Positions 1-64,000 of a DNA stretch of 64,000 bases are shown in pieces. The stretch covers positions 23,380 through 87,379 of the forward strand of contig CAVXFA010000054.1 in assembly GCA_963760605.1 (NCBI GenBank), read 5' to 3'. Every line of letters starts with the position of its first letter. Positions within the stretch are counted from its first letter, which is position 1. Origin of the DNA: an uncultured delta proteobacterium. Its GTDB lineage: Bacteria > Desulfobacterota > SM23-61. The translations under genes were made by a program, and so were the position numbers. The notes beneath the pieces were generated by a model, which was not told the origin of the DNA, searched no databases, and saw only the letters and a list, made by a program, of their open reading frames with translations.

Positions 1-629
1 CCACTCCATCCACGGTCTCAATCCAGATTTCTGCCAATTTCTCATGCAGGGCGTCGTTAAATTTTCGGTTAACCATGAGATCCACCATCCATCCTTCAAA
101 GCCCCTCATAAACTGAGCGAGGGAAAAGATACCGACCGGCAATCGCGCGATCAACGCCTTATCGGTTTCCTGGCGCATCTTCCTGGCCTTCTCTCCCCAT
201 TTTACAAAATCCTCGACATCCGAAGCCTTCGGCCAGGGAAAGCTTTTCAAGTCTTCCAGGGACGGATGCGCAATTTTCTGGAAAGGGCCTTCCATCGGCG
301 CGTAGGTATAATCCGTGGATCTCCGCCATTTCACGGCCCAGGGTCGGTCAATAAATTCTTCTGGAGCATTAAAATCAGCTAGGGCCAGGGATGGTTTAAT
401 AGATTTCGTATCCACCGAAAACCGGTCCAGAATGTCGTCATCAATCTCCGCAGTGAACATCAAGATGTTGGCGACCCTCACCTCTCTTTTTATTCCTAAA
501 TAATCCAGGAAATTCTGGTAAGCACGAACATTCATGGATGTTGCGCCTGGAAAGCTACCAAAATCTATCGGAACCCGATCAGGCTTTTTATGATTCAAAG
601 CCGTGAGCTACCCTCTCTCTACTGTTCAT
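1..629 (-). pseudogene. Uroporphyrinogen decarboxylase / MtaA-CmuA-family protein, 5' part (runs off the window edge), with a +1 frameshift near 608
   Basis: ATG at 629 with an AAGGAGG RBS reads MNSRERV. Removing one base gives LTALNHKKPDRVPIDFGS...LAQFMRGFEGWMVDL, the typical URO-D-like N-terminus. May be an assembly indel. Confidence 0.7.
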
Positions 630-766
630 GGCAATCCCTCCTTGAATTCATGGACGAACATCCATACCTCCCTCGGTGCCGGGCCCGCTGCACGATCAGG
701 CCCAGCTGTTCTATACCCGCCCTCGATGCCCGGAAACGCAGCTAACGAGCGCGGGGAAGCTTTCCA

Positions 767-1078
767 TCAGGGCCAGACCTGGGTATAGGCGAACCTCGCG
801 CGCTCGCTCACTGGCCCAAACTTGGCGTCGTAATCTGCTTTCAGGGCCTTCATGTGTTCCGACTCCATTAAGCGCCGGAAAGTCGCCTCGTCCTTTAGCT
901 CGTAAACCGCCATGTATTGATACTTGTCCTCGCCCACGATGGCCTTATAGCGGCGGGCGCTGACCGCTCCCTTGAACTGGAGAAACTGCGGGATGTGTTC
1001 CTCGTTGTACCAGCGGTTGAAGGCTTCTTCCCTGTCCTTGGTGATCGTTGCCTTGACGATGAACAGTACTGTGGCCAT
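767..1078 (-). CDS. EthD/DUF4286-like dimeric alpha-beta barrel protein
   Basis: EEAFNRWYNEEHIP and YMAVYEL motifs; start moved to MATVLF after a GAAGGGG RBS. Confidence 0.7.
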   Translation of the reverse strand: MATVLFIVKATITKDREEAFNRWYNEEHIPQFLQFKGAVSARRYKAIVGEDKYQYMAVYELKDEATFRRLMESEHMKALKADYDAKFGPVSERARFAYTQVWP

Positions 1079-1250
1079 GACTTTCCCCCTTCTCAACAGA
1101 ATGATAAAAACTCGCTTTTGAACTTTTCTGAGTATAAAGAGGAGAAGCCTGCGTGTCAAGCCAGATGCACGTGGGGTTACAAAACTCATGAGCATGGAGG
1201 GAGTTACTCCTCCCGCAGCGGCAGCCGGGGTTGAGTGGGGGTCGATGGGT

Positions 1251-2015
1251 TTACAAGGTCACCTGAATACCCTTTTCCTGCAAATATTTCTTCACCTGCC
1301 TGATGCTCAGGGTGCGAAAATGGAAGACCGACGCCGCCAGGAGAATCTGAGCTCCCCCTTTGACCACACCTTCATAGAAATGCTCCAGCTTCCCAGCCCC
1401 ACCGGAAGCAACTACCGGCACTTTCACTGCATCGGCTATGGCTTTGGTAAATTCCAGATCATAGCCGGCTTGAGTTCCATCCCCATCCATACTGGTGGGC
1501 AGAATCACTCCCGCACCTAATTCTTGACATTGCTTCGCCCAAGCGACCGTATCTTTCCCCACAGGCTGGGTACCTCCCGAGACCACCACTTCAAATCCCG
1601 AGGGCATTTCTTTGTTTCTTCGGCCGTCGATCGCCACCGTTATCCTCTCTTGACCAAACTCCTTTGCGGCTCGCCTGACCAGATCCGCGTTTCTGACGGC
1701 AGCGCTATTCATGGAAACTCTATCAGCCCCTGCTTCAAGAACCAGTTCAATGTCTGCGAGGGTAGAGATCCCGCCGCCAACCGTCAAAGGGATGTCAATG
1801 ACGGAGGAAACATTTCTCACCCACTCCAGCCTGGTCTTGCGGTTTTCGAGGGTGGCCGCAATGTCCAGCATGGCCAGCTCATCGGCGCCTTCCTTCTGGT
1901 AAAATGCAGCATTTCCCACGGGGTCGCCCGCATCCCTTATGTCTACGAAATGTACGCCCTTGACTACCCGCCCGTTTTTCATATCCAGGCAAGGCATGAT
2001 TTTTATGGTTTCCAT
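1251..2015 (-). CDS. hisF: Imidazole glycerol phosphate synthase cyclase subunit HisF
   Basis: IMPCLDMKNGRVVKGV, TSMDGDGTQAGYD, ASGGAG, AASVFH; start at METIK. Confidence 0.93.
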   Translation of the reverse strand: METIKIMPCLDMKNGRVVKGVHFVDIRDAGDPVGNAAFYQKEGADELAMLDIAATLENRKTRLEWVRNVSSVIDIPLTVGGGISTLADIELVLEAGADRVSMNSAAVRNADLVRRAAKEFGQERITVAIDGRRNKEMPSGFEVVVSGGTQPVGKDTVAWAKQCQELGAGVILPTSMDGDGTQAGYDLEFTKAIADAVKVPVVASGGAGKLEHFYEGVVKGGAQILLAASVFHFRTLSIRQVKKYLQEKGIQVTL

Positions 2016-2112
2016 CGTTTCTCCTTTCAACCTTCTCTTCCTATTGCAGTGGAAAAAAATCTCTTCTGAGAGAGATGGCCTCTGAGAGGGGGGTAACAAC
2101 CACGGTTTGAAA

Positions 2113-2328
2113 TTAAGTCAATTTACCGCTGGCCTTGAATTCGTCCAAGCTATTCTTCTCAACTTGAACGGAGCGCCCCAGTTTTACAGCTTTGAGCTCC
2201 CCCCACTCGATCAATTCATAAACCTTCTTGCGGCCGACGCCCAAATACTTGGCCGCTTCCGCGACGGTGAGCAAAGCAGACGTAGCATAAGTCTCTCCAG
2301 GAGTATATCTTTCTTTTTTGGTGACCAT
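2113..2328 (-). CDS. Excisionase-like helix-turn-helix DNA-binding protein
   Basis: LLTVAEAAKYLGVGRKKVYELIEWGELKAVKLG (HTH_17 pattern). Confidence 0.8.
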   Translation of the reverse strand: MVTKKERYTPGETYATSALLTVAEAAKYLGVGRKKVYELIEWGELKAVKLGRSVQVEKNSLDEFKASGKLT

Positions 2329-2429
2329 CGGAACCCTCCCGTTTTTTCCCCTCTTTCATTGAGCGGAAGTTTGCACTCCTCCCCTCTTCCTGTTACTCGA
2401 GGGTCAGAAAGACCGAAAAAGAGCTTGGA

Positions 2430-2786
2430 TCAATTGCGACGCCGCTCGACTGGGTAGCCAGCCGTCCGCCAAGCCTCAAAACCGCCCAGCAGCGGGTACA
2501 CGTTCTTGTATCCCTGTTGAATCAATCTCAGCGTCACACGGGCGCTGGTGCCCTCATTTCTTCAAGTGCAGTAGGTGATGATCAGGCAGTCCCTGGAAAC
2601 TGGTAAATCTACGTGGTCTGAGGCTAAGATGGACTCGGGATCATAATAGGTTGCCCCCTTGATCTGGGAATCATCGGGGTGGCGGCGGACATCGACGAAA
2701 TAGAGCTCCTCCCTTTTATCCAGCCGCTCTTTGACCTGCTTCGCCGTTAGTCGCGCAATTTCAGATTCGGATGCTGGCGTTGCCAT
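2430..2786 (-). CDS. Rhodanese-domain selenoprotein (in-frame UGA at 2562-2564, YCTU)
   Basis: The frame continues past TGA as RNEGTSARVTLRLIQQGYKNVYPLLGGFEAWRTAGYPVE, the rhodanese C-terminus. A hairpin (2529-2547) lies 14 nt downstream. Confidence 0.85.
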
Positions 2787-3063
2787 GAGTTCTTCCTCCT
2801 CTTGATTCCCTCAAGAAGATCGACGCTGTGCGGAAGAGCTGCAATCTAAGAGATTGAAAACGGGGAAGAATTCCTATATTCTCAAATTACAGCATGGCAT
2901 CAAATTTCTAAAATGTCAAAATGGGTAGGCTTCGCATGGGGACGAATTCTCGGCCAGAATCTAAGCTCTTACTCCTATTCAAGACGACGAACCGGATGAA
3001 ATGAGGAAGGGTTGGATCTGGTAACTTGATTCGGACATTGAATGGAGCCGGTGGCAGGACGCG

Positions 3064-3915
3064 ATGAGAACCTCTAAAAGAGAAAGACCCACCAAAAACC
3101 CTGATCTTTCAGGGGTCGAGACTTCCCAGGAAGAGATGGCCCCCTTCGGATATCGCCGGATCCCGGCCCGAGAAAAGCGCCAATGGGTTCTGCGGCACTT
3201 CAATTCCATCGCCCGGCAATATGATTCGATGAACACCATCCTCAGCTTTGGCCTTCAGCATCTATGGAAGAGGGCGGCAGTGGAAGCCATCGGCCTGAAG
3301 CGGGGTGATCGAGTCATTGATGTCTGTGGGGGAACAGCTGACCTTTCCATTTTGTCTGCCACAAATGTCGGTCCCGATGGCCGGGTAATTTTGTATGACA
3401 TTAATCGAGAGATGATGGAAGGTGGAAGGACCAAGGTAGCCCGGAATTCTATGGCGGAAATGATTTGGTTCGTCCAGGGTGATGCGGAGCAGATCGCTTT
3501 TCGAGATGAGCAGTTTGAAGCAGCCATCGTGGGCTTTGGAATACGGAATCTGACAAGGATGGAGAGAGGCCTGGAAGAGATGTACCGGGTCTTGAAACCC
3601 GGAGGAAAGCTGGTGTGTCTGGAATTTTCCATGCCTACTTCAGGGTGGTTCAGGTGGCTTTATAATTTTTATTCCTTTCACATCATGCCCCTTGCGGGTC
3701 AGGTCCTTGCCGGCTCCCGGGAGGCCTACACGTATCTTCCGGAATCAATCCGAAGATTCCCTCTGCCGGAGGAATTGACGGCCATCCTTAAAGGGATCGG
3801 TTTTGCAAACGTAACCTATCAAAACCTTACAAACGGCATCGCCGTGATTCATCTCGGATTAAAGCCAAAAAATATTTTGCCACAGAGAACACCGAGAATA
3901 CTGAGAGGAAATTGA
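3064..3915 (+). CDS. ubiE: UbiE/MenG quinone C-methyltransferase
   Basis: FNSIARQYDSMNTILSFG, DVCGGTADL, GFGIRN, EAYTYLPESIRRFP. Confidence 0.9.
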   Translation: MRTSKRERPTKNPDLSGVETSQEEMAPFGYRRIPAREKRQWVLRHFNSIARQYDSMNTILSFGLQHLWKRAAVEAIGLKRGDRVIDVCGGTADLSILSATNVGPDGRVILYDINREMMEGGRTKVARNSMAEMIWFVQGDAEQIAFRDEQFEAAIVGFGIRNLTRMERGLEEMYRVLKPGGKLVCLEFSMPTSGWFRWLYNFYSFHIMPLAGQVLAGSREAYTYLPESIRRFPLPEELTAILKGIGFANVTYQNLTNGIAVIHLGLKPKNILPQRTPRILRGN

Positions 3916-3978
3916 AATTTTAAAAGAATCAGCATTTATGATTCAGATTATCTCTGTGTTCTCTGTGCCCTCTGTGGC
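3878..3978. repeat. Intergenic inverted short-unit repeat (GCCACAGAGAACAC... / ...CTCTGTGTTCTCTGTGCCCTCTGTGGC)
   Basis: Two arms of imperfect ~9-nt units in inverted orientation span the ubiE stop. Confidence 0.6.
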
Positions 3979-3989
3979 TGTAAATTCTT

Positions 3990-4592
3990 ATGAAACTGAA
4001 CTGGGCCGAACGGTGCGCAGTTAACAACCCTCTGCGAGTCATCCAGCAGCGCCTGGAAATGCGCTGGTTGAGAAAAAACAGCAATCTCAAACCGGGGGCG
4101 GTGGTCCTGGAGGTGGGATGCGGTCGGGGCGCAGGGGCCGGGCTTATTCTGAGGGAATTCCACCCCGCAGTGCTCCAGGCCATGGACCTAGACATCGAGA
4201 TGATCCGAAAGGCCAGGGATTATCTCTCTCCGGAGTCGGGGAAAAGGATTTCCTTCTACGTTGGGGATGTCTTGCGCCTCCCATATAAAGACGAGGCCTT
4301 GGATGCGGTTTTTGGGTTTGGCGTCTTACATCATATTCCGGATTGGCAGAGTGCCCTCTGGGAGATCGCGAGAGTTTTGAAGACGGGCGGAACCTATTTC
4401 CTGGAAGAAATCTACCCTTCCCTTTATCAGAATTTCATAACTAAACATATCCTCCTCCATCCCCGAGAAAACCGCTTCCTCAGCCAAGCTTTAAAGCAGG
4501 CTCTGATTGCTGTAAATCTCCATCTGGAAAATTCCTTGGAGCTCCCCAAGATCGGAATCTTCGGGATTTCCATTAGGGGGGCTGGTCGGTAA
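3990..4592 (+). CDS. Class I SAM-dependent methyltransferase
   Basis: VLEVGCGRGAG, FGFGVLHHIPDW, ARVLKTGG. Confidence 0.85.
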   Translation: MKLNWAERCAVNNPLRVIQQRLEMRWLRKNSNLKPGAVVLEVGCGRGAGAGLILREFHPAVLQAMDLDIEMIRKARDYLSPESGKRISFYVGDVLRLPYKDEALDAVFGFGVLHHIPDWQSALWEIARVLKTGGTYFLEEIYPSLYQNFITKHILLHPRENRFLSQALKQALIAVNLHLENSLELPKIGIFGISIRGAGR

Positions 4593-4686
4593 TCTATTTG
4601 ACCAGAGGTGGGCCACTCAATTCATTATCGGGAGGGTACTGACTCTTCCAACCTCCTCTTTAACCAAATTATAACAGATAAAAAAT

Positions 4687-5400
4687 TTATTTTGCCTTCA
4701 GGGGAAAGGTAAGTGTGCCGCCAAACCATCCAATGACCGTTACGATGGGGAGCAGAGAAAGGATCAATAGAAAATAGAAGATACTCCTGCCGGCAAAAGC
4801 GATCAAAATTCCGGGGTCCCAAATCCGCCAGAAGAACACGCTGATGGAGACCACCAGGAGAAGGATGGAAAAGCAGATCTTGATGGTGACCGCTCTCATG
4901 GGCTTAGCCAGGTAATTCAGCCACCAGGTGAACCAGCCCGTTAGAATCGCCAGGGGAGTGAACAAGATACCACCCCCCAGGCAATGCAGAGCCGTAACCT
5001 CGAAGGATTTGATTCCGGTGATGAGATAGAGAAGATTAAACAGCGTCGCCGCGAACATGAAAACGATGGGGAAGTGAACCACCATTGGATGAGGATGACG
5101 TCTGAGAATGGGGTAGCGAACCAGGAGCCCGGATAAGAATTTCGGCATCGGCCTTTCCGAAACTTCTTCCTTCTGCAAAAGGCCCACCTGGGGATATCGG
5201 TCCAGGACCTCTGGGCCGTGGGGAGCCGCCTCGATATCTGCGCTGAGGTCTTGCCCTGCCTGGTGGCGTTTCATGTGCAGCCCGGTCTTCCATAGCTTGC
5301 TATTGCTGACGTCAATAACCCTTCCCCGGCAGACAATGTATACCGGGTTTTCATTCTGGCCATTGAACTTGGACAGAGATTCCAAATCGAATTCTTTCAT
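4687..5400 (-). CDS. Cytochrome b5-like haem/steroid-binding domain fused to a DUF2231-type membrane domain
   Basis: N-terminal LSKFNGQ..VYI..GRVIDVS..HQAGQDLS..APHG; C-terminal HPMVVHFPI followed by ~4 TM helices. Confidence 0.8.
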   Translation of the reverse strand: MKEFDLESLSKFNGQNENPVYIVCRGRVIDVSNSKLWKTGLHMKRHQAGQDLSADIEAAPHGPEVLDRYPQVGLLQKEEVSERPMPKFLSGLLVRYPILRRHPHPMVVHFPIVFMFAATLFNLLYLITGIKSFEVTALHCLGGGILFTPLAILTGWFTWWLNYLAKPMRAVTIKICFSILLLVVSISVFFWRIWDPGILIAFAGRSIFYFLLILSLLPIVTVIGWFGGTLTFPLKAK

Positions 5401-5418
5401 CGATTGATCCTTTTATGA

Positions 5419-5660
5419 GGACGCAGATCTTCACAGCGCGGCAGAGCCGCAACCAAAATAAGTCACCCCCTCCCTACCCTCCCCCTCAGGGGGAGGGAGA
5501 GGGTGGGGGGAAAAATTCTTAGCAGCAATTTGAGAATTTGACCATAAGTAGTACAGATAAAAACAGTAAAAGAGAGGACTCAGGAGAAAGAAGACAAATC
5601 CTGAAAATCTGCGTTTATCTTGCTAGGTAGTAAACATCTAACCGGGTGAATCTGTGCCCA
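5419..5660. repeat. Composite intergenic repeat: GACGCAGAT/ATCTGCGT arms with a nested insertion containing a CCCTCCCCC...GGGGGAGGG palindrome
   Basis: Visible inverted arms; the same arm family occurs at 18111-18172 and a similar palindrome at 59760-59810. Confidence 0.5.
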
Positions 5661-5664
5661 AAAA

Positions 5665-6609
5665 TTAGAATGTCCAACTGATCATCGTTACCAGCAGCAT
5701 GGCCAGAGGATAATAGCTGGCGCGGTTGAAAAGGGTCGAAGCTTCCTCGGGAGCTTTGGTCTTATAGAGACGATGCGCAGGGAGGAGGAGGAAGTAGAAG
5801 CCTGAGAAGAGGGCACCGGCCAGGTAGGGAAGCCCGAGCTTGCCCGGGGCCACCCAGTACATCGTCAAGCTCATGGTCAAGGAGAGGGCCAGGGAAAAGT
5901 AAATTATCAAGATGGAACCTTCCGGACCAAAACGGACGGGAAGAGTTTTGGCTTGCAACTGCCTGTCCTCATCCAAATCGACCCAATCATTGGGTACATT
6001 CTGGCCTCCGATCTCCCAGAAAAAGAGCCATAAAAACAGGCCAACTAAGAAAAGGGGAGCGGGGTTTGGCTCTACGGCAAACACCGCGGCGATTCCACCC
6101 GAGGTTTTGACCACTCCGCTGATCATTCCCCGAAGATAACTCACCTTAAGCAGAAGGCAATAGATCATTTCCAGCAGGCAAGCGATCAGAAAAATGAACG
6201 TACAGACTGGGTTTAACAGGAAAGACCCGATCAGAGCCAGGAGCGCCCAACCTCCCATCCAAAAGATGCCCTCCTGGTAACTTAACAGGCCATGGGCCAA
6301 AGGGTGACGCACGAATACGCTGTCCAGGTCTTGCTTTGGACCCCGAAGTCCACCGCGCTGGATTTTCTTCTGATCCACCCGATAATCGATCACATCGTTC
6401 AGGGCATAAACGGCCGCGTAACCGGAGAAGGCTGTGAGCAGGCCCAAACCAATGACCGGTGCCAGAGGGAAGGTGCCCAGCCAGAGCAGGGCGCTCAGAG
6501 CCGGGGTGGCCATATCCAGCAACCCGTGCGGGGTCCTGGACAGAGCCCAAAAAAGTTTCAGTCTTGAGAGACCCGTCTGATTTTGGACCGATGTAGTTTT
6601 CACGTCCAT
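5665..6609 (-). CDS. UbiA-family prenyltransferase
   Basis: YALNDVID and NDWVDLDED aspartate-rich motifs, multiple TM helices; start MDVKT after AAGGA. Confidence 0.85.
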   Translation of the reverse strand: MDVKTTSVQNQTGLSRLKLFWALSRTPHGLLDMATPALSALLWLGTFPLAPVIGLGLLTAFSGYAAVYALNDVIDYRVDQKKIQRGGLRGPKQDLDSVFVRHPLAHGLLSYQEGIFWMGGWALLALIGSFLLNPVCTFIFLIACLLEMIYCLLLKVSYLRGMISGVVKTSGGIAAVFAVEPNPAPLFLVGLFLWLFFWEIGGQNVPNDWVDLDEDRQLQAKTLPVRFGPEGSILIIYFSLALSLTMSLTMYWVAPGKLGLPYLAGALFSGFYFLLLPAHRLYKTKAPEEASTLFNRASYYPLAMLLVTMISWTF

Positions 6610-6759
6610 TCCTTTTTGGACGAGGAATGCATTTATCTTCTCATTTTTTCCGGATGGATGGCAAATAAAAAATCGGACGTCCTGCAGAGCCCCGGCTGGG
6701 AGACAGACGCCAGCAAAAAACAAAATAAATTTTCCAGAAAATCTTTGGCCAAAAATGAT

Positions 6760-6788
6760 TTGAAATCCCGCCGAGGATTCTTTATAAT
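6760..6788 (+). promoter_or_regulatory. sigma70-type promoter of the act/cco operon
   Basis: TTGAAA-N17-TATAAT ~30 nt upstream of actB. Confidence 0.7.
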
Positions 6789-6817
6789 CTCTACATTGCT
6801 AACCTGAGGAACGGGTG

Positions 6818-9790
6818 ATGTCAGATTTTTCGCGTCGGGACTTCTTAAAAGCTGTTTCTCTGACAGGAACCGCCGCAGTCATTGGTTGTTCCTCAGAACC
6901 CGCCAGAAAGCTAATCCCCTACATCTTCCCTCCCCAAGACATCATCCCCGGTGAGGCCACCTGGTATGCGACCACCTGCCGGGAATGCCCGGCCGGGTGC
7001 GGCCTGCTGGCCAAAAACAGGGACGGCCACGTCATAAAAGTAGAGGGAAATCCCCTCCACCCGGTGAATCAGGGGAAACTTTGTGCCCGAGGCCAGGCTG
7101 CGGTACAGGGTCTTTATAATCCGGACCGCTACCGCGGTCCTTTGCAGAAGAAGTCGGACGGGAGCTTCGAACCCATTTCCTGGGAAGCAGCGGAGGATCG
7201 CCTCGTTGAAAAGCTCGTGGAGTTAAAAAAGAAAGGAGGAAGAGACCGCGCCGTCTTCCTGACCGAACTCGTCACGGGCACGCCAAAGAACTTGATCACG
7301 CGCTGGCTCGAAGAACTGGGCACAGGGGGACCTGTTCTCTACGAGCCCTTTGCCTACGAACCCCTGCGGAAGGCCAATGAGGTGGTTTACCGTCTGGGTC
7401 GGATTCCGACCTATTATATCGACCAGGCCGATTTTCTCCTTTCCTTCAGCGCCAATTTCCTGGAGACCTGGCTTTCCAATGTCCAGTATGCCCGCCAGTT
7501 CGCTTCTTTCCATGCGCCAGCGGAAGGGGGCAAGAACCTTTTCATCTATGTGGGGCCCCGGCTCTCTTTGACAGCCGCAAACGCGGACCACTGGATCGCT
7601 GTCTCTCCCGAGAACCAGGCGCTGGTGGCCCTGGGGATCATCCATCTCCTCCTTGAAAAGGGCATTCCTCTGGCCATCAAGGGGGAGCAGAGAGCCGCCC
7701 TGGAGGAGCAGGCCAGAAACCTCTCCCCCGAGACGGTGGAAGGCAGGACGGGGGTGAAAGTCCAGACCCTCCGGATGGTAGCCGAAAATTTCTCTAAGGC
7801 AAAGAGGCCTTTAGCCCTCGCAGAGGGGCTGTTCTGTGCAGATACCCGGGCAACTGAAACGGCTATTGCGGCCAATCTCCTTTGTGCCCTCTCTCCCGAC
7901 GCCAGACAAACCATAGATTTTGACGATCCTTCTTCCCTGGGAGAAGTCGTTCCGGCGGAGACGATGAACGAATTGACGAAGAAAATGTTAAAAGCAGAGA
8001 TTGAATTGCTCCTGATCGATCGGGCCAATCCCCTCTTTCATCTCCCCCCGGCGTGGGAATTCCTCAAAGCCCTCAAAAATGTTCCGATGGTGGTGAGCTT
8101 TTCCAGCTTCCCGGATGAGACGAGCGATCACGCCCACCTGATCTTGCCCACTCACACCTTCCTGGAATCCTGGGGAGATTACAGCCCGAGGAAAAATGTA
8201 GAGGGGCTGCTGCAACCGGTCATGGGGCCGATGTTCAATACGCGGCAGCTGGCTGAGATCCTTCTTTCTACGGGGAAAAAATTGGCCGGGGAGAAAAAGT
8301 TCCCCTGGAAAAATTTCTATGAAATGCTCCGGGCCGAGTGGGCGCAGAAAGGAAAAAGCAAGGGATCATCTGAGACCTTCTGGCAGGAAAGCCTGCAAAG
8401 AGGAGGGACCTGGAGCGCGCGGGGTAAAGAGTTTTTTAGGCCATTATCCGGTTCGTTTAATTTTACCTTCACTCAGCCTCTCTCGTCCCTTCCCGGAAAG
8501 GCAGAGAAGCGTTTCCATTTTGTCAGCTACCCTACTGTTCAGTTCTTTGACGGCCGCAGTGCTAACCGGCCTTTCCTGCAAGAGCTGCCCGACCCCATGA
8601 CCAACATCACCTGGGGAGGATGGGTAGAGATTAACATGGAAACGGCCAAAAAACTGGGGATCTCGCAGGGGGATGTTCTGACCTTGCGGTCGTCGCACGG
8701 ATCCTTGCAGGCTCCGGCTTATCCCTATCCGGGGATTCCCGAGGGAACACTGGCTATGCCTATCGGGCAGGGACATGCGGCCTTTGGCCGCTTCAGTCAA
8801 AGCCGGTCGGGCAACCCTGGGCAGTTGATTTCTCCGAACACCGATCCTAGCTCGGGGGGAATCATCCGGTCGGTCGCGGAAGTGACCGTAGAAAAACTCG
8901 GTCGATCCATTCCTCTGGCCAACACAGATGGCAGCCTTTCCGAGCACGGGCGAAATCTGGTTCAGGCGGTCTCCTGGGAGGAATATCGGGAATGGAAATC
9001 AAAAGGCCCGAAGCCCCCCATTGCGCCGCCTCTTCCCAAAGGATTTTCGCAAAGAGATGATTTCTACAAGCCCCACGTGCATGTGGACTACCGCTGGGCG
9101 ATGGTCGTGGATCTGGATCGCTGCATCGGCTGCGGGGCATGTGTGGTGGCCTGCTATGCGGAAAACAACGTGGCCGTCGTGGGAAAGGAGCAGGTTCTCA
9201 GGGGCCGGGAAATGTCCTGGCTGCATATCGAGCGATACCTCGAGCCGGAGAAATTGGAAGCAAATCAAGAACCCAAGATTCGCTTCCTCCCCATGCTATG
9301 CCAGCATTGTGATGAGGCTCCCTGCGAATCGGTCTGCCCCGTATTCGCCCCCCATCACAGCCGGGAAGGGATTAATAATCAGGTTTACAACCGCTGTATC
9401 GGAACTCGTTTCTGTTCCCAGAACTGTCCCTACAAGGTTCGACGGTTCAACTGGTTCACCTGGACCCGTCCCGAACCGCTTACCTGGCAGCTCAACCCCG
9501 ATGTGACGGTGCGGGAGAAAGGGGTGATGGAGAAATGCTCATTCTGTATCCAGCGGATCGTGGAGACGAAGATCAAAGCCAAAAGCGAGGGCCGAAAGGT
9601 CCGAGATGGAGAGTTTACCACTGCCTGCGCCCAGACCTGTCCGGCTGACGTCTTGATCTTTGGCAACCTCCTGGATCCCGACAGCCAGGTATCCAAACTG
9701 ATTCAGGACCCCCGGGCGTACCAGGTACTGGGTCATCTGAATACGAAGCCGGCAGTTATTTATCTGCAGAAGATAATTCGTAAGTTGTGA
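6818..9790 (+). CDS. actB: Alternative complex III subunit B (Tat-exported molybdopterin-oxidoreductase-like domain plus Fe-S domain)
   Basis: Tat SRRDFLK; CRECPAGC..KLC; C-terminal CIGCGACVVAC, CQHC..PCESVCP, CIGTRFCSQNCP, CSFC..CAQTCP. Confidence 0.9.
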   Translation: MSDFSRRDFLKAVSLTGTAAVIGCSSEPARKLIPYIFPPQDIIPGEATWYATTCRECPAGCGLLAKNRDGHVIKVEGNPLHPVNQGKLCARGQAAVQGLYNPDRYRGPLQKKSDGSFEPISWEAAEDRLVEKLVELKKKGGRDRAVFLTELVTGTPKNLITRWLEELGTGGPVLYEPFAYEPLRKANEVVYRLGRIPTYYIDQADFLLSFSANFLETWLSNVQYARQFASFHAPAEGGKNLFIYVGPRLSLTAANADHWIAVSPENQALVALGIIHLLLEKGIPLAIKGEQRAALEEQARNLSPETVEGRTGVKVQTLRMVAENFSKAKRPLALAEGLFCADTRATETAIAANLLCALSPDARQTIDFDDPSSLGEVVPAETMNELTKKMLKAEIELLLIDRANPLFHLPPAWEFLKALKNVPMVVSFSSFPDETSDHAHLILPTHTFLESWGDYSPRKNVEGLLQPVMGPMFNTRQLAEILLSTGKKLAGEKKFPWKNFYEMLRAEWAQKGKSKGSSETFWQESLQRGGTWSARGKEFFRPLSGSFNFTFTQPLSSLPGKAEKRFHFVSYPTVQFFDGRSANRPFLQELPDPMTNITWGGWVEINMETAKKLGISQGDVLTLRSSHGSLQAPAYPYPGIPEGTLAMPIGQGHAAFGRFSQSRSGNPGQLISPNTDPSSGGIIRSVAEVTVEKLGRSIPLANTDGSLSEHGRNLVQAVSWEEYREWKSKGPKPPIAPPLPKGFSQRDDFYKPHVHVDYRWAMVVDLDRCIGCGACVVACYAENNVAVVGKEQVLRGREMSWLHIERYLEPEKLEANQEPKIRFLPMLCQHCDEAPCESVCPVFAPHHSREGINNQVYNRCIGTRFCSQNCPYKVRRFNWFTWTRPEPLTWQLNPDVTVREKGVMEKCSFCIQRIVETKIKAKSEGRKVRDGEFTTACAQTCPADVLIFGNLLDPDSQVSKLIQDPRAYQVLGHLNTKPAVIYLQKIIRKL

Positions 9791-9812
9791 GTGGGGAGTT
9801 GTGAGTTGCAAG
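9786..9812. repeat. 7-nt-unit array (TGTGAGT), complementary to 17171-17197
   Basis: GAGTTGTGAGTTGCAAG pairs with CTTGCGACTCACGACTC (17 bp, 2 G.U). Confidence 0.6.
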
Positions 9813-9830
9813 AAACGGGGCGTCCTTAAT

Positions 9831-9881
9831 CTTAGGCATTTAAGGCATTTTAGCGCATTTAAGGCATTGGATCTTAGGCAC
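9831..9881. repeat. 9-10-nt-unit array (TTAGGCAT), array A1
   Basis: cttaggcat ttaaggcat tttagcgcat ttaaggcat ... cttaggcac directly before actC. Confidence 0.75.
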
Positions 9882-9886
9882 CTGCC

Positions 9887-11224
9887 ATGGAACATCTCAG
9901 TTACAAAGATGTGAATCGGGAAATACTGCGGACGCTATCTGCAGCTCCTCGGTATTATTATCTCATCGTGGCGCTTTTATTTCTCGGGATTCTTTGGGCG
10001 GCTATCTGCTGGGGCTACCAGATCCTTACAGGTTTGGGTGTTACAGGGCTCTTGCACCCAACGATGTGGATTCTCTACCTGGTCAACTTCGTCTTCTGGA
10101 TAGGGATCGCCCATTCGGGCACTCTGATTTCCGCCATCCTTTATCTCTTCCGGGCCAGATGGCGCACGGCCATTGCCCGCAGCTCCGAGGCCATGACCGT
10201 TTTTGCTGTGATGATTGCGGGCCTGTTCGTTTTCATCCACCTGGGGCGACCCTGGATCTTCTACTGGATTATCCCCTATCCTAACGAACGAACCTTGTGG
10301 CCAGATTTTCAATCCCCCCTGATCTTTGATTTTCTGGCTGTTTCCACTTATCTTACGGTAAGCGTCCTTTTCTGGTTTACCGGGCTTGTCCCAGACCTGG
10401 CCGCAGTACGGGACCGGGCTCGGGGAATCCGGCAGAAGATTTACGGTTTCTTTTCCCTGGGCTGGACAGGGACAGACCGTCAATGGCACCATTACGGCGC
10501 CGCTTACCTTCTGCTGGCGGGCCTGGCCACTCCCCTGGTCGTCTCGGTGCACAGCGTGGTTTCCTGGGACTTCGCGCTGGCCATCATTCCTGGATACCAC
10601 AGCACGATCTTCGCCCCTTACTTCGTAGCCGGTGCGATTCATTCTGGCCTGGCCATGGTTCTCACCCTATTGATCCCCCTGCGGCGTATTTTTCGCTTCG
10701 AAAAGATCATCACCCTCAAAGACCTTGAGTCCATCGCTAAAACTACCATCCTTACCGGGCTCATCATCGGCTATTCCTACATCATCGAATATTTCATGGC
10801 CTGGTACAGCGGGAATATCTTTGAAAGACAGACTTTCATCTTCCGGGCCATCGGCCATTATTCGTTCATGTTTTGGCTCATGGTGGTCTGCAACGCGGTG
10901 GCCCCGCTCTTCTTCTTCTTCAAGAAAATTCGAACCCACCCTGGGTTCCTCTTCACCATCGCGGTTCTCATTAATATCGGCATGTGGACCGAACGTTTTG
11001 TGATCATCATCGGGTCCATGGCCCAGGACTTCATCCCTTACCAGTGGGGTTTTTACTCCCCCCGCTGGGTGGAACTTAGCATTACCGTGGGATCTTTCTG
11101 CCTGTTCCTGTTCCTTTTTCTCCTCTTTGCAAAATTCCTCCCTTCGGTCTCCATCGCCGAGGTCAAGGAGGATCTTACCCCTTCCCATAGGGGAAAAGGA
11201 AAGCGAGACCACCATGGCGCATGA
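9887..11224 (+). CDS. actC: Alternative complex III subunit C (NrfD/PsrC family)
   Basis: NFVFWIGIAHSGTLISAIL, HLGRPW, VHSVVSWDFA, GMWTERF. Confidence 0.92.
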   Translation: MEHLSYKDVNREILRTLSAAPRYYYLIVALLFLGILWAAICWGYQILTGLGVTGLLHPTMWILYLVNFVFWIGIAHSGTLISAILYLFRARWRTAIARSSEAMTVFAVMIAGLFVFIHLGRPWIFYWIIPYPNERTLWPDFQSPLIFDFLAVSTYLTVSVLFWFTGLVPDLAAVRDRARGIRQKIYGFFSLGWTGTDRQWHHYGAAYLLLAGLATPLVVSVHSVVSWDFALAIIPGYHSTIFAPYFVAGAIHSGLAMVLTLLIPLRRIFRFEKIITLKDLESIAKTTILTGLIIGYSYIIEYFMAWYSGNIFERQTFIFRAIGHYSFMFWLMVVCNAVAPLFFFFKKIRTHPGFLFTIAVLINIGMWTERFVIIIGSMAQDFIPYQWGFYSPRWVELSITVGSFCLFLFLFLLFAKFLPSVSIAEVKEDLTPSHRGKGKRDHHGA

Positions 11225-11726
11225 TCCCGCACTGCTGGGCATTTTCCCCTATCTGGATGAACTACTGGATGCTCTGAGGAAGCTGAAAAAGGCAGAATGT
11301 AAGGTTCTTACGGTATTCTCCCCCATTCATTTTTCTGAGATCCAGGAAGTCATGGGGTATAAACCAAGCCCCGTCAGATATTTCATCCTTGCCGGCGGAA
11401 TTCTGGGAGGCGCCAGCCTGGTGAGCCTGGCCGCTTACGCCCATCTAAGTTTTAAATTAATCACCAGCGGTAAACCCGTGTTGCCCCCCATCCCTTTTAT
11501 CGTGCCCTTATTCGAGGGCACTGTCCTCCTGGCGGTTATCTTTGGCGTGGTCGCCTGGGTGCTTAAGGGCCGACTGCCGCGGGTCCACCTACCCAGCGCC
11601 TATGATCCCCGTTTTTCCGAGGACCGTTTCGGAATCGTGGCCGCTTACAAAGATGGGGAACGCGATATAATTTTAAAACTCCTGCAGGATGCAGGAGCTG
11701 AAGAGGTCCGGGATGTCAACGGGTGA
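11214..11726 (+). CDS. actD: Alternative complex III subunit D (DUF3341)
   Basis: VFSPIH, SGKP, FEGTVL, YDPRFSEDRFGI; start overlaps the actC stop. Confidence 0.85.
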   Translation: MAHDPALLGIFPYLDELLDALRKLKKAECKVLTVFSPIHFSEIQEVMGYKPSPVRYFILAGGILGGASLVSLAAYAHLSFKLITSGKPVLPPIPFIVPLFEGTVLLAVIFGVVAWVLKGRLPRVHLPSAYDPRFSEDRFGIVAAYKDGERDIILKLLQDAGAEEVRDVNG

Positions 11727-12957
11727 AAACCTCCATCATCAGCCAGCCCCCCGAATTTCACCCGTTTGGACGGCACTCTTCGCCCTCCTCGCCCTCATCG
11801 GGTTGATTGCTTTTCTTCTGGGGATTTATGGGCCTCATTCTCAAAGAGCCTGGCAGGCCTATTTGATCAATTATGTTTTTTGGACTGGACTCTCCTTCGG
11901 GGCGGTGTTGTTCGTGGCCGTCTTGAACATGGCCGACGCCATGTGGGGGCGTCCCTTAAAGCGACTGGCCGAGGCCCTTGGAGCTTTCCTGCCCGCCTCT
12001 TTCCTTCTCTTCTGGGTTCTGTACTTGGGTCGGCAAGAGATCTTTCCCTGGGTGCGGCAGCCGAACCCAGAGAAGCAGATCTGGCTGAATGCCGGGTTTA
12101 TGTTTGCCCGGAATGGAGTGGGTCTCTTTCTGCTCACCGCCCTTTCTTTGGCTCTGATTTATTATTCCGTAAGAGGAGACAAAGAAATGGCCCGCCGCCT
12201 GAACGGGATCGTTCCGGTTAACCACGTTGTCGATGCAAATGAAGAGACCTGCTGGCGGGCTCAGCGGGTGCTCTCTCCGATCATAGGAATTGTTTACGCC
12301 TTTGTCTTAAGCTTCCTGGCCTTTGATCTGATCATGTCTCTTGATCCCCACTGGTACAGCACCCTCTTTGGGGCCTATTATTTCATGTCCAGCTTTTACA
12401 CTGCGTTGGCCGCTTTGTATCTTCTTTCCCCAATATCCCTGAAGGCCCGTGGCCTGAGCGAAACCATTCACGCCCATCACCTCCATGACCTGGGAAAGCT
12501 TGTTTTCGCCTTTTGCCTGTTCACCGGCTATCTCTTCTATACCCAGTTCCTGGTGATCTGGTATGGCAACCTTCCGGAAGAAACCCGTTATATCATCTTA
12601 CGACTCCGTTTCACGCCGTGGGAACCCATAGCCTGGATTATTCTGGCGACGATTTTCGTCATTCCCTTTATCGTGCTTCTGAGTCGAAAGATCAAAATGA
12701 AACCGGTGGCGATGATGATCATCAGCGGAATGATCCTCGTGGGAATGTGGTTGGAACGATTCATCCTGGTGGCCCCTTCGATTTGGAAGGGGGAAGGGCT
12801 CCCGATCGGGCCGATGGAAGTCTTGATTACTGCGGGATTTTTCGGGATTCTGGCCCTGAGTTTGGTTATCTTTCTCAGGAGGGTTCCCCTGCTACCGATC
12901 TCCGATCCGCTTTTCCGAAAGTCCATCGAACCACACGAAGAAAAGGAGAAACCCTGA
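11713..12957 (+). CDS. actF: Alternative complex III subunit F (second NrfD-like membrane subunit)
   Basis: RAWQAYLIN, WGRPLKRLAE, MSLDPHWYSTLFG, QFLVIWYGNLPEE. Confidence 0.85.
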   Translation: MSTGENLHHQPAPRISPVWTALFALLALIGLIAFLLGIYGPHSQRAWQAYLINYVFWTGLSFGAVLFVAVLNMADAMWGRPLKRLAEALGAFLPASFLLFWVLYLGRQEIFPWVRQPNPEKQIWLNAGFMFARNGVGLFLLTALSLALIYYSVRGDKEMARRLNGIVPVNHVVDANEETCWRAQRVLSPIIGIVYAFVLSFLAFDLIMSLDPHWYSTLFGAYYFMSSFYTALAALYLLSPISLKARGLSETIHAHHLHDLGKLVFAFCLFTGYLFYTQFLVIWYGNLPEETRYIILRLRFTPWEPIAWIILATIFVIPFIVLLSRKIKMKPVAMMIISGMILVGMWLERFILVAPSIWKGEGLPIGPMEVLITAGFFGILALSLVIFLRRVPLLPISDPLFRKSIEPHEEKEKP

Positions 12958-12967
12958 GAAGGGATGA

Positions 12968-13036
12968 AAGTACCTAACGTGCGCTAAAATGCCTGACATG
13001 CGCTAAAGTGTTCTTAATTAGAAATGCCTAAAGTTG
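12968..13036. repeat. 9-10-nt-unit array (ATGCCTAAA), array A2; its last unit contains the actA ATG
   Basis: TGCGCTAAAATGCCT (12980-12994) is the exact reverse complement of 9843-9857. Confidence 0.75.
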
Positions 13037-13566
13037 ACTCAGAAAACACAGCAATAAAACCTGGACGGGGATTTATCTGGCTGGGGATTGTGGCAATTTT
13101 TTTTGCCGTCATGTTATATTTTATATACTTCTATCCCCAGCGAGATATTGGCCCGCAGCAGCCAATTTATTTCAGTCACCGGGTCCATGCAGGGGAGAAA
13201 GAGATCCACTGTCGCTTCTGTCATCCCTTCGTGGAACGGTCCCCGAATGCCGGCATTCCGCCCATGGAAAAATGTTTCTTTTGTCATGACTATATTATTC
13301 CCATGCACCCGCAGATCCTCAAAGAAAAGGAGCACTACGAAGCGAAAAAACCCGTTCCCTGGGTGCGTATTTACTGGGTCCCCGACTTCGTTTTTTTCAA
13401 CCACATCCCCCATATCAAATGGGCGAAGCTCGATTGTACCGAATGCCATGGGGATGTGAAAAGGATGGACCGGCTGCGCCCGGTGAAATTCCAGATGGGG
13501 TTTTGCATTGGCTGTCATCGAAAAAGAGGAGCGCAGGTAGATTGCTGGCTGGCGTGTCACCGTTAG
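13024..13566 (+). CDS. actA: Membrane-anchored pentahaem cytochrome c, ACIII subunit A / QrcA-like
   Basis: N-terminal TM, PQQPIYFSHRVHAG, four CxxCH plus a terminal CWLACH. Confidence 0.88.
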   Translation: MPKVDSENTAIKPGRGFIWLGIVAIFFAVMLYFIYFYPQRDIGPQQPIYFSHRVHAGEKEIHCRFCHPFVERSPNAGIPPMEKCFFCHDYIIPMHPQILKEKEHYEAKKPVPWVRIYWVPDFVFFNHIPHIKWAKLDCTECHGDVKRMDRLRPVKFQMGFCIGCHRKRGAQVDCWLACHR

Positions 13567-13567
13567 A

Positions 13568-13616
13568 AGTGCCTAAAGTGAGCTAAAATGCCTGAAGTGC
13601 CTAAAGTGCACTAAAG
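13568..13616. repeat. 9-10-nt-unit array (GTGCCTAAA), array A3
   Basis: 13568-13607 is the reverse complement of 14160-14199 at 36/40 positions. Confidence 0.8.
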
Positions 13617-13764
13617 TACTAAGGAGTCTATAATTGACCAGACATATTCTTCCAAAATCTCCCCTGACCCCTCTTTTCCAAAGAGGGGAAATTCCTCCCT
13701 TTTGTAAAGGGAGGGAAGGAGGGATTTGGTCTTCGGTGTCTATATAATTATGGACTGACTAATA
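13617..13764. mobile_element. 148-bp MITE, TA-bounded, copy 1
   Basis: Near-identical inverted copy at 37146-37293; imperfect TIRs TACTAAGGAGTCTATAATT / AATTATGGACTGACTAATA; internal CCCCTCTTT..AAAGAGGGG palindromes. Confidence 0.8.
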
Positions 13765-13766
13765 AA

Positions 13767-14123
13767 ATGAATAATAGACAATTTGCTCAAAAGCTAGAAA
13801 AACGAACACGCGATTTTGCGGTGAGGATGATTCGGTTGGCTGCAACTCTACCGAACACGCCAGAGGGCAAATTAATAAGGGAGCAAAAAACCAAGTCAGC
13901 AACCTCGATAGGTGCCAATTACCACGAAGCCAATCGGTCAAGGAGTAAGGCCGATTTCAGAAATAAGATCGATATTTGTGAAAGTGAGGCGAGCGAAACC
14001 AAACATTGGATAGAGATTATTTCAGATTTGCAGTGGCTGCCAAAGGAACAACTGAAACCAGAACATGAGGAAGGTAGCGAACTACTGGCTATCTTTACTT
14101 CCATTAGCAAAAAGTGTAAGTAA
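13767..14123 (+). CDS. Four helix bundle protein (23S rRNA intervening-sequence protein / Avd-like family)
   Basis: LEKRTRDFAVRMI..SATSIGANYHEA..SKADFRNKIDICESEASET..W. Confidence 0.85.
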   Translation: MNNRQFAQKLEKRTRDFAVRMIRLAATLPNTPEGKLIREQKTKSATSIGANYHEANRSRSKADFRNKIDICESEASETKHWIEIISDLQWLPKEQLKPEHEEGSELLAIFTSISKKCK

Positions 14124-14130
14124 TGTGTTA

Positions 14131-14200
14131 CTCAACTTTAGGCACTCTGGGCACTTTGAACTTTAGGCACTTTAGGCACTCTAGCGCACTTTAGGCACTC
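14131..14200. repeat. 9-10-nt-unit array (TTTAGGCAC), array A4
   Basis: About seven units immediately before the ccoN ATG; inverted relative to A2 and A3. Confidence 0.8.
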
Positions 14201-14205
14201 TCATC

Positions 14206-15600
14206 ATGGAGCAACAGGGGAGAACGATATTGCCGCCACTTCACGAAGGGACTTATGCAACGGTGAGAGGGTTTTTTGTCACTTCAGCCTCCTGGTTTGT
14301 GGGCGCGACTGTGGCCGGGATCATCATGGCGATCGCTCTGGTGGCGCCGGATTTCATAAGAAATATCCCCTGGCTTGTTTTTGGAAGAATTCGCCCCATC
14401 CACACCAACGTGATGATCTTTGGCTTCGTCGGCTCAGCTCTGCTGGGTGCGACCCACTTCCTAGTCCCCACTCTGGTCCGTGCCCCTCTTTATAGCGAAA
14501 AGATCGGCCGGATCACATTATGGATATGGAATCTGGCCCTGGCCGCCGGTACCGTTACCCTCGCCTTGGGCTACACTCAGAGCCGGGAGTATGCCGAATG
14601 GATCTGGCCGGTAGACCTCATGGTTCTCCTCTCCTTTTCCCTGATGTTTTACAACCTGCTAAGGACCGTCATCCTGCGCCAGGAAAAACTTCTCTACGTC
14701 TCCGTCTGGTATGCTTTCGCGGCCCTGATCTTCACCTTCTTTATTTACTTTTTCGGAAACGCCGTCTGGAATCCGGCCACCGGCGCCATCACCGGCATGC
14801 CGGATGCGATCCTGGCTTGGTTTTACGGCCACGGGATCGTTGGCCTGTTCCTCACCCCCCTGGCCGTGGGCGTGGCGTACTATGTCATCCCCATCGTCAG
14901 CCGCGCCCCACTCTTCAGCCATGCCCTGTCGCTTCTCGGTTTCTGGTCAATCCTCATGTTCTATCCTCATATCGGCACCCATCACCTTCTGCAGACCCCG
15001 GCCCCGACCTGGTTGAAGGTAGTGGCGATTACCGGAAGTATCGGCATGCTCATCCCCGTCCAGACCGTCCTGTTGAATCTCTGGTTGACTCTACGGGGCC
15101 GGCTGGGAAATATTCATGCGGACATTGGCGGAAAATTCGTCTTTGCCGGGCTGGTCTGGTACATGCTGGTCTGCCTCCAGGGCCCCCTACAATCCCTGCC
15201 CTATGTCCAGCGATTGACCCATCTGACTAACTGGGTGGTTGCCCATGCCCACATTGCGGTTTTGGGATTTTCCGGATTCATTGGACTGGGCGGGGTCTAT
15301 TTCATCATCCCCAGAATTACGGGGCGCCCCCTCTACAGCAACAAGCTGGCGGACATTCAGTACTGGTTGATCCTCATCGGGCTCACTGGATTTTTTCTCG
15401 TCCTGACGACTGCTGGCCTCATTCAGGGGAACGGGTGGTTGAATGGAGAAGTGGTTTACAGAATCTTGCCCCAAATATATGTCTATTTCTTTTTGCGGGC
15501 TTCTTTGGGAATTCTCATCGTCGGCGGAGCCGTCATCGGCCTCTACAATATTTTAAGAAGCCTGTATGGGTCCCATCCGAGTGAGGATCGTTCCCTATGA
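14206..15600 (+). CDS. ccoN: cbb3-type (family C) haem-copper oxidase subunit I
   Basis: GRIRPIHTN, SREYAE, WFYGHG, FYPHIGTHHLL, WVVAHAH: all six His ligands and the helix VII Tyr are present. Confidence 0.92.
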   Translation: MEQQGRTILPPLHEGTYATVRGFFVTSASWFVGATVAGIIMAIALVAPDFIRNIPWLVFGRIRPIHTNVMIFGFVGSALLGATHFLVPTLVRAPLYSEKIGRITLWIWNLALAAGTVTLALGYTQSREYAEWIWPVDLMVLLSFSLMFYNLLRTVILRQEKLLYVSVWYAFAALIFTFFIYFFGNAVWNPATGAITGMPDAILAWFYGHGIVGLFLTPLAVGVAYYVIPIVSRAPLFSHALSLLGFWSILMFYPHIGTHHLLQTPAPTWLKVVAITGSIGMLIPVQTVLLNLWLTLRGRLGNIHADIGGKFVFAGLVWYMLVCLQGPLQSLPYVQRLTHLTNWVVAHAHIAVLGFSGFIGLGGVYFIIPRITGRPLYSNKLADIQYWLILIGLTGFFLVLTTAGLIQGNGWLNGEVVYRILPQIYVYFFLRASLGILIVGGAVIGLYNILRSLYGSHPSEDRSL

Positions 15601-16547
15601 AAATGACTCTGAACCTGCTCGTCTATGGAAGTCTGATGATCTTTGCTTCGATCCTGGCGGTTGCCGTAATCCTCCCCTGGGCCACGATGAGCGATAAACC
15701 ATCGGAGATTTTCCGCGAAAGGACGGCACTGGAGGAGGAGGGGCGGAAGATCTACATTGCCAATGGCTGCACCTATTGCCATACCCAGTTCATCCGCTAT
15801 CTGGACTGGGATTTGGGAGCGGAGAGAATCGCCCGGGCGGGAGACTATATCCGGGAACAGCCTCACCTTCTGGGCTCGGAGCGCACCGGCCCGGACCTTT
15901 CTCAGGAAGGGGGAGAGCATCCGGATGATTGGCATATGGCCCATTACACCAACCCGCGTTTTACCCGGCCCGAATCCCTGATGCCGTCCTTTGAATTTTT
16001 GGGGAAAGAGAAGATTAAGGCCCTCATCGCCTACAAGCAAAGTTTGGGATTCAAGGATGCGGACCTCCGGGTCGAGCGGCAGCGCTTCTGGAAGCAAAAG
16101 GCCATCGAAGCTTACCAGGCTGGCCCGGACAAAAATATCGAATGGCTGCATTCTAAGGTTCCCGAACCCTGGAGAAAATTGCCCAACCCTTTCCCCACCT
16201 CCGAAGCCGGTCTGAAACGGGGCCACCGTATATACCAGAGCTTTTGTATCGGATGCCATGGGCCGATCGGTGACGGCATGGGATCGGCCGAGCCTTACCT
16301 GTACCCCCCCCCGCTGAATTTCACGCTGCTAGCAGGGAGGGGAATTTCCGGGGGGATTCTCTATTATCAGATTATGAACGGGATCACCGGCACGGCCATG
16401 CCCTATTTCAAAAGGGAGCTGGAGTCGGAGAAGATTTGGGATGTAGGCAATTACGTGGCCGTGAATTTCATCGGCGAATCCGATGCCGGAGCGGAACCCA
16501 GGGGCATTGCCGCCGCCTTTCAACCCCCGGTGAAAGGTGAAAAGTAA
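15597..16547 (+). CDS. ccoO: cbb3 oxidase subunit II fused to a second cytochrome c domain (di-haem)
   Basis: GCTYCHTQFIR, GSERTGPDL, SLMP; second domain CIGCHG..GTAMP. Confidence 0.88.
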   Translation: MKMTLNLLVYGSLMIFASILAVAVILPWATMSDKPSEIFRERTALEEEGRKIYIANGCTYCHTQFIRYLDWDLGAERIARAGDYIREQPHLLGSERTGPDLSQEGGEHPDDWHMAHYTNPRFTRPESLMPSFEFLGKEKIKALIAYKQSLGFKDADLRVERQRFWKQKAIEAYQAGPDKNIEWLHSKVPEPWRKLPNPFPTSEAGLKRGHRIYQSFCIGCHGPIGDGMGSAEPYLYPPPLNFTLLAGRGISGGILYYQIMNGITGTAMPYFKRELESEKIWDVGNYVAVNFIGESDAGAEPRGIAAAFQPPVKGEK

Positions 16548-16548
16548 T

Positions 16549-16809
16549 ATGTACTATCTTTCCTGGATCGTTCTGGTGGTCATTAGTTTGTGGGTCAGCG
16601 TCGTCGGCTTTATCTGGGCGCTCAAGAGCGGACAATTTTCCGATCAGAGTAGAGCCCGGTATCTTCCGCTGCGAGATGATTTTCCTTTACCTCCGGTGAA
16701 GAATCCGGCAAAATTCTCTGCCGAAGTTTATTTCCTTCTGGCGGTCCTGGGAATTGGGTGTTCCATTTTGCTCGTTGTCCTGATCCTGACGTTTGTCCAT
16801 TCTAAGTGA
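16549..16809 (+). CDS. ccoS: cbb3 oxidase assembly protein CcoS with an extra C-terminal TM helix
   Basis: FIWALKSGQFSD motif. Confidence 0.8.
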   Translation: MYYLSWIVLVVISLWVSVVGFIWALKSGQFSDQSRARYLPLRDDFPLPPVKNPAKFSAEVYFLLAVLGIGCSILLVVLILTFVHSK

Positions 16810-16820
16810 GGAAAGAAGCC

Positions 16821-17099
16821 ATGCGGTTTTTTTACGTCCTGGATTTTCAATACCTGATTCTGGCGCTCTTCTTCGGCATCATTTCGGTCTTTCTCATTTA
16901 TTTGGGATTCATGAGCTATCGCTTCTCCCAGAAAAGAAAAGAGGAGGGTGAGACCGCCGAAGAACGTTATGAATACCCCGGCGGGCTGCGGATTCAGAAC
17001 CATCCCCTTCCCCCGTTTTTGATTTTTATTTGTCTGGGATTTGCCCTTTGGGCCATCGCCTACGTGATTTTGATCGGCCTGCGGGGAGGACCTTTCTAA
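16821..17099 (+). CDS. Small two-TM membrane protein of the cco cluster
   Basis: Two hydrophobic helices flank EYPGGLRIQNHPLP; operon position. Confidence 0.7.
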   Translation: MRFFYVLDFQYLILALFFGIISVFLIYLGFMSYRFSQKRKEEGETAEERYEYPGGLRIQNHPLPPFLIFICLGFALWAIAYVILIGLRGGPF

Positions 17100-17170
17100 A
17101 TACAGGGATGAGTGAAGTGTGATGAACGATGAGTAACGAATGACAAATGAAAAATAAGGATGATTAACGA

Positions 17171-17197
17171 CTTGCGACTCACGACTCAGGACTTACG
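17171..17197. repeat. 7-nt-unit array (ACGACTC), complementary to 9786-9812
   Basis: cttgcgactc acgactc aggactt acg. Confidence 0.6.
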
Positions 17198-17226
17198 AAA
17201 AATCCCCTCTGCGAATAGAGTGACGA

Positions 17227-17523
17227 GTGATGAGGGATGAGTTAAAACAAGGCATGGAGTCCAGAAGCCAGGGAAACAAAACAGACTTGCGCAGCTGGAT
17301 GATCATTCTAGCGATCGCCATTCTATTCTTCTGCTATGGTCTTTTCATGTTTCTGGCGGTTGGAGATAAAGGCCCACCCGGCTGGGATTTCGGTGTCGTG
17401 GAGGATGTTCCTGGAGAATCCGCTTATTCCACGCATCCCCCGGGGGCTCCGGAGCCAGAGCCGCAACACGTCTCCCAGAAGCCGCCGCAAGCTGAGATTA
17501 ACGTGAGTAAGGAAAACCCATGA
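17227..17523 (+). CDS. Small single-TM membrane protein of the cco cluster (start may be 17254)
   Basis: TM helix followed by VGDKGPPGWDFGVVEDVPGESAYS; stop overlaps the next start. Confidence 0.65.
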   Translation: MMRDELKQGMESRSQGNKTDLRSWMIILAIAILFFCYGLFMFLAVGDKGPPGWDFGVVEDVPGESAYSTHPPGAPEPEPQHVSQKPPQAEINVSKENP

Positions 17524-18110
17524 CCTGTCTAAAGAAGATTCTTTGCATTATTCACAACGGCACTCTTCACCGGGGAAAAACAAAAATCCCCCCTTTATTA
17601 AAGGGGGGACGGGGGGATTTAAGAACCACTTGCCTTACAATGGGACTCGTCTTTCTGCTTTCGGCAATCTGGGGATGCGACTATGCCCGCATGTATGACC
17701 AGGAGTCGGTGCGTACGTATAAGAAAGGAATTCCGGAAATGCCTCCCGAAACGATTCCCACAACCGGGGGGTTCCAGATTTTGAACAGCGCGGAACCCAA
17801 AAATCTAAAGAACCCCCTTCCCTATACTAAAGAGGCAGTGGACCAGGGGAAGGAAGCTTACTTCTACTTCTGTGTTCAGTGCCACGGGCCTAAAGCTGAC
17901 GGCAACGGTACCGTCGGACAAAGCTTTGCTCCCCTGCCCGCCAATCTCACGGAATCAGCCGTGCAAGGCCAGAGTGATGGAGAACTGTTTTCCAAGATCA
18001 GCCTGGGCTTTGGCCGGCATCCTTTCCTGGCGAGCACGGTTTCCGAGGCAGACCGCTGGGCGGTGGTGAATTACATCCGATCCCTGAAGAAGGAGACCAC
18101 AAAAGGATAG
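17520..18110 (+). CDS. actE: Monohaem cytochrome c lipoprotein, ActE-like
   Basis: Lipobox-like AIWGC, RMYDQ, NPLP, CVQCHG..GNG.VG; true start may be ~17640. Confidence 0.65.
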   Translation: MTCLKKILCIIHNGTLHRGKTKIPPLLKGGRGDLRTTCLTMGLVFLLSAIWGCDYARMYDQESVRTYKKGIPEMPPETIPTTGGFQILNSAEPKNLKNPLPYTKEAVDQGKEAYFYFCVQCHGPKADGNGTVGQSFAPLPANLTESAVQGQSDGELFSKISLGFGRHPFLASTVSEADRWAVVNYIRSLKKETTKG

Positions 18111-18184
18111 GACGCTGATTTTCGCAGATCATCACAGATAAGATTTTTATTAAATCCTGAGAATCTGCGTCCCAATAATTCTTT

Positions 18185-18884
18185 ATGTTTGATCTTTTCG
18201 CCCCCCTGATCATCGGGTTCGTCGGAAGTCTCCATTGCTTGGGGATGTGCGGCCCATTGGTCATGGCGTACTCCCTTCATGTTGGCAAACCCGGAGACCT
18301 TAGACCCACAGAAGCGCCTTCCCTTTGGTTGAACGGTCTTGCCCATCATCTATCTTTCCATCTCGGGCGCCTTTTTACCTATGGTCTGCTCGGTACATTG
18401 GCCGCTAGCTCTTGCCCATCTCGCCAGCTTCAACCAATTTTTTGCGGGGCTGCGCTCCAGCTTAACCCTCACGGGCGGGATCTTGATGATCCTGCTGGGT
18501 CTGGTGCTTTTAAAGGTCCTCCCCCTACCCTCTTCCACGACAGATTTATCGATGACCACCGGGTCTTTTATTGCCCGTAGGCTCTCTCCCTTTTTTCGAT
18601 CTCAAAGCTTAGCGTCGAAGATCGCTTTAGGGTTCCTTACGGGTTTTTTGCCCTGCCTGCTCTCCTGGGCCATGATCATCAAGGCGGCCACTACACAAAG
18701 CCCTCTGGGCGGATTCCTGACGATGTTCACGTTTGGACTGGGCACAGTCCCTGCTCTCTTTTTTATCGGGCTTTCCGCTTCCCTGCTTTCTTTAAGAGCC
18801 AGATTGCTGGGGGAGCGGGCGGCGGCTATTTCTGTCATCGCCATGGGATTGATCCTAGTTTACAAAGGAGCTGTATCAATTTAG
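18185..18884 (+). pseudogene. Sulfite exporter TauE/SafE / DsbD_2-family cbb3 biogenesis protein, with a +1 frameshift near 18410
   Basis: GSLHCLGMCGP in the first frame and GFLPC..FGLGTVP in the second. May be an assembly indel. Confidence 0.75.
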
Positions 18885-18946
18885 CCTTTGGAAAAGAAGC
18901 ACTAAATGTCATTGAAAAGTGAAAATTGCAAAATGATAAATGAAAA

Positions 18947-21604
18947 TTGGCGGGAAAGTTTAGCCAATTTTTCAAAGGGCGAAACGGTTACCGGGGGCCA
19001 GATATTTTGCCTGAGTTTTCATCCTTGAGTCCACCGGAGAACACGAAGACCTACCGGACGGATGTTCACCCCTCCCAGATGGGGTGTGATCTGTGCGGTC
19101 TTCCACTGGGCCGTTCAAAAATACAGCAGGGGATGGGAGAAAAAAATTTTCGCTTTTGTTGCCTGGGGTGCCAGCAGGTATTTCTTATTCTCTCCACCAA
19201 TCCTGATGGGATGCCCGCAAACTTTCGGGAGACGGAACTTTATAAAGCCTGCGCGGAGTCCGGCATCATTCCTCGAGCGGAAGAAGATCTAAGTTCCCAT
19301 GAAGCTCCCGCGGATTCTCGAAAGCAAGAACCCTCTCCTCCTCCTCCTCTAAGTCTGACCATGAAGGTGGCAGGGATGTGGTGTCCGGCCTGCTCCTGGT
19401 TGATCGAAGAAGTACTCCGCAAAACCAGAGGGATCTTGGAAGCCAAGGTTTTCTTTCTCTCCGACCTGGTTCAGGTGAGATACTTTCCTCATAACCTGTC
19501 TCCACCGGAGATTATGACCCGGATATCAAAGCTGGGATACCAGCCGTCGCTTCTCCAGGATGGGTCAGCGAGTGCGCGAGAAAAAAAGGACCTCCAATTA
19601 CGCCTGGGTATCTCTGCCATCCTGTCCATGAATGTAATGATGATTTCCTTTGCCCTGTATGCCGGGTTTTTCCGGGATCTGTCCCAGACCGTGATCGGAT
19701 ATTTTTCCTATCCTCTTTGGCTGATGACCACGCCGGTGATTTTTTATGGGGGTCTTCCGATTCTCAGAAGGGCTTATGCGGGACTGCGATATGGCCGCAC
19801 CTCGATGGACACTTTGATCTCTGTGGGGGCTCTGGCGGCCTATTTTTACAGCCTCGTTCAGATGGCCAGGGGCAGCCTTCATCTCTACTTCGATACGGCA
19901 TCCATGCTGATCACCTTAGTCCTCCTGGGAAAATACATCGAGACCCATGTCCGGGAAAAGGTGTCGGCGGGGATTACCGACCTTTATAAATTGGCCAACC
20001 AGAAAGTTCGCCTTTGGATCGGGGGGCAGGAGAAGTGGGTTTCCCCGGAGGCCGTCCAACCAGGATATGAATTCCAGGTTCATTCGGGGGAGCGCATTCC
20101 CTTGGATGGGCAGATCATCGCCGGCTTAGGGCATGTGGATCAATCGATCTTTACCGGAGAGACCCTGCCTCTAAGAAAAGGCCCGGGGGATGAAGTCATG
20201 GGGGGAGTCTTGCTTCTGGAAGGTGACCTGAAACTTAAGGTAACCCGCGTTGGTCAAGAGACCACTCTGGGACAGATGATCGCCTTGACGCAAGAGGCTC
20301 TTGACAAGAAAAACCCGGTGGAGCTGCTCGCCGACCGAATCACCCGCTGGTTTGTACCCTTCATCTTTGTCATTGCGGGCGTCGTAGCCCTCTCGCTCTG
20401 GAGGTTCAATTCTTCCGTCGATGAAGCTCTGCTTCGCAGTCTGACCGTGATCATCATTTCCTGCCCCTGTGCCCTCGGCATCGCCACTCCTCTGGTGAAA
20501 GTGGCGACCATGGGAGTGGGCCGGGCCAAAGGAATTCTGGTTCGCAATCCAGGGGCTCTCGAGCAGGCCAAAGACTTAGACACCATCTTCTTCGATAAAA
20601 CCGGGACATTAACCGAGGGGAATTTCTCCCTCCGGGAAATCATTGCCGAGGGCGTCTCAGAGCGAGAAGCTCTGGGTCGGCTGGCCCCCGTGGAGGCTTT
20701 CTCTGATCACTTCCTGGCAAAGGAGATCATTCACAAAGCGAGGGAAATGTCCGTAAAGATGGAAGAAGCCACCGCCTTTGAAGACTTCGAGGGCATGGGG
20801 GTGAAAGGCTTTATTGGGGGAAGAGAAATTTTCATCGGCAATCGTCAGCTGATGAACAAGTTCGGGATGGATCTTTCATCTTCTTTGGAGAAAAGAGCTT
20901 TCTCCTCGGAATCAAGAGGAATGACCGTGGTCTTCTTCGGGTGGGATCAACAGGTTCGCGGATTTCTCGTTTTGGGGGATTCCATCAAGCGCGGTGTCCC
21001 GGAGTTGGTGCAGAAACTCCAGGCCCGGAACATTACTCCTTGGTTGGTCTCCGGAGATGCGCCAGAGACCACCCGGGCAGTGGCTGAAGAATCCGGCATA
21101 AACCAGTTTCGGGGGCAGGCCTTGCCTCAAGATAAGGTGGAGCTCATCAGGTCTGTTCAGCAAGAGGGTCATCGAGTAGGGATGGTGGGCGATGGGATTA
21201 ATGACGCTGCCGCTCTTGCCCAGGCGGACGTGGGTTTTGCGCTGGGAACGGGAACGAATATCACCCGAGAGGCATCGGATTTTACTCTGTTGGCCGCGGA
21301 GCCAACCCGCGTTCTCGAAGTTCTCGATTTATCAGCTCTCACCACCAAGACCGTCCGTCAGAACCTCTCCTTTGCCTTTCTTTACAATGCTCTGGCGATC
21401 CCGCTGGCAGTCGCAGGCCTTCTGAATCCACTCATCGCTGTCTGCGCCATGTTCGCCAGCAGCCTTACGGTCATCGGAAATGCGCTGAGGATTTCCAGAA
21501 ATGAAACCCCTGACGACTCTCCCATTCCCCCACAGTCTGGTGACCCGAATTCTCCTTCATCCTTAAAGGATTGGCGGGCAGACCCAAAAAAGATTAATTT
21601 GTAA
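18947..21604 (+). CDS. ccoI: Copper-translocating P1B-type ATPase (CcoI/FixI-like)
   Basis: CDLCG..FCCLGC, MWCPAC, TGET, SCPCALG, DKTGT, GDGIND; exact start uncertain. Confidence 0.88.
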   Translation: MAGKFSQFFKGRNGYRGPDILPEFSSLSPPENTKTYRTDVHPSQMGCDLCGLPLGRSKIQQGMGEKNFRFCCLGCQQVFLILSTNPDGMPANFRETELYKACAESGIIPRAEEDLSSHEAPADSRKQEPSPPPPLSLTMKVAGMWCPACSWLIEEVLRKTRGILEAKVFFLSDLVQVRYFPHNLSPPEIMTRISKLGYQPSLLQDGSASAREKKDLQLRLGISAILSMNVMMISFALYAGFFRDLSQTVIGYFSYPLWLMTTPVIFYGGLPILRRAYAGLRYGRTSMDTLISVGALAAYFYSLVQMARGSLHLYFDTASMLITLVLLGKYIETHVREKVSAGITDLYKLANQKVRLWIGGQEKWVSPEAVQPGYEFQVHSGERIPLDGQIIAGLGHVDQSIFTGETLPLRKGPGDEVMGGVLLLEGDLKLKVTRVGQETTLGQMIALTQEALDKKNPVELLADRITRWFVPFIFVIAGVVALSLWRFNSSVDEALLRSLTVIIISCPCALGIATPLVKVATMGVGRAKGILVRNPGALEQAKDLDTIFFDKTGTLTEGNFSLREIIAEGVSEREALGRLAPVEAFSDHFLAKEIIHKAREMSVKMEEATAFEDFEGMGVKGFIGGREIFIGNRQLMNKFGMDLSSSLEKRAFSSESRGMTVVFFGWDQQVRGFLVLGDSIKRGVPELVQKLQARNITPWLVSGDAPETTRAVAEESGINQFRGQALPQDKVELIRSVQQEGHRVGMVGDGINDAAALAQADVGFALGTGTNITREASDFTLLAAEPTRVLEVLDLSALTTKTVRQNLSFAFLYNALAIPLAVAGLLNPLIAVCAMFASSLTVIGNALRISRNETPDDSPIPPQSGDPNSPSSLKDWRADPKKINL

Positions 21605-21605
21605 C

Positions 21606-21633
21606 TCAAGATATAAAAAAGAAGAGCCGATAC
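21606..21633 (+). promoter_or_regulatory. sigma28/FliA-like promoter
   Basis: TCAAG-N15-GCCGATAC directly upstream of the rod RNA. Confidence 0.45.
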
Positions 21634-21641
21634 GGAAGATA

Positions 21642-21785
21642 GAAATCTGCGATGCTCGTTGGCGAACCGGAGGCGGATTCTAACACCAGAATATATGGTC
21701 CTTTGGGGAGCATCCCCTGAAATAGGACCAAAATTAAAAAAAGGAGATTTCGCGGCTCCCGGACGCAACGGCCTGCGCGGATTTC
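21642..21785 (+). ncRNA. ssrS: 6S-like RNA (long rod with central bubble)
   Basis: GAAATCTGCG/CGCGGATTTC closing stem; CGTTG/CAACG and CCGGAG/CTCCCGG pairings; A-rich central bubble; TGGTCCT/AGGACCA apical stem; 5' CTGCGATGCTCG resembles 6S 5' ends. Confidence 0.6.
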
Positions 21786-21788
21786 CAT

Positions 21789-21823
21789 AACCCCCAATAG
21801 GGAAATCCTATTGGGGTTTTTTT
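21789..21823 (+). terminator. Rho-independent terminator
   Basis: CCCCAATAGG-loop-CCTATTGGGG followed by T7. Confidence 0.85.
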
Positions 21824-22018
21824 ATTATTCCATTCCCCTCCCCCCTTTTTTCCCCTTCCCGCCTGGACAGCGGAAATGTTGCTTTTATGAATCCATCGAT
21901 AGTGAAAGGATCAGAAATTTAGGGTATGATGGAAAAGATGGAAAACTTCGACCACGGCCTACGTTTAAACTGAGAATCTGAATCTCGACTTTCAAAAGAA
22001 GACACCTGCGAGGAGCCT

Positions 22019-22789
22019 ATGAATGAAATGTTCAACTTGAAGGGGAAAGTAGCCATTGTGACGGGCGGCAATGGAGGCATAGGGAAGGGAATAGGCCGCG
22101 GCTTTGCAGCGGCGGGGAGCGAAATTGTCATCGCCGCGCGTAACCCGGCCAAGACCGCTGAAGCGGTGCGCGAAATCCAGGAAGAATTTGGCGTGCGGGT
22201 GCTGGGTGTGCAGGTTGATGTTCGCGAGGAAGGCCAGATTCGAAGGATGGTGCAACAGGTGCTCGATTTATTTGGCCGGATCGACATTCTGGTGAATAAC
22301 GCCGGTACAAACATTCGGAAGAACCCCCAAGATTACGATCTTTCCGAATGGGATGAAGTTCTCAACACCAACCTCCGCAGTGCCTTCTTGTGTTCCAAAG
22401 CTGTTTATCCGGTTATGAAGTTGGCGAAAAGGGGCAAGATGATCAACATCGGCTCGATGACTTCGATTTTTGGAAACCCTCAGGCTCCCCTTTATGGTGC
22501 GAGCAAAGGCGGGATCGTCCAATTGACGCGCAGCCTCGCCGTCGCCTGGGCCCCGGACCACATCCAGGTGAACGCCATCCTCCCCGGCTGGATCAATACC
22601 GACTTGACCCGGAATGCCCGCAAGGCCTGGCCCAATTTGAATGAACGCGTCCTCGCCCGGACACCCACCGGGCGCTGGGGCGAGCCAGCCGATCTGGCCG
22701 GAGCCGCCATTTTCCTGGCCAGCCATGCCGCGGATTTCGTGACAGGTGTAGCCCTGCCGGTGGACGGCGGGTTTTCTGTGATGATGTGA
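22019..22789 (+). CDS. SDR-family oxidoreductase (KduD/gluconate 5-dehydrogenase-like)
   Basis: TGGNGGIG, NNAG, YGASK, VDGG. Confidence 0.88.
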   Translation: MNEMFNLKGKVAIVTGGNGGIGKGIGRGFAAAGSEIVIAARNPAKTAEAVREIQEEFGVRVLGVQVDVREEGQIRRMVQQVLDLFGRIDILVNNAGTNIRKNPQDYDLSEWDEVLNTNLRSAFLCSKAVYPVMKLAKRGKMINIGSMTSIFGNPQAPLYGASKGGIVQLTRSLAVAWAPDHIQVNAILPGWINTDLTRNARKAWPNLNERVLARTPTGRWGEPADLAGAAIFLASHAADFVTGVALPVDGGFSVMM

Positions 22790-22813
22790 GGAAAATAAAG
22801 GAAGGGAATAAAT

Positions 22814-23389
22814 TTGCGATCAGATCAAGAACGGTGGGATGAAAAATATAGAGGAAAGGGGTTAGTCTTAGGAACAGAGGCCAACCCCTTCCTGAGAAAG
22901 CATATCCGCCTCCTTCCCAAAGGAAAGGCCTTGGATATTGCCACGGGGGAGGGAAAGAATGCGGTCTTTCTCGCTCACCATGGTTTCGATGTGGAGGCAG
23001 TCGATATCTCTAAATTTGGACTGAGGAAAGCACAGAAATTGGCCAAAGAGAACGGGGTCAGGATTCGAACGCTTCACGCCGACCTCGACCACTACCAGTT
23101 AGAAGAGGGGCGATATGACCTCATTACAGACTTCTACTTCCTCGATCGGCGTCTGATCCCCGGGATCAAAAGAGGTTTAAAAAAGGGAGGAAGGGTGGTT
23201 TTTGAAACCTACCTCATGGAACAGATGTCTCTCAGCAATGAAGGACCCAAAAATCCCCGCTATCTCTTGAAGCCCAACGAGCTTCTTACCCTTTTCAGGG
23301 GATTCCGCATTCTTTTCTACCGGGAGGGAATCTTCAGAGAGGGTGGAACCAGAAAAGCCATTGCCAGCTTGATCGCCGAAAAAGTCTGA
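22814..23389 (+). CDS. Class I SAM methyltransferase (TehB-like)
   Basis: WDEKY, ALDIATGEGKNA, LLKPNELL; TTG start. Confidence 0.8.
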   Translation: MRSDQERWDEKYRGKGLVLGTEANPFLRKHIRLLPKGKALDIATGEGKNAVFLAHHGFDVEAVDISKFGLRKAQKLAKENGVRIRTLHADLDHYQLEEGRYDLITDFYFLDRRLIPGIKRGLKKGGRVVFETYLMEQMSLSNEGPKNPRYLLKPNELLTLFRGFRILFYREGIFREGGTRKAIASLIAEKV

Positions 23390-23448
23390 GACCTTTCACC
23401 GCGGAGACCGCCGAGAACGCCACCTCTGCGCTCCCTGCGGTGCATCCA

Positions 23449-23889
23449 TTATGCCGCTTTCAATTCCGAAGTGCAGTGGGCGCAACGGGTTGCTTTAATC
23501 GGTACGGAAGAAAGACAATAGGGGCAGTCTTTCGTTGTTGGCGCAGCTTCCCGTTTGAATTTGTTGATAGTCCGAACCAGAAGAAACACGGCAAAAGCGA
23601 TGATAAGAAAGCTGATGACCGTATTTAAGAATACCCCAATGTTCAGGGTAACCGCTCCTGCGGTTTTGGCGTTCGCCAGGGAGGCGTAGGGCGCAGCCAC
23701 TTTCCCTTCTTTGAGAACAATAAAAAAGTTGGAGAAATCAACGTTCCCCAGGAGCAGGCCGATCGGTGGCATGATGACATCCGCAACGAGGGAGCCGACG
23801 ATGGTCCCGAAGGCGGCACCAATGATAATTCCAACTGCCATATCCACTACATTTCCCCGCATAGCAAATTCTTTGAATTCTTTAAACAT
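23449..23889 (-). CDS. mscL: Large-conductance mechanosensitive channel with a C-terminal zinc ribbon
   Basis: [27 protein letters not shown]; CPYC..CAHC tail. Confidence 0.93.
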
Positions 23890-24162
23890 TGTTTGCCCCC
23901 CTTCTGAGTGTATTATATGGAGTCGTAAAAAGCCTGGGTGAGACCCTTTTTTGATATAAGATTTGGGCTGCATCACGATAATAATGTATTTTCCATCAAA
24001 AGACTAGGTATTTTTTAGAAACCATTATGCCCGCACCCGAGGAACGCTGGGATTGCCCAACCTATTCACATTGAATCAACGGTCCAAAGACTATTCCATT
24101 GACAAACCGAATCACGGGGATATGCTGAGATAAGTGGAAATCATTATCCCCTGTAATTCAAT

Positions 24163-25327
24163 ATGGAAAAAAACCGAATTATCATTACCTGCGCGAAGGG
24201 GATTCCGCCTTTCTTAAAGGAAGAAGTCGTTTCCTTGGGTCTCCCACTCATATCCCTGGGTGTCGCGAGTGTTGAGACCGCAGGGACGATGGATGACACC
24301 CTGCGACTGAATCTTTTCGTCCGCACGGGCCATCGGGTCCTTTTTCTTCTGGAGGAGTTTAAGGCGCAAAACCCCGAGGAGCTCTATTCCCATTTGTCCA
24401 GAATTTCCTGGGAAGATTATATATACGAAGACGGCTATCTCTGTGTAACCTCGTCTGTTGACAACCCGACGATTAAAGATTCTCGCTATGCCAATGTAAA
24501 ATCAAAGGATGCGATTGTGGACCGGATTAAGAAAAAATGCGGGCGGCGCCCCAATTCCGGACCGGAAAGAAAGGGAGCCGTGATCGATCTCTACTGGAAA
24601 GAGGACCTGTGCCAGGTTTTTCTGGATACCTCGGGCGAGCCGCTTTCCCGGCGGGGATACAGGAAGATTCCGCTCAAAGCTCCCATGCAGGAAACACTCG
24701 CGGCGGCCGTTGTTCTGGCAGCCACCTGGAATGGCAACGGCAATTTTGTCAACCCCATGTGCGGCAGCGGCACACTGGCCATCGAGGCGGCCATGGATGG
24801 CTCTGAACATACCGCCAGGGCTTCTCCGGAGCAATTATGGTTTCATGCATCTGAAGGGATTTAACGAATCTTTCTGGAAAGACTTGCTCCATAAAGCAAA
24901 AACGCGTATCAAAAGATCTTTCGGGGAGAAGATCATTGCTACGGATATAAGCCCGGAGGCGGTCCAGGCAGCCAAACGAAACGCCGCTGCCGCAGGGGTC
25001 GAAAATTTGATCGAGTTCGAGGTGTGTGATTACTCGGAGACCCCGATCCCAGCTGGCGGAGGAGTCGTTATAGTAAACCCCGAATATGGCGAAAGGTTGG
25101 GAAAGTTGAAAGAACTCGAGAAGACGTATAAAGGAATCGGTGATTTTTTTAAGAAGAAATGCCAGGGATACAGGGGATATATCTTTACCGGCAACTTAGA
25201 GTTAGCCAAAAAGGTGGGGTTAAAGGCCAAAAGAAGGATCCCTTTTTTCAACAGTAATATAGAGTGCCGGCTATTGGAGTATGATCTGTATGAGGGAACC
25301 AGAAAAGGATCCGACCCCATACGGTAA
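24163..25327 (+). pseudogene. THUMP-domain RNA methyltransferase (RlmL-like), with a +1 frameshift near 24793
   Basis: DTSGEPLSRRGYR..APMQETLAAA..NPMCGSGT then, in the shifted frame, WMALNIPPG..NPEYGERLG. May be an assembly indel. Confidence 0.8.
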
Positions 25328-25397
25328 ATCTTTCCAGCTCGGGTTGGCATCAGCTCCCACCCTAAGAAATCAGAACCATGGGTAGTGAGGGAATTCT

Positions 25398-26264
25398 ATG
25401 GAGGATAACAGGAAATTTATCTCTCGAGTCCTGCCCCCAAAGGAGAAATCGGAGGCGGCTTGGTGGTTTGCCTTCCAGGAAAATAAACTTCTCGTGCAGC
25501 CGCAATCCTCTCAGCTAACGATCCCCTGTCTTCTTGACTTTGCCGAGCTGAGATTGCCGGTCTTGCGTCAGCATTACCTTGGCCAGCTCGACAGCCACCA
25601 CTGTTATACAGTCGAACTGGCTGAAGGGATTATTCCGCCAGAAGGCACAGCCTTCGAGGGCTTGCGGCAGGTATATGACCGATTAGATGAAGATTTGTTC
25701 TGGGTGGCCGGGCGGGCTGTGCAAATTATAGACTGGGACAGGACCCATCAGTTTTGTGGCCGCTGTGGAATCAGGGTGAAAACCCACCCGACCGAACGGG
25801 CCAAAGAGTGCCCGCAATGCGGCCTCCTCCATTTCCCCCGTCTTGCCCCCGCGATCATCGTACTGGTCGAACGCGGGCAGGAAATGCTGTTGGCGCGGGC
25901 TCGTCGATTTCCGACTGTCATGTACAGCACTCTCGCCGGGTTTGTGGAGCCGGGGGAAACACTGGAGCAAGCTGTTGCCCGGGAGGTTAAGGAGGAAACG
26001 GGAATCTCGGTCAAGGACATCCGCTACTTCGGTAGCCAACCCTGGCCTTTTCCCCATTCGCTCATGATCGGGTTTACGGCCGCGTATGAAAGCGGAGAAA
26101 TCACCCTGGAGGATGAGGAAAACATAGATGCGCGCTGGTTTTCGGCTGATCACTTACCTGCCTTGCCCGGCAAGATCAGTATCGCCCGTAAATTAATAGA
26201 CTGGTTTCTGGAAAAACAAGGACGGTCTCCCGAGGGGGACCCGCGCAGTATGAAGAAGGCATGA
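25398..26264 (+). CDS. nudC: NAD(+) diphosphatase
   Basis: FCGRCG..CPQC, AGFVEPGETLEQAVAREVKEETG, SQPWPFPHS. Confidence 0.93.
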   Translation: MEDNRKFISRVLPPKEKSEAAWWFAFQENKLLVQPQSSQLTIPCLLDFAELRLPVLRQHYLGQLDSHHCYTVELAEGIIPPEGTAFEGLRQVYDRLDEDLFWVAGRAVQIIDWDRTHQFCGRCGIRVKTHPTERAKECPQCGLLHFPRLAPAIIVLVERGQEMLLARARRFPTVMYSTLAGFVEPGETLEQAVAREVKEETGISVKDIRYFGSQPWPFPHSLMIGFTAAYESGEITLEDEENIDARWFSADHLPALPGKISIARKLIDWFLEKQGRSPEGDPRSMKKA

Positions 26265-26296
26265 ATGGGGCTTGGACCCTCTCTCCCATTTACAGA

Positions 26297-26716
26297 CTAC
26301 TCCCCGATGATTTTAACTAGGACCCGCTTTCTCCGGCCGCCGTCAAACTCCCCATAAAAGATCTGCTCCCAGGGGCCAAAGTCCAGCTTCCCGTCGGTGA
26401 TCGCCACTACAACTTCCCGCCCCATCACTTGCCTTTTCAGGTGGGCGTCGCCATTCTGTTCCCCCGTCCGGTTGTGCCGGTAGCGGGAAATGGGTTCGTG
26501 GGGGGCCAGTTTCTCGAGCCATTCATCATAATCCTGATGAAGCCCGGGCTCGTCGTCGTTGATGAACACGGAGGCGGTGATGTGCATGGCGTTGATGAGG
26601 GCGAGACCTTCCCCGATGCCGCTTTCCTTCAGGCAGTCTTCCACCTGGGGAGTGATGTTAACGAAAGCCCGCTGTGTGGGAATATTGAACCACAGCTCCT
26701 TGCGGAAGCTCTTCAT
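26297..26716 (-). CDS. YjbQ family (secondary thiamine-phosphate synthase) protein
   Basis: [27 protein letters not shown]. Confidence 0.9.
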
Positions 26717-27066
26717 GGCGACCTCCCCCTTTCAACCCTTTTCCATCCCTTTTTACCACGAATTGGCCAGGGCCACAATCCGAGGGAGGCACCTCATAGT
26801 GATGTGTTCTTCACTTCTTCAATACTGAAAGTGATATTTCCGGGGTTGATCCCGTGATGGGTTGGATGTAAATTATTTCAAGAGAGCATTTCCCATTAGC
26901 ATCCACCTGGCTCCTTAATGCTTTTTTCAAGTTGACAATGGCGACTAAGCTTTTAAAGCCTGATCTGGTGTCGAATAGGGAGGGAGCGAAGCGGGTGGAA
27001 AAAAGCCACGCAAGATGAAAGGTTTGCGGGGGGCGTTGGTCGATCTGGTCATTGATAAACGAGGGC

Positions 27067-27558
27067 TCACCGCCCACGCCTCTCTATCTTTTGCGTCAGA
27101 GGCTTAGGGCTGGAAAAATTTGCCAGGGTTGAGGCCAATCTGGAAGGAATTCTTAATTCTGAGGGAGCCTGTAAATTGATCAGACCGTTTAAAAAGTTTT
27201 TCAATTTATCCATATCCTCTGCCGAAATATCAACAAATTTCACTCCGGTTCGGTAATCGCCGTCTTTCCCTACCTGAATATCTTTCCAAACTAACTGCAC
27301 AACTGCTTCAATGGAATCTAAGTCAGGGCCGGAATGGATAAAGAGATTCAGTCTCAAATTTTGACCAATCTCTATTGGCTCAGATAGATGAAGCAGCAAG
27401 CCGCCTTCGCTAACATTGACCGTATGGCTAGGATGACTCTTGCAGTTGTTGATTTGCCAATATTCAACTGGCAAATCAACTGAAGATCTGGGGTGTCTTC
27501 TCCTTTCAAAATTAACAAATCCGAAAAGAGGTTTTGTTTCTCTTTCTTCTTTTTCCAT
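27067..27558 (-). CDS. PilZ-domain (c-di-GMP-binding) protein
   Basis: ERRRHPR and NVSEGG motifs, GVKF. Confidence 0.85.
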   Translation of the reverse strand: MEKEERETKPLFGFVNFERRRHPRSSVDLPVEYWQINNCKSHPSHTVNVSEGGLLLHLSEPIEIGQNLRLNLFIHSGPDLDSIEAVVQLVWKDIQVGKDGDYRTGVKFVDISAEDMDKLKNFLNGLINLQAPSELRIPSRLASTLANFSSPKPLTQKIERRGR

Positions 27559-27592
27559 CTCCTGCCCCTATCTTTTGACTTCTCTCTTCTAA

Positions 27593-27619
27593 TTATCGGA
27601 AAAAAGATGAAAAAATTAA
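27593..27619 (-). promoter_or_regulatory. sigma28/FliA-like promoter for the PilZ gene
   Basis: Minus strand TTAA-N15-TCCGATAA. Confidence 0.45.
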
Positions 27620-28012
27620 ACAAAAATGGACAAGGTAATAATTTCGCTTGGTTAAAGGACCTGCGGGTTAAAGGTAGAGGGTTTATTGGGGCCGAAAATG
27701 GCCTCCCCTTTTTTAGTCTTTCTTTCCGGACCAAAGGGGTTGAAAACCATGCCCTCACCCTTTTTCAGCATCTCCAAAAAGTAATTTCGCAGGAAACAAT
27801 CATCCGTAGCAATTATATAGCCGAACGATTATAATGAAAACCGTCGATGAACCCGCACTTGGACAGATCGATAGACAGCCGACTGGGAACCGAACCTGCG
27901 ATACCAATGGTCTGTCTTTTCTTCCACCGGGGAAAAACCAAATTTCCCTAGTGAAAGAGAGGAAGGCCTGTGCGCCAAATCAAATACCCTATGGAAAAGG
28001 AGGAATCAGCGT

Positions 28013-28468
28013 ATGATCATCGATCAATTGAAAAATGCCTCGTTTTACCTTGGTGCGACGAAAGGACTGGCCATGGCATTTCATTATCTTCAAAACACGG
28101 ACCTATCAAAAATCGCACCGGGAAAGTATGAAATTGACGGGTCCAATGTCTATGCCCTCGTTCAGCAGTACGAGACCAAGTCAAAAGAAAAAGGCCGCTG
28201 GGAAGCTCATCGTCGGTACCTGGATGTCCAGTACGTTTTCCAAGGCGTTGAGCGGATTGGGTACGCCAATCTGGAGCAATTGCAAGCCGGCGAGTACGAT
28301 GAGGCCAAAGACTTTTGGGCGCTTTCAGGGGAGGGGGATTTCCTTGTCGTTCGGGCGGGAACTTTCATGATCCTGGCACCGCAGGATGGGCACATGCCAG
28401 GCATCGCAGTGTCCAGCCCCCAACCTGTCAAGAAAATCGTCGTGAAGGTGCGAATGCCAAACCAATAG
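28013..28468 (+). CDS. YhcH/YjgK/YiaL family protein
   Basis: WEAHRRYLDVQY, DGHMPG, KKIVVKV. Confidence 0.9.
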   Translation: MIIDQLKNASFYLGATKGLAMAFHYLQNTDLSKIAPGKYEIDGSNVYALVQQYETKSKEKGRWEAHRRYLDVQYVFQGVERIGYANLEQLQAGEYDEAKDFWALSGEGDFLVVRAGTFMILAPQDGHMPGIAVSSPQPVKKIVVKVRMPNQ

Positions 28469-28625
28469 TCTTTCCCCAGTGCTGCGGCTTTTCCTTTTTG
28501 CTGGCTATAAAAAAGAGTGAGGAGGGTTAGAAAAATAGAACGATAAATTCGCGGCCCAAAGTGTCAAAGAAGGTCCCCGCTGCTTACCGAGGGTCGGCAG
28601 AAAATTTTGGAGGATAAGGGTTGAT

Positions 28626-28967
28626 TTAGCTTTGTAAAGCCCCGGAAACTTCATCCAAAAGGCTATTAAAAGTTTCTAAAGTTTCGGCTAATTTTTTTTC
28701 TAATGCCTGGGCGTGTTTTTGAGTGGCAGTTAGTTCTTCTTTTAAGTGGTCTATTTCCTGCAAGAGACCCTCTCTATCTCGATGGGCTTGGTCATAATTC
28801 TCTTTCAGGAATTGTATTTTATCCAAGATCTCTTTTTTCCAACGTTCAACCGTTTCCTTCACTAGGAGGATTCTTTTCTCTTCTCCAAGCGGTTGTTGCT
28901 CAAGGGTGGGCTGTTCTTTGGGTGAAGGAAAATCAGTCGGGGCATTCACTTCATAAACATCGTCCAT
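28626..28967 (-). CDS. Coiled-coil hypothetical protein downstream of ParA
   Basis: GGAGG RBS, heptad-rich C-terminal half. Confidence 0.7.
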   Translation of the reverse strand: MDDVYEVNAPTDFPSPKEQPTLEQQPLGEEKRILLVKETVERWKKEILDKIQFLKENYDQAHRDREGLLQEIDHLKEELTATQKHAQALEKKLAETLETFNSLLDEVSGALQS

Positions 28968-28982
28968 TCAATACCTCCTGGA

Positions 28983-29771
28983 TTATGTAGCGTTGGGGGA
29001 TTTGGATTGAAAAATAACCGTTTCCAAAAAGTTGGCTACTTTTTTTATATCCCGCGCAGCGGTCGATTGCGGGGCATAGGCAGTTACCGGGACCCGCTCC
29101 CGGGCTGCTTCAGTAAATTTCAGGTCCTCCCGGACCATGACCGGCATTAAAAATTTCCCATAAAACTCTTCCAGAGCTTTCTTATTTTCACGGTCTAAGG
29201 CCCGATGGCTATTTACCCTATTCATTAAGATCCAGATCATGTCAAAAGAATATTTGTAATTTTTGCAGGTTTTATCCAAGAAAGTATATAGACTCTTTAG
29301 GCTGAGGTAGGAAAGGAGGTCCGGTAATACCGGGGTGATAAGAATTCTGGCAGCGAACAAAGCCACGTAAGTGGATAATGTCAAGTTGGCTCCCAAATCG
29401 ATGATAACCATGTCATAAGGAAAGGGGTATATGGCTTGGAGGGCATCCTTCAATTTCCATTCCCTCCAGGGTTTGGAGAGTAAGGCAGAATTCAAATAAA
29501 AATGATCTTCGGTTGCCGGAATTAAAAAAAGATTGGGATGGGAAGTGGGAACAATGGTTTCCAAGAGGGGCTGCTCATGGATTAAGGCATAATATAGCTT
29601 GGTTTGTCCTTTGCCTGGCCTTCCTTTAAATAGGTGGGTTAAGTGGCCCTGAGCATCCATGTCTATCATCAATACCCGATGGCCTTGCTCGGCCAAGATC
29701 CAACCTAATGAGCTACTGAGGGTAGTCTTCCCCGTCCCTCCCTTAATACTAAATAGGGCAATTGAATTCAT
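28983..29771 (-). CDS. ParA/Soj-family ATPase (orphan)
   Basis: KGGTGKTT deviant Walker A, IDMDAQG, DMVIID. Confidence 0.88.
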   Translation of the reverse strand: MNSIALFSIKGGTGKTTLSSSLGWILAEQGHRVLMIDMDAQGHLTHLFKGRPGKGQTKLYYALIHEQPLLETIVPTSHPNLFLIPATEDHFYLNSALLSKPWREWKLKDALQAIYPFPYDMVIIDLGANLTLSTYVALFAARILITPVLPDLLSYLSLKSLYTFLDKTCKNYKYSFDMIWILMNRVNSHRALDRENKKALEEFYGKFLMPVMVREDLKFTEAARERVPVTAYAPQSTAARDIKKVANFLETVIFQSKSPNAT

Positions 29772-30415
29772 AACTCAGATCACTGATTGAACGAATAAAA
29801 TCCTATCATACCGCACGATCAAAGATCAATGCATTTTTTTAAGAACCCTGATATTCCCCATCCCTCTTATTTTACGACCCAATGATTATTCAGCGTTTCA
29901 GGAAGGAGGTCGTCGACGATAAATAACGCGATCTTTCACCCTGCCAAGTATAGGATAAAGGCGCTCTTGTGTCAACGGGAAAGGCCTCTGGCTGTCTAAC
30001 CCTTCAAGGTCTCCTCCTCTGTTGTTGCCGGGGCGGCAGGGGAATGAGGGAAAACAAAATCGGCCTGGGATTCCGGCTCTCCCGTATATCGCCCCCCGGC
30101 CCTAAAAGGATTACTCATTTGGCGGGTTCCAATCCGAAAATATTTTCTTGATATGAAGGCGGAGAGAATGATAGATTATCAATCGCTAATTCAGGTAAAA
30201 CCTATGCTCTCACGCCCCACCCATCAAGGGGGGAATCACAGAGGCGCAAGCTGCCCAAACTTATTTCGATAGCCAATGGTTTCCTTGATAAACGTCTCGC
30301 GCGAATCTCGCGCGCGATCCGGTCATGGAAGGTGCTCTAAAACCCCTCATAGCAATGAGGGGGAAAAATCTGAGCCTGAAGGCAATGTTTCATGAGGAGA
30401 GAAAACAGAGGAGTT

Positions 30416-31399
30416 ATGAATTTAAACCAAATCAAAAGAATCGCTGTCGTCGGAGCGGGGATCATGGGGCACGGTTGCGCCACGCTCTTTGCCCAAAAAG
30501 GGTTTTCGGTACACCTCCAGGACATCGATCAAGATCTCCTGAAGAAGGCCTACGCTCAGATCGCCGTCAACCTGGATACCTTCGTGGAACACGGGTTGAT
30601 CAGTAAAAAGGGGAGAGCGGAGGCTCTGGAGAAAATCATAACGACCCCGGACCTGCAGGAGGCGGCGGGAAAGGCCGATTTTGTGCTGGAGGCCGTCCCC
30701 GAGGTCCTTGAACTGAAGAAAGAGGTATTTGAAAAACTGGATCGAATCGCCCCTCCCCGTGCCATCTTAGCCTCTAACACCTCAGCTCTGAGCATCACCG
30801 AGATCGCATCGAGAACCCAGAGGCCACAGAAGACGATCATCATTCATTGGGTCAACCCGCCCCATATCATCCCAGTCGTCGAGATTGTCCGCGGGGAAAA
30901 AACCTCCGATGAGACTGCAGAATTGAGCTACGGTCTGATGCTAAAGCTGGGCAAAAAGCCTGTGCGGATTCTGAAAGAAGTCCCCGGATTCCTCTTCAAC
31001 CGCCTGCAGCTCGCCCTTTACCGGGAGGCCCTGCACTGCCTGGAAACGGGGGTGGCTACGGCAGAAGACATCGACCTGGTCGTGAAAGCTGGCTACGGGT
31101 TTCGCCTGGCTACCTTGGGGCCTTTGGAGACCAGTGACTTTGGCGGCCTAGAGACATTTTTGCGAGTCTGCCAAAACCTCTTTCCGCACCTCGATGCCTC
31201 CCAGGAGCCACCCCTTTTGCTGAAAAGGCTGGTGGCGGAGGGAAAGCTGGGAGTAAAAACAGGTGAGGGTTTTTACCGGTATCCCTCAGCCGTGATTAAG
31301 AAAAAATTTCAGGAGCGAGACCGCCGTTTACTCCAACAGTTGAAGCTTTTCAATGCCCCCCGCGGGAGTAGCAAACCAAGGAAAAGGAATATTGCTTGA
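30416..31399 (+). CDS. 3-hydroxyacyl-CoA dehydrogenase family protein
   Basis: VGAGIMGHG, EAVPE, SNTSAL, PGFLFNRLQ, GKLGVKTGEGFY. Confidence 0.9.
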   Translation: MNLNQIKRIAVVGAGIMGHGCATLFAQKGFSVHLQDIDQDLLKKAYAQIAVNLDTFVEHGLISKKGRAEALEKIITTPDLQEAAGKADFVLEAVPEVLELKKEVFEKLDRIAPPRAILASNTSALSITEIASRTQRPQKTIIIHWVNPPHIIPVVEIVRGEKTSDETAELSYGLMLKLGKKPVRILKEVPGFLFNRLQLALYREALHCLETGVATAEDIDLVVKAGYGFRLATLGPLETSDFGGLETFLRVCQNLFPHLDASQEPPLLLKRLVAEGKLGVKTGEGFYRYPSAVIKKKFQERDRRLLQQLKLFNAPRGSSKPRKRNIA

Positions 31400-31428
31400 C
31401 GCAGCGGGCAAAAGAAAGAGGCTTTTGA

Positions 31429-31454
31429 CTCTTGGCTCTCTGCTCTTAGCTCTT
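31429..31454. repeat. 7-nt-unit pyrimidine-rich array, complementary to 33576-33606
   Basis: CTCTTGGCTCTCTGCTC pairs with GAGCAGAGGGCTAAGAG. Confidence 0.55.
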
Positions 31455-31482
31455 CGCCCTTTTTCTAAAGAGGGAGATCCCC

Positions 31483-32259
31483 ATGCCTGACTATTCTCAA
31501 ATCGACCGCTCCCCGCTCATTGGTTTCCTTTTTTATCCACGACGAGATTTTACCCCCTGTCCGCAAGGAGCGTTTGATTTCTTTGTGCCAGTTGATCAGG
31601 GAGTTTCCATCTCCTGCCGCTTCTATTTAAGGGATAAAGCCTGGCCTCAGATTTTATACTTTCACGGTAATGGAGAAGTGGTCAGTGACTATGATGAAAT
31701 TGCCCCGTTTTATCACGCGAGAAGAATCAATCTCATCGTCGCCGACTTTCGCGGGTACGGTGCCAGCGATGGCTCCCCAACGTTTACAAACCTGGTGCAA
31801 GATGCTCACCGCATCCTGGGGGCGGTGAAAGAAGAACTTTCCCAAAAAGGTATTCCCCCGGATTTATGGGTCATGGGGAGATCGATGGGGAGCCTTTCTG
31901 CCCTGGAGCTTGCGGATCATTATCCGAATCAAATGAAAGGGCTGGTGGTCGAAAGCGGATTTGCCAGTGTGACCAGGCTTATCAAGCACCTGGGCTTGCC
32001 GGCCCACGGGATCGACTTAGAACCCATCGAACAGGAACGAATGAACAGGATCCGCAAGATCTCCGTGCCGGCCTTAATCCTCCACGGAGAGTTTGATAAC
32101 CTTGTACCCTTGCAAGAGGCCAAGGATTTATATGAAAATCTGGGTACAGCGCAAAAGAAATTAGTCATTATTCCAAAGGCTGACCATAATAACATCCTAT
32201 TTGCAGACCCGGAACAGTATTTTGGCGCGATTCAGAAATTTATTGAGACGATGAAATAA
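31483..32259 (+). CDS. Alpha/beta hydrolase
   Basis: YFHGNGE, GRSMG nucleophile elbow, HGEFD, ADHN. Confidence 0.88.
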   Translation: MPDYSQIDRSPLIGFLFYPRRDFTPCPQGAFDFFVPVDQGVSISCRFYLRDKAWPQILYFHGNGEVVSDYDEIAPFYHARRINLIVADFRGYGASDGSPTFTNLVQDAHRILGAVKEELSQKGIPPDLWVMGRSMGSLSALELADHYPNQMKGLVVESGFASVTRLIKHLGLPAHGIDLEPIEQERMNRIRKISVPALILHGEFDNLVPLQEAKDLYENLGTAQKKLVIIPKADHNNILFADPEQYFGAIQKFIETMK

Positions 32260-32274
32260 TAAAATCATTTTTGA

Positions 32275-32303
32275 TTGACAAGATTCAGTTCCTCAATTAA
32301 CCT
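32275..32303 (+). promoter_or_regulatory. sigma70-type promoter for fprA
   Basis: TTGACA-N17-TAACCT. Confidence 0.5.
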
Positions 32304-32376
32304 CAAAGTTGGCCTGTGCCTTTGAGCTTATGGTTGCAGAGACTCGCTCTGCAATTTTTCATACAAGGAGGGATCC

Positions 32377-33567
32377 ATGGTAACCGAATTGACCAAAGGG
32401 ATTTACTGGGTGGGTGTTGTGGATTGGGGGCTGCGGCATTTTCACGGCCATGAGCTGTCCACGCACCGGGGATCGACCTACAACTCTTACCTGATTGTCG
32501 ATGAAAAAATCGCCCTGGTGGACACGGTTTGGGGACCCTTCCAGGACCAACTTATCGAAAACATCCGCGAGGTCGTTGATCCGGCAAAGATTGACATCGT
32601 AGTTGCCAACCATTCGGAGGTCGACCATTCCGGCAGTCTTCCAGCGGTCATGCGTCATACTCCCGAGGCAACTCTCGTTGTCTCGACCCGGGGGGAGGAA
32701 AGCGTCGAAGGACATTTCCATCAGCCCTGGAAATTCAAAAAGGTTAAGACCGGAGAGAAGATTAACATCGGCAGTAGTGACTTGGTTTTTATCGAAGCAC
32801 CGATGCTCCATTGGCCGGACAGCATGTTCACCTATCTCACGGGTAGGGACATTCTCATGCCCAACGATGCTTTCGGACAACACTATGCTTCCGCTTTTCG
32901 CTTCAACGACCAGGTCAACCAGGAGGAGTTATATGAGGAGGCGATCAAATATTACGCCAACATCCTCACCCCTTTCAGCAATCTCGTTATAAAAAAGATC
33001 GAAGAGGTCGTGGCGCTGAACCTGCCGGTAAAGATGATCGCACCCAGTCACGGGGTGATTTGGCGAAAAGACCCACTCCAGATCGTAAAGAAGTACCAGG
33101 AATGGGCCGCCCAGGTACCGGAAAAGTCCGCCGTCGTCCTGTACGACACCATGTGGGAGGGCACGCGGCAGATGGCCGAGGCGATCGGCGACGGTCTGGC
33201 TGCTGCAGGACTTCCCTACAAAATGTTTCACATGGCCGTCTCGGACCGTAATGATGTCCTTACGGAAATATTTAAGGCCAAAGCTGTTGTCATCGGATCG
33301 CCGACTTTAAACCAGGGGATCCTGCCAACTATCGCCCCCGTACTGGAAGATATCAAGGGATTGAAATTCCAGAACAAGATCGGCGCGGCCTTCGGGACGT
33401 ACGGCTGGAGCGGTGAAGGGGTGAAAGTCATCGAGGAACATTTTAGCCGCTGTAAGATCCCGGTGGTGGCCCAGGGGGTGCGCGCCAAGTGGCAGCCGAA
33501 GCCAGCGGAGTTGGCCGAGTGCCAGAAGCTAGGGCGCACCGTTGCCCAGGCCGTAAAGTCGAGCTGA
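32377..33567 (+). CDS. fprA: Flavodiiron protein (class A, O2/NO reductase)
   Basis: HSEVDHSG, HWPDSM, DAFGQH, PSHG, flavodoxin domain with GWSGEG. Confidence 0.92.
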   Translation: MVTELTKGIYWVGVVDWGLRHFHGHELSTHRGSTYNSYLIVDEKIALVDTVWGPFQDQLIENIREVVDPAKIDIVVANHSEVDHSGSLPAVMRHTPEATLVVSTRGEESVEGHFHQPWKFKKVKTGEKINIGSSDLVFIEAPMLHWPDSMFTYLTGRDILMPNDAFGQHYASAFRFNDQVNQEELYEEAIKYYANILTPFSNLVIKKIEEVVALNLPVKMIAPSHGVIWRKDPLQIVKKYQEWAAQVPEKSAVVLYDTMWEGTRQMAEAIGDGLAAAGLPYKMFHMAVSDRNDVLTEIFKAKAVVIGSPTLNQGILPTIAPVLEDIKGLKFQNKIGAAFGTYGWSGEGVKVIEEHFSRCKIPVVAQGVRAKWQPKPAELAECQKLGRTVAQAVKSS

Positions 33568-33575
33568 AAAATACG

Positions 33576-33616
33576 GAGCAGAGAGCAGGGAGCAGAGGGC
33601 TAAGAGTAGAAGAGTG
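33576..33616. repeat. 7-nt-unit purine-rich array (GAGCAGA)
   Basis: gagcaga gagcagg gagcaga gggctaa gagtaga after the fprA stop. Confidence 0.6.
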
Positions 33617-33722
33617 AATCACCCCTTCGCTCCACGTTTTGAAGTCTTTGCTCTTAGCTCCCCGCGAGTCGTTTGTTTCAAGGAGCGATGGCTATTTTCC
33701 AGGCATAGAAAGGAGGGGAACC

Positions 33723-34031
33723 ATGATTCATGTGATTGCCACGATCGAGCTGGGAGAAGGGAAACGGAATGATTTTTTAAAAATATTTCATCCGCTGGTG
33801 GACAAAGTAAAGGCCGAAAAGGGTTGTCTGGAATATGGGCCCAACATTGATATTCCAACCAGCATCAAAGCCCAGATCCCGTTGCGGGATAATGTCGTTA
33901 CCATTGTTGAAAGATGGGCCGATCTTAAGGCCCTGGAAGAACATCTACGCGCACCCCACATGCTGGCCTATAGAGAAGAAGTAAAGGGCATGGTGGTCGG
34001 CATTAAACTACAGGTTTTGCAACCTGCCTGA
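33723..34031 (+). CDS. Putative quinol monooxygenase (ABM/YgiN family)
   Basis: MIHVIATI, EKGCLEY, ERW..L.EHL.APHM. Confidence 0.85.
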   Translation: MIHVIATIELGEGKRNDFLKIFHPLVDKVKAEKGCLEYGPNIDIPTSIKAQIPLRDNVVTIVERWADLKALEEHLRAPHMLAYREEVKGMVVGIKLQVLQPA

Positions 34032-34046
34032 ATCAATCCCGGGGCC

Positions 34047-34349
34047 TCATTTTTTCCCGAGGGTATCTTGCATGTATGCTTCCCACTCCATGGGGAGGAG
34101 GTACTTTTTTTTACTGTTGCACTCCTTACAAACCGTGACCACGTTCCCCCGGGTGGTCTTGCCCCCGCGAATCAGCGGGACGACATGATCCATGCTTAAT
34201 GCGGCAGGCGGGAAGCGGCGTTGACAATAATGGCAGATGCCCCGCGCCAGCCGCTGCTTCCACCAGCGGCTCTGGCGCAGGACTCTGGCCTTCTCCCGCT
34301 CCTTTTTAATCTCCTCTTCACTTACCTGAATCATGAAGGGCTCAGGCAT
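34047..34349 (-). CDS. Small HNH endonuclease
   Basis: CHYC, MDHVVPLIRGG, NVVTVCKECN. Confidence 0.85.
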   Translation of the reverse strand: MPEPFMIQVSEEEIKKEREKARVLRQSRWWKQRLARGICHYCQRRFPPAALSMDHVVPLIRGGKTTRGNVVTVCKECNSKKKYLLPMEWEAYMQDTLGKK

Positions 34350-34771
34350 GTTCCCATCTTCCCTTCCGCCGACCCTAAAGCCCGCGAATGATCTGACCGC
34401 TTTCTCGAACGTCTTTCTGGAATCCACCCAATGGATTTTAATACGCCGGCACCCCCGGATCAATAAGATTTTGATCCTTGCCTCCCCTTGCTTTACACTC
34501 GACAGTAGACCAACCCTTTTCTCCAAAGCCGTCAGAAGGCCCGGCGCAAGGTCCTTGTGCTCGTCTCTCTCCCTTTCGCCTGGGCCAGGATAAAGAGGAA
34601 GCCCAAAAGTGCAGGGAGGCAAGGATCATGAAAAATTTTTATCTTGAAAAAACCCTTTTTTTTGAGGTATAAGGTTTTCATGAATAATGGGAGAATGCTG
34701 AGCAAGAAATGCGAAAAAATCTTCTGTAAATTTTAAAAGGGAGTGCGTTCCCCCAAAAAAGGAGGATCCTG

Positions 34772-36439
34772 ATGGAAAAACCATGGTACAAGTCTTATGC
34801 CCAGGGTATCCCTTCCACCCTCGATTATGAAAATACAAAGATGACGCAGGCCCTTAGCCGATCCGCCGCGGAGTTTCCAAACAACAGGGCTCTAATTTTC
34901 CTCGATGCCAAGATATCTTACAAGCAGTTGAATGACATGGCCAACCGTTTCGCCAATGCCCTGATTGACCTGGGCGTAAAACCGGGGGACAAAGTTGCCA
35001 TGCTCCTGCCCAATATGCCGCAGCTTGTTGCTGCCACATACGGCGCCTGGAGAGCCGGGGCGGTGGTGGTGATGAACAACCCTCTCTACACGGATAAGGA
35101 ATTGGAGTATCAGTTCAATAATTCCGAATCGTCCCTCCTCGTTACCCTCGATCTTTTGGGCCCGCGGATGATTGCTCTGAAGCCGAAAACCCAGATTAAA
35201 AATATCGTGATCGCTCACATCCGAGATCATCTAAGTTTCCCCAAGAAACAGCTCTTACCGATTGTGGCCAAGGATAAGCATAGAAATATTCCCCCCCAAC
35301 CCAACGTTTATGAATGGCTGAACCTTTTGCAGAAATATCCCCCCCAGGACCCCAGAACTCCGGTTGATTTTGAAAGCTTGGCCTCGCTTCAGTATACAGG
35401 AGGAACGACAGGGGTCAGTAAAGGGGTGATGCTTACGCACGCAAATCTTTCCAAAAATGTGCAGCAAATCGTGGCTTGGTTCCCCGGTTTTCATCGAGGC
35501 GAGATTAGTCAACTGGGGGTTCTTCCAATGTTTCATTCCTTCGGATTAACCTGTTGTATGAATCTTTGCATCTGGATGGGGTGGACCGATGTGTTGATTC
35601 CCCGCCCGGAACCCCAAGCGATCCTGGAAGCCGTTCATAAATACAAGGTGAACTTTTTTCCTGCGGTTCCCACCATGTTTGTGGGCGTGCTCAACCACCC
35701 AAAGCTTTCCCAATATCGCTTAACTTCCGTCAAGAGCTGTTTTTCCGGGGCGGCTCCTCTTCCTGTGGAAGTGATTAAAGACTTTGAAGCCCGGACCGGT
35801 TCGCAGATATGCGAGGGATACGGACTTTCTGAAAGCAGCCCGGTCGTGACGATCAATCCCTTCGGCGGGAAGACCAAAGTCGGGTCCATCGGTCTCCCGG
35901 TTTCCGGTACCGATATCAAGGTTGTCGACCTTATCGAAGGGACAAAGGAGATGCCCGTAGGCGAACCAGGAGAAGTCATTATTAAAGGGCCTCAGGTAAC
36001 CAGCGGATATTATAAGATGCCGGAGGAGACAGCGATCGCCATCCGGGACGGATGGCTTTATACTGGGGACATTGGCAAGATGGATGAAGATGGATACTTC
36101 TATATCGTAGATCGAAAAAAAGATATGATCATTGCCGGAGGATATAACATCTATCCTCGAGATATTGACGAGATCCTTTTTGAACACCCCAAAATACTGG
36201 AAGCATGCGCGGTAGGGATTCCGGACCCATATCGTGGGGAGACCGTAAAAGCCTTTGTGGTTTTGAAACCGGGGGAAAAGATGACCGAAGAAGAGGTGAT
36301 AAAGTACTGCGGGGAAAAGCTGGCCAAATATAAGGTCCCCAAGATGGTGGAATTTACGAATTCCTTGCCCAAGAGCGGGGTGGGCAAAATTCTTCGGAAA
36401 GAGTTGCGGGCCAGGGAACTGGCCAAAAAAAAGAATTGA
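34772..36439 (+). CDS. fadD: Long-chain-fatty-acid--CoA ligase
   Basis: YTGGTTGVSKG, EGYGLSE, YTGDIG, LPKSGVGK. Confidence 0.9.
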   Translation: MEKPWYKSYAQGIPSTLDYENTKMTQALSRSAAEFPNNRALIFLDAKISYKQLNDMANRFANALIDLGVKPGDKVAMLLPNMPQLVAATYGAWRAGAVVVMNNPLYTDKELEYQFNNSESSLLVTLDLLGPRMIALKPKTQIKNIVIAHIRDHLSFPKKQLLPIVAKDKHRNIPPQPNVYEWLNLLQKYPPQDPRTPVDFESLASLQYTGGTTGVSKGVMLTHANLSKNVQQIVAWFPGFHRGEISQLGVLPMFHSFGLTCCMNLCIWMGWTDVLIPRPEPQAILEAVHKYKVNFFPAVPTMFVGVLNHPKLSQYRLTSVKSCFSGAAPLPVEVIKDFEARTGSQICEGYGLSESSPVVTINPFGGKTKVGSIGLPVSGTDIKVVDLIEGTKEMPVGEPGEVIIKGPQVTSGYYKMPEETAIAIRDGWLYTGDIGKMDEDGYFYIVDRKKDMIIAGGYNIYPRDIDEILFEHPKILEACAVGIPDPYRGETVKAFVVLKPGEKMTEEEVIKYCGEKLAKYKVPKMVEFTNSLPKSGVGKILRKELRARELAKKKN

Positions 36440-36465
36440 GGGATTGAGGATTTCCTGAATTCAAT

Positions 36466-36990
36466 TCATTTTTCAATAATCTTTACCTTTATCTCAATTC
36501 TTTCGAGGGGATTATCCATTCTATCTCTAGGCTGGCTGACGATCTTGTCTGCCACGTCCATCCCCGAAATGACCTCACCGAAAACGGTATAATTTCCATT
36601 CAGGCGAGGGGCGTCTGCCGCACAGATGAAGAACTGCGAACCGGCACTGTCAGGGTTTTGCGACCTGGCCATGGAAAGGGTTCCTCTTTTGTGCGGTTTC
36701 TCATTAAACTCAGCCTTTAACGAATACCCGGGCCCGCCGTACCCATGCTTGGAGCGATCCGGGTTTTTTGAGGTGGGATCTCCCCCCTGAATCATGAAGC
36801 CGGGGATTACCCGGTGGAAGGTCGTCCCGTCATAAAATCCCTTTTGGGCCAGCTCGATAAAGTTTTTCACATGATTGGGCGCCACTTCGGGAAAAAACCG
36901 GAGTTCGATATTGCAAAACTTCGTCTCGATCACCGCACTTGTTTCGGACATTTTTTGCATCTCCTCGGGGGTGAATTTTTTGCTTACCAT
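36466..36990 (-). CDS. Cyclophilin-type peptidyl-prolyl isomerase
   Basis: FHRVIPGFMIQGGDP, SMAR..PDSAGSQFFI. Confidence 0.92.
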   Translation of the reverse strand: MVSKKFTPEEMQKMSETSAVIETKFCNIELRFFPEVAPNHVKNFIELAQKGFYDGTTFHRVIPGFMIQGGDPTSKNPDRSKHGYGGPGYSLKAEFNEKPHKRGTLSMARSQNPDSAGSQFFICAADAPRLNGNYTVFGEVISGMDVADKIVSQPRDRMDNPLERIEIKVKIIEK

Positions 36991-37145
36991 TTCTGCCAGA
37001 CTAAAACTCGTAAATTAGCTTGCCCTTGCCGGTCTTGGAAACCGCTGCATCTTCAATGGAAGCAGTTTTTGATGACAGTCACCCTCTGAAACTTTGGCTT
37101 AAGCTGACATGCGCCCCCAGCAAACCTCAATAACAGGGATGAATA

Positions 37146-37293
37146 TATTAGTCAGTCCCTAATTATATAGACACCGAAGACCAAATCCCTCCTTCCCTCC
37201 CTTTACAAAAGGGAGGAATTTCCCCTCTTTGGAAAAGAGGGGTCAGGGGAGATTTTGGAAGAATATGTCTGGTCAATTATGGACTCCTTAGTA
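37146..37293. mobile_element. 148-bp MITE, TA-bounded, copy 2 (inverted relative to 13617-13764)
   Basis: Near-identical reverse complement of copy 1. Confidence 0.8.
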
Positions 37294-37355
37294 AGTGAGG
37301 ATATCAAAGTCATATCAAAACATTTTGGAAAGCTGGCAAAGTGCAGATATATAGC

Positions 37356-37474
37356 GAGTCTGTCGAAAAAGCCAGAATTTGACATTTTTGGCGCATTCTG
37401 CGGCCTATAAGTTATGGATTTTTTTCAATGTCAAAATCCATAAAATTCGCCGGTTGGACTTTTTCGACAGGCTC
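37356..37474. mobile_element. 119-bp MITE with 16-bp TIRs
   Basis: GAGTCTGTCGAAAAAG ... CTTTTTCGACAGGCTC (15/16), flanked by AGC on both sides. Confidence 0.65.
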
Positions 37475-37530
37475 AGCAGTAATCGCAATCCTTAGGCGAT
37501 CATCCTGTGTCTATAATTTCTCTACGGGGT

Positions 37531-37806
37531 TCAGGGACACTTAAAAAACAAGGTATTTTTGACCGCATTCTTTCCATCAAAATAAATTGGAAGCCCTTCC
37601 GCAGACCAAAATGAACCCCGGGTCATTTTCATCGCTTGCACGTGAATGTGCGGTTGAATTGTCCATCCCGAATTACCTACTTTCGCAATCGGCTGCCCTG
37701 TTTCAACCCTTTCGCCGGCTTTTACCTGAATACTCCCCTCCTGTAAATGCCCCATCAATACCAAAAAGTCTCCAGATTGAATAACAAAATGTAGATGTGC
37801 TGCCAT
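37531..37806 (-). pseudogene. C-terminal fragment of an M23-family peptidase
   Basis: GHLQEGSIQVKAGERVETGQPIAKVGNSG..PHIH, with no N-terminal HxxxD region. Confidence 0.6.
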
Positions 37807-37871
37807 CCTGCCAGAAAAGAGACCCGCTCAGAAGGGTGGCTTGCTGCAGATCTGATCTCGCTATCGCAGCT

Positions 37872-39140
37872 TCAAGTGATTTGAATAAAGAGCATTATAT
37901 TTAGAAACGAAACAATGACTGCGATAATCCCCAGGAAGATTTTCTCCCCCAGAGAGCTAGTAAACTGACCCATCACCTTTGCTGAAAAAGTGAGAAAAAT
38001 CAGTGAGAAAATAGTCCAGGGAAGCTGAATACTCAAAATAATCTGGCTCCAGATCAGACCCCGAAAGGGGTCCCGAATGAAAAAGATAATAAGGAATGCA
38101 CCGCAGAGAGTGAGAATCATACCTGCGCGGGAATGACTGTCGGATAAGTCAACGGGTTCCCGAAACATGCCTGCAAAGATGCATCCTCCTGCCATGGCCG
38201 CTGTAATGGACGATGCCAAACCGGCAAAGACCAAAGCGAATGCAAAAACAAGGGCGGCAGCCGACCCTAAAATCGGTTTCAGGGTTGCCTGAGCCTGAGG
38301 TAGTTCGTTCACGGTGATTCCCTGAGAATAAAAGACCGAAGCGGCCACAAGGATCATAGCACTATTGATCATCCATCCAACAAACATCGCGAAAAGGGTG
38401 TCCATGAATTCGAATTTTAACTGCTTTCTGATGACTTGCTCTTCCTGCAGATTCCACTGTCGGCTCTGAATGATCTCAGAGTGCAGAAACAGGTTGTGAG
38501 GCATGACCACCGCCCCCAAAATACTCATCAAAATGGGGAGGGAACCGGATGGAAGGGAAGGTACAAACCAGCTCTGCACGGCATCTTTCCATGAAATCTT
38601 CACCAGAGCCAGTTCGAACAAGAAGCAGAGACCTATTAGGGAGACGAAGCCTATGATCCATTTTTCCAATTTCCTATAACGATTGCTAAAAAGTAGGTAA
38701 GCCACCAACAAGATTGAAAAGATTGCCCCAATAGGCAGCGGTAAACCAAAAAGCATGTTTAATCCTATGGCGGCACCCAGAATTTCTGCCAAAGCTGTAG
38801 CAATGGCCGCCCCGACTCCGCTTAAGAGGAATATTTTACTTACCCATTTTGGGTAATATTTTGAACAGGCTTCTGAGAGACAAAGTCCGGTAACAATTCC
38901 TAGATGGGCAGCGTTGTGCTGAAGGAATATGAGCATAATCGTAGAAAGTGTAACCACCCAAAGAAGTTTATATCCATAGGCGGATCCAGCTGATAAATTG
39001 GAAGCCCAATTCCCGGGATCGATAAATCCCACCGTAACTAGCAATCCGGGGCCGATAAACCTAAGAATTTCTAGGCGGTGTAAATTAGGATGATGTTTTG
39101 AAAAAATCTTTCTCCAAATTCGTAGTATAGGGTTTATCAC
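37872..39140 (-). CDS. mntH: Nramp-family divalent metal transporter
   Basis: GFIDPGNW and MPHNLFLHS signature motifs, ~11 TM helices. Confidence 0.88.
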   Translation of the reverse strand: MINPILRIWRKIFSKHHPNLHRLEILRFIGPGLLVTVGFIDPGNWASNLSAGSAYGYKLLWVVTLSTIMLIFLQHNAAHLGIVTGLCLSEACSKYYPKWVSKIFLLSGVGAAIATALAEILGAAIGLNMLFGLPLPIGAIFSILLVAYLLFSNRYRKLEKWIIGFVSLIGLCFLFELALVKISWKDAVQSWFVPSLPSGSLPILMSILGAVVMPHNLFLHSEIIQSRQWNLQEEQVIRKQLKFEFMDTLFAMFVGWMINSAMILVAASVFYSQGITVNELPQAQATLKPILGSAAALVFAFALVFAGLASSITAAMAGGCIFAGMFREPVDLSDSHSRAGMILTLCGAFLIIFFIRDPFRGLIWSQIILSIQLPWTIFSLIFLTFSAKVMGQFTSSLGEKIFLGIIAVIVSFLNIMLFIQIT

Positions 39141-39758
39141 TCGGCGATCGATCTAAAACCTTTCCAAGAAATATCTTATCTTACCCGGGGGGCCCCATAA
39201 CGGTAGGAGAATCAGGCTGGTCCACCTGGTAAAGTATGTCAAAATAATTATTGGATATATTGGCAGTCGCATGGAAACAATGGAAACAAACGATCCCAAT
39301 ACATACCAGGGCATAACCCCCCAAAGGATAGGGGCATCCTCGGCAGCTATAAGAGTGTTTAGCAAAACTGAGACCAGGGACGGGCAGCAATAAAACCAGT
39401 ATAAAAGAAAGGAAGCCCTCTTGCAAGAGAAGAAGGAAAGGCAGTGTGTTCCCGGCCTCCGACAGCCCTAATAAGTTGATGGGGTCATCCAACCCGGGTC
39501 ACGCTGGAGGCTGGGTTGGGAGGCTTCTCCTGCTTGATCTCAGAAGGAGGTGGAGGAAAAAGAAGCAGCGTAGTAAAATATAGATGGCGTAACCAATAGA
39601 CCGCTGTCCACGCAATTTTAGGCTAGGGCACCGAATCTGATTTGCGGTTAAAAAGGGAGCAAGGATCATGATTTGTGCCAGTTTGAAAGAACTTCTACTA
39701 ATTTTTTTGATTTCTGTTCTTGGGTTCGCAATTCAAAGCACCGATGGGGAACCAGGAG

Positions 39759-40928
39759 ATGGCGACGCCGAAGATATTCACGCGTGATTTTATCCTCAGT
39801 TTCTCTTCGCAATTTGCATTCTCATCTGCTTTTTGCATTCTTATTCCTACCATTCCGATCTACCTTTTGAGATTTGGAGCCAAGGAGGGGGAGATCGGTT
39901 TTCTAGTCGGAATTTTCAGTGTGTCCTCATTGATCCTTCGTCCTTTTGTGGGAAGAGCTCTCTTAAGAACCCCTGAAAGAAACTTCATGATCGCCGGGAC
40001 GTTGATCTGCGTATTCTCCAACCTGGCCTATCTCGTTGCCCCGCCTTTTTGGCCCCTTTTGATTGTAAGAGCCTTTCATGGCATCGGATTAGCCCTCTTT
40101 TCGACCGCCTCTTTTACCCTCTTAGCCAATATAACCCCCGAAACGAACCGGGGCCGTCTCGTTAGTTACTTTTATTTATCTTTCAATCTCGCTTTTGCCT
40201 TGGGGCCGTACTTCGGAATGGTGTTCCTAAATAGATTTAATTTCACCGTTCTTTTTCTGGTCGGCACGGGTCTATCTTTGGGCTCTCTCTATATGACAAC
40301 GAAATTGAGTAAGAGGAAACTCATTCCATCGGAGGATCTCTCCCGAAAGTTCCAACCGTTTTTGAGCCGGGAAGCACTTCCACCGTCCATTATCGCTTTC
40401 ATGCTCAACATTATCTGGGGATCTTTGAGTGCCTTCTTTCCCCTGTATGCCTTGAGGCACGGGGTTGCAAATCCTGGAATCTTCTTTATCTTTTTAGCCG
40501 GTACCCTCTTTCTAGGTCGTATTTTTGGCGGCAGGATATTGGATATCTACAGCCGGGAGAAAGTGATTATGCCTTGCTTCATCCTGATCGTCGTTTCCAT
40601 CGCCATTCTCGTATTCTCAACCACTCTCGCGATGTTTATTCTGGTGGCAGTAATTTTAGGGACGGGATGGGCGCTCCTCTATCCCTTCTTAATGATTCAT
40701 GCCATTGAGAATGCAGGTTCCGCACAGGGTCCAGCTATGGCCACTTTTACAGCACTGGGTGACTTGGGCGCAGGCCTAGGTCCGATGATCATGGGCTTCA
40801 TTCTTGAATGGATGGGTTATCCGATTATGTTATCCTGCTTAATTCTCACCGGAGGCATCAATTTTCTATATTTTTATTATTCCATCGGAAAAAAGGCAAG
40901 AGTTGGGGAATTCTTGAAGGCGCCGTAG
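39759..40928 (+). CDS. MFS transporter
   Basis: 12 TM pattern, RAFHGIG, GRILDIYSR. Confidence 0.87.
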   Translation: MATPKIFTRDFILSFSSQFAFSSAFCILIPTIPIYLLRFGAKEGEIGFLVGIFSVSSLILRPFVGRALLRTPERNFMIAGTLICVFSNLAYLVAPPFWPLLIVRAFHGIGLALFSTASFTLLANITPETNRGRLVSYFYLSFNLAFALGPYFGMVFLNRFNFTVLFLVGTGLSLGSLYMTTKLSKRKLIPSEDLSRKFQPFLSREALPPSIIAFMLNIIWGSLSAFFPLYALRHGVANPGIFFIFLAGTLFLGRIFGGRILDIYSREKVIMPCFILIVVSIAILVFSTTLAMFILVAVILGTGWALLYPFLMIHAIENAGSAQGPAMATFTALGDLGAGLGPMIMGFILEWMGYPIMLSCLILTGGINFLYFYYSIGKKARVGEFLKAP

Positions 40929-41099
40929 GTTGCAAGCCGCTGAGCTCAGTCTGGGGGAATGGAAGAGGGGGCAATTTGACCGGGTTGGTCATATTGGGCT
41001 TACCTATCATAAGGCCATCTAGGCGATGGAAACGTTTTTGGCTACAAGAAAGTCAGAAGAATCGTTTCGCTAACCAATGCTCAAAAAGGGGGGTCATGA

Positions 41100-41738
41100 A
41101 TGTCTCTGCTAACCATTCGGGGTCAGTTGGGAAGTGGGGCACCGGAAATAGGGAAACAAGTCGCCGAGGTGCTGCAGGCTAACTACGTTGACCGTGAGAT
41201 TATCGCTGAAGTAGCTGCCAGACTTCATCGGCAAGAGAAAGACGTGATTGCGAAAGAAATGCCGCCGAGTAGTCTCCTCGGTCGCATCGCCGAAGCCTTG
41301 GAACGTGCCGCTCCCTTTGGTGTGGGCTTTGAGGGCGCATATCTACCCGCTTGGGAAATCCCCCTCAACGATACTCGTTATTTGCAAGCCCTGAAGTCTG
41401 TTGTTAGGGAACTGGCTCGAAGCCAGTCGCTTGTGATCCATGGCCGAGGGGGTCAGTTCATCCTCGGAGATTATCCCCAGGCCTTTCACGTTCAAGTGGT
41501 GGCACCCCTCGAGGTGCGGGTGAAGCGCGTCATGCAGGATCTCAAGCTCGACCCAGAGAGTGCTAAGCAGGAGATCGCGCGCTTTGACAACAGCAGTCGC
41601 CAGTTTATCAAGAGGTATTTTCAGGCTGAGCTGGAAGATCCGGTATACTATGACCTCGTTATCAATACGAAGAGCCTCAGCTTTCAGGCCGCTGCTTCAA
41701 TTGTCGTGGATGCCCTCTCTTTCAAGGACCGAACATAA
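41100..41738 (+). CDS. Cytidylate kinase-like family protein
   Basis: TIRGQLGSGA, VIHGRGG, YYDLVINT. Confidence 0.85.
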   Translation: MSLLTIRGQLGSGAPEIGKQVAEVLQANYVDREIIAEVAARLHRQEKDVIAKEMPPSSLLGRIAEALERAAPFGVGFEGAYLPAWEIPLNDTRYLQALKSVVRELARSQSLVIHGRGGQFILGDYPQAFHVQVVAPLEVRVKRVMQDLKLDPESAKQEIARFDNSSRQFIKRYFQAELEDPVYYDLVINTKSLSFQAAASIVVDALSFKDRT

Positions 41739-41814
41739 AAATTCAAAGGCAGGATGGCATTTCCCCCGAGAGCGATGACCATCCGCCGCCCCTCAGATCT
41801 TGCAGCCGGCTGTT

Positions 41815-43168
41815 TCACAGGCTAATTTTTCCTTTGGCTAAAATATTTCTCTGACCAATAAAGTTCTCTACCACCTGCTCAAGAGTGGGCTTCCCCCAAT
41901 CCTCTACGCGATAAGTTACCCGCAGAATTGGATGGTCAATCGCAATCAAGCGGCTGAGGTCAATCGGAGTTGCGATGAGGACCCAGTCGCAGGGAGTCTG
42001 CCGTATGGTAGCCTCCAGGTCCCGAAGTTGTTGGGGGAAATACCCCTCCGCGGGTAATACTTCCTTCAGATGCGGGTAACTGTCAAAGCAAGCTCTTAAG
42101 GGATCCGACAGCATGAGCCCGGGGGTCCGCCAGCTCAGCTGCACCATATTGCCTCGCGGCCAGTGCTCCGGCCCCATAAGCCATACCCCCATGCGTAACC
42201 GTCGGGCCGTCCTCCACCACCAGGACCCTTTTCCCCCGAATCTTCTCTCCCCCTTCCACATAGATCCGGGAAGCCGTCTTGATTAAGACAGCCCGGGGGT
42301 TTGATTTAGCGGCCGATTTCATGAGTTGTTCTACATCTTCTCTTTTGGCCGAATCCATCTTGTTGATGACCAAGACTTGGGCCCTTAAGAAGTTTACCTC
42401 ACCGGGATGGTAAAGCCGCTCATGGCCAGGACGGTGAGGATCCAGCACCACAATTTCCAAATCCGGCTTTATGAAGGAGAAGTCATTATTCCCGCCATCC
42501 CAGAGGAGAACCTGGGCCTCTTTCTGAGCTGCCTCCAGGATCGCCCGGTAATCGACCCCGGCATAGACCAGGATTCCCTTTCTGACCAGGTGCTCATACT
42601 CTTCCCGTTCCTCCACCGTGCAGAGATATTTGTCCAGGTCTTCCATAGTGGCAAACCTCTCCACCCGCATTCGCTTTAAATCGCAGTAAGGCATGGGATG
42701 GCGGATGACCACAGACCGAATAGAGCGCGCATTCAGAAATTCCCAGATGCGTTCGGTAACCCCGCTTTTGCCGCAGCCCGTTCGCACGGCACAGACGGAG
42801 ATCACCGGGATGGAGGCCTTCAGCATAGTCCTCTCGGGCCCTAACAGCACGAAGTCTGCCCCTAAAGACAATGCCCGAGACGCCCGATGCATAACTTCCA
42901 CATGGGAGAGGTCACTGTAAGCGAAGACCACCTGCTGAACTCTTTGGCTTCGGACAACGTCGGGAAGGTTTTCTTCTGGAAGGATAGGAATCCCTTCGGG
43001 ATACAATGGCCCGGCGAGCTCCGGGGGAAAGAGCCGATTTTCGATCCCGGGAATTTGAGCGGCTGTGAAGGCCACCACCTCCGCTGCGGCATTGTCGCGG
43101 TAAGAGACTTGGAAATTATGAAAATCCCTTCCCGCCGCACCCATGATGACAACTCTGGTTCTCTCCAT
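41815..43168 (-). pseudogene. Cyclic 2,3-diphosphoglycerate synthase-like GTPase, with a +1 frameshift near 42100
   Basis: MGAAGRDFHN, RTGCGKS, WDGGNND, EDGPT, then in the shifted frame LPAEGY..IATPIDL. May be an assembly indel. Confidence 0.8.
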
Positions 43169-43349
43169 ATCTTCTCCTGGGGCAATGATCTGATTTCAGA
43201 GTACAGCGAAATGGACCCCGTTGCAAGCCTGGGAAAAGCTGTTTCCCCGCCAGCCCCTTTTTCTCGCATCTTTTTTCCTTTCCGATCATCCTCTTTTGTG
43301 CGATAAAATTTGGGGAGGATGCAATGCCCAGTATGGGGAGCTTTTAAGG

Positions 43350-44231
43350 ATGGACTATCTTGTACGTATTATGGGCGACAAGTACAACGTCATCGGGCTG
43401 GCCTGTGTCACCACGGGCTTGGTGGATGAAGCCAGGCATCTTCATGGGACCTCGCGCACGGCCTCAGCCGCGCTGGGAAGAGCTCTCACGGGTAGCCTAC
43501 TGATGGGCGCCCTCCTGAAACGCGGCCAGCGGGTGGGTCTCAAATTCGAGGGAAGCGGGCCGCTGAAAAAAATCATGGTCGAGGCAGATCACGGCGGTAC
43601 CGTCCGCGGCTTCGTAGGGGTCCCCGGCGTGGAGGTGCCCCTAAACGATGAGAAGTTAAATGTCTCCGGCGCCCTGGGAAGTGAAGGGTTCCTCACAGTA
43701 ATCAAGGATCTGGGCCTGAAGGAGCCCTACCGGGGGATCGTAAAACTTCTGACCGGTGAGATCGCTGAAGACATCGCGTACTACTTTTCCGAATCGGAAC
43801 AGATCCCTTCCGCGGTGGGCCTGGGAGTTTTTGTGAAACCCGACGGAAAGGTTTCTGCTGCAGGTGGCTTTCTGATCCAATCCCTTCCCCCCTCGGAAGA
43901 GCAAACTGTGGAGCAACTCGTTGAGAACATTCGGAGGATGCCATTCGTCACGGACCTCCTCAGGGGAGGAAAAACCCCGGAGGATATCCTCGCCATGATT
44001 TTTTCCGGCATTCCCTATCAGGTGCTGGGGAGGAGGGATCTCTTCCTCCGATGTACCTGCAGCAGGGAGCGGATCGAGAGGGTCCTCATCTCGCTGGGGA
44101 GCGTAGAATTGCAAAGGATCATTGCCGAGCGGGGGGAGACGGATGTCACCTGCGAATTCTGCCGGTCGAATTATCACTTCGCCCGGAAGGAATTGGAAGA
44201 CCTGCGGCGGGAGATCAGCCTTACTCAGTGA
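43350..44231 (+). CDS. hslO: Hsp33 redox-regulated chaperone
   Basis: [27 protein letters not shown] zinc motif. Confidence 0.92.
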
Positions 44232-44324
44232 GGCTTCAGGATGGGCGTTACCTACACCCGGCCACTCCCTTTTCCTCCTTGCTGCATGGGGTCATTCTCT
44301 GGGCCTTCTGTGGTGAATGAATTT

Positions 44325-45518
44325 TTAATTGTTTTTTATTAGATGCCGCACGGCTTTATCCAAGCCATCCAGGGTAAGCTCAAACATGGGGAAGATCTGC
44401 TGGATTGACCGAATGGTACGGACATACGGCCATTCATGCTCGAACCGGGGGTTGAACCACGCGGCATGGCGGAAGATTTTGGCTAATAGATGCAGCCGGT
44501 CTACGGAGGAGTAAGTGCTACGCTCTTCAATGTGGATCGAGCCGTCCACGGCCATGAGTTCGTACGGCGCCATGCTGGCATCGCCGACGATGATCAATCG
44601 GGTCTCCGGATCGAAGCGAGAAAGCTCTTCGATTTTCAGAGGCTGTCGCCGCCGGGGTGGGTCGGCCCATACATAATCATAGATGGTGTTGTGAAAATAG
44701 TAGGTTTTCAGATCTTTGAACTGGTCCCGGGCGTAATGAAACAGGAGCTGGACCACCTCCACAAAAGGTTCCATCGACCAGCCACCGTTATCGATCATCA
44801 GGATAACCTTCAGCCGGTCTTTGAGGCGGCGGTCGAAGACAATTTCGATCTCGCCCGCATTGCGCATTGTTTCATAAATGGTTTTATCTACGTTCACCTG
44901 ATCTTTGGGTCCAACAGGGATCATGTGCCGCAAACGTTTCAAAGCCTCGCCCATCTGAGAATGAGTGATGGGTCCCTCCTGGGAATAGTCCCGGTACCTT
45001 CGATCCAGGGCCACCTTGACCGCGCTCTGGCCTTGCGACCGCCCCCCAACCCGCATACCGCCTGGATGATGACCCGAGTGGCCGACTGGAGAGGTCCCGC
45101 CTGTGCCGATCCACTTGTTCCCCCCACGGTGGGCCTCGGTTTGCTCTTTGAGCCGTTGTAAAAAATATTCGATAAGCTGTTGCGGGGTCAGCCGGGCAAG
45201 TTCCTCTTCCTCCACGCCCAAGGCCCGGGCCACGCCTTGAGGATCGCGCAGCCACTCCTCGAGCAGCATCTGCGCTGCCTCGTTCAAATCAATCCCTGCA
45301 GCATCCGGCACCTCCGCCCCCCGAAAGTAATAAGCAAACACCTGATCGTAAAGATCAAAATAGCGCTCGCTTTTAACGAGGATGGAGCGGGCCGCGGTGT
45401 AGAAATCCTCCAAGGAATTCACCAAGCCCAGGCTGAGGGCTTTTTGCAGGCGCAGAAAGGAAGTGGGCGTTACGGGAATCTCCCTGTCCCGAAGTTTATA
45501 GAAGAATTCTACAAACAA
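44325..45518 (-). CDS. VWA-containing CoxE-like protein
   Basis: GGNKWIGTGGTSP, DNGGWSM, YYFHN, VGDASMAPYEL. Confidence 0.85.
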   Translation of the reverse strand: MFVEFFYKLRDREIPVTPTSFLRLQKALSLGLVNSLEDFYTAARSILVKSERYFDLYDQVFAYYFRGAEVPDAAGIDLNEAAQMLLEEWLRDPQGVARALGVEEEELARLTPQQLIEYFLQRLKEQTEAHRGGNKWIGTGGTSPVGHSGHHPGGMRVGGRSQGQSAVKVALDRRYRDYSQEGPITHSQMGEALKRLRHMIPVGPKDQVNVDKTIYETMRNAGEIEIVFDRRLKDRLKVILMIDNGGWSMEPFVEVVQLLFHYARDQFKDLKTYYFHNTIYDYVWADPPRRRQPLKIEELSRFDPETRLIIVGDASMAPYELMAVDGSIHIEERSTYSSVDRLHLLAKIFRHAAWFNPRFEHEWPYVRTIRSIQQIFPMFELTLDGLDKAVRHLIKNN

Positions 45519-45527
45519 GTTCCCCCC

Positions 45528-46379
45528 CTATTTGCTCAAGCGGGCAATGTGCTGGGTGGCCACCATATAGTCGGAACTCTTCTTGAAAAGCACGCCCAGG
45601 TAGGGCACCTCGCCCTTGCTCAGCCTCCCGGGCCGAAAATCCCCGTCGCAGCGGACGGCCCGGATCCAGTTGATCAGCTCCCGGGTGGCGGGTTTCTTCT
45701 CTATCCCGGGGATTTCCCGCAAACGGTAAAAAGTCTCGATACAAGCCCTGGCTAGATCCCGGTCCAACTGGGGGAAATGCACGCCGATAATCTCCCGCAT
45801 GATCTCCGGGGTGGGAAAAGCAATGTGGTGGAAGTTACACCGTCCCAGGAAAGGATCGGACAAGTCTTTCTTCGCGTTGCTCGTGATGACCATCACCGGT
45901 CGATGCTTGGCCATGATGGTCTTGTCGATCTCAACGATGTCAAAACTCATCTGATCCAGCACATCCAGCATGTCGTCCTGAAAATCTGTATCCGCCTTGT
46001 CGATTTCATCGATCAAGAGCACCACCCGCACGTCGGAGACGAAGGCCTGCCCGATCTTACCCATCTTGATGTATTCTTCAATATTGCTCACGTCGCGCTG
46101 GGAATCGCCAAAACGGCTGTCATTGAGCCGAGTCAGGGTATCGTATTGGTAGAGGGCATCCACCAGTTTCATGCTGGACTTCACGTTCAGGACAATAAGG
46201 GCCATATTCAAGGCTTCAGTAATGGCATGAGCCAGCATGGTTTTGCCCGTGCCCGGCTCCCCTTTCAGCAGCAGCGGTAACTCCAGCTCCATAGAAATAT
46301 TTACGATCTTGGCCAGTTCAGGGTCGAGCACATACTTGGAAGCACCGATAAAGCGCTGGCCCGGCAATTTTGAATTCAT
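45528..46379 (-). CDS. MoxR/CoxD-family AAA+ ATPase
   Basis: GEPGTGKT, LIDEIDKAD, KKPATRELINW. Confidence 0.9.
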   Translation of the reverse strand: MNSKLPGQRFIGASKYVLDPELAKIVNISMELELPLLLKGEPGTGKTMLAHAITEALNMALIVLNVKSSMKLVDALYQYDTLTRLNDSRFGDSQRDVSNIEEYIKMGKIGQAFVSDVRVVLLIDEIDKADTDFQDDMLDVLDQMSFDIVEIDKTIMAKHRPVMVITSNAKKDLSDPFLGRCNFHHIAFPTPEIMREIIGVHFPQLDRDLARACIETFYRLREIPGIEKKPATRELINWIRAVRCDGDFRPGRLSKGEVPYLGVLFKKSSDYMVATQHIARLSK

Positions 46380-46812
46380 ACCCGCACTCCTTGTCTTCTC
46401 CTCCCCTAAATTTTACAAAGTGTTCTAAAGGATTCTGTTTTCACTCATTTTACCCGCTCGCCCGGAAAGGTTCAACCATAACTTTGCCCCCGACCTATGA
46501 ATTTCAGATTTAGGTTTTAAATCAGGCCTTTTCATGTAGATTTTCCGTAGACTCGAACTCCTGATGTCAATGTTGATTTCTTTAAAAATAACCGTAAGTT
46601 AGCAACAAATTTCATAGGGCCCCCTTATTCATGTGGAAGTTTTCCGGTAGCGCCACGGTACGTTAACCCTAACCCCAACCCGATTGGATGGCGCGAAGGG
46701 GGCATTCTTTGGCGATAAAGATGGGCCCCCGTTCTTCCGATAAGAATGTTGAGTCTTTTTGTTTTATTAAGATTTTTTGCTTGAGGAAGATTCATCAGAG
46801 CGATTTTAATCA

Positions 46813-48261
46813 ATGGGGAAAATATCTAAAAAAACCCTGGCAGTCCTTTTCTTTCTCGTTTTCGCTATCATTGGCAGCGATCGTTTCCTCACTCAATATT
46901 ACAAGCTTGACCCTCATTTGCGCCAATTCTCCCGCAATGGGCTCAAAGCTCTGGCTCTTTATGAGCTCCGGCAATACAGCAAAGCTTCTCAGGCCTGGCG
47001 CGATCATTATGGATTATCCTATGACCCCACTTTAATCGAAATTTTAAAATCAGCTCTGCTTAAGCAAATAGCCGAAGACCCCGATAAAATTGATAATGAT
47101 CTGCGCCTCGCGGATGTGTATTTTTCCGTGGCAGACTATCCCAACGCTACGATTACCTACCGAAACGCCCTCCAGAAGAATAAAAATATGTACGATGCAA
47201 AAGTTGGATTGGCTTCGAGCCTTGCGGTCCAAGGTAAACATCACGAATCTCAAGCTGTGTTCGAGGATCTCCTCAATCAAGATTACCATGAAAAAAACAT
47301 AACCAGCTTCCTTAATTTTCTTGATGCCCTCGGCAAGCTCGAGAATTCAAATACCCCCAACAAAGGAGATTTGTATTTAACCATAGCTTATGCCTATCGT
47401 TATTTAAGCATCATTGATAATAGGAAATCCGAGGAAGTCATCTCCTATTCCAACAAGGCGATTTCAGCTAATAAAAATCTTGATAAAGCTTTCTCCTGTA
47501 AAGGAGTTATATACACGAAAGAAAAAAATTATGAACTGGCCTTAGAACAATTCTCAAAAGTATTGGAGCTGAATCCTTTGAGTGCTGAGGCTTACGACAA
47601 AATAGCGTATATTTATGGAGAAGTGGGGAATCTGGAGAAGGAGCTTGAATATTATAAGAGGGCAGCCACCACAGAAGAAAAGAACCCCCATTATGCTTAC
47701 AATCTCGGCCGGATTCTGCAGAGAAAATATGGGGATATGAATCAAGCGAATCTCTACCTGCAAAAGGCCTATGAGATCGACCCTGATAATTTTGCCTATG
47801 CTTCCACATATGCATATACATTGGAAATGCTTAGACAATTTTCCGATGCCCTCGATGTTTATGAGACTATTATAAGAAAAAACCCAGAAAACCCCCGGGG
47901 GTATCTTTTAAAAGCCCATTGTTTTGTCAAAATGGAACGGTATGAGGATGCCATTAACCTATTCTTGAAAGCAAATACCCTATCTTCTCTAAATTTTAAT
48001 GCAGCCCGGGACCTGGCTTTAGCCTATGCCAACCTAAAGAATTTTGAAAATGCCATTTCTTTAACTGAATATGCTCTAAGAATCAAGCCCTATGATGTGG
48101 ATACCTTGTATTTTCTTCAGTCTCTCTACCGCCGACAAGGGAAGTATGAAGAAGCATACCGTGCGGTTAAGGAAATTCTCAGAATCCAACCCAATCATGC
48201 CGGCGCCCAGCGCGTCCTCCCCTACCTTCAAGGAAATTTAGGCAAGAGGCAATCCTCATGA
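46813..48261 (+). CDS. Membrane-anchored tetratricopeptide repeat protein
   Basis: N-terminal TM helix, many TPR-like repeats, AT-rich. Confidence 0.8.
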   Translation: MGKISKKTLAVLFFLVFAIIGSDRFLTQYYKLDPHLRQFSRNGLKALALYELRQYSKASQAWRDHYGLSYDPTLIEILKSALLKQIAEDPDKIDNDLRLADVYFSVADYPNATITYRNALQKNKNMYDAKVGLASSLAVQGKHHESQAVFEDLLNQDYHEKNITSFLNFLDALGKLENSNTPNKGDLYLTIAYAYRYLSIIDNRKSEEVISYSNKAISANKNLDKAFSCKGVIYTKEKNYELALEQFSKVLELNPLSAEAYDKIAYIYGEVGNLEKELEYYKRAATTEEKNPHYAYNLGRILQRKYGDMNQANLYLQKAYEIDPDNFAYASTYAYTLEMLRQFSDALDVYETIIRKNPENPRGYLLKAHCFVKMERYEDAINLFLKANTLSSLNFNAARDLALAYANLKNFENAISLTEYALRIKPYDVDTLYFLQSLYRRQGKYEEAYRAVKEILRIQPNHAGAQRVLPYLQGNLGKRQSS

Positions 48262-49280
48262 ACCTATTTCTTAAATATTTTCTGACCTATCCAGTTGTCT
48301 TTACCGTAATCCTTTGGGGGAATTCCATTTTTACGCATTACCGGATTATTGGAAACGTAATCTTCACCCTTATGCCTCTTGTTGCAGCCATGACCATGTA
48401 TCTCTGGATCATATTTTTAGCCGATGAATTTCTCCATTTCTTAGAAAGTCATGGCCCGATCCTATTCATGATCAAGAAGTTAAAGATCGGCAGCTTTATT
48501 ATGATTTGCTTTTACGCCATGATAGCTTCTGCCCTTTGGCTTAATGGAATTAGCTTAGAACCGGTCATTACCAAAACTACCAAAATAGTTTCCATATCCA
48601 ACGTAAATACGGGGACGTTTAATTATCGGCACTTAACCGTTGCCCCCTGGGATAATGAGATGGCTACGAGGAATATCCTTTTGACGGATGGAGATGAGGC
48701 GGACCTTTATACGGGTGAGGACACTGAAATATTCGTCAGAAAAGGAATTCTATCCTTTAATCGAGTGCTAGAAATTAGGCCAGACATGGAAAAATACTAT
48801 TTTAAGATGTTGCAGGCAGCACCGGATTCCAAAGTTGCCATCGGTGGGTTAATCAACCTATATTCAAAGAGAAATGAATTTGATTTGGCGCTGGAATGGT
48901 ATGATAAACTGGTTACAAAGTTCCCAGCCGAATACGATATTGGATTTGACCTGGGAGGTAAGCTGGTAGATGCCAAGAGATACAGACAAGCAGTAATTGT
49001 TTTAAGGAAAGTCGTAGAGGTAAAGAAAGATTATGATGTACTCTATATGCTGGGATATGCGCTTGCCTGGGCAGGAGAAAAGGATGAGGCTGAAAAATAT
49101 CTGATCCTGGCAACGGAACTGGATCCTACAGATTTTCGCGCTTTTTACAGTTTGGGATACGTTTACCGCGACACGGGTAGATATCTAAAAGCTAAGGAGG
49201 CGTGGGCCAAGGTGCTGCAACTTTTGCCGAACTTTCCTGAGGTGGAAAATAATATTAAATCCCTCGAAAAATATACGTAA
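48258..49280 (+). CDS. Multi-TM protein with C-terminal TPR repeats
   Basis: About 3 N-terminal TM helices, then TPRs; ATGA overlap with the previous gene. Confidence 0.8.
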   Translation: MNLFLKYFLTYPVVFTVILWGNSIFTHYRIIGNVIFTLMPLVAAMTMYLWIIFLADEFLHFLESHGPILFMIKKLKIGSFIMICFYAMIASALWLNGISLEPVITKTTKIVSISNVNTGTFNYRHLTVAPWDNEMATRNILLTDGDEADLYTGEDTEIFVRKGILSFNRVLEIRPDMEKYYFKMLQAAPDSKVAIGGLINLYSKRNEFDLALEWYDKLVTKFPAEYDIGFDLGGKLVDAKRYRQAVIVLRKVVEVKKDYDVLYMLGYALAWAGEKDEAEKYLILATELDPTDFRAFYSLGYVYRDTGRYLKAKEAWAKVLQLLPNFPEVENNIKSLEKYT

Positions 49281-49316
49281 GAGAATGGGGTGAGCCTTAA
49301 TCCCTTAACTTTTGAT

Positions 49317-49943
49317 CTAAGAGTTTTTCTGTAATCGTTTTTTCACCTCGTTGTTTTTCAGGAATTGTTCCAGAACCTCATAGGGCTGGGCTCCTACGAC
49401 CGTCCCGTTGTTGAGCACAAAGGTGGGAACTGCCGAAATCCCCATTGCCCGAGCCTGCGACCAATCGGAATCGACCGCTTTCCTGAAAGTCCTCAATTGC
49501 AGGACTTTTTTCGCTTCCTGCTCCGCAAGCCCCACGGATTTGGCCAGATCGGCCAATTCGTCCACTTTGCCGATATTTCTGCCTTCTACGAAATAGGCTC
49601 GGAAGACAGCTTCGTGAAATTCATCCCCCTTTCCCTGGGTTTCCGCCCACTTGGCTAACTCCTGAGCGAGCCGGCTGTTGAAGGTCATCTTTCGATTGCC
49701 GAGGGGCAAACCCAGTTCTTCCGCGACCTTCTTCAAACGCAGCCTCATTGCGTCCATGTCCACGCTACGTCCAGCAAAAAGTTCTTCGAGGGTAAGCCCT
49801 TCCTCGGGTATTTCGGGGTGGAGAGGAAAAGCCCTCCATTGGATTCCAATTTCATAATTCTTGTGCAACCGCTCAATACGCCCGGTACTGAAATAACACC
49901 AGGGTCAGATGTAATCAGAAAATATCTCCAGAACCACGGGCAT
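49317..49943 (-). CDS. DsbA/FrnE-family selenoprotein (UGA at 49905-49907, UPWC)
   Basis: MPVVLEIFSDYI-TGA-PWCYFSTG is in frame with the downstream FrnE domain; AAGGAGG RBS; hairpin 49873-49891. Confidence 0.88.
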
Positions 49944-50098
49944 CGTTTTCCTCCTTCCCCTTTATTTCTGCTTATTAGACAGGCGCCTCCATTTTTTCTG
50001 GCTTGGAATGAGCCCCCTGAGGATTTAAAGATAAAAATCCTGCCCAAAGTACTCTATAATAATAACCGGTAATTCTCTGAATGAAAAGGGGGCTCGCC

Positions 50099-51574
50099 AT
50101 GAAAGAATACGGATTATACATCAACGGAGGATGGATCAAATCTGATAGTGGAAAAGCTTTCCCGACGACAAATCCGGCAACAGGAGAAACTCTGGCCACA
50201 TTCCAGGTGGGGACACAGAAAGACGTGCTCAAAGCGATCGAGGCGGCCGAAAAAGCCTTTCCCCGGTGGAAGAAGTTCCCGCCGCCCAAGAGAGGGGAAA
50301 TTCTGCTGAAAGCTGCAGCGATCATGCGGGCGAGAAAGGATGAACTCGGGAAATTGGTGACCCAGGAGATGGGCAAGGTTATCGCCGAAGGAAAAGGCGA
50401 TGGGCAAGAGGCCATCGATTTCCTCGAGTATATTTCAGGAGAAGGAAGGAGGCTGTTAGGAGAAACAACCCCTTCTGAATTGCCAAATAAAGTATGCCTT
50501 ACCCTAAAGCAACCCATCGGCGTCGTGGGCTGTATTACTCCCTGGAATTTCCCCATGGCCGTCCCGTGCTGGAAATTGGGTGCCGCCTTGATCACCGGGA
50601 ACACCATTGTCTACAAACCTGCCACGTTGACGCCTCTTTGCGCCGCCACGCTGGCAGAAATCCTCGAGCAGGCCGGGCTTCCTGCCGGCGTCTTGAACAT
50701 GGTGACCGGACCTGCCGAGGTTGTGGGGGATGCCATCGTCCAACATCCCAGCATTCGGGCAGTCTCATTCACGGGCAGTGTGGCTGCCGGAAAAGATATT
50801 TATTCAAAGGCCGCAAGAATGCTAAAAAGAGTGGGGCTGGAATTGGGGGGCAAGAACCCGCAAATCGTCATGGACGATGCTCGAATGGACCTGGCCCTTG
50901 AAGGAGTTCTGTTTGGGGCTTTTGGGACTGCCGGACAGCGATGCACCGCTACCAGCCGATTAATCGCGCACGAAAAGGTGTACGATGAACTGCTGGAAAA
51001 GTTATTAGTCAGAACCAAGGGGCTCAAGGTCGGGAATCCCCTGGATCCGGCCGTGGACGTTGGCCCGGTCGCCAGCGCCGAACAGGAAAATAAAGTGTTG
51101 AAATACATTCAAATCGGGCTCGAAGAGGGAGCGAAAATACTCTGCGGCGGCAGGAAACAGGCCGGCGTCCAGTACGATAAGGGTTTTTTCATCGAGCCCA
51201 CCATCTTTGAAGCCAGGCATGGAATGAGAATCACGAAGGAAGAAATCTTCGGCCCCGTGCTGTCGGTGATGAAGGTTCGAAGCTACGAAGAGGCCGTGAA
51301 AGTTGCCAATGATGTAGAGTATGGTCTTTCATCGTCCATCTATACCTCTAACGTCAACACCGCTTTCCGAGCTATGGAGGACCTGGAGGCTGGCGTAACG
51401 TATATCAACGCCCCCACGATTGGAGCGGAAGTTCATCTCCCCTTCGGAGGGGTGAAGAATACTGGAAATGGCGCTCGGGAAGCAGGAACAGAAGCCATCC
51501 ATGAGTTTACAGAGATCAAATCCGTTTTCATCGATTTTAGCGGTAAATTGCAAAAGGCCCAGATAACTGAATAA
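50099..51574 (+). CDS. Aldehyde dehydrogenase
   Basis: ITPWNFP, FTGS, ELGGKNP, GQRCTA, EEIFGP. Confidence 0.93.
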
Positions 51575-51652
51575 AGCGCAAGGCGCCAGGCGAGCGGGTA
51601 AGGGGGTCAAATCTTCGGGAAAGAGGACATCATAGGAGACCTGAAAAAAGAC

Positions 51653-51681
51653 TTGCAAATGGGAGGCCGGAACTTTATAAT
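51653..51681 (+). promoter_or_regulatory. sigma70-type promoter of the metal-efflux operon
   Basis: TTGCAA-N17-TATAAT. Confidence 0.6.
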
Positions 51682-51734
51682 AGTTTTTATTAAGAGGGAA
51701 TGAACGAAATTCTTTCGGGTAATCGTTCAGGCTT

Positions 51735-52118
51735 ATGAAGATAGGCCAATCGAAATATCGCCATTTGACCACGGTAGTGATTTTACTGCCTTTTTTTGCT
51801 GCTCCTTTCCTCGACAGTATGGTCTGTGACGATTTTGCCAGGGGTTCACCCTGCCCGGGTGGGGGCATCGAGATCCCATGTGAACATTTTCTGGGAGGAA
51901 ATGGAACCAGATCGGAAAACGATGCCCAACCAAGTCACCCGTCCTCTTCGGACCACGGGAGCGTTCACCATTTCTGCCCCATATGCTTCACGATTGCTAC
52001 ATCCACCTGTTCCAATGATATCGGGATTCCTCGCACAGTCATCCTATTCAAGCTTCCGCCCCTTCGCATAGCCTTCTCCCAGATCTATTCTTCTATCTAC
52101 AAGCCACCGCAGAATTAG
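51735..52118 (+). CDS. Small His/Cys-rich protein (DUF2946/CzcI-like) heading the czc operon
   Basis: Signal-like N-terminus, HHFCPIC, C-terminal IYKPP. Confidence 0.6.
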   Translation: MKIGQSKYRHLTTVVILLPFFAAPFLDSMVCDDFARGSPCPGGGIEIPCEHFLGGNGTRSENDAQPSHPSSSDHGSVHHFCPICFTIATSTCSNDIGIPRTVILFKLPPLRIAFSQIYSSIYKPPQN

Positions 52119-52215
52119 AATCTGGTCTCCATCCATTCACGAGATCGTTTCTTGCCGCTTTGAAAGCTCCTCAAGGAAATTGGAGCATAACCAGGTCGTG
52201 AGACGAGGTAGAACC

Positions 52216-53520
52216 ATGAAGAATCTGATTCTGTCTTTAATCTTTTTTTTGAGTGCGTTTATGGGGGACAACATTTCATGCCCAGCAAATTCCGCAGCCC
52301 AGGAACCAAGACCGAAGCCTTCTCCCGGTCTGACCCTGGCCGAGGCGATTGCCCAGGCCCTGAGCCAAAACCGTGACCTCCCCGTTGCTCGCGAAGAGGC
52401 GGCGATCACTCGCGGCCGACTCGAGCAGGCCCGCCGTTATCCCTTTAATCCTGAAATGGTTTTCGAAGGGGAAGCCGGCTACGGCAAAGGGCGCGAACTT
52501 GGTACTATGGAGGAGCGCCGAGGTGTCGCGGGGGCGCGTATTGGTCTCTCTCAGGTGCTGGAGATCCGTGGGCAGCGCGGCCTGCGAACCCAGGTGGCCC
52601 AGCGGGATGCGGTCCGGGCCGAATGGGAAGTTTGCGATACGGAGCGGGAGACGATCGCGGATACGATGAAAGCCTTCAGCGACCTGCTCATCGCTCAGGA
52701 GAGACTGCTCCTAACGCGCGAAGTGGCGAACCTTGTGACGCACCTCAAAGAGAACGCGGACGATTTGGCGCGGGCCGGCGCGGTCCCGGAGCTCGATGGC
52801 CTGCGCGCCGATGTGGAGCGGCGGCGGGTGCTGAACCGGCTGACCCTGGAGGAAACCGCGGCCTCTGCGGCAAGACGCACGCTGGCATTGCTTATGGGTG
52901 CTGAACCGGCAGTCCCCCTGAAAGTTACGGGTCCGCTCCTCTTTGAGCCGGCGCCGGGGAAACCGGAGGATCTACTCAACTTCGCCCGAGCCAACCGTCC
53001 AGACCTGAAGGCGGCGGAAGCCGCCCTGGACAGCGCCGTTGCCTCCCGGAGTCTCATCTTTGCCGAACGCCTCTTCCCGACCCTTACCCTCTCGGCTTTC
53101 TATAGTGAGACGGAGGAGTTCGATGCCTATAACCGCCGCGGCATTCTCGGAATCTCCGCGCCTCTGCCGATTTTCAACCGTCGCGAGGGGGATGTGAGCG
53201 CTGCCGGGGCGGTAATTCGTAAACAGGAGGCCCAGCGGGCCCGTCTCTTCGCGCGGATTGAAAAAGAGGTCGCCACGGCTGCCGAGCAGTTTGCGGCGGC
53301 CCGGCGGGTGGTGGAGGAATACGTGGCCCGGATCATACCGGCCCAGGAGGAGAATGTAAAGATCATTAGTGAGGGATACCGTCTGGGCGAGTTCCGATTG
53401 ACCGATGCGCTCCTGGCGGAACGGGACCTTTTTGAGACGAGGAGCACCTATCTCGAGGCGATCTCCACTTACAACTCGGCACTGGCGGAGATCTATCGAT
53501 CGACGGGGATGAGGCCATGA
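52216..53520 (+). CDS. czcC: TolC-family outer membrane efflux protein
   Basis: LTLAEAIAQAL..N, RPDL, PLPIFNR, GYRLGE. Confidence 0.85.
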   Translation: MKNLILSLIFFLSAFMGDNISCPANSAAQEPRPKPSPGLTLAEAIAQALSQNRDLPVAREEAAITRGRLEQARRYPFNPEMVFEGEAGYGKGRELGTMEERRGVAGARIGLSQVLEIRGQRGLRTQVAQRDAVRAEWEVCDTERETIADTMKAFSDLLIAQERLLLTREVANLVTHLKENADDLARAGAVPELDGLRADVERRRVLNRLTLEETAASAARRTLALLMGAEPAVPLKVTGPLLFEPAPGKPEDLLNFARANRPDLKAAEAALDSAVASRSLIFAERLFPTLTLSAFYSETEEFDAYNRRGILGISAPLPIFNRREGDVSAAGAVIRKQEAQRARLFARIEKEVATAAEQFAAARRVVEEYVARIIPAQEENVKIISEGYRLGEFRLTDALLAERDLFETRSTYLEAISTYNSALAEIYRSTGMRP

Positions 53521-54974
53521 ATACCGGGGAAAGATGGAAATGGATTGCGGCTGTGGTCTTGGTCGGCCTCCTGGGGATAGGGGGTGGGCTGTTCCTGGCC
53601 TCCTCCCGCCCCGGCCGCGCGCTGCCGGTGGAAGAGAAGAAGGAGGCAGACCGGAAGGAAAAGGGGGCCATCAAGCTCCCTGAGGAGCAAAGAGCGAGTC
53701 TGGGTTTGAAAATCGGACCGGTCGCGCTGCGCGCTCCGGAAGACTGCCTTTCTGTGACGGGAAAGATTGCGACGAACCCGGACCGGACAGTCGTGATCAG
53801 TCCCCGAATATCCGGCCGGGTCGTGAAGGTTATGGCCCGCCTCGGCGATACGGTGAACGCCGGGACCCCGATGGCGCTTCTGGACAGCCTTGAAGCCACG
53901 GAAGCGCTGGCCGAGCTGGCCCAGGGTGAATCCAGCCTCGCCTTGGCTCGGGCCAGGGCCGAAAAAGAGAGAGAGCTCTATGATGCCAAGCTCAGGGTCT
54001 TGGAGGCCGTGCAGCGGCAGGAGAGCGCTGCCGGCGCCGAAAAGGCCCTCGCTGCGGTCGAGCTGGGAAGGCCGAAACAGGAATATATCAGCGCTCTGGC
54101 CAGGCTGGAGCTCAGCCGCGCCAACTACGAAAGGCAGAAGCTCCTTTTGGAGAAGAAGATCGGTGCCCGCAAGGATTTGATCGAGACGGAGAAGGCCTTC
54201 ATCGGCGCCCGGTCGGAGGTTGATGCCGTTGCGGAAGTCATCCGTATTTCCGCCCGCCAGGAGCTTCTTTCCGCTGAGACGGCCCTCCAGCAGGCCCAGT
54301 CCCAGCGGGACAAGGCCCGGGAAAAGGTCCGCCTCCTCGGGCTTGGCAAAGAGTCCGAGGAAAACCCGGCGAAACAAACCGCCCCGCAGGGCCTGGAGAT
54401 ACCCCTGGTGGCGCCCTTCCGGGGCACGGTCATTGAGCGTCAGGTCACCGAAGGCCAGGTTCTGGAAAGGGGGTTCGCCGCCTTCCGCCTGACCGATCTC
54501 ACTACCCTCTGGGTCCTCTTGGATGTGCCGGAGACCGAGGTGGCCAAGCTTCGCATCGGCCAGGAAGCAACCATCGAAACAAACGACGAGACGCCCCTCC
54601 GCAAGAAAGGGCGGGTGGCTTATATCGGAGAGGTTGTAGAAGACCAGAGCCGTACAGTTAAGGTCCGGGTTGAGCTTTCCAATCCGGGGCGGCAATTCAA
54701 GCCCGGCATGTTCGTGACCGCTCGCATCACTACGGGACGCCAGGGCCAGCCGGTCATCATGGTCCCCTCCAGCGCCCTTTTCCTCATGGATGAGGGGGCG
54801 GTCGTCTTCGTGGAAGAAAAAGAGGGATTTCAGCCCCGCTTCGTGGAAGTCGGGCCGCAGGCCGGTGGCTGGACCGCCATCCGCCACGGTTTGACGGCGG
54901 GCGAGCGGATCGTGCATGAAGGAGGCTTCGCTCTCAAGGCTCAGATCTTGAAGAGCAGGCTCGGAGAAGAATAG
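53517..54974 (+). CDS. czcB: RND periplasmic adaptor
   Basis: N-terminal TM, long coiled coil, APFRGTV, KPGMFV. Confidence 0.85.
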   Translation: MNTGERWKWIAAVVLVGLLGIGGGLFLASSRPGRALPVEEKKEADRKEKGAIKLPEEQRASLGLKIGPVALRAPEDCLSVTGKIATNPDRTVVISPRISGRVVKVMARLGDTVNAGTPMALLDSLEATEALAELAQGESSLALARARAEKERELYDAKLRVLEAVQRQESAAGAEKALAAVELGRPKQEYISALARLELSRANYERQKLLLEKKIGARKDLIETEKAFIGARSEVDAVAEVIRISARQELLSAETALQQAQSQRDKAREKVRLLGLGKESEENPAKQTAPQGLEIPLVAPFRGTVIERQVTEGQVLERGFAAFRLTDLTTLWVLLDVPETEVAKLRIGQEATIETNDETPLRKKGRVAYIGEVVEDQSRTVKVRVELSNPGRQFKPGMFVTARITTGRQGQPVIMVPSSALFLMDEGAVVFVEEKEGFQPRFVEVGPQAGGWTAIRHGLTAGERIVHEGGFALKAQILKSRLGEE

Positions 54975-54975
54975 A

Positions 54976-57900
54976 ATGCTGATCAGAATTGTCGAGGCTT
55001 CCCTGTCCTACAAATACATCGTTCTCTTAGGCGCCGCGCTCCTGGCCATTTTAGGGGTGCGCGCCCTCACCCAGATCCCCATCGACGCATTCCCGGACAT
55101 ATCCCCCGTCCAGGTCACCGTCATTACCGAATCCCCCGGCCTCTCGCCGGACGAGGTGGAGAAGCTCATCACCATCCCGGTTGAATCAGCCATGGCCGGC
55201 CTGCCCAAGGTCGAACTGATCCGGTCGATGACCATGTTCGGCCTTTCCAACGTCACCCTCTACTTTAGGGACGGAACGGACATCTACTTCGCTCGGCGGC
55301 TCGTCTTGGAACGCCTCGGAGAGGCAAAGGAACGGATCCCCAAGGGCTTCGGCGACCCGCAGATGGGGCCAAATTCGACGGGCTTAGGGGAGGTCTTTCA
55401 ATATTACCTCAAGGCCAAGGACAACCAGTACTCCCTGCGGGACCTGCGTTCCCAACAGGACTGGACGGTCCGCCTCCTGCTTCGCACCGTGCCCGGGGTG
55501 GATGATGTTCTATCCTTCGGGGGGGAAGAACGGCAATACCAGGTGTTGATCCGCCCGGAGAAGCTGGTCAAATACGCCCTTACCCTGTCCGAGGTCCTGA
55601 CCCGGGTGGCGGCGGGGAACCGCGGCGTGGGGGGCCAGTTTCTGGTCCAGAACCGGGAGGAGCATCTGATCCGCGGGCGCGGCTGGGCGCGGTCCGAGGA
55701 AGACCTGCAGAGGATCGTGCTGAAGGCGGAAAGGGGCGTTCCCGTCTACCTTCGCGATGTGGCCGATGTGGTCCAGGGGGCGGCTCCCCGGCGCGGTGTC
55801 GTTACCCGCAACGGAGAAGAAGTGGTCACTGGGATCGTCCTCATGCGCACCGGCGAGAATACCCGGGAGGTGATCGATAACATCAAAGCCCGGGATCGGG
55901 TCATCCAGCAGGCTCTCCCCTCGAACGTCAGCCTGGAGTCGTTCTATGACCAGACCGATCTGGTGGACAAAGCCGTAGGAACGGTCGGCTGGGCCCTCTT
56001 TGAAGGGGGCGCTCTGGTCATCGTGGTCTTGTTCCTTTTTATGGGGGAAGTGCGCACGGCAATCGTAGTCGTCTCCGCCGTACCCTTCTCCATGCTGATC
56101 TCCTTTCTCCTCATGGAACTGTTCGGGGTTTCGGCCAACCTGATGTCCTTGGGCGGCCTGACCATCGCCATCGGGATGATCGTGGACGGGGCCGTGGTGA
56201 TGGTGGAAAACAGCTTCCGTATCCTCTGCCTCCGCCGCCGGGAAGGCCACAGTCGCGAGTCCCTCATTCTGGAGGCCGCAAAGGAGGTGGCGAACCCGAT
56301 CACCTTCGCCCTGCTGATCAACATCATAGCCCTTCTGCCGATCTTCGCCCTGAGCGGCCTGGAAGGGAAGCTCTTCCGCCCCATGGTCTGGGCCAAAAGC
56401 TTCGGTATGTTTTCCGCCCTGATCTTTTCGCTGACGGCCATCCCGGCCCTGTCGAGCTTGCTGCTGCGAGCCCGGGAAAAGCACGAAAGTTTTTTCTTCC
56501 GCCGGATTCAATCCATCTATCAACCTGCCCTCGAATGGTCCCTCAGCCGCCGGAAAATGGTGGCCGGCGCAGCGGTTGTTCTGCTGTTGGCAAGCCTGGC
56601 GGTTTTTTCCCTCATGGGCACCGAGTTCGTCCCCGCCCTGGAGGAAGGTTCGATCCAGATCCGGATCACCAACATCCCCAGCTCCTCCCTTGAGGAAACC
56701 GTCCGGGTGGCCAGGCTCAGTGAGCAGATCCTCCTGCAATTCCCCGAGGTATCCTTCGTGGTTTCCAAGAACGGACGGACGGAGAAGAGCTGCGCAGAGG
56801 ATGTGTACAACACGGAGAGTTATGTGGCCCTCAAATCTATGTCGGCTTGGCGGAAGGGATTGACCAAGGCGAAGCTCGTGGATGAGATGCGCCATGCCCT
56901 GGACCAGGCGGTTCCCACCGTCCTCTTCAGTTTCGGCCAGCCCATTCAGATGCGGGTCGACGAATTGATCTCCGGGACACGGGCCGCGCTGGCGGTCAAG
57001 ATATATGGAGAGGATTTGAACGTTCTTTCCCGACTGGCTGCAGAAGCCAAGGATGTTTTGGCCAAGGTGAGGGGGGCCGAGGATGTCCAGATGGAGAGCT
57101 TGCTGGGCAAACCGACGATGACGATCCAGGTGGACCGGGAAGCGGCGGCTCGCTTTGGGCTGAATCCAGACGACGTCCTCGAGGTTGTCCATGCCGGGAT
57201 CGGCGGGGAAGCGGTCAGCACCCTCATCGACGGGCCCCGCCGCTTTGAGATCGTCGTCCGGTTCCATGAGAGCGCGAGGCGAAACATCGATGAGATCATG
57301 CGTATCCCTCTGCGCACGCCGGAAGGTACGCTGATCCCCCTTTCCCGGGTCGCGGAAGCGACAGTCTCAACGGGGGTAGCCAGGATCTGGCGAGAGAACC
57401 TGGCACGCCTCATCATAGTCCACTCGAACGTGGAGGGCCGGGACCTGGGGAGTTTCGTGGCCGACGCGCAGAGGAAGATCACCGGAACTGTGAAATTCCC
57501 CCCTGGGTATTACATGGACTGGGGAGGACAGTTCGAAAATCAGCGGCGGGCCATGCACACGCTCTCAATCATTATTCCTTTAACGGTGATCCTGATCTTG
57601 GCCCTTCTGTATACGGAGTTTAAATCCCTGCGGCATTCCTTCCTCATCCTTACGGGTGTACCCCTTTCGATTATCGGAGGCCTCTTTGCCCTGTTCTTCT
57701 CCGGACAGAACCTGTCCGTGCCGGCCGCAGTGGGGTTCCTCGCCGTATTTGGGGTGGCCATGCTGAATGGAGTTGTGCTCGTTGCTTACTTCCGGCAACT
57801 GCAGGGAGAGGGGCGGCCCCTCGATGAAGTGGTGCGCCGGGGCTGCCTGCTTCGCCTCCGGCCGATCCTCATTACCGCCATGGTGGCCATCCTCGGACTG

Positions 57901-58074
57901 TTTCCTCTGCTCCTGGCCCGGGGAGTGGGAGCCGAGGTGCAGCGCCCCCTGGCGACGGTCGTGGTAGGAGGGCTCTTCACCTCCACCCTTCTGACCCTCT
58001 TTGTCCTTCCGGGCCTGTACCTGATTAGCGAAAGTTTTGTTCAGAACCGCGAGCGGGACCGCAGAAAGGGGTGA
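54976..58074 (+). CDS. czcA: CusA/CzcA heavy-metal efflux RND permease
   Basis: IDAFPDI..VQV, ANLMSLGG, GMIVDGAVVMVEN, GAEVQRPLATVVVGGL. Confidence 0.92.
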   Translation: MLIRIVEASLSYKYIVLLGAALLAILGVRALTQIPIDAFPDISPVQVTVITESPGLSPDEVEKLITIPVESAMAGLPKVELIRSMTMFGLSNVTLYFRDGTDIYFARRLVLERLGEAKERIPKGFGDPQMGPNSTGLGEVFQYYLKAKDNQYSLRDLRSQQDWTVRLLLRTVPGVDDVLSFGGEERQYQVLIRPEKLVKYALTLSEVLTRVAAGNRGVGGQFLVQNREEHLIRGRGWARSEEDLQRIVLKAERGVPVYLRDVADVVQGAAPRRGVVTRNGEEVVTGIVLMRTGENTREVIDNIKARDRVIQQALPSNVSLESFYDQTDLVDKAVGTVGWALFEGGALVIVVLFLFMGEVRTAIVVVSAVPFSMLISFLLMELFGVSANLMSLGGLTIAIGMIVDGAVVMVENSFRILCLRRREGHSRESLILEAAKEVANPITFALLINIIALLPIFALSGLEGKLFRPMVWAKSFGMFSALIFSLTAIPALSSLLLRAREKHESFFFRRIQSIYQPALEWSLSRRKMVAGAAVVLLLASLAVFSLMGTEFVPALEEGSIQIRITNIPSSSLEETVRVARLSEQILLQFPEVSFVVSKNGRTEKSCAEDVYNTESYVALKSMSAWRKGLTKAKLVDEMRHALDQAVPTVLFSFGQPIQMRVDELISGTRAALAVKIYGEDLNVLSRLAAEAKDVLAKVRGAEDVQMESLLGKPTMTIQVDREAAARFGLNPDDVLEVVHAGIGGEAVSTLIDGPRRFEIVVRFHESARRNIDEIMRIPLRTPEGTLIPLSRVAEATVSTGVARIWRENLARLIIVHSNVEGRDLGSFVADAQRKITGTVKFPPGYYMDWGGQFENQRRAMHTLSIIIPLTVILILALLYTEFKSLRHSFLILTGVPLSIIGGLFALFFSGQNLSVPAAVGFLAVFGVAMLNGVVLVAYFRQLQGEGRPLDEVVRRGCLLRLRPILITAMVAILGLFPLLLARGVGAEVQRPLATVVVGGLFTSTLLTLFVLPGLYLISESFVQNRERDRRKG

Positions 58075-58191
58075 TTTCCTTATTCATCCGTCACCGGCGA
58101 AATAAAAGGATCCTGAGATAGGAATGGCCAAATCGCGGGCCCACAGAGCTTGAAGATGTCAGCCCGATTTCTTATAGATGGTTTTGCAGAA

Positions 58192-58938
58192 TTAAACTTG
58201 TATTCTAGAGAAAAAATAACTTCCAACCGTTAAGAAAATTAGGGTAATCATTGTCAATACTGCAAGATCTGTGGCCAATCCAAAGTGTCCCTGATTGATG
58301 AGTAAGGCGCGAAAGGCATCGACCCCATAGGATAGCGGATCAAATTTTGCAATCGTGACAATCATACCTGGCAACCCTTGCAAAGGAAAGAGCGCTCCCG
58401 AAAGAAAGAACATGGGCATCACTAAAAAGTTCATGATCAGCTGAAATCCCTGCATATCCTGAAGGCGAGAAGCGATCGCGGTACCCAACGCAGTAAATAA
58501 GAGGGCCACAAGAGCCATCGTGAGAACGGCTGCCGGAACTAAAGTCCACTGGTAAGGGCGGAAACCCACAATCAGACAAATCAGGAAAACAATAATTCCC
58601 TGAATGACAGCTACGGTTGCACCACCCAACGTTCTACCAATCATAATATATAGACGGGAGACCGGCGCAACTAATGTTTCTTTAAGAAAGCCAAACTGAC
58701 GGTCCCAAATGATTTCCATGCCGGAAAAAAATGCGGTAAAAATAATGCTCATCCCGATAACCCCGGGGGCTAAAAACTCAAGGTAATTACCTTGCCCCGC
58801 TCGCTGGAAGACCGGCCCAAAACCATACCCTAGAGACAATAAAAACAGTACGGGTTGTCCTAGAGAACCAATGATCCTGGACCTAGATCGAACATAGCGC
58901 TTTAACTGTCGAAGCCATAAAATATACATGGTTTTCAC
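58192..58938 (-). CDS. ABC-2 type exporter permease
   Basis: DRQFGFLKETLVAP, FFLSGALFP. Confidence 0.9.
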   Translation of the reverse strand: MKTMYILWLRQLKRYVRSRSRIIGSLGQPVLFLLSLGYGFGPVFQRAGQGNYLEFLAPGVIGMSIIFTAFFSGMEIIWDRQFGFLKETLVAPVSRLYIMIGRTLGGATVAVIQGIIVFLICLIVGFRPYQWTLVPAAVLTMALVALLFTALGTAIASRLQDMQGFQLIMNFLVMPMFFLSGALFPLQGLPGMIVTIAKFDPLSYGVDAFRALLINQGHFGLATDLAVLTMITLIFLTVGSYFFSRIQV

Positions 58939-58941
58939 GGG

Positions 58942-59733
58942 TCATCTCCTTATCAGGCGCCGAATGAGCCGCATTCTATCCAGGGAGCTACCTTCTTCTT
59001 CACGGATGGTTTTCCCCGTAAGTGCCAAAAAAGCGTCTTCTAATGAAAGGGTGCCAGTCTGGGCTTTCAACTCTTGAGGCTCGCCGATGGCAACAATTTT
59101 GCCCTGATCAATAATGGCAATACGCTGAGCAATTCGTTCTGCCTCTTCCATGTTGTGAGTAGTAAAAAACACGGTGATGCCTTCAGATTTATTCAGTTCC
59201 CGCAGATAATTCCAGACATGATTTCTGGTTTGAGGGTCAAGGCCTAGAGTTGGTTCGTCTAAAAATAAAATTTCCGGGTGGTGTAACAGTCCTCGAGCAA
59301 TTTCGAGCCGGCGCTTCATGCCCCCGGAAAATTGTTTAACCAGGCTATTCTTTCGATCCCAGAGGTCCATGTATCTCAGTAACAGCTCAATCCTCTCGCG
59401 ACGAATCTTTTTAGGCAGGCCATAGAGCACACCGTGAAATTCCATATTCTCGTAGGCCGTAAGCTCATCATCTAGACTAGGGTCTTGGAACACAATTCCA
59501 AAAGAACGGCGTACCTTTTCAGGATGACGCCGGGGATTATATCCATTTAGCTCAATTTCTCCGCTAGTCGGCCGAAGGAGGGTGGTGAGCATTTTGATCG
59601 TTGTGGACTTCCCGGCTCCGTTGGGGCCTAAAAATGCAAAAATTTCTCCCCTAGCAACGGTAAAGGAAACGTCATCCACAGCCGTAAAGCCGTCAAATTG
59701 TTTTGTCAAGTTTTTGACTTCAATAATATTCAC
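58942..59733 (-). CDS. ABC exporter ATP-binding protein (DrrA-like)
   Basis: GPNGAGKST, FSGGM, LFLDEPT. Confidence 0.92.
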   Translation of the reverse strand: MNIIEVKNLTKQFDGFTAVDDVSFTVARGEIFAFLGPNGAGKSTTIKMLTTLLRPTSGEIELNGYNPRRHPEKVRRSFGIVFQDPSLDDELTAYENMEFHGVLYGLPKKIRRERIELLLRYMDLWDRKNSLVKQFSGGMKRRLEIARGLLHHPEILFLDEPTLGLDPQTRNHVWNYLRELNKSEGITVFFTTHNMEEAERIAQRIAIIDQGKIVAIGEPQELKAQTGTLSLEDAFLALTGKTIREEEGSSLDRMRLIRRLIRR

Positions 59734-59759
59734 TTTGTTGGGTTGAAAATAGCTTTGCC

Positions 59760-59810
59760 ACCCCCACCCATCCCCTCCCCCCTCGAGGGGGAGGGGATGG
59801 GTGGGGGGGC
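59760..59810. repeat. GC-rich REP-like palindrome
   Basis: CCCCCACCCATCCCCTCCCCC-CTCGA-GGGGGAGGGGATGGGTGGGGG. Confidence 0.7.
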
Positions 59811-59877
59811 ACTTTCCCCGCCTAGGCGGGATTCGCGGGTGACGAACCCGTCATGTAAAATTTGTTTTGCCATATGA

Positions 59878-60948
59878 TCACGGAATAATCAAGGTTTTAA
59901 GCGAACTCTGCCGGCCGACATCCTTGGTTTCATTTTTGAATACCTCGGCAAGGTCATCCAATCGGTAGCGCTTTGAATTCTCAAAGACGACGTCCAAATT
60001 GAAGACCCCCCTCTGGACCGCCCGATACGCCTCACGCATATTTTCTACCGACCGCAGCTTTGTATAATGGACGGCATTGAGATTTCGGACTTCCAGACCG
60101 TCCTCATGGAATTTGTTGAAACAAAATTCCTTGACCGGGATATAGTTATCTCCATAGAATGCCAGAATCCCATTATGCCGGACCATCCCTAGAGCCAGTT
60201 GAATTCCTATGCCGGTTCCTCCTACCGCCTCTGCAGCCACGTCGACCCCTTCCCCATGAGTAATTTCATTTACCTTTTCCACTGGATCTCCCTCGTTGGC
60301 GTCGATCACATAGTCCGCTCCAAGCTTCTTAGCTACATCGAGTTTGCTCGTAACCACGTCCACTGCAATCACCTTGGAGGCCCCGGCTTTGATTACTCCT
60401 TGGAGCATAATGTTGCCGGCAAAGCCCACTCCATTGATAGCGACCACGTCGCCCAATTTTACGCCCATATGGATTGCTGCCCAAGCGGCACATCCCAATG
60501 GTTCATAAAGACACCCGACCTCAAAAGGGACCCCTTGCGGAATTGGCTGTACATGGCTGACATCGATAACCCAGTAATCTGTGAAAGTCGGATAAACGAG
60601 ACTTCCCACACGATCTCCCACGGAAACCTTGCCGCCACCCAGATACTCTTGCACGGCGGATCCTTTTTCGACGATGGTTCCCCCTCCTTCATGGCCTACC
60701 GGTCCCAGCGGGTAGGCATGACGGGGGCGTTCATCTTTTCGCCCTTCACCCAAAGAGGTTCCCGGTCCTCCTCGGGCTTCATCCTGAGGCCTTACGATGA
60801 TCCCACGATAGAAATACCTTTCGGACCCGCAAATGGACGCCTGGTGAGTTTTCACCAACACTTGATTCGGCCCTAGCTCGGGAAGCTGGATTTTCTCAAT
60901 CTTGATTTTCCCAGGTTCAGTGAAATATACGACTCTCGTTTTCTCCAT
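59878..60948 (-). CDS. Zinc-binding (MDR-family) dehydrogenase
   Basis: ICGSE, GHEG, EPLGC, GVGFAG; start MEKTR. Confidence 0.85.
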   Translation of the reverse strand: MEKTRVVYFTEPGKIKIEKIQLPELGPNQVLVKTHQASICGSERYFYRGIIVRPQDEARGGPGTSLGEGRKDERPRHAYPLGPVGHEGGGTIVEKGSAVQEYLGGGKVSVGDRVGSLVYPTFTDYWVIDVSHVQPIPQGVPFEVGCLYEPLGCAAWAAIHMGVKLGDVVAINGVGFAGNIMLQGVIKAGASKVIAVDVVTSKLDVAKKLGADYVIDANEGDPVEKVNEITHGEGVDVAAEAVGGTGIGIQLALGMVRHNGILAFYGDNYIPVKEFCFNKFHEDGLEVRNLNAVHYTKLRSVENMREAYRAVQRGVFNLDVVFENSKRYRLDDLAEVFKNETKDVGRQSSLKTLIIP

Positions 60949-61048
60949 CTCTTCATCTCCTTCGCCCTGATCTCTGAGATAAATATTCTCCCCCTCATCC
61001 CGCCCCTCTCCCCCCAAAAGGAGACTGGGTCGCAACAGGAAAAAAGCC

Positions 61049-61162
61049 CGTCATTCCCGCGGAAGCGGGAATCCAGGTATTGAAATTTGTTAATGCTTTG
61101 AACCAGCTGGATGCCCGCCCTGCACCACACTAGGTACAGGGCCCGCCTTCGCGGGCATGACG
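61049..61162. repeat. Inverted REP pair (CGTCATTCCCGCGGAAGCGGGAATCCAG / CTGGATGCCCGCC..TTCGCGGGCATGACG) with a small nested insertion
   Basis: Direct reading; the right arm is interrupted by 21 nt flanked by GCCCGCC. Confidence 0.7.
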
Positions 61163-61186
61163 AATTACGCCATATCCTCCTAAACC

Positions 61187-61222
61187 AAAAAAAACTGGCG
61201 TTGAGCCTTTACCCAACGCCAG
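61187..61222 (-). terminator. Rho-independent terminator after the cytochrome gene
   Basis: CTGGCGTTG/CAACGCCAG stem plus T8 on the minus strand. Confidence 0.75.
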
Positions 61223-61252
61223 CTGGAGTTTCTGGACTTTAGAATAAATTTA

Positions 61253-61570
61253 CTACTTGTGGCAATTGGTGCATAACTTTTGGTCCCGATTACTGAAAGC
61301 TGTTTTACCATCATGGCAAGTGGTACACTGGAGCATTTTGGCTTCGCCCTTTTTCATCTTGAATATTTTGGGATGGCATTCGGCGCATTTGAGCTTATGC
61401 TGGTTGACGTGGGTCTCATGGCTAAAAGTTACCGCCCCCGGACTTCCTCTCGCTTCAAACCTGATGTCGCCCCCGCCTACTTTTTTCTGCTGAGCATAGC
61501 TCACCCCAAGGGGAACAAGGCCGAGGATACAGATGCTGATGATCGCAGCTTTGCAAAATCTCTTCCCCAA
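61253..61570 (-). CDS. Periplasmic c7-type trihaem cytochrome c
   Basis: Signal peptide, VTFSHETH, CAECH, CTTCH, CTNCH. Confidence 0.85.
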   Translation of the reverse strand: MGKRFCKAAIISICILGLVPLGVSYAQQKKVGGGDIRFEARGSPGAVTFSHETHVNQHKLKCAECHPKIFKMKKGEAKMLQCTTCHDGKTAFSNRDQKLCTNCHK

Positions 61571-61759
61571 GTTCTCACCTCCTTTCCCGTTGATGATCCT
61601 ACTTGATCGAGGCCGTCAAAAGTTCTCCAAAAATAAGTTTACCCGTCGCAGACGAAATTCGTCAAGGGAAAAAAGGGGTGAAATTAGCCATCTATCATGT
61701 CACCTCCGGCGGGAATGCGCGGAATAAGATACTCAGCGGCCAGAGGGAGAAGGCCCAAT

Positions 61760-61904
61760 GAGATATAGACATCCATGCTGCTTACAGGAGTCATGGATAT
61801 AGTCTGAAAGAGATTGCGGATTATTTGCCAATTCATTATACTACCGTCAGCAAGGGGATCGCGAAGACAGCGGTAAGCAAAAAGTGATATTTCAAGGCCT
61901 GACT
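61760..61904 (+). pseudogene. C-terminal HTH remnant of a REP-associated (Y1/RAYT-like) transposase
   Basis: Reads HAAYRSHGYSLKEIADYLPIHYTTVSKGI-stop, then TATTTCAAGGCCTGAC; no catalytic domain; family call from memory. Confidence 0.45.
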
Positions 61905-61944
61905 CTCGGCCCCTGAAGGGTATTTCTTCAAAGGAGGCTCTAAA

Positions 61945-63396
61945 TTGAAAAAAAGTGATAAAGGTCAAAAAACAGATAATATCTTTAAAAGACTCAATTT
62001 CGGCAGGAGAACATTCTTGAAGGGCCTCATTGCCTCAGGGGTGGGTGGATTAAGTGGTGCTCTATTTCGGACTGACCCTGGAATGGCCTTAGGGGGCACT
62101 ACCCTACAAAAGAATGGCGAGTTTGTTATAGAACAAGCCCGGAAAATTCCGATCATCAGGGACGTTGATATTCTCGTGGTAGGGGGAGGGATGGCAGGTG
62201 TAGGTGCGGCCGCCGCATCCGGAAGAATGGGCTTAAGAACACTTCTTGTGGAATACTTTGGATGTTTAGGCGGAAATGGAACATCGGGTATGGTGAATAA
62301 TTTCTGCGGCTATACGACAAGTGGACCAACTAGGGTACAAATCGTACAAGGAATTGGTGGGGAGATACACCGGATGTTGGTCGAACGAAAAGGGGTAAGT
62401 TCGAAAACGAGTTTTACATTCAATCCAGAAATTCTAAAGATGGTATTAGATGAACTAATGGCCGAAGCCAACGTCGAACTTTTATACTACACCCAAATGA
62501 TTGACCCAATTATAGAAAAAAATACGATAAAAGGAGTATTTGTTGCAAATAAGGGTGGACGTCAGGCCATCTTGGCCAAGAGGGTATTGGATTGTACGGG
62601 CGATGGTGACGTCTGTGCATCCGCCGATGTGCCCTTTGAACTGGGGGATGGAATGGGCGGATTTCTAGCCTGTGATATGGCTTTCCACATTGTAAATGTG
62701 GGAGAAAATTTCAAGAGTAGCACGGTCGATCCCGCAGCGGCGGAAGCGATAAAATCCGGGGAATATAAGATCACCAGACCCCAGGCGATTATCCAGAACA
62801 TCATGATACCTGGGGCCTATTGGGTCAATTGGGCTGGAATTCCCTGGGCAGTGAATGGCCTAGACCCATACCGTCTTACTCAAGCTGCCATGGATGGAAG
62901 AAAAGTTGTTCGTGATTTGCGGAGGTTTCTTAGAGATAAGATAGAAGGCATGGAGAATGCGGATGTCATTGATACTGCGGCGAAAGTGGGTTTAAGAGAG
63001 ACCCGAAGAGTGATGGGGGAGCATTTGTTGACCGGTGACGAAGTATTGCAAGGGACAAAGTTCCCCGATGGGATTGGAGCCTGTGCTTGGCCCATTGAGA
63101 TCGTAGACCCCGTAAAGGGAAGAAGGTATGTTAACCTGAAGGATGGAGATTTCTACACGATCCCTTATAGGTGTTTGGTTCCTCAGAAAGTGGAAAATTT
63201 GTTGATGGCCGGACGATTCATTAGTTGTACTCATGAGGCCCAAGCGTCCGCGCGGGTAATGGGGCCCGCAGTCGTCATGGGCCAGGCGATTGGCACCGCT
63301 GCAGCCCTTTCAATCAAAAGAGGAGTATCGCCAAGAGATTTGAATGTAGACCTTCTGCAACAAGAATTGGTAAAAGCTGGGGCCTTTTTGGGATGA
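61945..63396 (+). CDS. Tat-exported FAD-dependent oxidoreductase
   Basis: GRRTFLK twin-arginine motif, VVGGGMAG, DCTGDGD, RETRR, IPYRCLVP, AGRFIS. Confidence 0.85.
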   Translation: MKKSDKGQKTDNIFKRLNFGRRTFLKGLIASGVGGLSGALFRTDPGMALGGTTLQKNGEFVIEQARKIPIIRDVDILVVGGGMAGVGAAAASGRMGLRTLLVEYFGCLGGNGTSGMVNNFCGYTTSGPTRVQIVQGIGGEIHRMLVERKGVSSKTSFTFNPEILKMVLDELMAEANVELLYYTQMIDPIIEKNTIKGVFVANKGGRQAILAKRVLDCTGDGDVCASADVPFELGDGMGGFLACDMAFHIVNVGENFKSSTVDPAAAEAIKSGEYKITRPQAIIQNIMIPGAYWVNWAGIPWAVNGLDPYRLTQAAMDGRKVVRDLRRFLRDKIEGMENADVIDTAAKVGLRETRRVMGEHLLTGDEVLQGTKFPDGIGACAWPIEIVDPVKGRRYVNLKDGDFYTIPYRCLVPQKVENLLMAGRFISCTHEAQASARVMGPAVVMGQAIGTAAALSIKRGVSPRDLNVDLLQQELVKAGAFLG

Positions 63397-63480
63397 CAAA
63401 GTAGAGAGAACCGGGCAGACATTTGAAGCTAGGATAGGACTCAAGGGGAAGGGAGAGAGCTGAAATAAGACTGGATACCC

Positions 63481-64000
63481 ATGGGCCAAAACCCTTTTAA
63501 AGAGACCCTCTTGGAAAAGAAGGAGTTCATCTATACCCTCGAACTCGTACCGGGACGTGGAGCCCGGGGCAGGACCCAGGACCAGATTCTGGGCCTGGCC
63601 GAGAAGGCGGCCCAGGGAAAACTTGTTCACGCCCTCTCCATTACAGATAACCCGGGAGGCCACCCCACCCTCTCTCCGGATGTGATCGGCCTGGAGATTT
63701 GTCGTATGGGCTTGAACCCGATCATCCACTTCACCTGTAAAGATAAGAACCGGAACCAGATTGAATCAATCCTGTACGCCCTGGACCGCATGGGAATTCA
63801 CAACCTTCTCCTCATGACGGGGGACTTCCCTCTCTACGGGTTTGAGGGAAAGGCCAAGCCTGTGTATGACCTCGATTCGGTCCAACTGATTCATCTGATC
63901 AACCAGATGAATGAGGGGCGATGCATAGACGATAAGGCCCCGGGTGGCGGGATGCAATGTCCCCCCACGCACTTCTTCAAGGGGTGCGCTATATCCCCTT
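63481..64000 (+). CDS. metF: Methylenetetrahydrofolate reductase, 5' part (truncated by the window end)
   Basis: Translated by hand: TLELVPG..SITDNPGG..HFTCKDKNR..LLMTGD..DLDSVQL. Confidence 0.85.
   Translation, partial: MGQNPFKETLLEKKEFIYTLELVPGRGARGRTQDQILGLAEKAAQGKLVHALSITDNPGGHPTLSPDVIGLEICRMGLNPIIHFTCKDKNRNQIESILYALDRMGIHNLLLMTGDFPLYGFEGKAKPVYDLDSVQLIHLINQMNEGRCIDDKAPGGGMQCPPTHFFKGCAISP

What the first reader, a model, noticed from the sequence alone, without database searches (positions are those of the whole stretch)
9786..17197. Nested long-range complementary repeat 'brackets' around gene groups of the ACIII-cbb3 operon
Seen: short-unit arrays at gene junctions have specific distant partners. 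The outer pair, 9786-9812 with 17171-17197, forms 17 bp plus 7 bp whose non-Watson-Crick positions are all G.U on the sense strand, spanning 7.4 kb. Inside it, 9843-9857 pairs perfectly (15 bp) with 12980-12994, enclosing actC-D-F, and 13568-13607 pairs with 14160-14199 (36/40), enclosing the four-helix-bundle gene. The pairs nest without crossing and abut stop and start codons; the actA ATG lies inside a unit. Inference: an RNA-level system resembling rRNA processing stems that could segment, protect or compact a long polycistronic mRNA and set subunit stoichiometry, or scars of a repeat-guided mobile cassette. This is my best candidate for an undescribed system. Caveat: tandem units allow alternative pairings (e.g. 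A2 with A4).
Basis: partly seen in the sequence, partly recalled or inferred. Interest (0 to 1): 0.85.

Follow-up and report, generated by a model that had tools for sequence, protein, structure and literature searches.

The report
Repeat-flanked selfish gene cassette inside operon
The innermost "bracket" marks the two ends of a small selfish gene cassette, of the kind known from ribosomal RNA genes, lodged between two respiratory genes, while the two larger brackets look like incidental matches between scattered repeat arrays.

Summary
The arrays and all three complementary pairs exist at the stated coordinates. They do not form one nested system.

**Inner pair (13568-13607 / 14160-14199).** These are the terminal inverted arrays of an intervening-sequence-like cassette. 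It carries a PF05635 gene (23S-rRNA-IVS protein, S23p/Avd-like four-helix bundle) and sits between the ActA-like cytochrome gene and ccoN.
- The cassette occupies the same junction in 5 of 8 relatives. In the 3 relatives without the gene, the arrays are missing too.
- The two arms co-vary within each genome.
- The genome's only other PF05635 gene is flanked by inverted heptamer arrays.
- Flank complementarity beats every shuffle in 64 of 77 PF05635 loci from many phyla. These loci are mostly sense-oriented in short spacers between genes.

**Outer and second pairs.** These are matches between solo arrays of locally shared families.
- Relatives do not conserve them (0 of 6 and 0 of 7).
- Contigs about 98-99% identical to the window lack the right arm of the outer pair.
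- Genome-wide, an array's best partner lies nearby as a direct repeat as often as an inverted one (9 versus 7 of 454).

No G.U bias was found. Cleavage of the cassette stem by RNase III is inferred by analogy with ribosomal IVSs. No RNA data were available.

The parts
13567..13622 (+). Upstream terminal array of the cassette: 9/10-nt units of the AAGTGCCTA family. It starts directly after the stop codon of the ActA-like cytochrome gene (13564-13566).
   Evidence: It pairs with 14134-14201 in the minimum-energy fold. The same array type follows the ActA-like stop in 5 relatives.
13617..13765 (+). MITE-like dispersed repeat with its own hairpin, lying inside the cassette between the upstream array and the PF05635 start codon.
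   Evidence: 52 BLAST hits in the genome, 50 of them at least 120 nt long. One contig each in runs X1 and X2 joins 13587 to 13763, skipping 175 nt. It forms a separate hairpin.
13767..14123 (+). PF05635 gene (23S rRNA intervening-sequence protein, S23p, Avd-like four-helix bundle), 118 aa. This is the cassette's cargo.
   Evidence: Pfam E 1e-17. PDB 2RLD E 3.4e-17. Homologues sit at the same junction in relatives, intact in G008 and G007 (64-65% identity).
14134..14201 (+). Downstream terminal array: the same unit family in reverse complement (TAGGCACTT type). It ends 5 nt before the ATG at 14206 and 25 nt before an alternative TTG at 14227.
   Evidence: (36/40 with 13568-13607). The downstream arm was read in 4 of the 5 IVP-bearing relatives; L007 ends at a contig end.
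9832..9880 (+). Solo array of the same 9/10-nt family (TAGGCAT orientation) just upstream of the actC ATG (9887).
   Evidence: Its inverted matches to 12980-12994 and to 13582-13604 score the same 30.2 bits, and four inverted hits on other contigs score higher. A like array precedes actC only in G008.
12963..13036 (+). Solo, degenerate array of the same family (AAATGCCT / GCGCTAA orientation) between the actF stop (12955-12957) and the ActA-like start (13024, inside a unit). It is the right arm of the second pair.
   Evidence: No array of this family lies at this junction in any of 7 relatives.
9783..9812 (+). Heptamer array (GAGTTGT type) overlapping the ActB stop codon. It is the left arm of the outer pair.
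   Evidence: Local RNA fold of the junction is unstructured, z +1.97.
17107..17242 (+). Three heptamer arrays in one spacer: 17107-17150 (GATGAGT type), 17167-17198 (ACGACTC type, right arm of the outer pair) and 17218-17242 (GAGTGAT type).
   Evidence: One contig each in X1 and X2 skips 87 nt between 17140 and 17228, removing the middle array. Local fold is weak, z +0.73.

Best explanation
Positions 13567-14201 are one inserted cassette. It consists of an array of 9/10-nt units, a PF05635 gene (plus a later MITE insertion), and the same array in reverse complement. It sits in the spacer between the ActA-like cytochrome gene and ccoN, in the sense orientation and with no promoter-like site predicted on its coding strand within the cassette (inferred to lack its own promoter).

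It is the protein-operon counterpart of the S23p-bearing intervening sequences of 23S rRNA. Shown here: the architecture, its conservation, the co-variation of its arms, and its generality across PF05635 genes.

Inferred: the cassette is co-transcribed with the operon, and its arms close a duplex of about 43 bp around a loop of about 550 nt. RNase III would then cut this duplex, as it cuts rRNA IVS stems, separating the ACIII part of the transcript from the cbb3 part and releasing the cassette RNA.

The other junction arrays (9783-9880, 12963-13036, 17107-17242) are solo arrays of the same or similar unit families. Such families cluster locally in either orientation. The outer and second 'brackets' are by-products of that family sharing, not a maintained structure.
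For: **This locus and its relatives**
- Fold of 13540-14230: MFE -220.7 kcal/mol, z -6.5, 0 of 20 shuffles as good. The two arrays form the closing stem.
- The gene is PF05635.
- Of 8 relatives holding the operon, 5 carry a PF05635 gene at the ActA/CcoN junction. All 5 have the family array after the ActA stop, and the 4 whose downstream side is on the contig have the reverse-complement array before ccoN. The 3 without the gene have a short junction with no arrays.
- Stems are 43-47 columns long: 197 matches, 13 mismatches and 10 gaps over 5 genomes.
- Unit variants differ between genomes but match between the two arms of one genome. The own-genome duplex is best in 5 of 5 rows and 3 of 5 columns.
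- Among 18 cassettes of this clade, the own partner is best in 10 of 18 rows and 7 of 18 columns. Mean score is 53.0 against 32.9, and 0 of 10,000 permutations reach it.
- The arrays persist where the ORF is frameshifted (G013, G003).

**Generality**
- The genome's only other PF05635 gene lies between an upstream ORF and an ABC ATPase gene. It is flanked by inverted heptamer arrays with an 18-nt perfect core.
- In 77 PF05635 loci from many phyla, flank complementarity exceeds all 20 shuffles in 64, against 8 for the direct orientation. Inverted beats direct in 73 of 77.
- Of the 53 loci scoring at least 34, 46 have periodic arms: period 7 in 33, period 9 in 8, period 10 in 3, period 8 in 2.
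- All 11 loci with 9-10-nt units encode proteins at least 54% identical to the window protein. All 35 with 7-8-nt units are at most 51% identical.
- Neighbour strands: both sense in 47 of 74, both antisense in 3 of 74. Median gaps are 71 and 80 nt.
- Control: of 1,227 genes of 90-200 aa in this genome, 6 score at least 34, and both PF05635 genes are among them.

**Outer and second pairs as by-products**
- No comparable complementarity in relatives: scores 12-22 against 35 and 41. The one exception, 40 in L002, comes from a non-array, MITE-like repeat present in both junctions.
- One contig each in X1 and X2, 98-99% identical alongside, lacks 17141-17227.
- Best partner within 10 kb: inverted 12 and direct 19 of 441 by BLAST; inverted 7 and direct 9 of 454 by RNA energy, with 2.4 expected.
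- Adjacent spacers share 13-mers or longer in 1.38% of pairs in each orientation, against about 0.3-0.4% for random pairs.

**Literature (passages read)**
- The Coxiella 23S IVS has a 28-bp terminal inverted-repeat stem, is cut by RNase III in vitro, carries tandem heptamers in its 5' arm, and has a decaying S23p ORF (PMC4990558).
Against: - No RNA evidence at all. No RNA run holds the locus, so co-transcription and cleavage are untested.
- Stem mismatches show no bias toward G.U on the sense strand: 88 against 83, with 324 transversions, in 55 loci; 6 against 3 in the five related genomes. This fits concerted DNA-level evolution, or arrays kept as protein-binding units, as well as it fits a selected RNA stem.
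- By RNA energy the outer pair is the best partner genome-wide for both arms, and both its junctions are locally unstructured. Long-range pairing is therefore not excluded thermodynamically.
- The family has far more arrays than PF05635 genes: 15 double-unit matches against 2 genes in this genome, and 129 against 6 in G013. Most arrays are therefore not cassette ends today, and their origin is unexplained.
- No target-site duplication or mobility mechanism was identified.
- The 80 loci are the best matches to my query alignment and come mostly from metagenome bins. They are neither random nor independent.
Confidence: 0.8

Rival explanations
1. The arrays act mainly as DNA (or single-strand) binding sites, not as an RNA stem. 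Each arm would be a row of about five units read by a multimeric protein. That protein could be the PF05635 product itself or a host nucleoid or regulator protein, as at transposon ends or as in the 'global regulator sites' proposed for Geobacter. Under this reading the RNA duplex is a side effect. It can coexist with the cassette model and differs only in what the arms are for.
For: - No G.U over A.C bias, and mostly transversion mismatches, in 55 stems.
- Unit type tracks protein clade across phyla: 11 of 11 against 35 of 35.
- Matched arms hold a median of 4.9 units, IQR 3.9-5.8, with 5 the commonest value (15 of 46).
- S23p of Xanthomonas is reported as a homopentamer (passage in PMC4990558), and PDB 2RLD has 5 chains.
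- Aklujkar 2009 read paired tandem-repeat sites on opposite strands as regulator or IHF/HU sites (PMC2700814 passages).
- Solo arrays greatly outnumber PF05635 genes.
Against: - No binding data exist.
- Arrays stay intact where the local ORF is frameshifted, although other copies exist in those genomes.
- rRNA IVS stems are experimentally RNase III substrates (PMC4990558).
- The unit count is a rough figure: aligned arm length divided by period.
Confidence: 0.3
2. One reading: the three nested pairs are a maintained RNA-level bracket system that segments, protects or compacts the long ACIII-cbb3 transcript and sets subunit stoichiometry.
For: - All three pairs exist.
- Their RNA duplex energies rank 1st, 3rd and 1st of 906 candidate array strands.
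- All four non-Watson-Crick pairs of the outer duplex are G.U on the sense strand (my reading of the strings).
- The outer arms lie in locally unstructured spacers.
- Seven of 454 arrays have their best complementary partner within 10 kb, against 2.4 expected.
Against: - Direct-repeat partners are enriched just as much: 9 of 454, 19 against 12 of 441, and equal rates.
- The outer and second pairs are not found in 6 and 7 relatives.
- Related-strain contigs in two runs lack the right outer arm.
- There is no G.U bias in the best-supported stems.
- The left arm of the second pair matches 13582-13604 as well as its proposed partner.
Confidence: 0.06
3. All the arrays, including the inner pair, are ordinary replication-slippage microsatellites at AT-rich spacers. 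Their complementarity is chance.
For: - The genome holds 604 merged intergenic arrays and about 800 unit types among period 7-10 TRF rows.
- Array copy number and presence vary between close strains.
Against: - The inner architecture recurs at the same junction in 5 relatives with matched unit changes.
- It recurs around the genome's other PF05635 gene and in 64 of 77 loci from many phyla.
- Only 4 of 1,225 other small genes in this genome show such flanks.
Confidence: 0.03

Closest known systems
S23p-bearing intervening sequences (IVS) of 23S rRNA (Leptospira, Coxiella, Xanthomonas-type S23p)
   Same: - A PF05635 ORF enclosed by terminal inverted repeats that form a long stem.
- Carried passively inside a host transcript.
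- The ORF is often decaying.
- The Coxiella arm contains tandem heptamers (PMC4990558, passages read).
   Different: - Here the element sits in a spacer between protein-coding genes, not in an rRNA helix.
- 0 of 80 related loci lie in rRNA.
- The arms are whole arrays of 5-7 units of 9-10 nt.
- RNase III cleavage is not shown here.
Paired tandem-repeat 'global regulator binding sites' of Geobacter metallireducens (Aklujkar et al. 2009, PMC2700814)
   Same: - Pairs of sites on opposite strands at a variable distance.
- Each site is 3-5 tandem units of 7-9 nt.
- They lie in intergenic spacers inside operons, for example between proB and proA (passages read).
   Different: - They were read as protein-binding sites.
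- The passages I saw do not say what lies between the two sites of a pair.
- The tables that would show this are supplements, which were closed.
PF05635 genes reported inside cas operons (Zhang, Doak and Ye 2013, PMC3936711; also listed in a legend of PMC10910872)
   Same: A PF05635 gene wedged between two genes of an operon, for example between cmr3 and cmr2 (passage read).
   Different: It was interpreted as a functional CRISPR association. No flanking arrays are mentioned in the passages I saw.
Avd of diversity-generating retroelements
   Same: Homologous four-helix-bundle protein family (PMC10053308 passage).
   Different: The neighbours here are a cytochrome gene and ccoN. I saw no reverse transcriptase or template/variable repeat pair at the locus and did not search for one further out.
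MITEs, TIR transposons and REPINs
   Same: Inverted termini, multicopy families, presence/absence differences between relatives.
   Different: - No transposase or RAYT-type gene is linked.
- The termini are tandem arrays rather than unique inverted repeats.
- No target-site duplication was established.
Cyanobacterial STRR heptamer arrays (recalled; only search listings seen)
   Same: Tandem heptamers in intergenic spacers, with many unit types per genome.
   Different: To my recollection they are not described as inverted pairs around a PF05635 gene. I did not test this.

Membership tests
S23p-type intervening sequence (IVS) | Encodes a PF05635 / S23p protein | tested here: met
   Pfam E 1e-17; PDB 2RLD E 3.4e-17.
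S23p-type intervening sequence (IVS) | Terminal inverted repeats forming a stem that encloses the ORF | tested here: met
   36/40 complementarity. The closing stem appears in the MFE fold, z -6.5. Stems span 43-47 columns in 5 genomes.
S23p-type intervening sequence (IVS) | Inserted in a helix of 23S (or 16S) rRNA | tested here: not met
   It lies between the ActA-like cytochrome gene and ccoN. No rRNA match in 80 related loci.
S23p-type intervening sequence (IVS) | Excised from the host transcript by RNase III without religation | not testable with these tools
   No RNA run holds the locus. This needs RNA end mapping or an in vitro assay.
TIR transposon / MITE | Inverted termini plus target-site duplication, and a transposase (autonomous copy) somewhere | tested here: inconclusive
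   Inverted termini are present. By eye I found no consistent duplication at the cassette borders. No transposase is linked. The cassette and its arrays are present or absent together in relatives.
CRISPR array | Direct repeats of about 25-40 nt separated by unique spacers of similar length | tested here: not met
   Units are 7-10 nt, head to tail, with no spacers.
   Inverted 7 against direct 9 of 454. The outer and second pairs are not found in relatives. G.U 88 against A.C 83.

The most novel reading that the evidence does not exclude
PF05635 cassettes would be a pan-bacterial class of promoter-less selfish elements. They would colonise any highly transcribed spacer: between genes of an operon, next to tRNA genes, or in rRNA helices. 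Their ends would be inverted arrays of about five short units, read unit by unit by the ring-shaped (pentameric) PF05635 protein, in the way TRAP reads triplet repeats. The hundreds of solo short-unit arrays at gene junctions in this bacterial family, and perhaps STRR-like arrays elsewhere, would be footprints or non-autonomous derivatives of such cassettes. Because the arms form RNase III-type stems, the elements would split host polycistronic RNAs wherever they land.
Probability: 0.25. Interest if true: 0.85.

Novelty: new variant of a known kind. Interest (0 to 1): 0.6.

Why it matters
S23p/IVS elements have been known since the early 1990s, yet their protein has no known function and their mobility is unexplained. 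PF05635 genes are annotated in thousands of genomes as orphan 'four helix bundle proteins', and they have twice been read as CRISPR-associated.

These genes turn out to be sense-oriented inserts between genes, bounded by inverted tandem arrays whose unit type follows the protein clade. That result does three things:
- It gives the family a concrete, testable architecture.
- It links rRNA IVSs to elements inside protein-coding operons.
- It explains odd 'associations' as passive insertion.

For this locus, it predicts a processing site exactly at the ACIII/cbb3 boundary. It also warns against reading complementarity between repeat arrays as designed long-range RNA structure.

Tried and rejected
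- No RNA holder was listed for the locus, so expression, transcript ends and processing could not be examined.
- Only Logan contigs of DNA runs were laid. Its many short-sided joints (sides 20-26 nt) between about 13587-13617 and about 14137-14162 in X4 and X5 probably come from other loci or organisms with the same array family. I did not use them.
- RNA duplexfold on whole junctions of relatives was dominated by sequence length and was discarded in favour of an ungapped helix score.
- The first cross-locus null was inflated because many loci share the same unit family. It was replaced by shuffles and the direct-orientation control.
- The promoter/terminator scan of 9700-17400 gave counts within shuffle expectation and nothing at the arrays on the coding strand.
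- The local fold of the 17095-17260 spacer showed no strong hairpin. My early idea that the right outer arm is sequestered locally was dropped.
- The 87-nt strain-variable segment is not a dispersed element: its only full-length BLAST hit is itself (slice offset by a few bases).
- G.U bias tests were negative.
- I considered CRISPR, REP/BIME and terminator readings and rejected them on unit size and layout.
- Literature searches found no paper describing PF05635 genes flanked by inverted tandem arrays in protein-coding operons. The library lacks most subscription journals, including the original Leptospira IVS papers. The Geobacter supplements that may list what lies between paired sites were closed.
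- The orientation tendency of solo arrays (AAGTGCCTA reading after stops, reverse reading before starts) is my reading by eye with crude gene calls. I treat it as a lead only.

Full report
**1. What is there**

The window lies in a 3.96-Mb, 111-contig genome. Positions 6815-17523 hold one co-directional gene row:
- ActB (6815-9790)
- ActC (9887-11224)
- ActD (11127-11726)
- ActF (11689-12957)
- an ActA-like multihaem cytochrome (13024-13566)
- CcoN (14206-15600)
- a CcoO/P fusion (15597-16547)
- small ORFs

All three complementary pairs check out:
- Outer pair: 17 bp, a 3-nt loop, then 7 bp, with four G.U pairs (my reading of the strings; -36.9 kcal/mol).
- Second pair: 15/15.
- Inner pair: 36/40.

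**2. Genome-wide background**

- TRF finds 1,755 rows in the genome. Of 302 period-7 rows, 188 are mostly intergenic, although crude gene calls cover 83% of the genome.
- Merging gives 604 intergenic arrays. There are 798 canonical unit types among period 7-10 rows.
- The 9/10-nt family of the inner pair forms 22 intergenic clusters by a simple pattern. A few more were found by eye and BLAST.
- A double-unit pattern of this family occurs 15 times in this genome. It occurs in 12 of 16 genomes of the same bacterial family (129 times in G013) and in only 2 of 24 genomes of other families of the phylum. The reversed control pattern never matches.

**3. Is there a bracket rule?**

No.
- Adjacent spacers share exact words of 13 nt or more about four times more often than random spacer pairs. 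The rate is the same for direct and inverted matches: 1.38% each, against 0.30-0.37%. At two to six spacers apart, direct matches are equal or commoner.
- For 441 arrays with a scorable hit, the best inverted BLAST hit lies within 10 kb for 12, and the best direct hit for 19.
- With RNA duplex energies, which allow G.U, the figures are 7 and 9 of 454, with 2.4 expected.

Array families therefore cluster locally in both orientations. This is what local spread or copying gives, not selection for pairing. The few other nearby inverted pairs enclose ordinary genes, for example two ribosomal protein genes on C58.

**4. The outer and second pairs**

By RNA energy they rank 1st and 3rd of 906 candidate array strands. 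Both outer junctions are locally unstructured. I therefore cannot exclude pairing on thermodynamic grounds.

Three results argue against a maintained structure:
- Eight relatives of the same phylum hold the same operon; seven are of the same bacterial family, and ActF identity ranges from 51 to 70%. In those with the junctions on the contig, the best helix scores 12-22 for both junction pairs, against 35 and 41 in the window. This covers 7 relatives for ActB/ActC with ActF/ActA and 6 for ActB/ActC with the downstream spacer. The single exception, 40 in L002, is a non-array, MITE-like repeat present in both junctions.
- In two peat runs, one contig each joins 17140 to 17228, removing the right outer arm. 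These contigs have 15-18 other letters per 1.06-1.14 kb alongside.
- The left arm of the second pair matches 13582-13604 as well as it matches its proposed partner, and four inverted hits on other contigs score higher.

**5. The inner pair is different**

RNA folding of 13540-14230 gives a closing stem between the two arrays around the whole spacer. Inside it are a separate hairpin for the dispersed repeat at 13617-13765 and the ORF (MFE -220.7, z -6.5).

Evidence from the relatives:
- A PF05635 gene sits between the ActA-like gene and ccoN in G013, G003, G008, G007 and G011. Each has the family array directly after the ActA stop. Where the contig continues (4 of 5), the reverse-complement array lies before ccoN.
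- G005, G004 and G040 lack the gene. They have a junction of a few tens of nt with no arrays.
- The arms form 43-47-column stems: 197 matches, 13 mismatches and 10 gaps in all.
- The unit variant changes between genomes (for example AAGTGCC, AAATGCC, TCAAGTGCC) and changes on both arms together. The own-genome duplex is best in 5 of 5 rows and 3 of 5 columns.
- In an 18-cassette set of this clade, the own partner is best in 10 rows and 7 columns. Mean score is 53.0 against 32.9, and no permutation of 10,000 reaches it.
- The arrays remain where the ORF is frameshifted (G013, G003).

**6. It is a property of the gene family**

- The genome has one other PF05635 gene. It lies between an upstream ORF and an ABC ATPase gene. 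It is flanked by inverted arrays of a different, 7-nt unit with an 18-nt perfect core.
- A scan of one genome per species with an alignment of four of these proteins returned 490 relatives. I kept the 80 best loci, from Desulfobacterota, Bacteroidota, Planctomycetota, Acidobacteriota, Chloroflexota, Patescibacteria and others.
- In the 77 loci with enough flank, complementarity between the 250-nt flanks exceeds all 20 dinucleotide shuffles in 64. The same flanks compared directly do so in 8. Inverted beats direct in 73.
- Of the 53 loci scoring at least 34, 46 have periodic arms, mostly heptamers (33), then 9-mers (8), 10-mers (3) and 8-mers (2).
- All 11 loci with 9-10-nt units encode proteins at least 54% identical to the window protein. 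All 35 with 7-8-nt units are at most 51% identical.
- The gene is co-directional with both neighbours in 47 of 74 loci and antisense to both in 3. Median gaps are 71 and 80 nt, about the size of the arrays. Examples read by eye show arrays starting at the upstream stop codon and ending before the next start.
- None of the 80 loci is in an rRNA gene, and two abut tRNA genes. Metagenome bins often lack rRNA operons, so this count is biased.
- As a control, 6 of 1,227 genes of 90-200 aa in this genome have such flanks. Two of the six are the PF05635 genes, and two are spurious ORFs inside long repeats.

**7. Mechanism**

Shown: a cassette of array, PF05635 ORF and inverted array, inserted sense-wise between genes. 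It comes and goes as a unit and has co-evolving arms.

Inferred:
- It is co-transcribed. No promoter-like site on its coding strand lies within the cassette.
- Its arms pair in the transcript.
- RNase III cuts the duplex, as documented for 23S IVSs. The Coxiella IVS has a 28-bp terminal stem, is cut by RNase III in vitro, and has tandem heptamers in its 5' arm (PMC4990558, passages read).

Here this would uncouple the ACIII and cbb3 parts of the mRNA.

Against a selected RNA stem: mismatches show no sense-strand G.U excess (88 against 83) and are mostly transversions (324). An alternative, not exclusive, is that the units are binding sites. Matched arms hold a median of 4.9 units, and S23p-type proteins are reported as pentamers (PMC4990558 passage; 2RLD has 5 chains). 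That link is speculative.

**8. Comparison with what is known**

- S23p-bearing IVSs of 23S rRNA are the closest kind. This element fails the defining 'inside rRNA' feature, so it is a variant rather than a member.
- Aklujkar et al. 2009 described 24, 21 and 8 pairs of opposite-strand sites made of tandem 8-, 9- and 7-nt units in Geobacter metallireducens and read them as regulator sites (PMC2700814, passages). Whether PF05635 genes lie between them is in supplements I could not open.
- PF05635 genes between cas genes have been read as CRISPR-associated (PMC3936711 passage; figure legend of PMC10910872). Passive insertion between genes explains this more simply.
- Searches found no description of the architecture reported here.

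**9. Verdict**

- The 'nested bracket system' is not supported.
- The inner bracket is the signature of an IVS-like PF05635 cassette. Its generality across phyla is the worthwhile result.
- Processing by RNase III, and any role of the protein, remain to be tested.

Noticed in passing
window 13617-13765: A MITE-like dispersed repeat with terminal inverted ends and its own hairpin. It has 52 BLAST hits in the genome, 50 nearly full length. One contig each in runs X1 and X2 lacks it together with part of the upstream array (joint 13587 to 13763).
   Followed up: partly
window 17141-17227: An 87-nt segment holding the ACGACTC-type array is missing in one contig each of runs X1 and X2. This leaves one continuous array of the opposite orientation. 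The segment has no other copy in the genome.
   Followed up: partly
window 14206-14230: The real ccoN start may be the TTG at 14227, preceded by GGGGAG, rather than the ATG at 14206. Relatives align from residues 6-17 and start with TTG CCx CCA after a GAGAGG-type site.
   Followed up: no
G000 contigs C71, C79, C2, C6 (arrays listed): Five arrays of the 9/10-nt family are adjoined by a shared sequence of about 35 nt containing a TATAAAAT-like box. Read on the TAGGCAC strand, it would place the array at the start of a transcript. This is a possible promoter-plus-leader module.
   Followed up: no
G000:C40:77700-77815: One array of the family lies directly next to a tRNA gene on the opposite strand, that is, upstream of the tRNA. 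Two PF05635 loci from other phyla (L043, L072) abut tRNA genes.
   Followed up: no
G000:C70:10794-10872 (L010): An 'empty' version between two co-directional genes: an array right after a stop codon, a loop of about 37 nt, then the reverse-complement array 18 nt before the next start, with no ORF between.
   Followed up: no
G000:C82:1240-1659: A 140-aa ORF is one of only four non-PF05635 small genes with complementary flanks (score 45). Its start resembles DUF559-type endonuclease-like proteins; that resemblance is from recall and was not tested.
   Followed up: no
G000:C8:798-895 and 9567-9625: The strongest long-range complementary array pair in the genome (-62.6 kcal/mol, 8.7 kb apart, GCGCATA-type units). 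It encloses about nine mixed-strand ORFs.
   Followed up: partly
L001 5600-5790; L003 5925-6065: Relatives show local array hairpins (units, a loop, then reverse-complement units) at other junctions of the same operon. Their unit types are different (AAGGTTG-type, GCGCATA-type).
   Followed up: no
G013 (whole genome): One relative holds 129 double-unit matches of the 9-nt family against 6 PF05635 matches. Copy number of the family varies from 0 to 129 among 16 genomes of one bacterial family.
   Followed up: no

Follow-up and report, generated by a model that had tools for sequence, protein, structure and literature searches.

Within the window analysed here, a stretch of 64,000 nucleotides from an uncultured delta proteobacterium (genome G000), a small gene of the four-helix-bundle (4HB) type separates the last gene of a respiratory cluster from ccoN, and on both its sides stand tandem arrays of a short unit that mirror each other. 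The locus raises the question of what this arrangement is and how an operon accommodates it: it could be an insertion akin to the intervening sequences (IVSs) of 23S rRNA, a gene that landed among repeats of the host, a regulator lying between its own binding sites, or a mobile element acting as DNA. We lean, with moderate confidence, to the first reading: an old array-armed 4HB cassette, the counterpart in a protein operon of the ORF-bearing IVS of 23S rRNA.

The junction and its mirrored arms

The locus comprises the following features, in window coordinates:

6815-9790: actB-like gene of the ACIII/Qrc-type cluster of the window
9820-9885, + strand: orphan array of the arm unit, TTAGGCATTT type, in right-arm orientation, placed in the actB-actC spacer and ending just ahead of the actC start
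9887-11224: actC-like gene of the ACIII/Qrc-type cluster
11127-11726: actD-like gene of the ACIII/Qrc-type cluster
11689-12957: actF-like gene of the ACIII/Qrc-type cluster
13024-13566, + strand: ActA/QrcA-like pentahaem cytochrome c gene (180 aa), the last of the actB-C-D-F-cytochrome cluster
13567-13616, + strand: left arm, tandem array of AAGTGCCTA type, 1 nt past the cytochrome stop codon (TRF period 9, 5.4 copies)
13617-13762: MITE-like repeat of 146 nt, a secondary insertion separating the left arm from the start codon of the 4HB gene
13767-14123, + strand: 4HB gene (118 aa), between the cytochrome gene and ccoN
14135-14201, + strand: right arm, tandem array of ACTTTAGGC type, mirror of the left one, ending 4 nt ahead of the ccoN ATG
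14206-15600, + strand: ccoN, cbb3-type oxidase subunit I (COX1, E = 2e-75; TIGR00780, 1.5e-81, under its cut-off)
15597-16547: ccoO/P fusion gene, adjoining ccoN on its 3' side

Regarding the host genes, the 180-aa cytochrome has four CxxCH motifs and one CxxxCH motif, and it matches the Pfam entries Cytochrome_C7/CIII; its top NCBIfam match, QrcA, scores 78.8 bits, under the cut-off of 180, so that "actA" appears a fair, if unproven, label for its gene. As for ccoN, translation may in fact begin at the TTG at 14230, preceded by GGGGAG; the matches of relatives to ccoN start at query residues 6 to 17.

The 118-aa product of the inserted gene scores above the cut-offs of both PF05635 (E = 1e-17; 64.7 bits, cut-off 33.8) and TIGR02436, "four helix bundle protein" (E = 2.8e-23; 82.2 bits, cut-off 24), and it has no match to Avd (NF033474) at E ≤ 0.01. 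The family to which it belongs, PF05635/TIGR02436, is very large and, to our knowledge, of no known function. By sequence match alone, the nearest solved structure is 2RLD (E = 3.4e-17), an entry with five chains. The protein is basic, with a pI of 9.4 and 22 Lys + Arg against 17 Asp + Glu. A profile search found only two 4HB genes in G000, and both have a GC3 of 0.43, with 0.56-0.72 in their neighbours (0.56-0.69 at the cytochrome-ccoN site); these values suggest a foreign composition, which is counted for the cassette reading.

The preliminary description had placed the 4HB gene between actA and ccoN, flanked by inverted arrays of one 9/10/9/9 register, and the arrays bear this out. The inverted pair spans 13568-13610 and 14157-14199, with arms of 43 nt that are 88% complementary and a spacing of 546 nt. 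From 13567, the left array reads AAGTGCCTA / AAGTGAGCTA / AAATGCCTG / AAGTGCCTA / AAGTGCACTA, with units of 9/10/9/9/10 nt, and the right array, followed from 14196 towards the gene, has units of 9/10/9/9/7/9/9 nt; the 10-nt unit stands at the mirrored position in both arms, and the 9/10/9/9 register is therefore mirrored. The two-unit 18-mer has six matches in the window with up to three mismatches, compared with 0.02 expected, and none of 100 shuffles reached six. The right arm also includes a copy (C54:37553-37576, window 14174-14197) of a dispersed module, AGGCAYTNTAGCGCAYTTNAGGCA, and the orphan array between actB and actC has a match to the same module at C54:33222-33245; this array and the left arm could form a duplex with a ΔG of -55.4, against -30.4 for a same-orientation control.

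At the RNA level, the minimum free energy (MFE) predicted for 13540-14230 (691 nt) is -220.7 kcal/mol, whereas 20 shuffles average -175.9 ± 6.9 (z = -6.5), and the long-range stem between the arms is present in both the MFE and the centroid structures predicted for this RNA. The duplex of left and right arm has a ΔG of -74.4 kcal/mol, against -26.3 ± 4.3 for shuffled arms.

As for the MITE-like repeat between the left arm and the gene, blastn finds it 52 times in G000; 50 of these matches reach 100 nt or more, and ten of the best 12 are at 99.3% identity. One metagenome contig links 13616 to 13763, a weak joint with a shorter side of 23 nt. Without this repeat, the cassette is about 490 nt long.

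In the mechanism that we favour, the unit made of left array, 4HB ORF and inverted right array, about 490 nt before the MITE-like repeat arrived, would have been inserted exactly between the cytochrome stop and the ccoN translation start region; it would be transcribed within the act-cco message, and its arms would pair as a stem of about 45-55 bp, leaving the ORF in the loop. The cassette occupies a stop/start junction within the operon on the same strand as its flanks, and on the sense strand of 13400-14300 there is no promoter-like site, all three predicted sites being on the minus strand; because of this co-orientation and the promoter result, co-transcription with the operon is most likely. 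By analogy with rRNA IVSs, the stem may further be cut by RNase III, a step that would free the 4HB RNA, part the act and cco messages, and make the insertion tolerated; we give this step somewhat less than even credence. An RNase III gene was found in the source genome. If the step were confirmed, it would mean that bacterial protein operons hold intron-like insertions excised as RNA.

The cytochrome-ccoN junction in relatives

The same junction was followed in a sample of 41 genomes of one phylum, namely G000 and 40 relatives. ccoN is present in 12 of the 41 (E ≤ 1e-50), and the junction of cytochrome gene and ccoN is readable in nine, G000 among these. Empty sites, which the preliminary description had thought worth seeking in relatives, do exist: arms and gene are jointly present in six genomes (G000, G013, G011, G007, G008, and G003) and jointly absent in three (G004, G005, and G040), where stop codon, Shine-Dalgarno sequence and ccoN start follow in direct succession. 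An arms-only state does not occur among the nine. The idea of an IVS-like cassette stands up to this comparison: a long stem of short tandem repeats, with a PF05635 ORF enclosed in its loop, inserted as a unit at a stop/start junction. In G011, the cassette is divided between two contig ends. The empty site of G005, TGAAGCGCATAGAGAGG with AGCGCA, was considered as a deletion scar and rejected, being too short to count.

The ORF is in a different condition from one occupied genome to the next. It is intact in G007, where the protein is 65% identical to that of the window; in G008 a MITE interrupts it 9 codons short of its end, and in G013 (one TGA, one TAA) and G003 (three TGA) it is a pseudogene with frameshifts and stops. 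The arms persist in G013, G003 and G008 despite the decayed or cut ORF. In all five orthologous loci with two arms the duplex is strong, with a ΔG between -58 and -74.4 kcal/mol; with 100 shuffles per locus, the means were -16.4 to -26.3, and no shuffle fell below -37.6 kcal/mol. The arm unit is AAGTGCC/GGCACTT in G000, G013 and G007 and AAATGCC/GGCATTT in G008 and G003; the unit changed on both arms at once, and the arms therefore evolve in concert. This was judged by reading the units; an alignment of the whole cassette does not match the arms unit for unit.

As for the age of the insertion, the 4HB protein is 65% identical to that of G007, while the cytochrome reaches 64% and ccoN 73%. The divergence of the 4HB protein is thus similar to that of the adjoining gene products, and by this measure the cassette at this junction is old. 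It is common to at least four genera at one site, with the ORF decayed in two or three of these. In a maximum likelihood tree built on 1051 columns of ActC, ActF and the cytochrome, G040, G008, G007, G004 and G005 form a group with support 100, and within it G008, G007, G004 and G005 stand together with support 82; occupied and empty genomes are inseparable by one split, which implies at least two events of gain or loss, in either direction. The locus thus offers an orthologous series over genera, from intact to MITE-cut, pseudogene and empty, in which the arms outlast the gene. The low GC3 of the 4HB gene (0.43) persists although the cassette predates the split of the four genera.

A class of array-armed cassettes

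The second 4HB gene of the genome lies elsewhere:

C3:20462-20767: second PF05635 gene of G000, between a membrane-fusion-protein (mfp) gene and an ABC ATPase (abc) gene

This gene has a weak match to NF033474 (Avd; 19.9 bits, cut-off 80), and it is flanked by 7-mer arrays that hold a perfect inverted repeat of 17 bp; the arm units of the two cassettes of G000 are unrelated to each other. Pairing of the arrays found by TRF missed the cassette on C3, where the arrays are too short. Flanks were scored by ungapped inverted match with cross-locus nulls, a method that replaced RNA duplex folding of 170-nt windows, which had given over-long duplexes and poor contrast. Over the whole of G000, inverted flanks scoring at least 15 were found in 19 of 3517 crude genes and in none of 1500 random pairings. 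The C3 gene ranks 14th of the 3517; the window gene ranks 352nd with 120-nt flanks because the MITE-like repeat moves its left arm out of this range. The other inverted-flank genes of G000, classified by eye from their N-termini, are mostly transposases of the RAYT or IS type with unique inverted repeats. Three acs-operon genes standing between heptamer arrays are also among them.

PF05635 occurs in 32 of the 41 genomes of the phylum sample, with 1-14 matches each, and one 4HB locus per genome was taken for the flank test (29 of 30 usable). The inverted match reached at least 12 in 27 of the 29 loci and at least 15 in 21, with cross-locus nulls of 2.2% and 0.4%, respectively. A wider set was built by searching a collection of species-representative genomes with one near-consensus relative and keeping the best 80 of 420 confirmed loci, 76 of them usable; its loci are relatives of that query protein and not of the subfamily of the window protein. 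Planctomycetota, Acidobacteriota, Chloroflexota, Armatimonadota, Gemmatimonadota and other phyla are represented among the best 80 of 420. Here the inverted score was at least 12 in 67 of the 76 loci and at least 15 in 57, and the direct orientation reached at least 12 in 12 of the 76; the cross-locus null of 12% is inflated, since many loci have related heptamers. The preliminary description had staked the cassette idea on paralogues having inverted flanks, and these are found on the C3 paralogue, on most loci of the relatives, and on most loci of the other phyla.

The usual unit of the class is 7 nt long and that of the window cassette 9/10 nt; relatives within the window protein's subfamily have arrays with units of 7-8 nt, so the subfamily does not fix the unit length. 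The window cassette is a member of this array-armed 4HB class, here with a 9/10-nt unit. In the full-text literature, covered mostly at the level of abstracts and listings and without supplements, no such cassette was described outside 23S rRNA. Over the 80 and 30 loci together, the 4HB gene has the same strand as the upstream gene in 55 of 56 classifiable cases and as the downstream gene in 53 of 58, in total 108 of 114 (about 95%).

The site of the second cassette has a history of its own. None of 11 relatives has a 4HB gene at the mfp-abc junction; eight of them have ORF-less arrays there, of at least four unit families and mostly inverted hairpins, two have nothing, and one has another inverted repeat. 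In G008, the left and right arrays at this junction come from different families.

Whether the arms act as RNA or as DNA was approached through their mismatches. In 99 of 105 loci, the best alignment of the two arms was read, in all 3499 positions with 573 mismatches, among which those of the G·U type, tolerated in the sense RNA, were counted against those of the A·C type, tolerated only in the antisense RNA. There is no excess of sense-strand G·U in these 99 loci (137 against 139, p = 0.95), and therefore no signature of pairing selected specifically in the sense transcript. This result fits a role at the DNA level or protein binding to the units equally well, and it is not proof of a DNA role. 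The absence of a G·U excess is hard to reconcile with the near-constant co-orientation with host genes. Taken together, the two place class-wide constraints on any mechanism: 95% co-orientation, yet no RNA-wobble signature in the arms.

The symmetry of the mismatches is one of the points that would suit a mobile element working as DNA, in which the inverted arrays are hairpin or cruciform ends for a recombinase supplied in trans or for a replication-linked mechanism, the 4HB protein has an accessory role or is carried as cargo, and the folding of the RNA is a by-product. The turnover of unit families among relatives at the mfp-abc junction, the two or more gain/loss events at the cytochrome-ccoN junction, and metagenome contigs that join left-type to right-type arrays over loops of 7-28 nt (with short sides of 20-31 nt, and probably from other loci) also agree with it. 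However, the two cassettes of G000 have different arms, unlike the ends expected for one transposase; no target-site duplication was noticed at the junctions when the sequences were read by eye; the 95% co-orientation is unexpected from DNA transposition alone; and the cassette has stayed fixed at one site across four genera. On balance, we consider a DNA-level element quite unlikely.

Contig joints spanning 538-574 nt were tried as traces of cassette excision and rejected, given their short sides of 20-31 nt with other letters in between; they probably come from elsewhere, from loci or organisms in which this nonamer unit forms hairpins with short loops. Regarding the sequencing runs, four, all of them consisting of contigs, were mapped to the stretch, with depth on the arrays and the MITE-like repeat only and zero across 13833-14119, so the organism itself is absent from those four. 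Twenty-four public runs are listed, 20 of them with part of the stretch; the best word share is 0.46, and the two RNA runs have 0.09 and 0.04.

Arrays without the protein, and known systems

The arm unit has a life apart from the 4HB gene. The 24-nt module AGGCAYTNTAGCGCAYTTNAGGCA was searched in the 41 genomes with at most one mismatch, and the reversed pattern, used as control, gave zero matches everywhere. The module has 10 matches in G000, where the nonamer unit forms nine clusters, and it is present in 12 of the 41 genomes, all of the window lineage's own family (f1). All six cassette genomes have it, and the three empty-site genomes have no copy. With a threshold of at least 50% identity, the window protein has orthologues at the cytochrome-ccoN site only. 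Six genomes (G001, G002, G009, G012, G014, and G015) have 1-15 copies of the module and no orthologue, and G013 has 34 copies with the pseudogene only. In addition, G000 holds about 281 intergenic arrays with periods of 6-11 (141 of period 7 and 64 of period 9), belonging to dozens of unit families.

These distributions go against one proposal of the preliminary description, namely that the 4HB protein is the trans factor for the arrays of the window: six of the 12 module-bearing genomes are without an orthologue and two have a pseudogene only, the 281 arrays of G000 face two 4HB genes, and ORF-less inverted arrays occupy the paralogue's junction in eight of 11 relatives. The 4HB protein is probably not what maintains the repeats, to judge from where each is encoded. 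With the arm unit being a module dispersed over the family without the protein, the notion that each protein reads its own repeat loses ground.

A more specific form of that notion is that the 4HB protein, which probably forms a ring as the solved relative does, recognises the 9-nt unit of its cassette, in either RNA or DNA; it would regulate this cassette and, acting in trans, the solo arrays before actC, gltX, ddl and others. The basic character of the protein would suit such a binder, and so would Avd, a relative of the 4HB proteins that is described as nucleic-acid-associated. In G000, with its ten module matches and nine unit clusters, the window 4HB gene alone is flanked by the nonamer unit, and unit families look alike among close protein relatives, a likeness that is confounded with taxonomy. 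Against these points, the six genomes with modules and no orthologue, the 34 modules beside a pseudogene in G013, and the mismatch in number between arrays and 4HB genes in G000 make a cognate repeat-binding protein very unlikely.

The solo modules stand in right-arm orientation, and in 35 of 49 copies a sense ORF starts within 150 nt downstream, with a threshold of at least 70 codons, or at least 40 where the locus ends. Many of these 35 ORFs run through the adjoining repeat. Inspected by eye, about 14 of the 49 have their last base 2-31 nt upstream of a convincing start, for instance that of gltX, ddl, dnaE or ispF, and most of these 14 have no separate Shine-Dalgarno sequence. The arms survive where the ORF has decayed, and the module from which they are built is endemic to the family and elsewhere lies immediately ahead of start codons. 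It is therefore probable that the arms, or the right one at the least, have come to serve the host gene and are independent of the 4HB protein. Several points count against the cassette reading that we favour: the lack of a G·U excess, the decay of the ORF with the arms kept, the two or more gain/loss events in the tree, the absence of a noticed target-site duplication, and the dispersed module found without the protein, owing to which the arms may be host elements around a gene.

Taken to its conclusion, this would make the host arrays the first to arrive: TTAGGCAYTT modules would be intercistronic elements, perhaps for translation initiation or processing, the 4HB gene a passenger inserted among or captured by them, and the arms would work for ccoN regardless. 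The restriction of the module to 12 genomes of family f1 with no control match, its placement before starts, the right arm ending 4 nt ahead of the ccoN ATG, the ORF-less inverted arrays at the mfp-abc junction, and the survival of arms where the ORF is dead are all in keeping with this order of events. However, the three empty cytochrome-ccoN sites are without arms too, in genomes with zero modules, and the arms-only state was not seen; moreover, inverted flanks at 67 of 76 loci across phyla are too regular for random landing, unless hairpin arrays are a specific target. We therefore regard a host-first origin as unlikely.

Returning to the IVS-like cassette, it could be joined to the arrays in one system, in which an IVS-type element colonises the stop/start junctions of operons as well as rRNA helices, is tolerated through removal or neutralisation of its stem at the RNA level, and decays to ORF-less hairpins and solo arrays that the host adopts near start codons. 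As a whole, this wider proposal is speculative, and we think it unlikely. If true, it would provide an origin and a function for the short tandemly repeated repetitive (STRR) and heptamer repeats of many phyla; as far as we know, short tandem intergenic repeats have been unexplained ever since their first description.

Regarding known systems, the REP/RAYT and MITE repeats are likewise dispersed, palindromic and intergenic, but they are unique-sequence inverted repeats common to all copies, whereas the cassettes have tandem arrays with a unit that varies by copy. The Avd protein of diversity-generating retroelements shares the four-helix-bundle superfamily; unlike Avd, the window gene has act and cco genes as neighbours, and neither a reverse transcriptase nor a template/variable repeat pair is seen there.

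The STRR sequences of cyanobacteria consist of short tandem units that lie mostly between genes, in forward orientation, and in many cases stop within a few bases of a start codon. The solo nonamer modules share these traits with them and with the TAACTGA repeats. In the Beggiatoaceae, the TAACTGA heptamers form, according to the consulted portions of PMC4679880, almost only direct, single-sided intergenic arrays; the window arrays differ from them in forming an inverted pair around a gene and in a unit of 9/10 instead of 7 nt. The terms "S23", "intervening sequence" and "four helix" do not appear in the searched text of that article (PMC4679880).

The closest comparison is with the ORF-bearing IVSs of 23S rRNA, here known from the available parts of PMC4990558, which cites Ralph and McClelland 1993 for the one of Leptospira. 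In Coxiella burnetii, the terminal inverted repeats of the IVS form a stem of 28 bp that is excised by RNase III, two to four tandem heptamers lie by the S23p start codon, RNase III cutting where the first of them begins, and the ORF is under reductive evolution (PMC4990558). The window cassette differs from what those parts describe in standing in a respiratory operon, between a cytochrome c gene and ccoN, and not in helix 25 or 45 of 23S rRNA; in units of 9/10 nt against 7; and in being known from its sequence, with RNase III cutting as a prediction. As far as the same parts go, in both, terminal inverted repeats form a stem whose loop contains a PF05635 (S23p) ORF, with tandem repeats in the arm on the side of the start codon; in both the ORF tends to decay and the stem is kept, and their lengths are 428-444 nt for the IVS and about 490 nt for the window cassette without its MITE-like repeat.

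Inverted arrays around genes and in spacers

Inverted-array bracketing is not exclusive to genes encoding four-helix-bundle (4HB) proteins, because the genes of an operon in the genome under study (G000) are bracketed too. Their AcsC-like, methyltransferase and CooC-like labels were assigned by eye from the N-termini, and the heptamers around them are of the GCTGATC or CGCTATG type. The window itself has further arrays, and two long palindromes occur elsewhere in G000:

Contig C21, 675-4831: three successive genes of an acetyl-CoA synthase/corrinoid operon, each between inverted heptamer arrays
Window 3881-3906 and 3951-3976: inverted 9-mer array pair, CACCGAGAA / TCTCTGTGC, with a 45-nt loop
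Window 17167-17198 and 17218-17242: 7-mer array ACGACTC (4.6 copies) and adjoining 7-mer array GAGTGAT (3.6 copies), from TRF
Contigs C106, 4224-5068, and C83, 30141-30957: two palindromes, nearly perfect and roughly 800 nt long, whose ORFs are mirrored on the two strands

G000 has at least 10 hairpins of the CACAGAGAA type, the 9-mer pair among them, and this family occupies the junction between the membrane-fusion-protein and ABC ATPase genes, which holds the second 4HB cassette of G000, in five related genomes (G016, G014, G012, G008 and G003). The two 7-mer arrays lie just 5' of an ORF starting at 17227; their units look roughly complementary. The most likely explanation for the palindromes on C106 and C83 is an inverted-duplication artefact of the assembly, not a biological bracket.

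Nonamer arrays beyond the cassette

One nonamer array of the same family as the cassette arms stands alone upstream of the cassette:

Window 9820-9885: orphan T-type nonamer array, TTAGGCATTT, in the actB-actC spacer

The spacer length is 97 nt in G000; G013, G008 and G003 have a long spacer here as well, but it spans just 24-36 nt in all three genomes whose cytochrome gene-ccoN junction lacks the arms and the 4HB gene. The orphan array could pair with the cassette's left arm, which lies 3.7 kb further downstream, at a predicted dG of -55.4.

In the related genome G013, the nonamer module, a repeat matching the right arm, is a piece of a longer composite repeat (loci L213, L218 and L222-L224, among others), ordered as a common leader, the array and a second hairpin element starting TGGTTGCGGC; membership in this repeat may be the reason for the 34 module copies in that genome.

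The MITE-like repeat and the ccoN start

Window 13617-13762: MITE-like repeat of 146 nt, with G-rich/C-rich hairpins
Window 37148-37293 (C54, 60527-60672): second copy of this repeat

A blastn search of G000 gives 52 matches to the repeat, of which 50 reach 100 nt or more, and the element was recently active, because its copies are near-identical (99.3% in ten of the best 12 of the 52 matches). In G008, the 4HB ORF is interrupted by another, distinct MITE.

The start of ccoN (window 14206-14232) is ambiguous: the ATG at 14206 lies 4 nt past the right arm and has no Shine-Dalgarno sequence, an alternative in-frame TTG at 14230 is preceded by GGGGAG, and relatives' alignments to ccoN start between query residues 6 and 17.

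Flanks of subfamily relatives

In other genomes, members of the window protein's subfamily (L133-L152) have flanking units of 7-8 nt, for example AATGCGG, ATTGACG, AATTCGA and AATGCAAA, and several of them have the same host genes on either side across different genera.

Follow-up and report, generated by a model that had tools for sequence, protein, structure and literature searches.

The stretch of DNA analysed here (the window, 64,000 nt in length) carries, between a heavy-metal P-type ATPase gene and a short-chain dehydrogenase gene, a long base-paired rod that is preceded by a sigma28-like promoter motif and followed by an intrinsic terminator. Reading from the stop codon of the ATPase gene, the order of elements is TAA (21602-21604), c, TCAAG (21607-21611), atataaaaaagaaga, GCCGATAC (21627-21634), ggaagat, A and GAAATCTGCG. 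The features are given below; the conservation counts refer to the sets of relatives described in the next section.

18947-21604, + strand (shared with the RNA): heavy-metal P-type ATPase gene, the upstream neighbour
21607-21611, + strand: -35-like element TCAAG; T[AC]AAG is kept in 7/7 class genomes and 15/15 pattern loci
21627-21634, + strand: -10-like element GCCGATAC, assigned from sequence and conserved in the class genomes and pattern loci
21641-21787, + strand: 6S-like RNA rod body, 147 nt, from fold, RF00013 alignment, homologues and covariation
21642-21652 with 21776-21785, + strand: closing stem, from the fold
21642-21681 with 21745-21785, + strand: closing and internal (lower) stems, from the fold
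21682-21695, + strand: 5' strand of the bubble, 14 nt
21696-21730, + strand: two-tier apical stem, from the fold
21731-21744, + strand: 3' strand of the bubble, 14 nt, A-rich
21792-21816, + strand: intrinsic terminator hairpin, 11 pairs of which 6 are G-C, followed by TTTTTTT (whole element 21792-21823)
22019-22789: short-chain dehydrogenase gene, the downstream neighbour

The region 21638-21790 folds with a minimum free energy of -58.2 kcal/mol (z -4.22) and the rod plus terminator with -75.7 (z -5.13); in neither case was any of 200 shuffles as good. The preliminary description of this DNA had proposed a rod of ~144 nt (21642-21785) with closing, internal and apical stems around a bubble, followed by a strong terminator, and both its coordinates and its anatomy agree with the computed fold, the terminator being the 11-pair hairpin and T run listed above. 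The reverse strand is nearly equal in fold quality (z -4.38). From the predicted start to the terminator T run (21641-21823) the span is 183 nt, and the transcript is predicted to measure ~183 nt if the terminator hairpin is retained.

Distribution and covariation of the RNA family

A BLASTN search with a 231-nt region against 41 relatives gave just two chance matches of 27-28 nt, so that relatives were reached only by covariance models, namely R1 (built on the single sequence), R2 (on the first five sequences) and R3 (broader). R1 gave full-length matches in four same-family genomes. R2, with 150 of 258-578 candidates scored per genome, placed the RNA in at least seven of 17 class genomes (in our sample the class, order and family sets are the same 17 genomes), the carriers being the organism's own genus, all five genomes of genus g8 and the single genome of genus g9. 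Under the same scoring R2 found no match in genera g2-g7, and R3, applied to one genome each of g2, g7, g6, g4 and g3 with 150 of more than 1000 candidates scored in each, found none in these five. Ten of the 17 class genomes, at 150 candidates scored per genome, gave no match to the RNA although they have FliA. R3 detected the RNA in 12/21 genomes of another order, represented by families f54 and f36 (the f54/f36 order), in 8 of the 151 genomes of a phylum sample and, as weak matches of 21-25 bits, in 4/9 genomes of a third order, represented by family f20. Two further matches, L016 (22.4 bits, R1) and L023 (21.9 bits, R2), had none of the shared motifs and were dropped as non-homologous. In addition, a pattern that describes the RNA only, with no promoter letters, yielded 16 loci, 3 of them in species genomes and 13 in metagenomes; it reaches close relatives only. 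Fifteen of these 16 loci carry the RNA (13 distinct sequences, with 3 being the same records as class genomes), and the remaining one, the metagenomic L074, lies in coding sequence and fits the pattern by chance.

Across 33 distinct sequences 88.8% of the cells of the modelled pairs are paired, and 26 of the 34 modelled pairs of the lower rod show compensatory changes on both sides, figures that are flattered by an alignment fitted to the model. As controls, none of 500 shuffles reached any of five covariation measures, and sliding the pairing partner by 1-3 columns lowered the paired fraction to 30-49%. Compensatory changes in the apical stem were judged by eye among the long forms. The preliminary description had named a lack of covariation in relatives as one ground for rejecting its proposal; the 26 pairs do display such covariation. 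A U.G pair is kept in 30 of the 33 sequences and would give a C-A mismatch on the other strand, which indicates an RNA on the + strand; as judged from sequence, promoter and terminator agree with the conserved U.G pairs in fixing this strand. DNA nearly identical to the window is present in public runs, from sediment, peat and wetland habitats, and the four positions at which it departs from the window, 21665, 21719, 21723 and 21736 (where one base is missing), are all unpaired; the metagenome locus L081 shows the changes at 21665, 21719 and 21723.

A conserved motif of the family, UCUAACAC (21679-21686), is formed by the 5' strand of the bubble and the stem bases that precede it. All of the first five class sequences have TCTAACA here without change, and it returns in identical or near-identical form across lineages. 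The forms of g8 and g9 measure 117 nt and keep the promoter, the lower rod and UCUAACA, with an apical part that consists of only a 4-6-bp hairpin. The RNAs of the f54/f36 order measure 155-175 nt, and most of them have an additional hairpin in the 3' strand of the bubble and a terminator-like hairpin after the rod. In the f20 loci (genus g28; L044, L085-L087) a conserved 3' extension of ~40 nt (AAGGTGGTCGGTCAACCTAACTACCTAAC...) separates rod and terminator. A GC-rich hairpin, mostly with a T run, lies 3' of the class homologues and of most of the other-lineage homologues printed. Two small ORFs were considered as the product of the locus and rejected, a 43-aa ORF at 21659-21790 and a 56-aa ORF at 21811-21981: homologues of 117-121 nt against 153 nt differ by 32-36 nt, in most cases a number that three does not divide, and Pfam gave no match for the 56-aa ORF.

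The RNA occurs in one copy in the organism's own genome (3.96 Mb), and the genes beside it change from genus to genus: in g8 a glyoxalase on one side and either a methyltransferase or an NmrA-like gene on the other, an aldo-keto reductase and a DUF5122 protein in g9, and other genes again in the other orders. Because its neighbours change between genera, the RNA is best described as a free-standing gene, neither a UTR nor a leader. A TehB-like SAM methyltransferase gene (22814-23389) follows the dehydrogenase gene in the window, and a methyltransferase gene also adjoins the RNA in two g8 loci (L013, L018), on the opposite side from that in the window. Pyrimidine-rich (C/T) tracts follow the terminator at 21829-21860 and likewise lie past the terminator in g8 and g9 loci (L012-L015, L017); CCTCCTTCC tracts of a similar kind precede the RNA at L031, L034 and L037, three loci of the f54/f36 order.

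Conservation in relatives makes both the rod and the promoter motif more than a matter of chance, and we are almost certain that the locus holds a real, conserved RNA gene. It belongs to a divergent RNA family of this delta-proteobacterial phylum that lies outside the recognition of Rfam 15 at its thresholds.

The sigma28-type promoter

The consensus for sigma28 (FliA) promoters consists of TAAA-N15-GCCGATAA-type elements. The preliminary description had pointed to TCAAG, a 15-nt spacer and a sigma28-like -10 element 5' of the rod, and these are present at 21607-21634, the motif ending 7 nt before the first paired base. The deviations in the window are TCAA rather than TAAA at the -35 element, a spacer one base longer than in the relatives and a final C. 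The motif T[AC]AAG-N14/15-G[CT]CGATA[CT] stands at the same place in all seven RNA-bearing class genomes, 4-5 nt ahead of the first model position, with a spacer of 14 nt (15 in the window) and with spacers and flanks that have diverged. It recurs in all 15 RNA-bearing pattern loci. The preliminary reading of a sigma28-like motif is thus borne out in every class-level homologue, and a similar motif is found before flagellin genes: the flagellin gene of the organism itself has TAAAG-N14-AACCGATAA ~150 nt upstream, and among the flagellin loci of six class genomes 4/10 carry TAAAG-N14/15-NCCGATAA.

Outside the class, all four f20 homologues of genus g28 have TTAAAG-N14/15-GCCGATAAG. Among 16 other-lineage homologues the sigma28 motif was seen in one (from f20) and in none of the remaining 15, four of which match a strict TTGNNN-N16-18-TANNNT, with several more showing TTGACx-N16/17-TATAxx by eye; many homologues of the f54/f36 order have sigma70-like promoters. 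In one genome of that order the RNA (G173:C35:56988-57143, L028) lies ~4.5 kb downstream of fliA (51803-52468), one of two fliA copies, and no sigma28 motif was seen ahead of this RNA despite fliA on the shared contig.

FliA scores above cut-off in 14 of the 17 class genomes, including all six RNA-bearing relatives, and in the four f20 genomes. In the organism's own assembly fliA is present as an N-terminal fragment at a contig end (G000:C7:51410-51628; L009 1411-1629), after a MinD/FlhG-like ATPase gene; FHIPEP (FlhA) had no match anywhere in this assembly, which is 96.5% complete. A search of the 3.96-Mb genome on both strands gave only 25 instances of the looser motif T[AC]AA-N14-16-G[CT]CGATA. 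Among the other copies with a downstream ORF scanned, none lies ahead of a flagellar gene, which complicates the picture; they precede genes for a molybdopterin oxidoreductase domain protein, a phosphotyrosine phosphatase, a PilT-like ATPase and a PAS/GAF sensor, among others. Two near-identical copies on contigs C60 and C99 (TAAAGCTATTT[TC]CC[T]TTAAATGTCGATA), one of them before a small helix-turn-helix gene, are suggestive of a repeat or a mobile element more than of a flagellar promoter.

Taken together, the conserved motif, its counterpart before flagellin genes and the presence of FliA make the dependence of the RNA on FliA well supported by comparison, and we infer such dependence from sequence. 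A FliA-type promoter is probably in use here.

Relation to 6S RNA and alternative readings

When the rod alone was scanned against 4227 Rfam families, the best of them was 6S RNA (SsrS; RF00013), at 23.5 bits (E 0.0027) and below the gathering score of 46.4 bits. The model aligned end to end, positions 1-187 on 21641-21787, with agreement mostly in the closing stem (CUGCGAUGCUCGU ... ACGGCCUGCGCGG), although a full-length score of 23.5 bits comes from a covariance model that may reward any long hairpin. RF00013 did not report the rod in the whole window at the gathering score, in a 521-nt E-value scan or in multi-locus E-value scans. The comparison with RF00013 that the preliminary description recommended therefore returned the expected family and alignment at a score short of its cut-off. 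In sequence profile, an nhmmer search built on 15 canonical 6S RNAs of the phylum returned only the canonical 6S locus of the organism's own genome (E 1.3e-52), the rod locus being absent at E<=10, and the canonical profile gave at best 5.8 bits against the 33 family members (best shuffle, 4.1).

The architecture is nevertheless that of 6S RNA: closing and internal stems lead up to a large bubble open on both sides, a terminal, apical stem lies beyond it, and covariation supports the rod. The closing stem has CUGCGAUG.UCGU ... ACGGC...GCGG, upper-case letters of the RF00013 consensus, and the additional hairpin that most homologues of the f54/f36 order have in the 3' strand of the bubble is shared by many 6S RNAs. 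Several features differ. The E. coli ssrS gene has sigma70/sigmaS promoters and a processed transcript, whereas the rod RNA comes with a sigma28-type promoter and a terminator of its own. The zapA-ssrS synteny is also lacking at the rod locus, which is flanked by the P-type ATPase and dehydrogenase genes, away from zapA, where the canonical copy sits. This canonical 6S RNA of the organism (G000:C74:21787-21975; L001 1501-1689; 97.2 bits with RF00013) lies directly after zapB-zapA and upstream of an RNase Y gene, which is where the preliminary description had suggested that another 6S should be sought. Canonical 6S RNA scores above cut-off in 15 of the 17 class genomes and in 5/5 f20 genomes, and two genomes, G129 and G159, have it together with the rod RNA. 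These lineages thus have two rod RNAs, the canonical 6S and, as the second, the RNA described here. This much of the proposed short second 6S paralogue stands; for membership of the 6S family its score, 23.5 against 46.4 bits, falls short. G159, with a canonical 6S of 84.4 bits and the rod RNA, also has a weak RF00013 match of 30.4 bits (G159:C257:7595-7774, L027) that may be its third rod RNA.

The picture is different in the f54/f36 order, where a whole-genome search with RF00013 gave no match in any of the 21 genomes, so that the rod family is the only 6S-like RNA found there. It looks like the only 6S of these organisms. The loci concerned are L019, L021 and L028-L038, in the order of G122. 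One of them, L031, reached 38.0 bits with RF00013 (E 1.3e-6), below 46.4, and was likewise not reported in the whole-genome search. RF00013 thus probably has a blind spot here, with 0/21 genomes credited with a canonical 6S, yet 12/21 carrying the rod family. At the other extreme of size, the 117-nt g8 form L015 gave no RF00013 match even in a narrow scan.

For 6S RNA two reports give a length of 160-200 nt (PMC8414754, PMC11077062); the rod is shorter, at 147 nt in the window and 117 nt in g8 and g9, and the span from predicted start to terminator T run is 183 nt. According to a third report, 6S-1 RNA cut down to its bubble and two short arms still binds, templates product RNA and is released in vitro, with ~ten-fold weaker affinity (PMC8876501), so that short size alone leaves the 6S mechanism possible. 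Judged from the modelled structure, polymerase binding of the 6S type by the rod RNA is about evenly balanced between likely and unlikely.

Other RNAs offer partial parallels. Bacillus subtilis has a second 6S-type RNA, 6S-2 (BsrB), beside the main one in one genome; such second paralogues are sigmaA-transcribed and, unlike the rod RNA, they pass as 6S. Two 6S copies are reported for some Firmicutes (PMC8414754). The Ms1 and CoRP RNAs of actinobacteria are structured, resemble 6S RNA, escape 6S models and bind RNA polymerase (PMC11077062); unlike the rod RNA, they are about 300-500 nt long, bind the core enzyme and come from another phylum.

The most serious alternative is a small RNA of the FliA regulon that is not a polymerase mimic, acting instead by base-pairing through an UCUAACAC seed or as a protein scaffold or sponge, with a likeness to 6S that extends to the rod shape only. 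We consider it a genuine contender, though somewhat doubtful. The low 6S score and the lack of a profile match speak for it, as do the g8 and g9 forms, which keep promoter, lower rod and UCUAACA and lose most of the apical stem. The gene context is also unconserved, as expected for a trans-acting RNA. There is precedent in E. coli, where UhpU, MotR, FliX and FlgO are sigma28-dependent sRNAs. One report ties E. coli sRNA synthesis to FliA and flagellar assembly and describes sigma28-dependent sRNAs that regulate the synthesis of flagella (PMC10578931); the rod RNA resembles these in its FliA-linked synthesis, predicted from its promoter motif, and differs from them in being free-standing, long and covarying, whereas they are UTR-derived and base-pairing. 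Against this alternative, a full-length RF00013 alignment and a 38-bit homologue would have to be a coincidence if the RNA were not a mimic. The seed version fares worse: such RNAs usually have a free 5' end or free loops, whereas here 34 selected base pairs form a long rod, which would be unusual, and pairing in the closing stem ties up the 5' end. Although UCUAACAC is left unpaired, a crude duplex scan of the bubble strand against positions -60 to +30 of 7924 naive ORF starts, with top matches unannotated, gave a best value of -22.7 kcal/mol (mean -9.9, sd 2.5) and no outlier. Within the FliA-regulon alternative, the length and covariation of the rod and the pairing of its 5' end favour a scaffold that binds protein over an RNA acting through a seed. 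A sponge for CsrA was rejected, the GGA motifs of the RNA lying mostly within stems and being unconserved.

Two further readings carry little weight. The rod might be a cis element, either the 3' UTR or terminator of the P-type ATPase gene, whose stop codon lies 37 nt before its start on the same strand, or the leader of the dehydrogenase gene. One public RNA run has contigs over 21454-21600 and 22248-22300 only, which reach the end of the ATPase gene and, being contigs, show neither absence of the RNA nor transcript starts. This reading is very improbable: the neighbours change in every genus, the RNA is accompanied by its promoter motif and terminator, and ~195 nt lie between the RNA terminator and the dehydrogenase gene, including a separate sigma70-like site at 21902-21930, downstream of the RNA and the sole one reported in a scan of 21000-22500. 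A non-functional chance palindrome or mobile-repeat remnant, for which the good fold on both strands might speak, has a negligible likelihood and, judging by sequence comparison, is refuted by covariation as far as computation can show, given a single genomic copy, compensatory changes kept across orders, a conserved U.G pair that would be C-A on the opposite strand, and natural variants that fall 4/4 in loops.

A proposed role for the RNA in motile cells

In our best reading, which we hold with about equal belief and disbelief, the RNA is a divergent second 6S-like RNA that is made by the sigma28 holoenzyme and acts as an open-promoter mimic on RNA polymerase in motile cells. Transcription would be started by the sigma28 (FliA) holoenzyme at about 21641-21643, from T[AC]AAG-N14/15-GCCGATA[CT], and would end at the RNA's own terminator. 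With such a FliA-driven start we propose that the RNA accumulates during expression of the late flagellar genes. The rod, its bubble open, would then occupy RNA polymerase holoenzyme as a mimic of an open promoter, and the sequestered holoenzyme would re-partition transcription in motile cells. Release may proceed via short product RNAs, for which the conserved UCUAACAC strand is the presumed template; both polymerase binding and product-RNA synthesis are here deduced from the 6S-like features of the rod.

More tentatively, and in our estimate rather unlikely as a whole, this 6S-like branch could be wired into the flagellar hierarchy and be sigma28-transcribed in at least two orders. It would then restrain RNA polymerase, or feed back on it, according to the motility state of the cell, whether by sequestering the housekeeping holoenzyme, which would free core enzyme for sigma28, or as a decoy for the sigma28 holoenzyme, which would amount to negative feedback.

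In the literature searched, a body that lies apart from surveys of 6S distribution, we found no case of a sigma28 promoter driving a 6S-type gene, nor a pair of a canonical and a second 6S RNA in delta-proteobacteria. There, 6S RNA appears as a growth-phase brake on the housekeeping polymerase that is expressed from housekeeping or stationary-phase promoters. If our reading is true, a FliA-driven 6S-like RNA ties the global partitioning of polymerase to flagellar assembly, a coupling undescribed in that literature. On the more tentative reading, the 117-nt forms, which lack the apical arm taken to mimic the -35 region, would be the smallest natural RNAs of the 6S type and could have changed their preference of holoenzyme. 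The forms of 117, about 150 and about 170 nt, under sigma28-type or sigma70-like promoters, make up a natural series in which the parts that a 6S-type RNA requires, and the holoenzyme to which it binds, could be sought.
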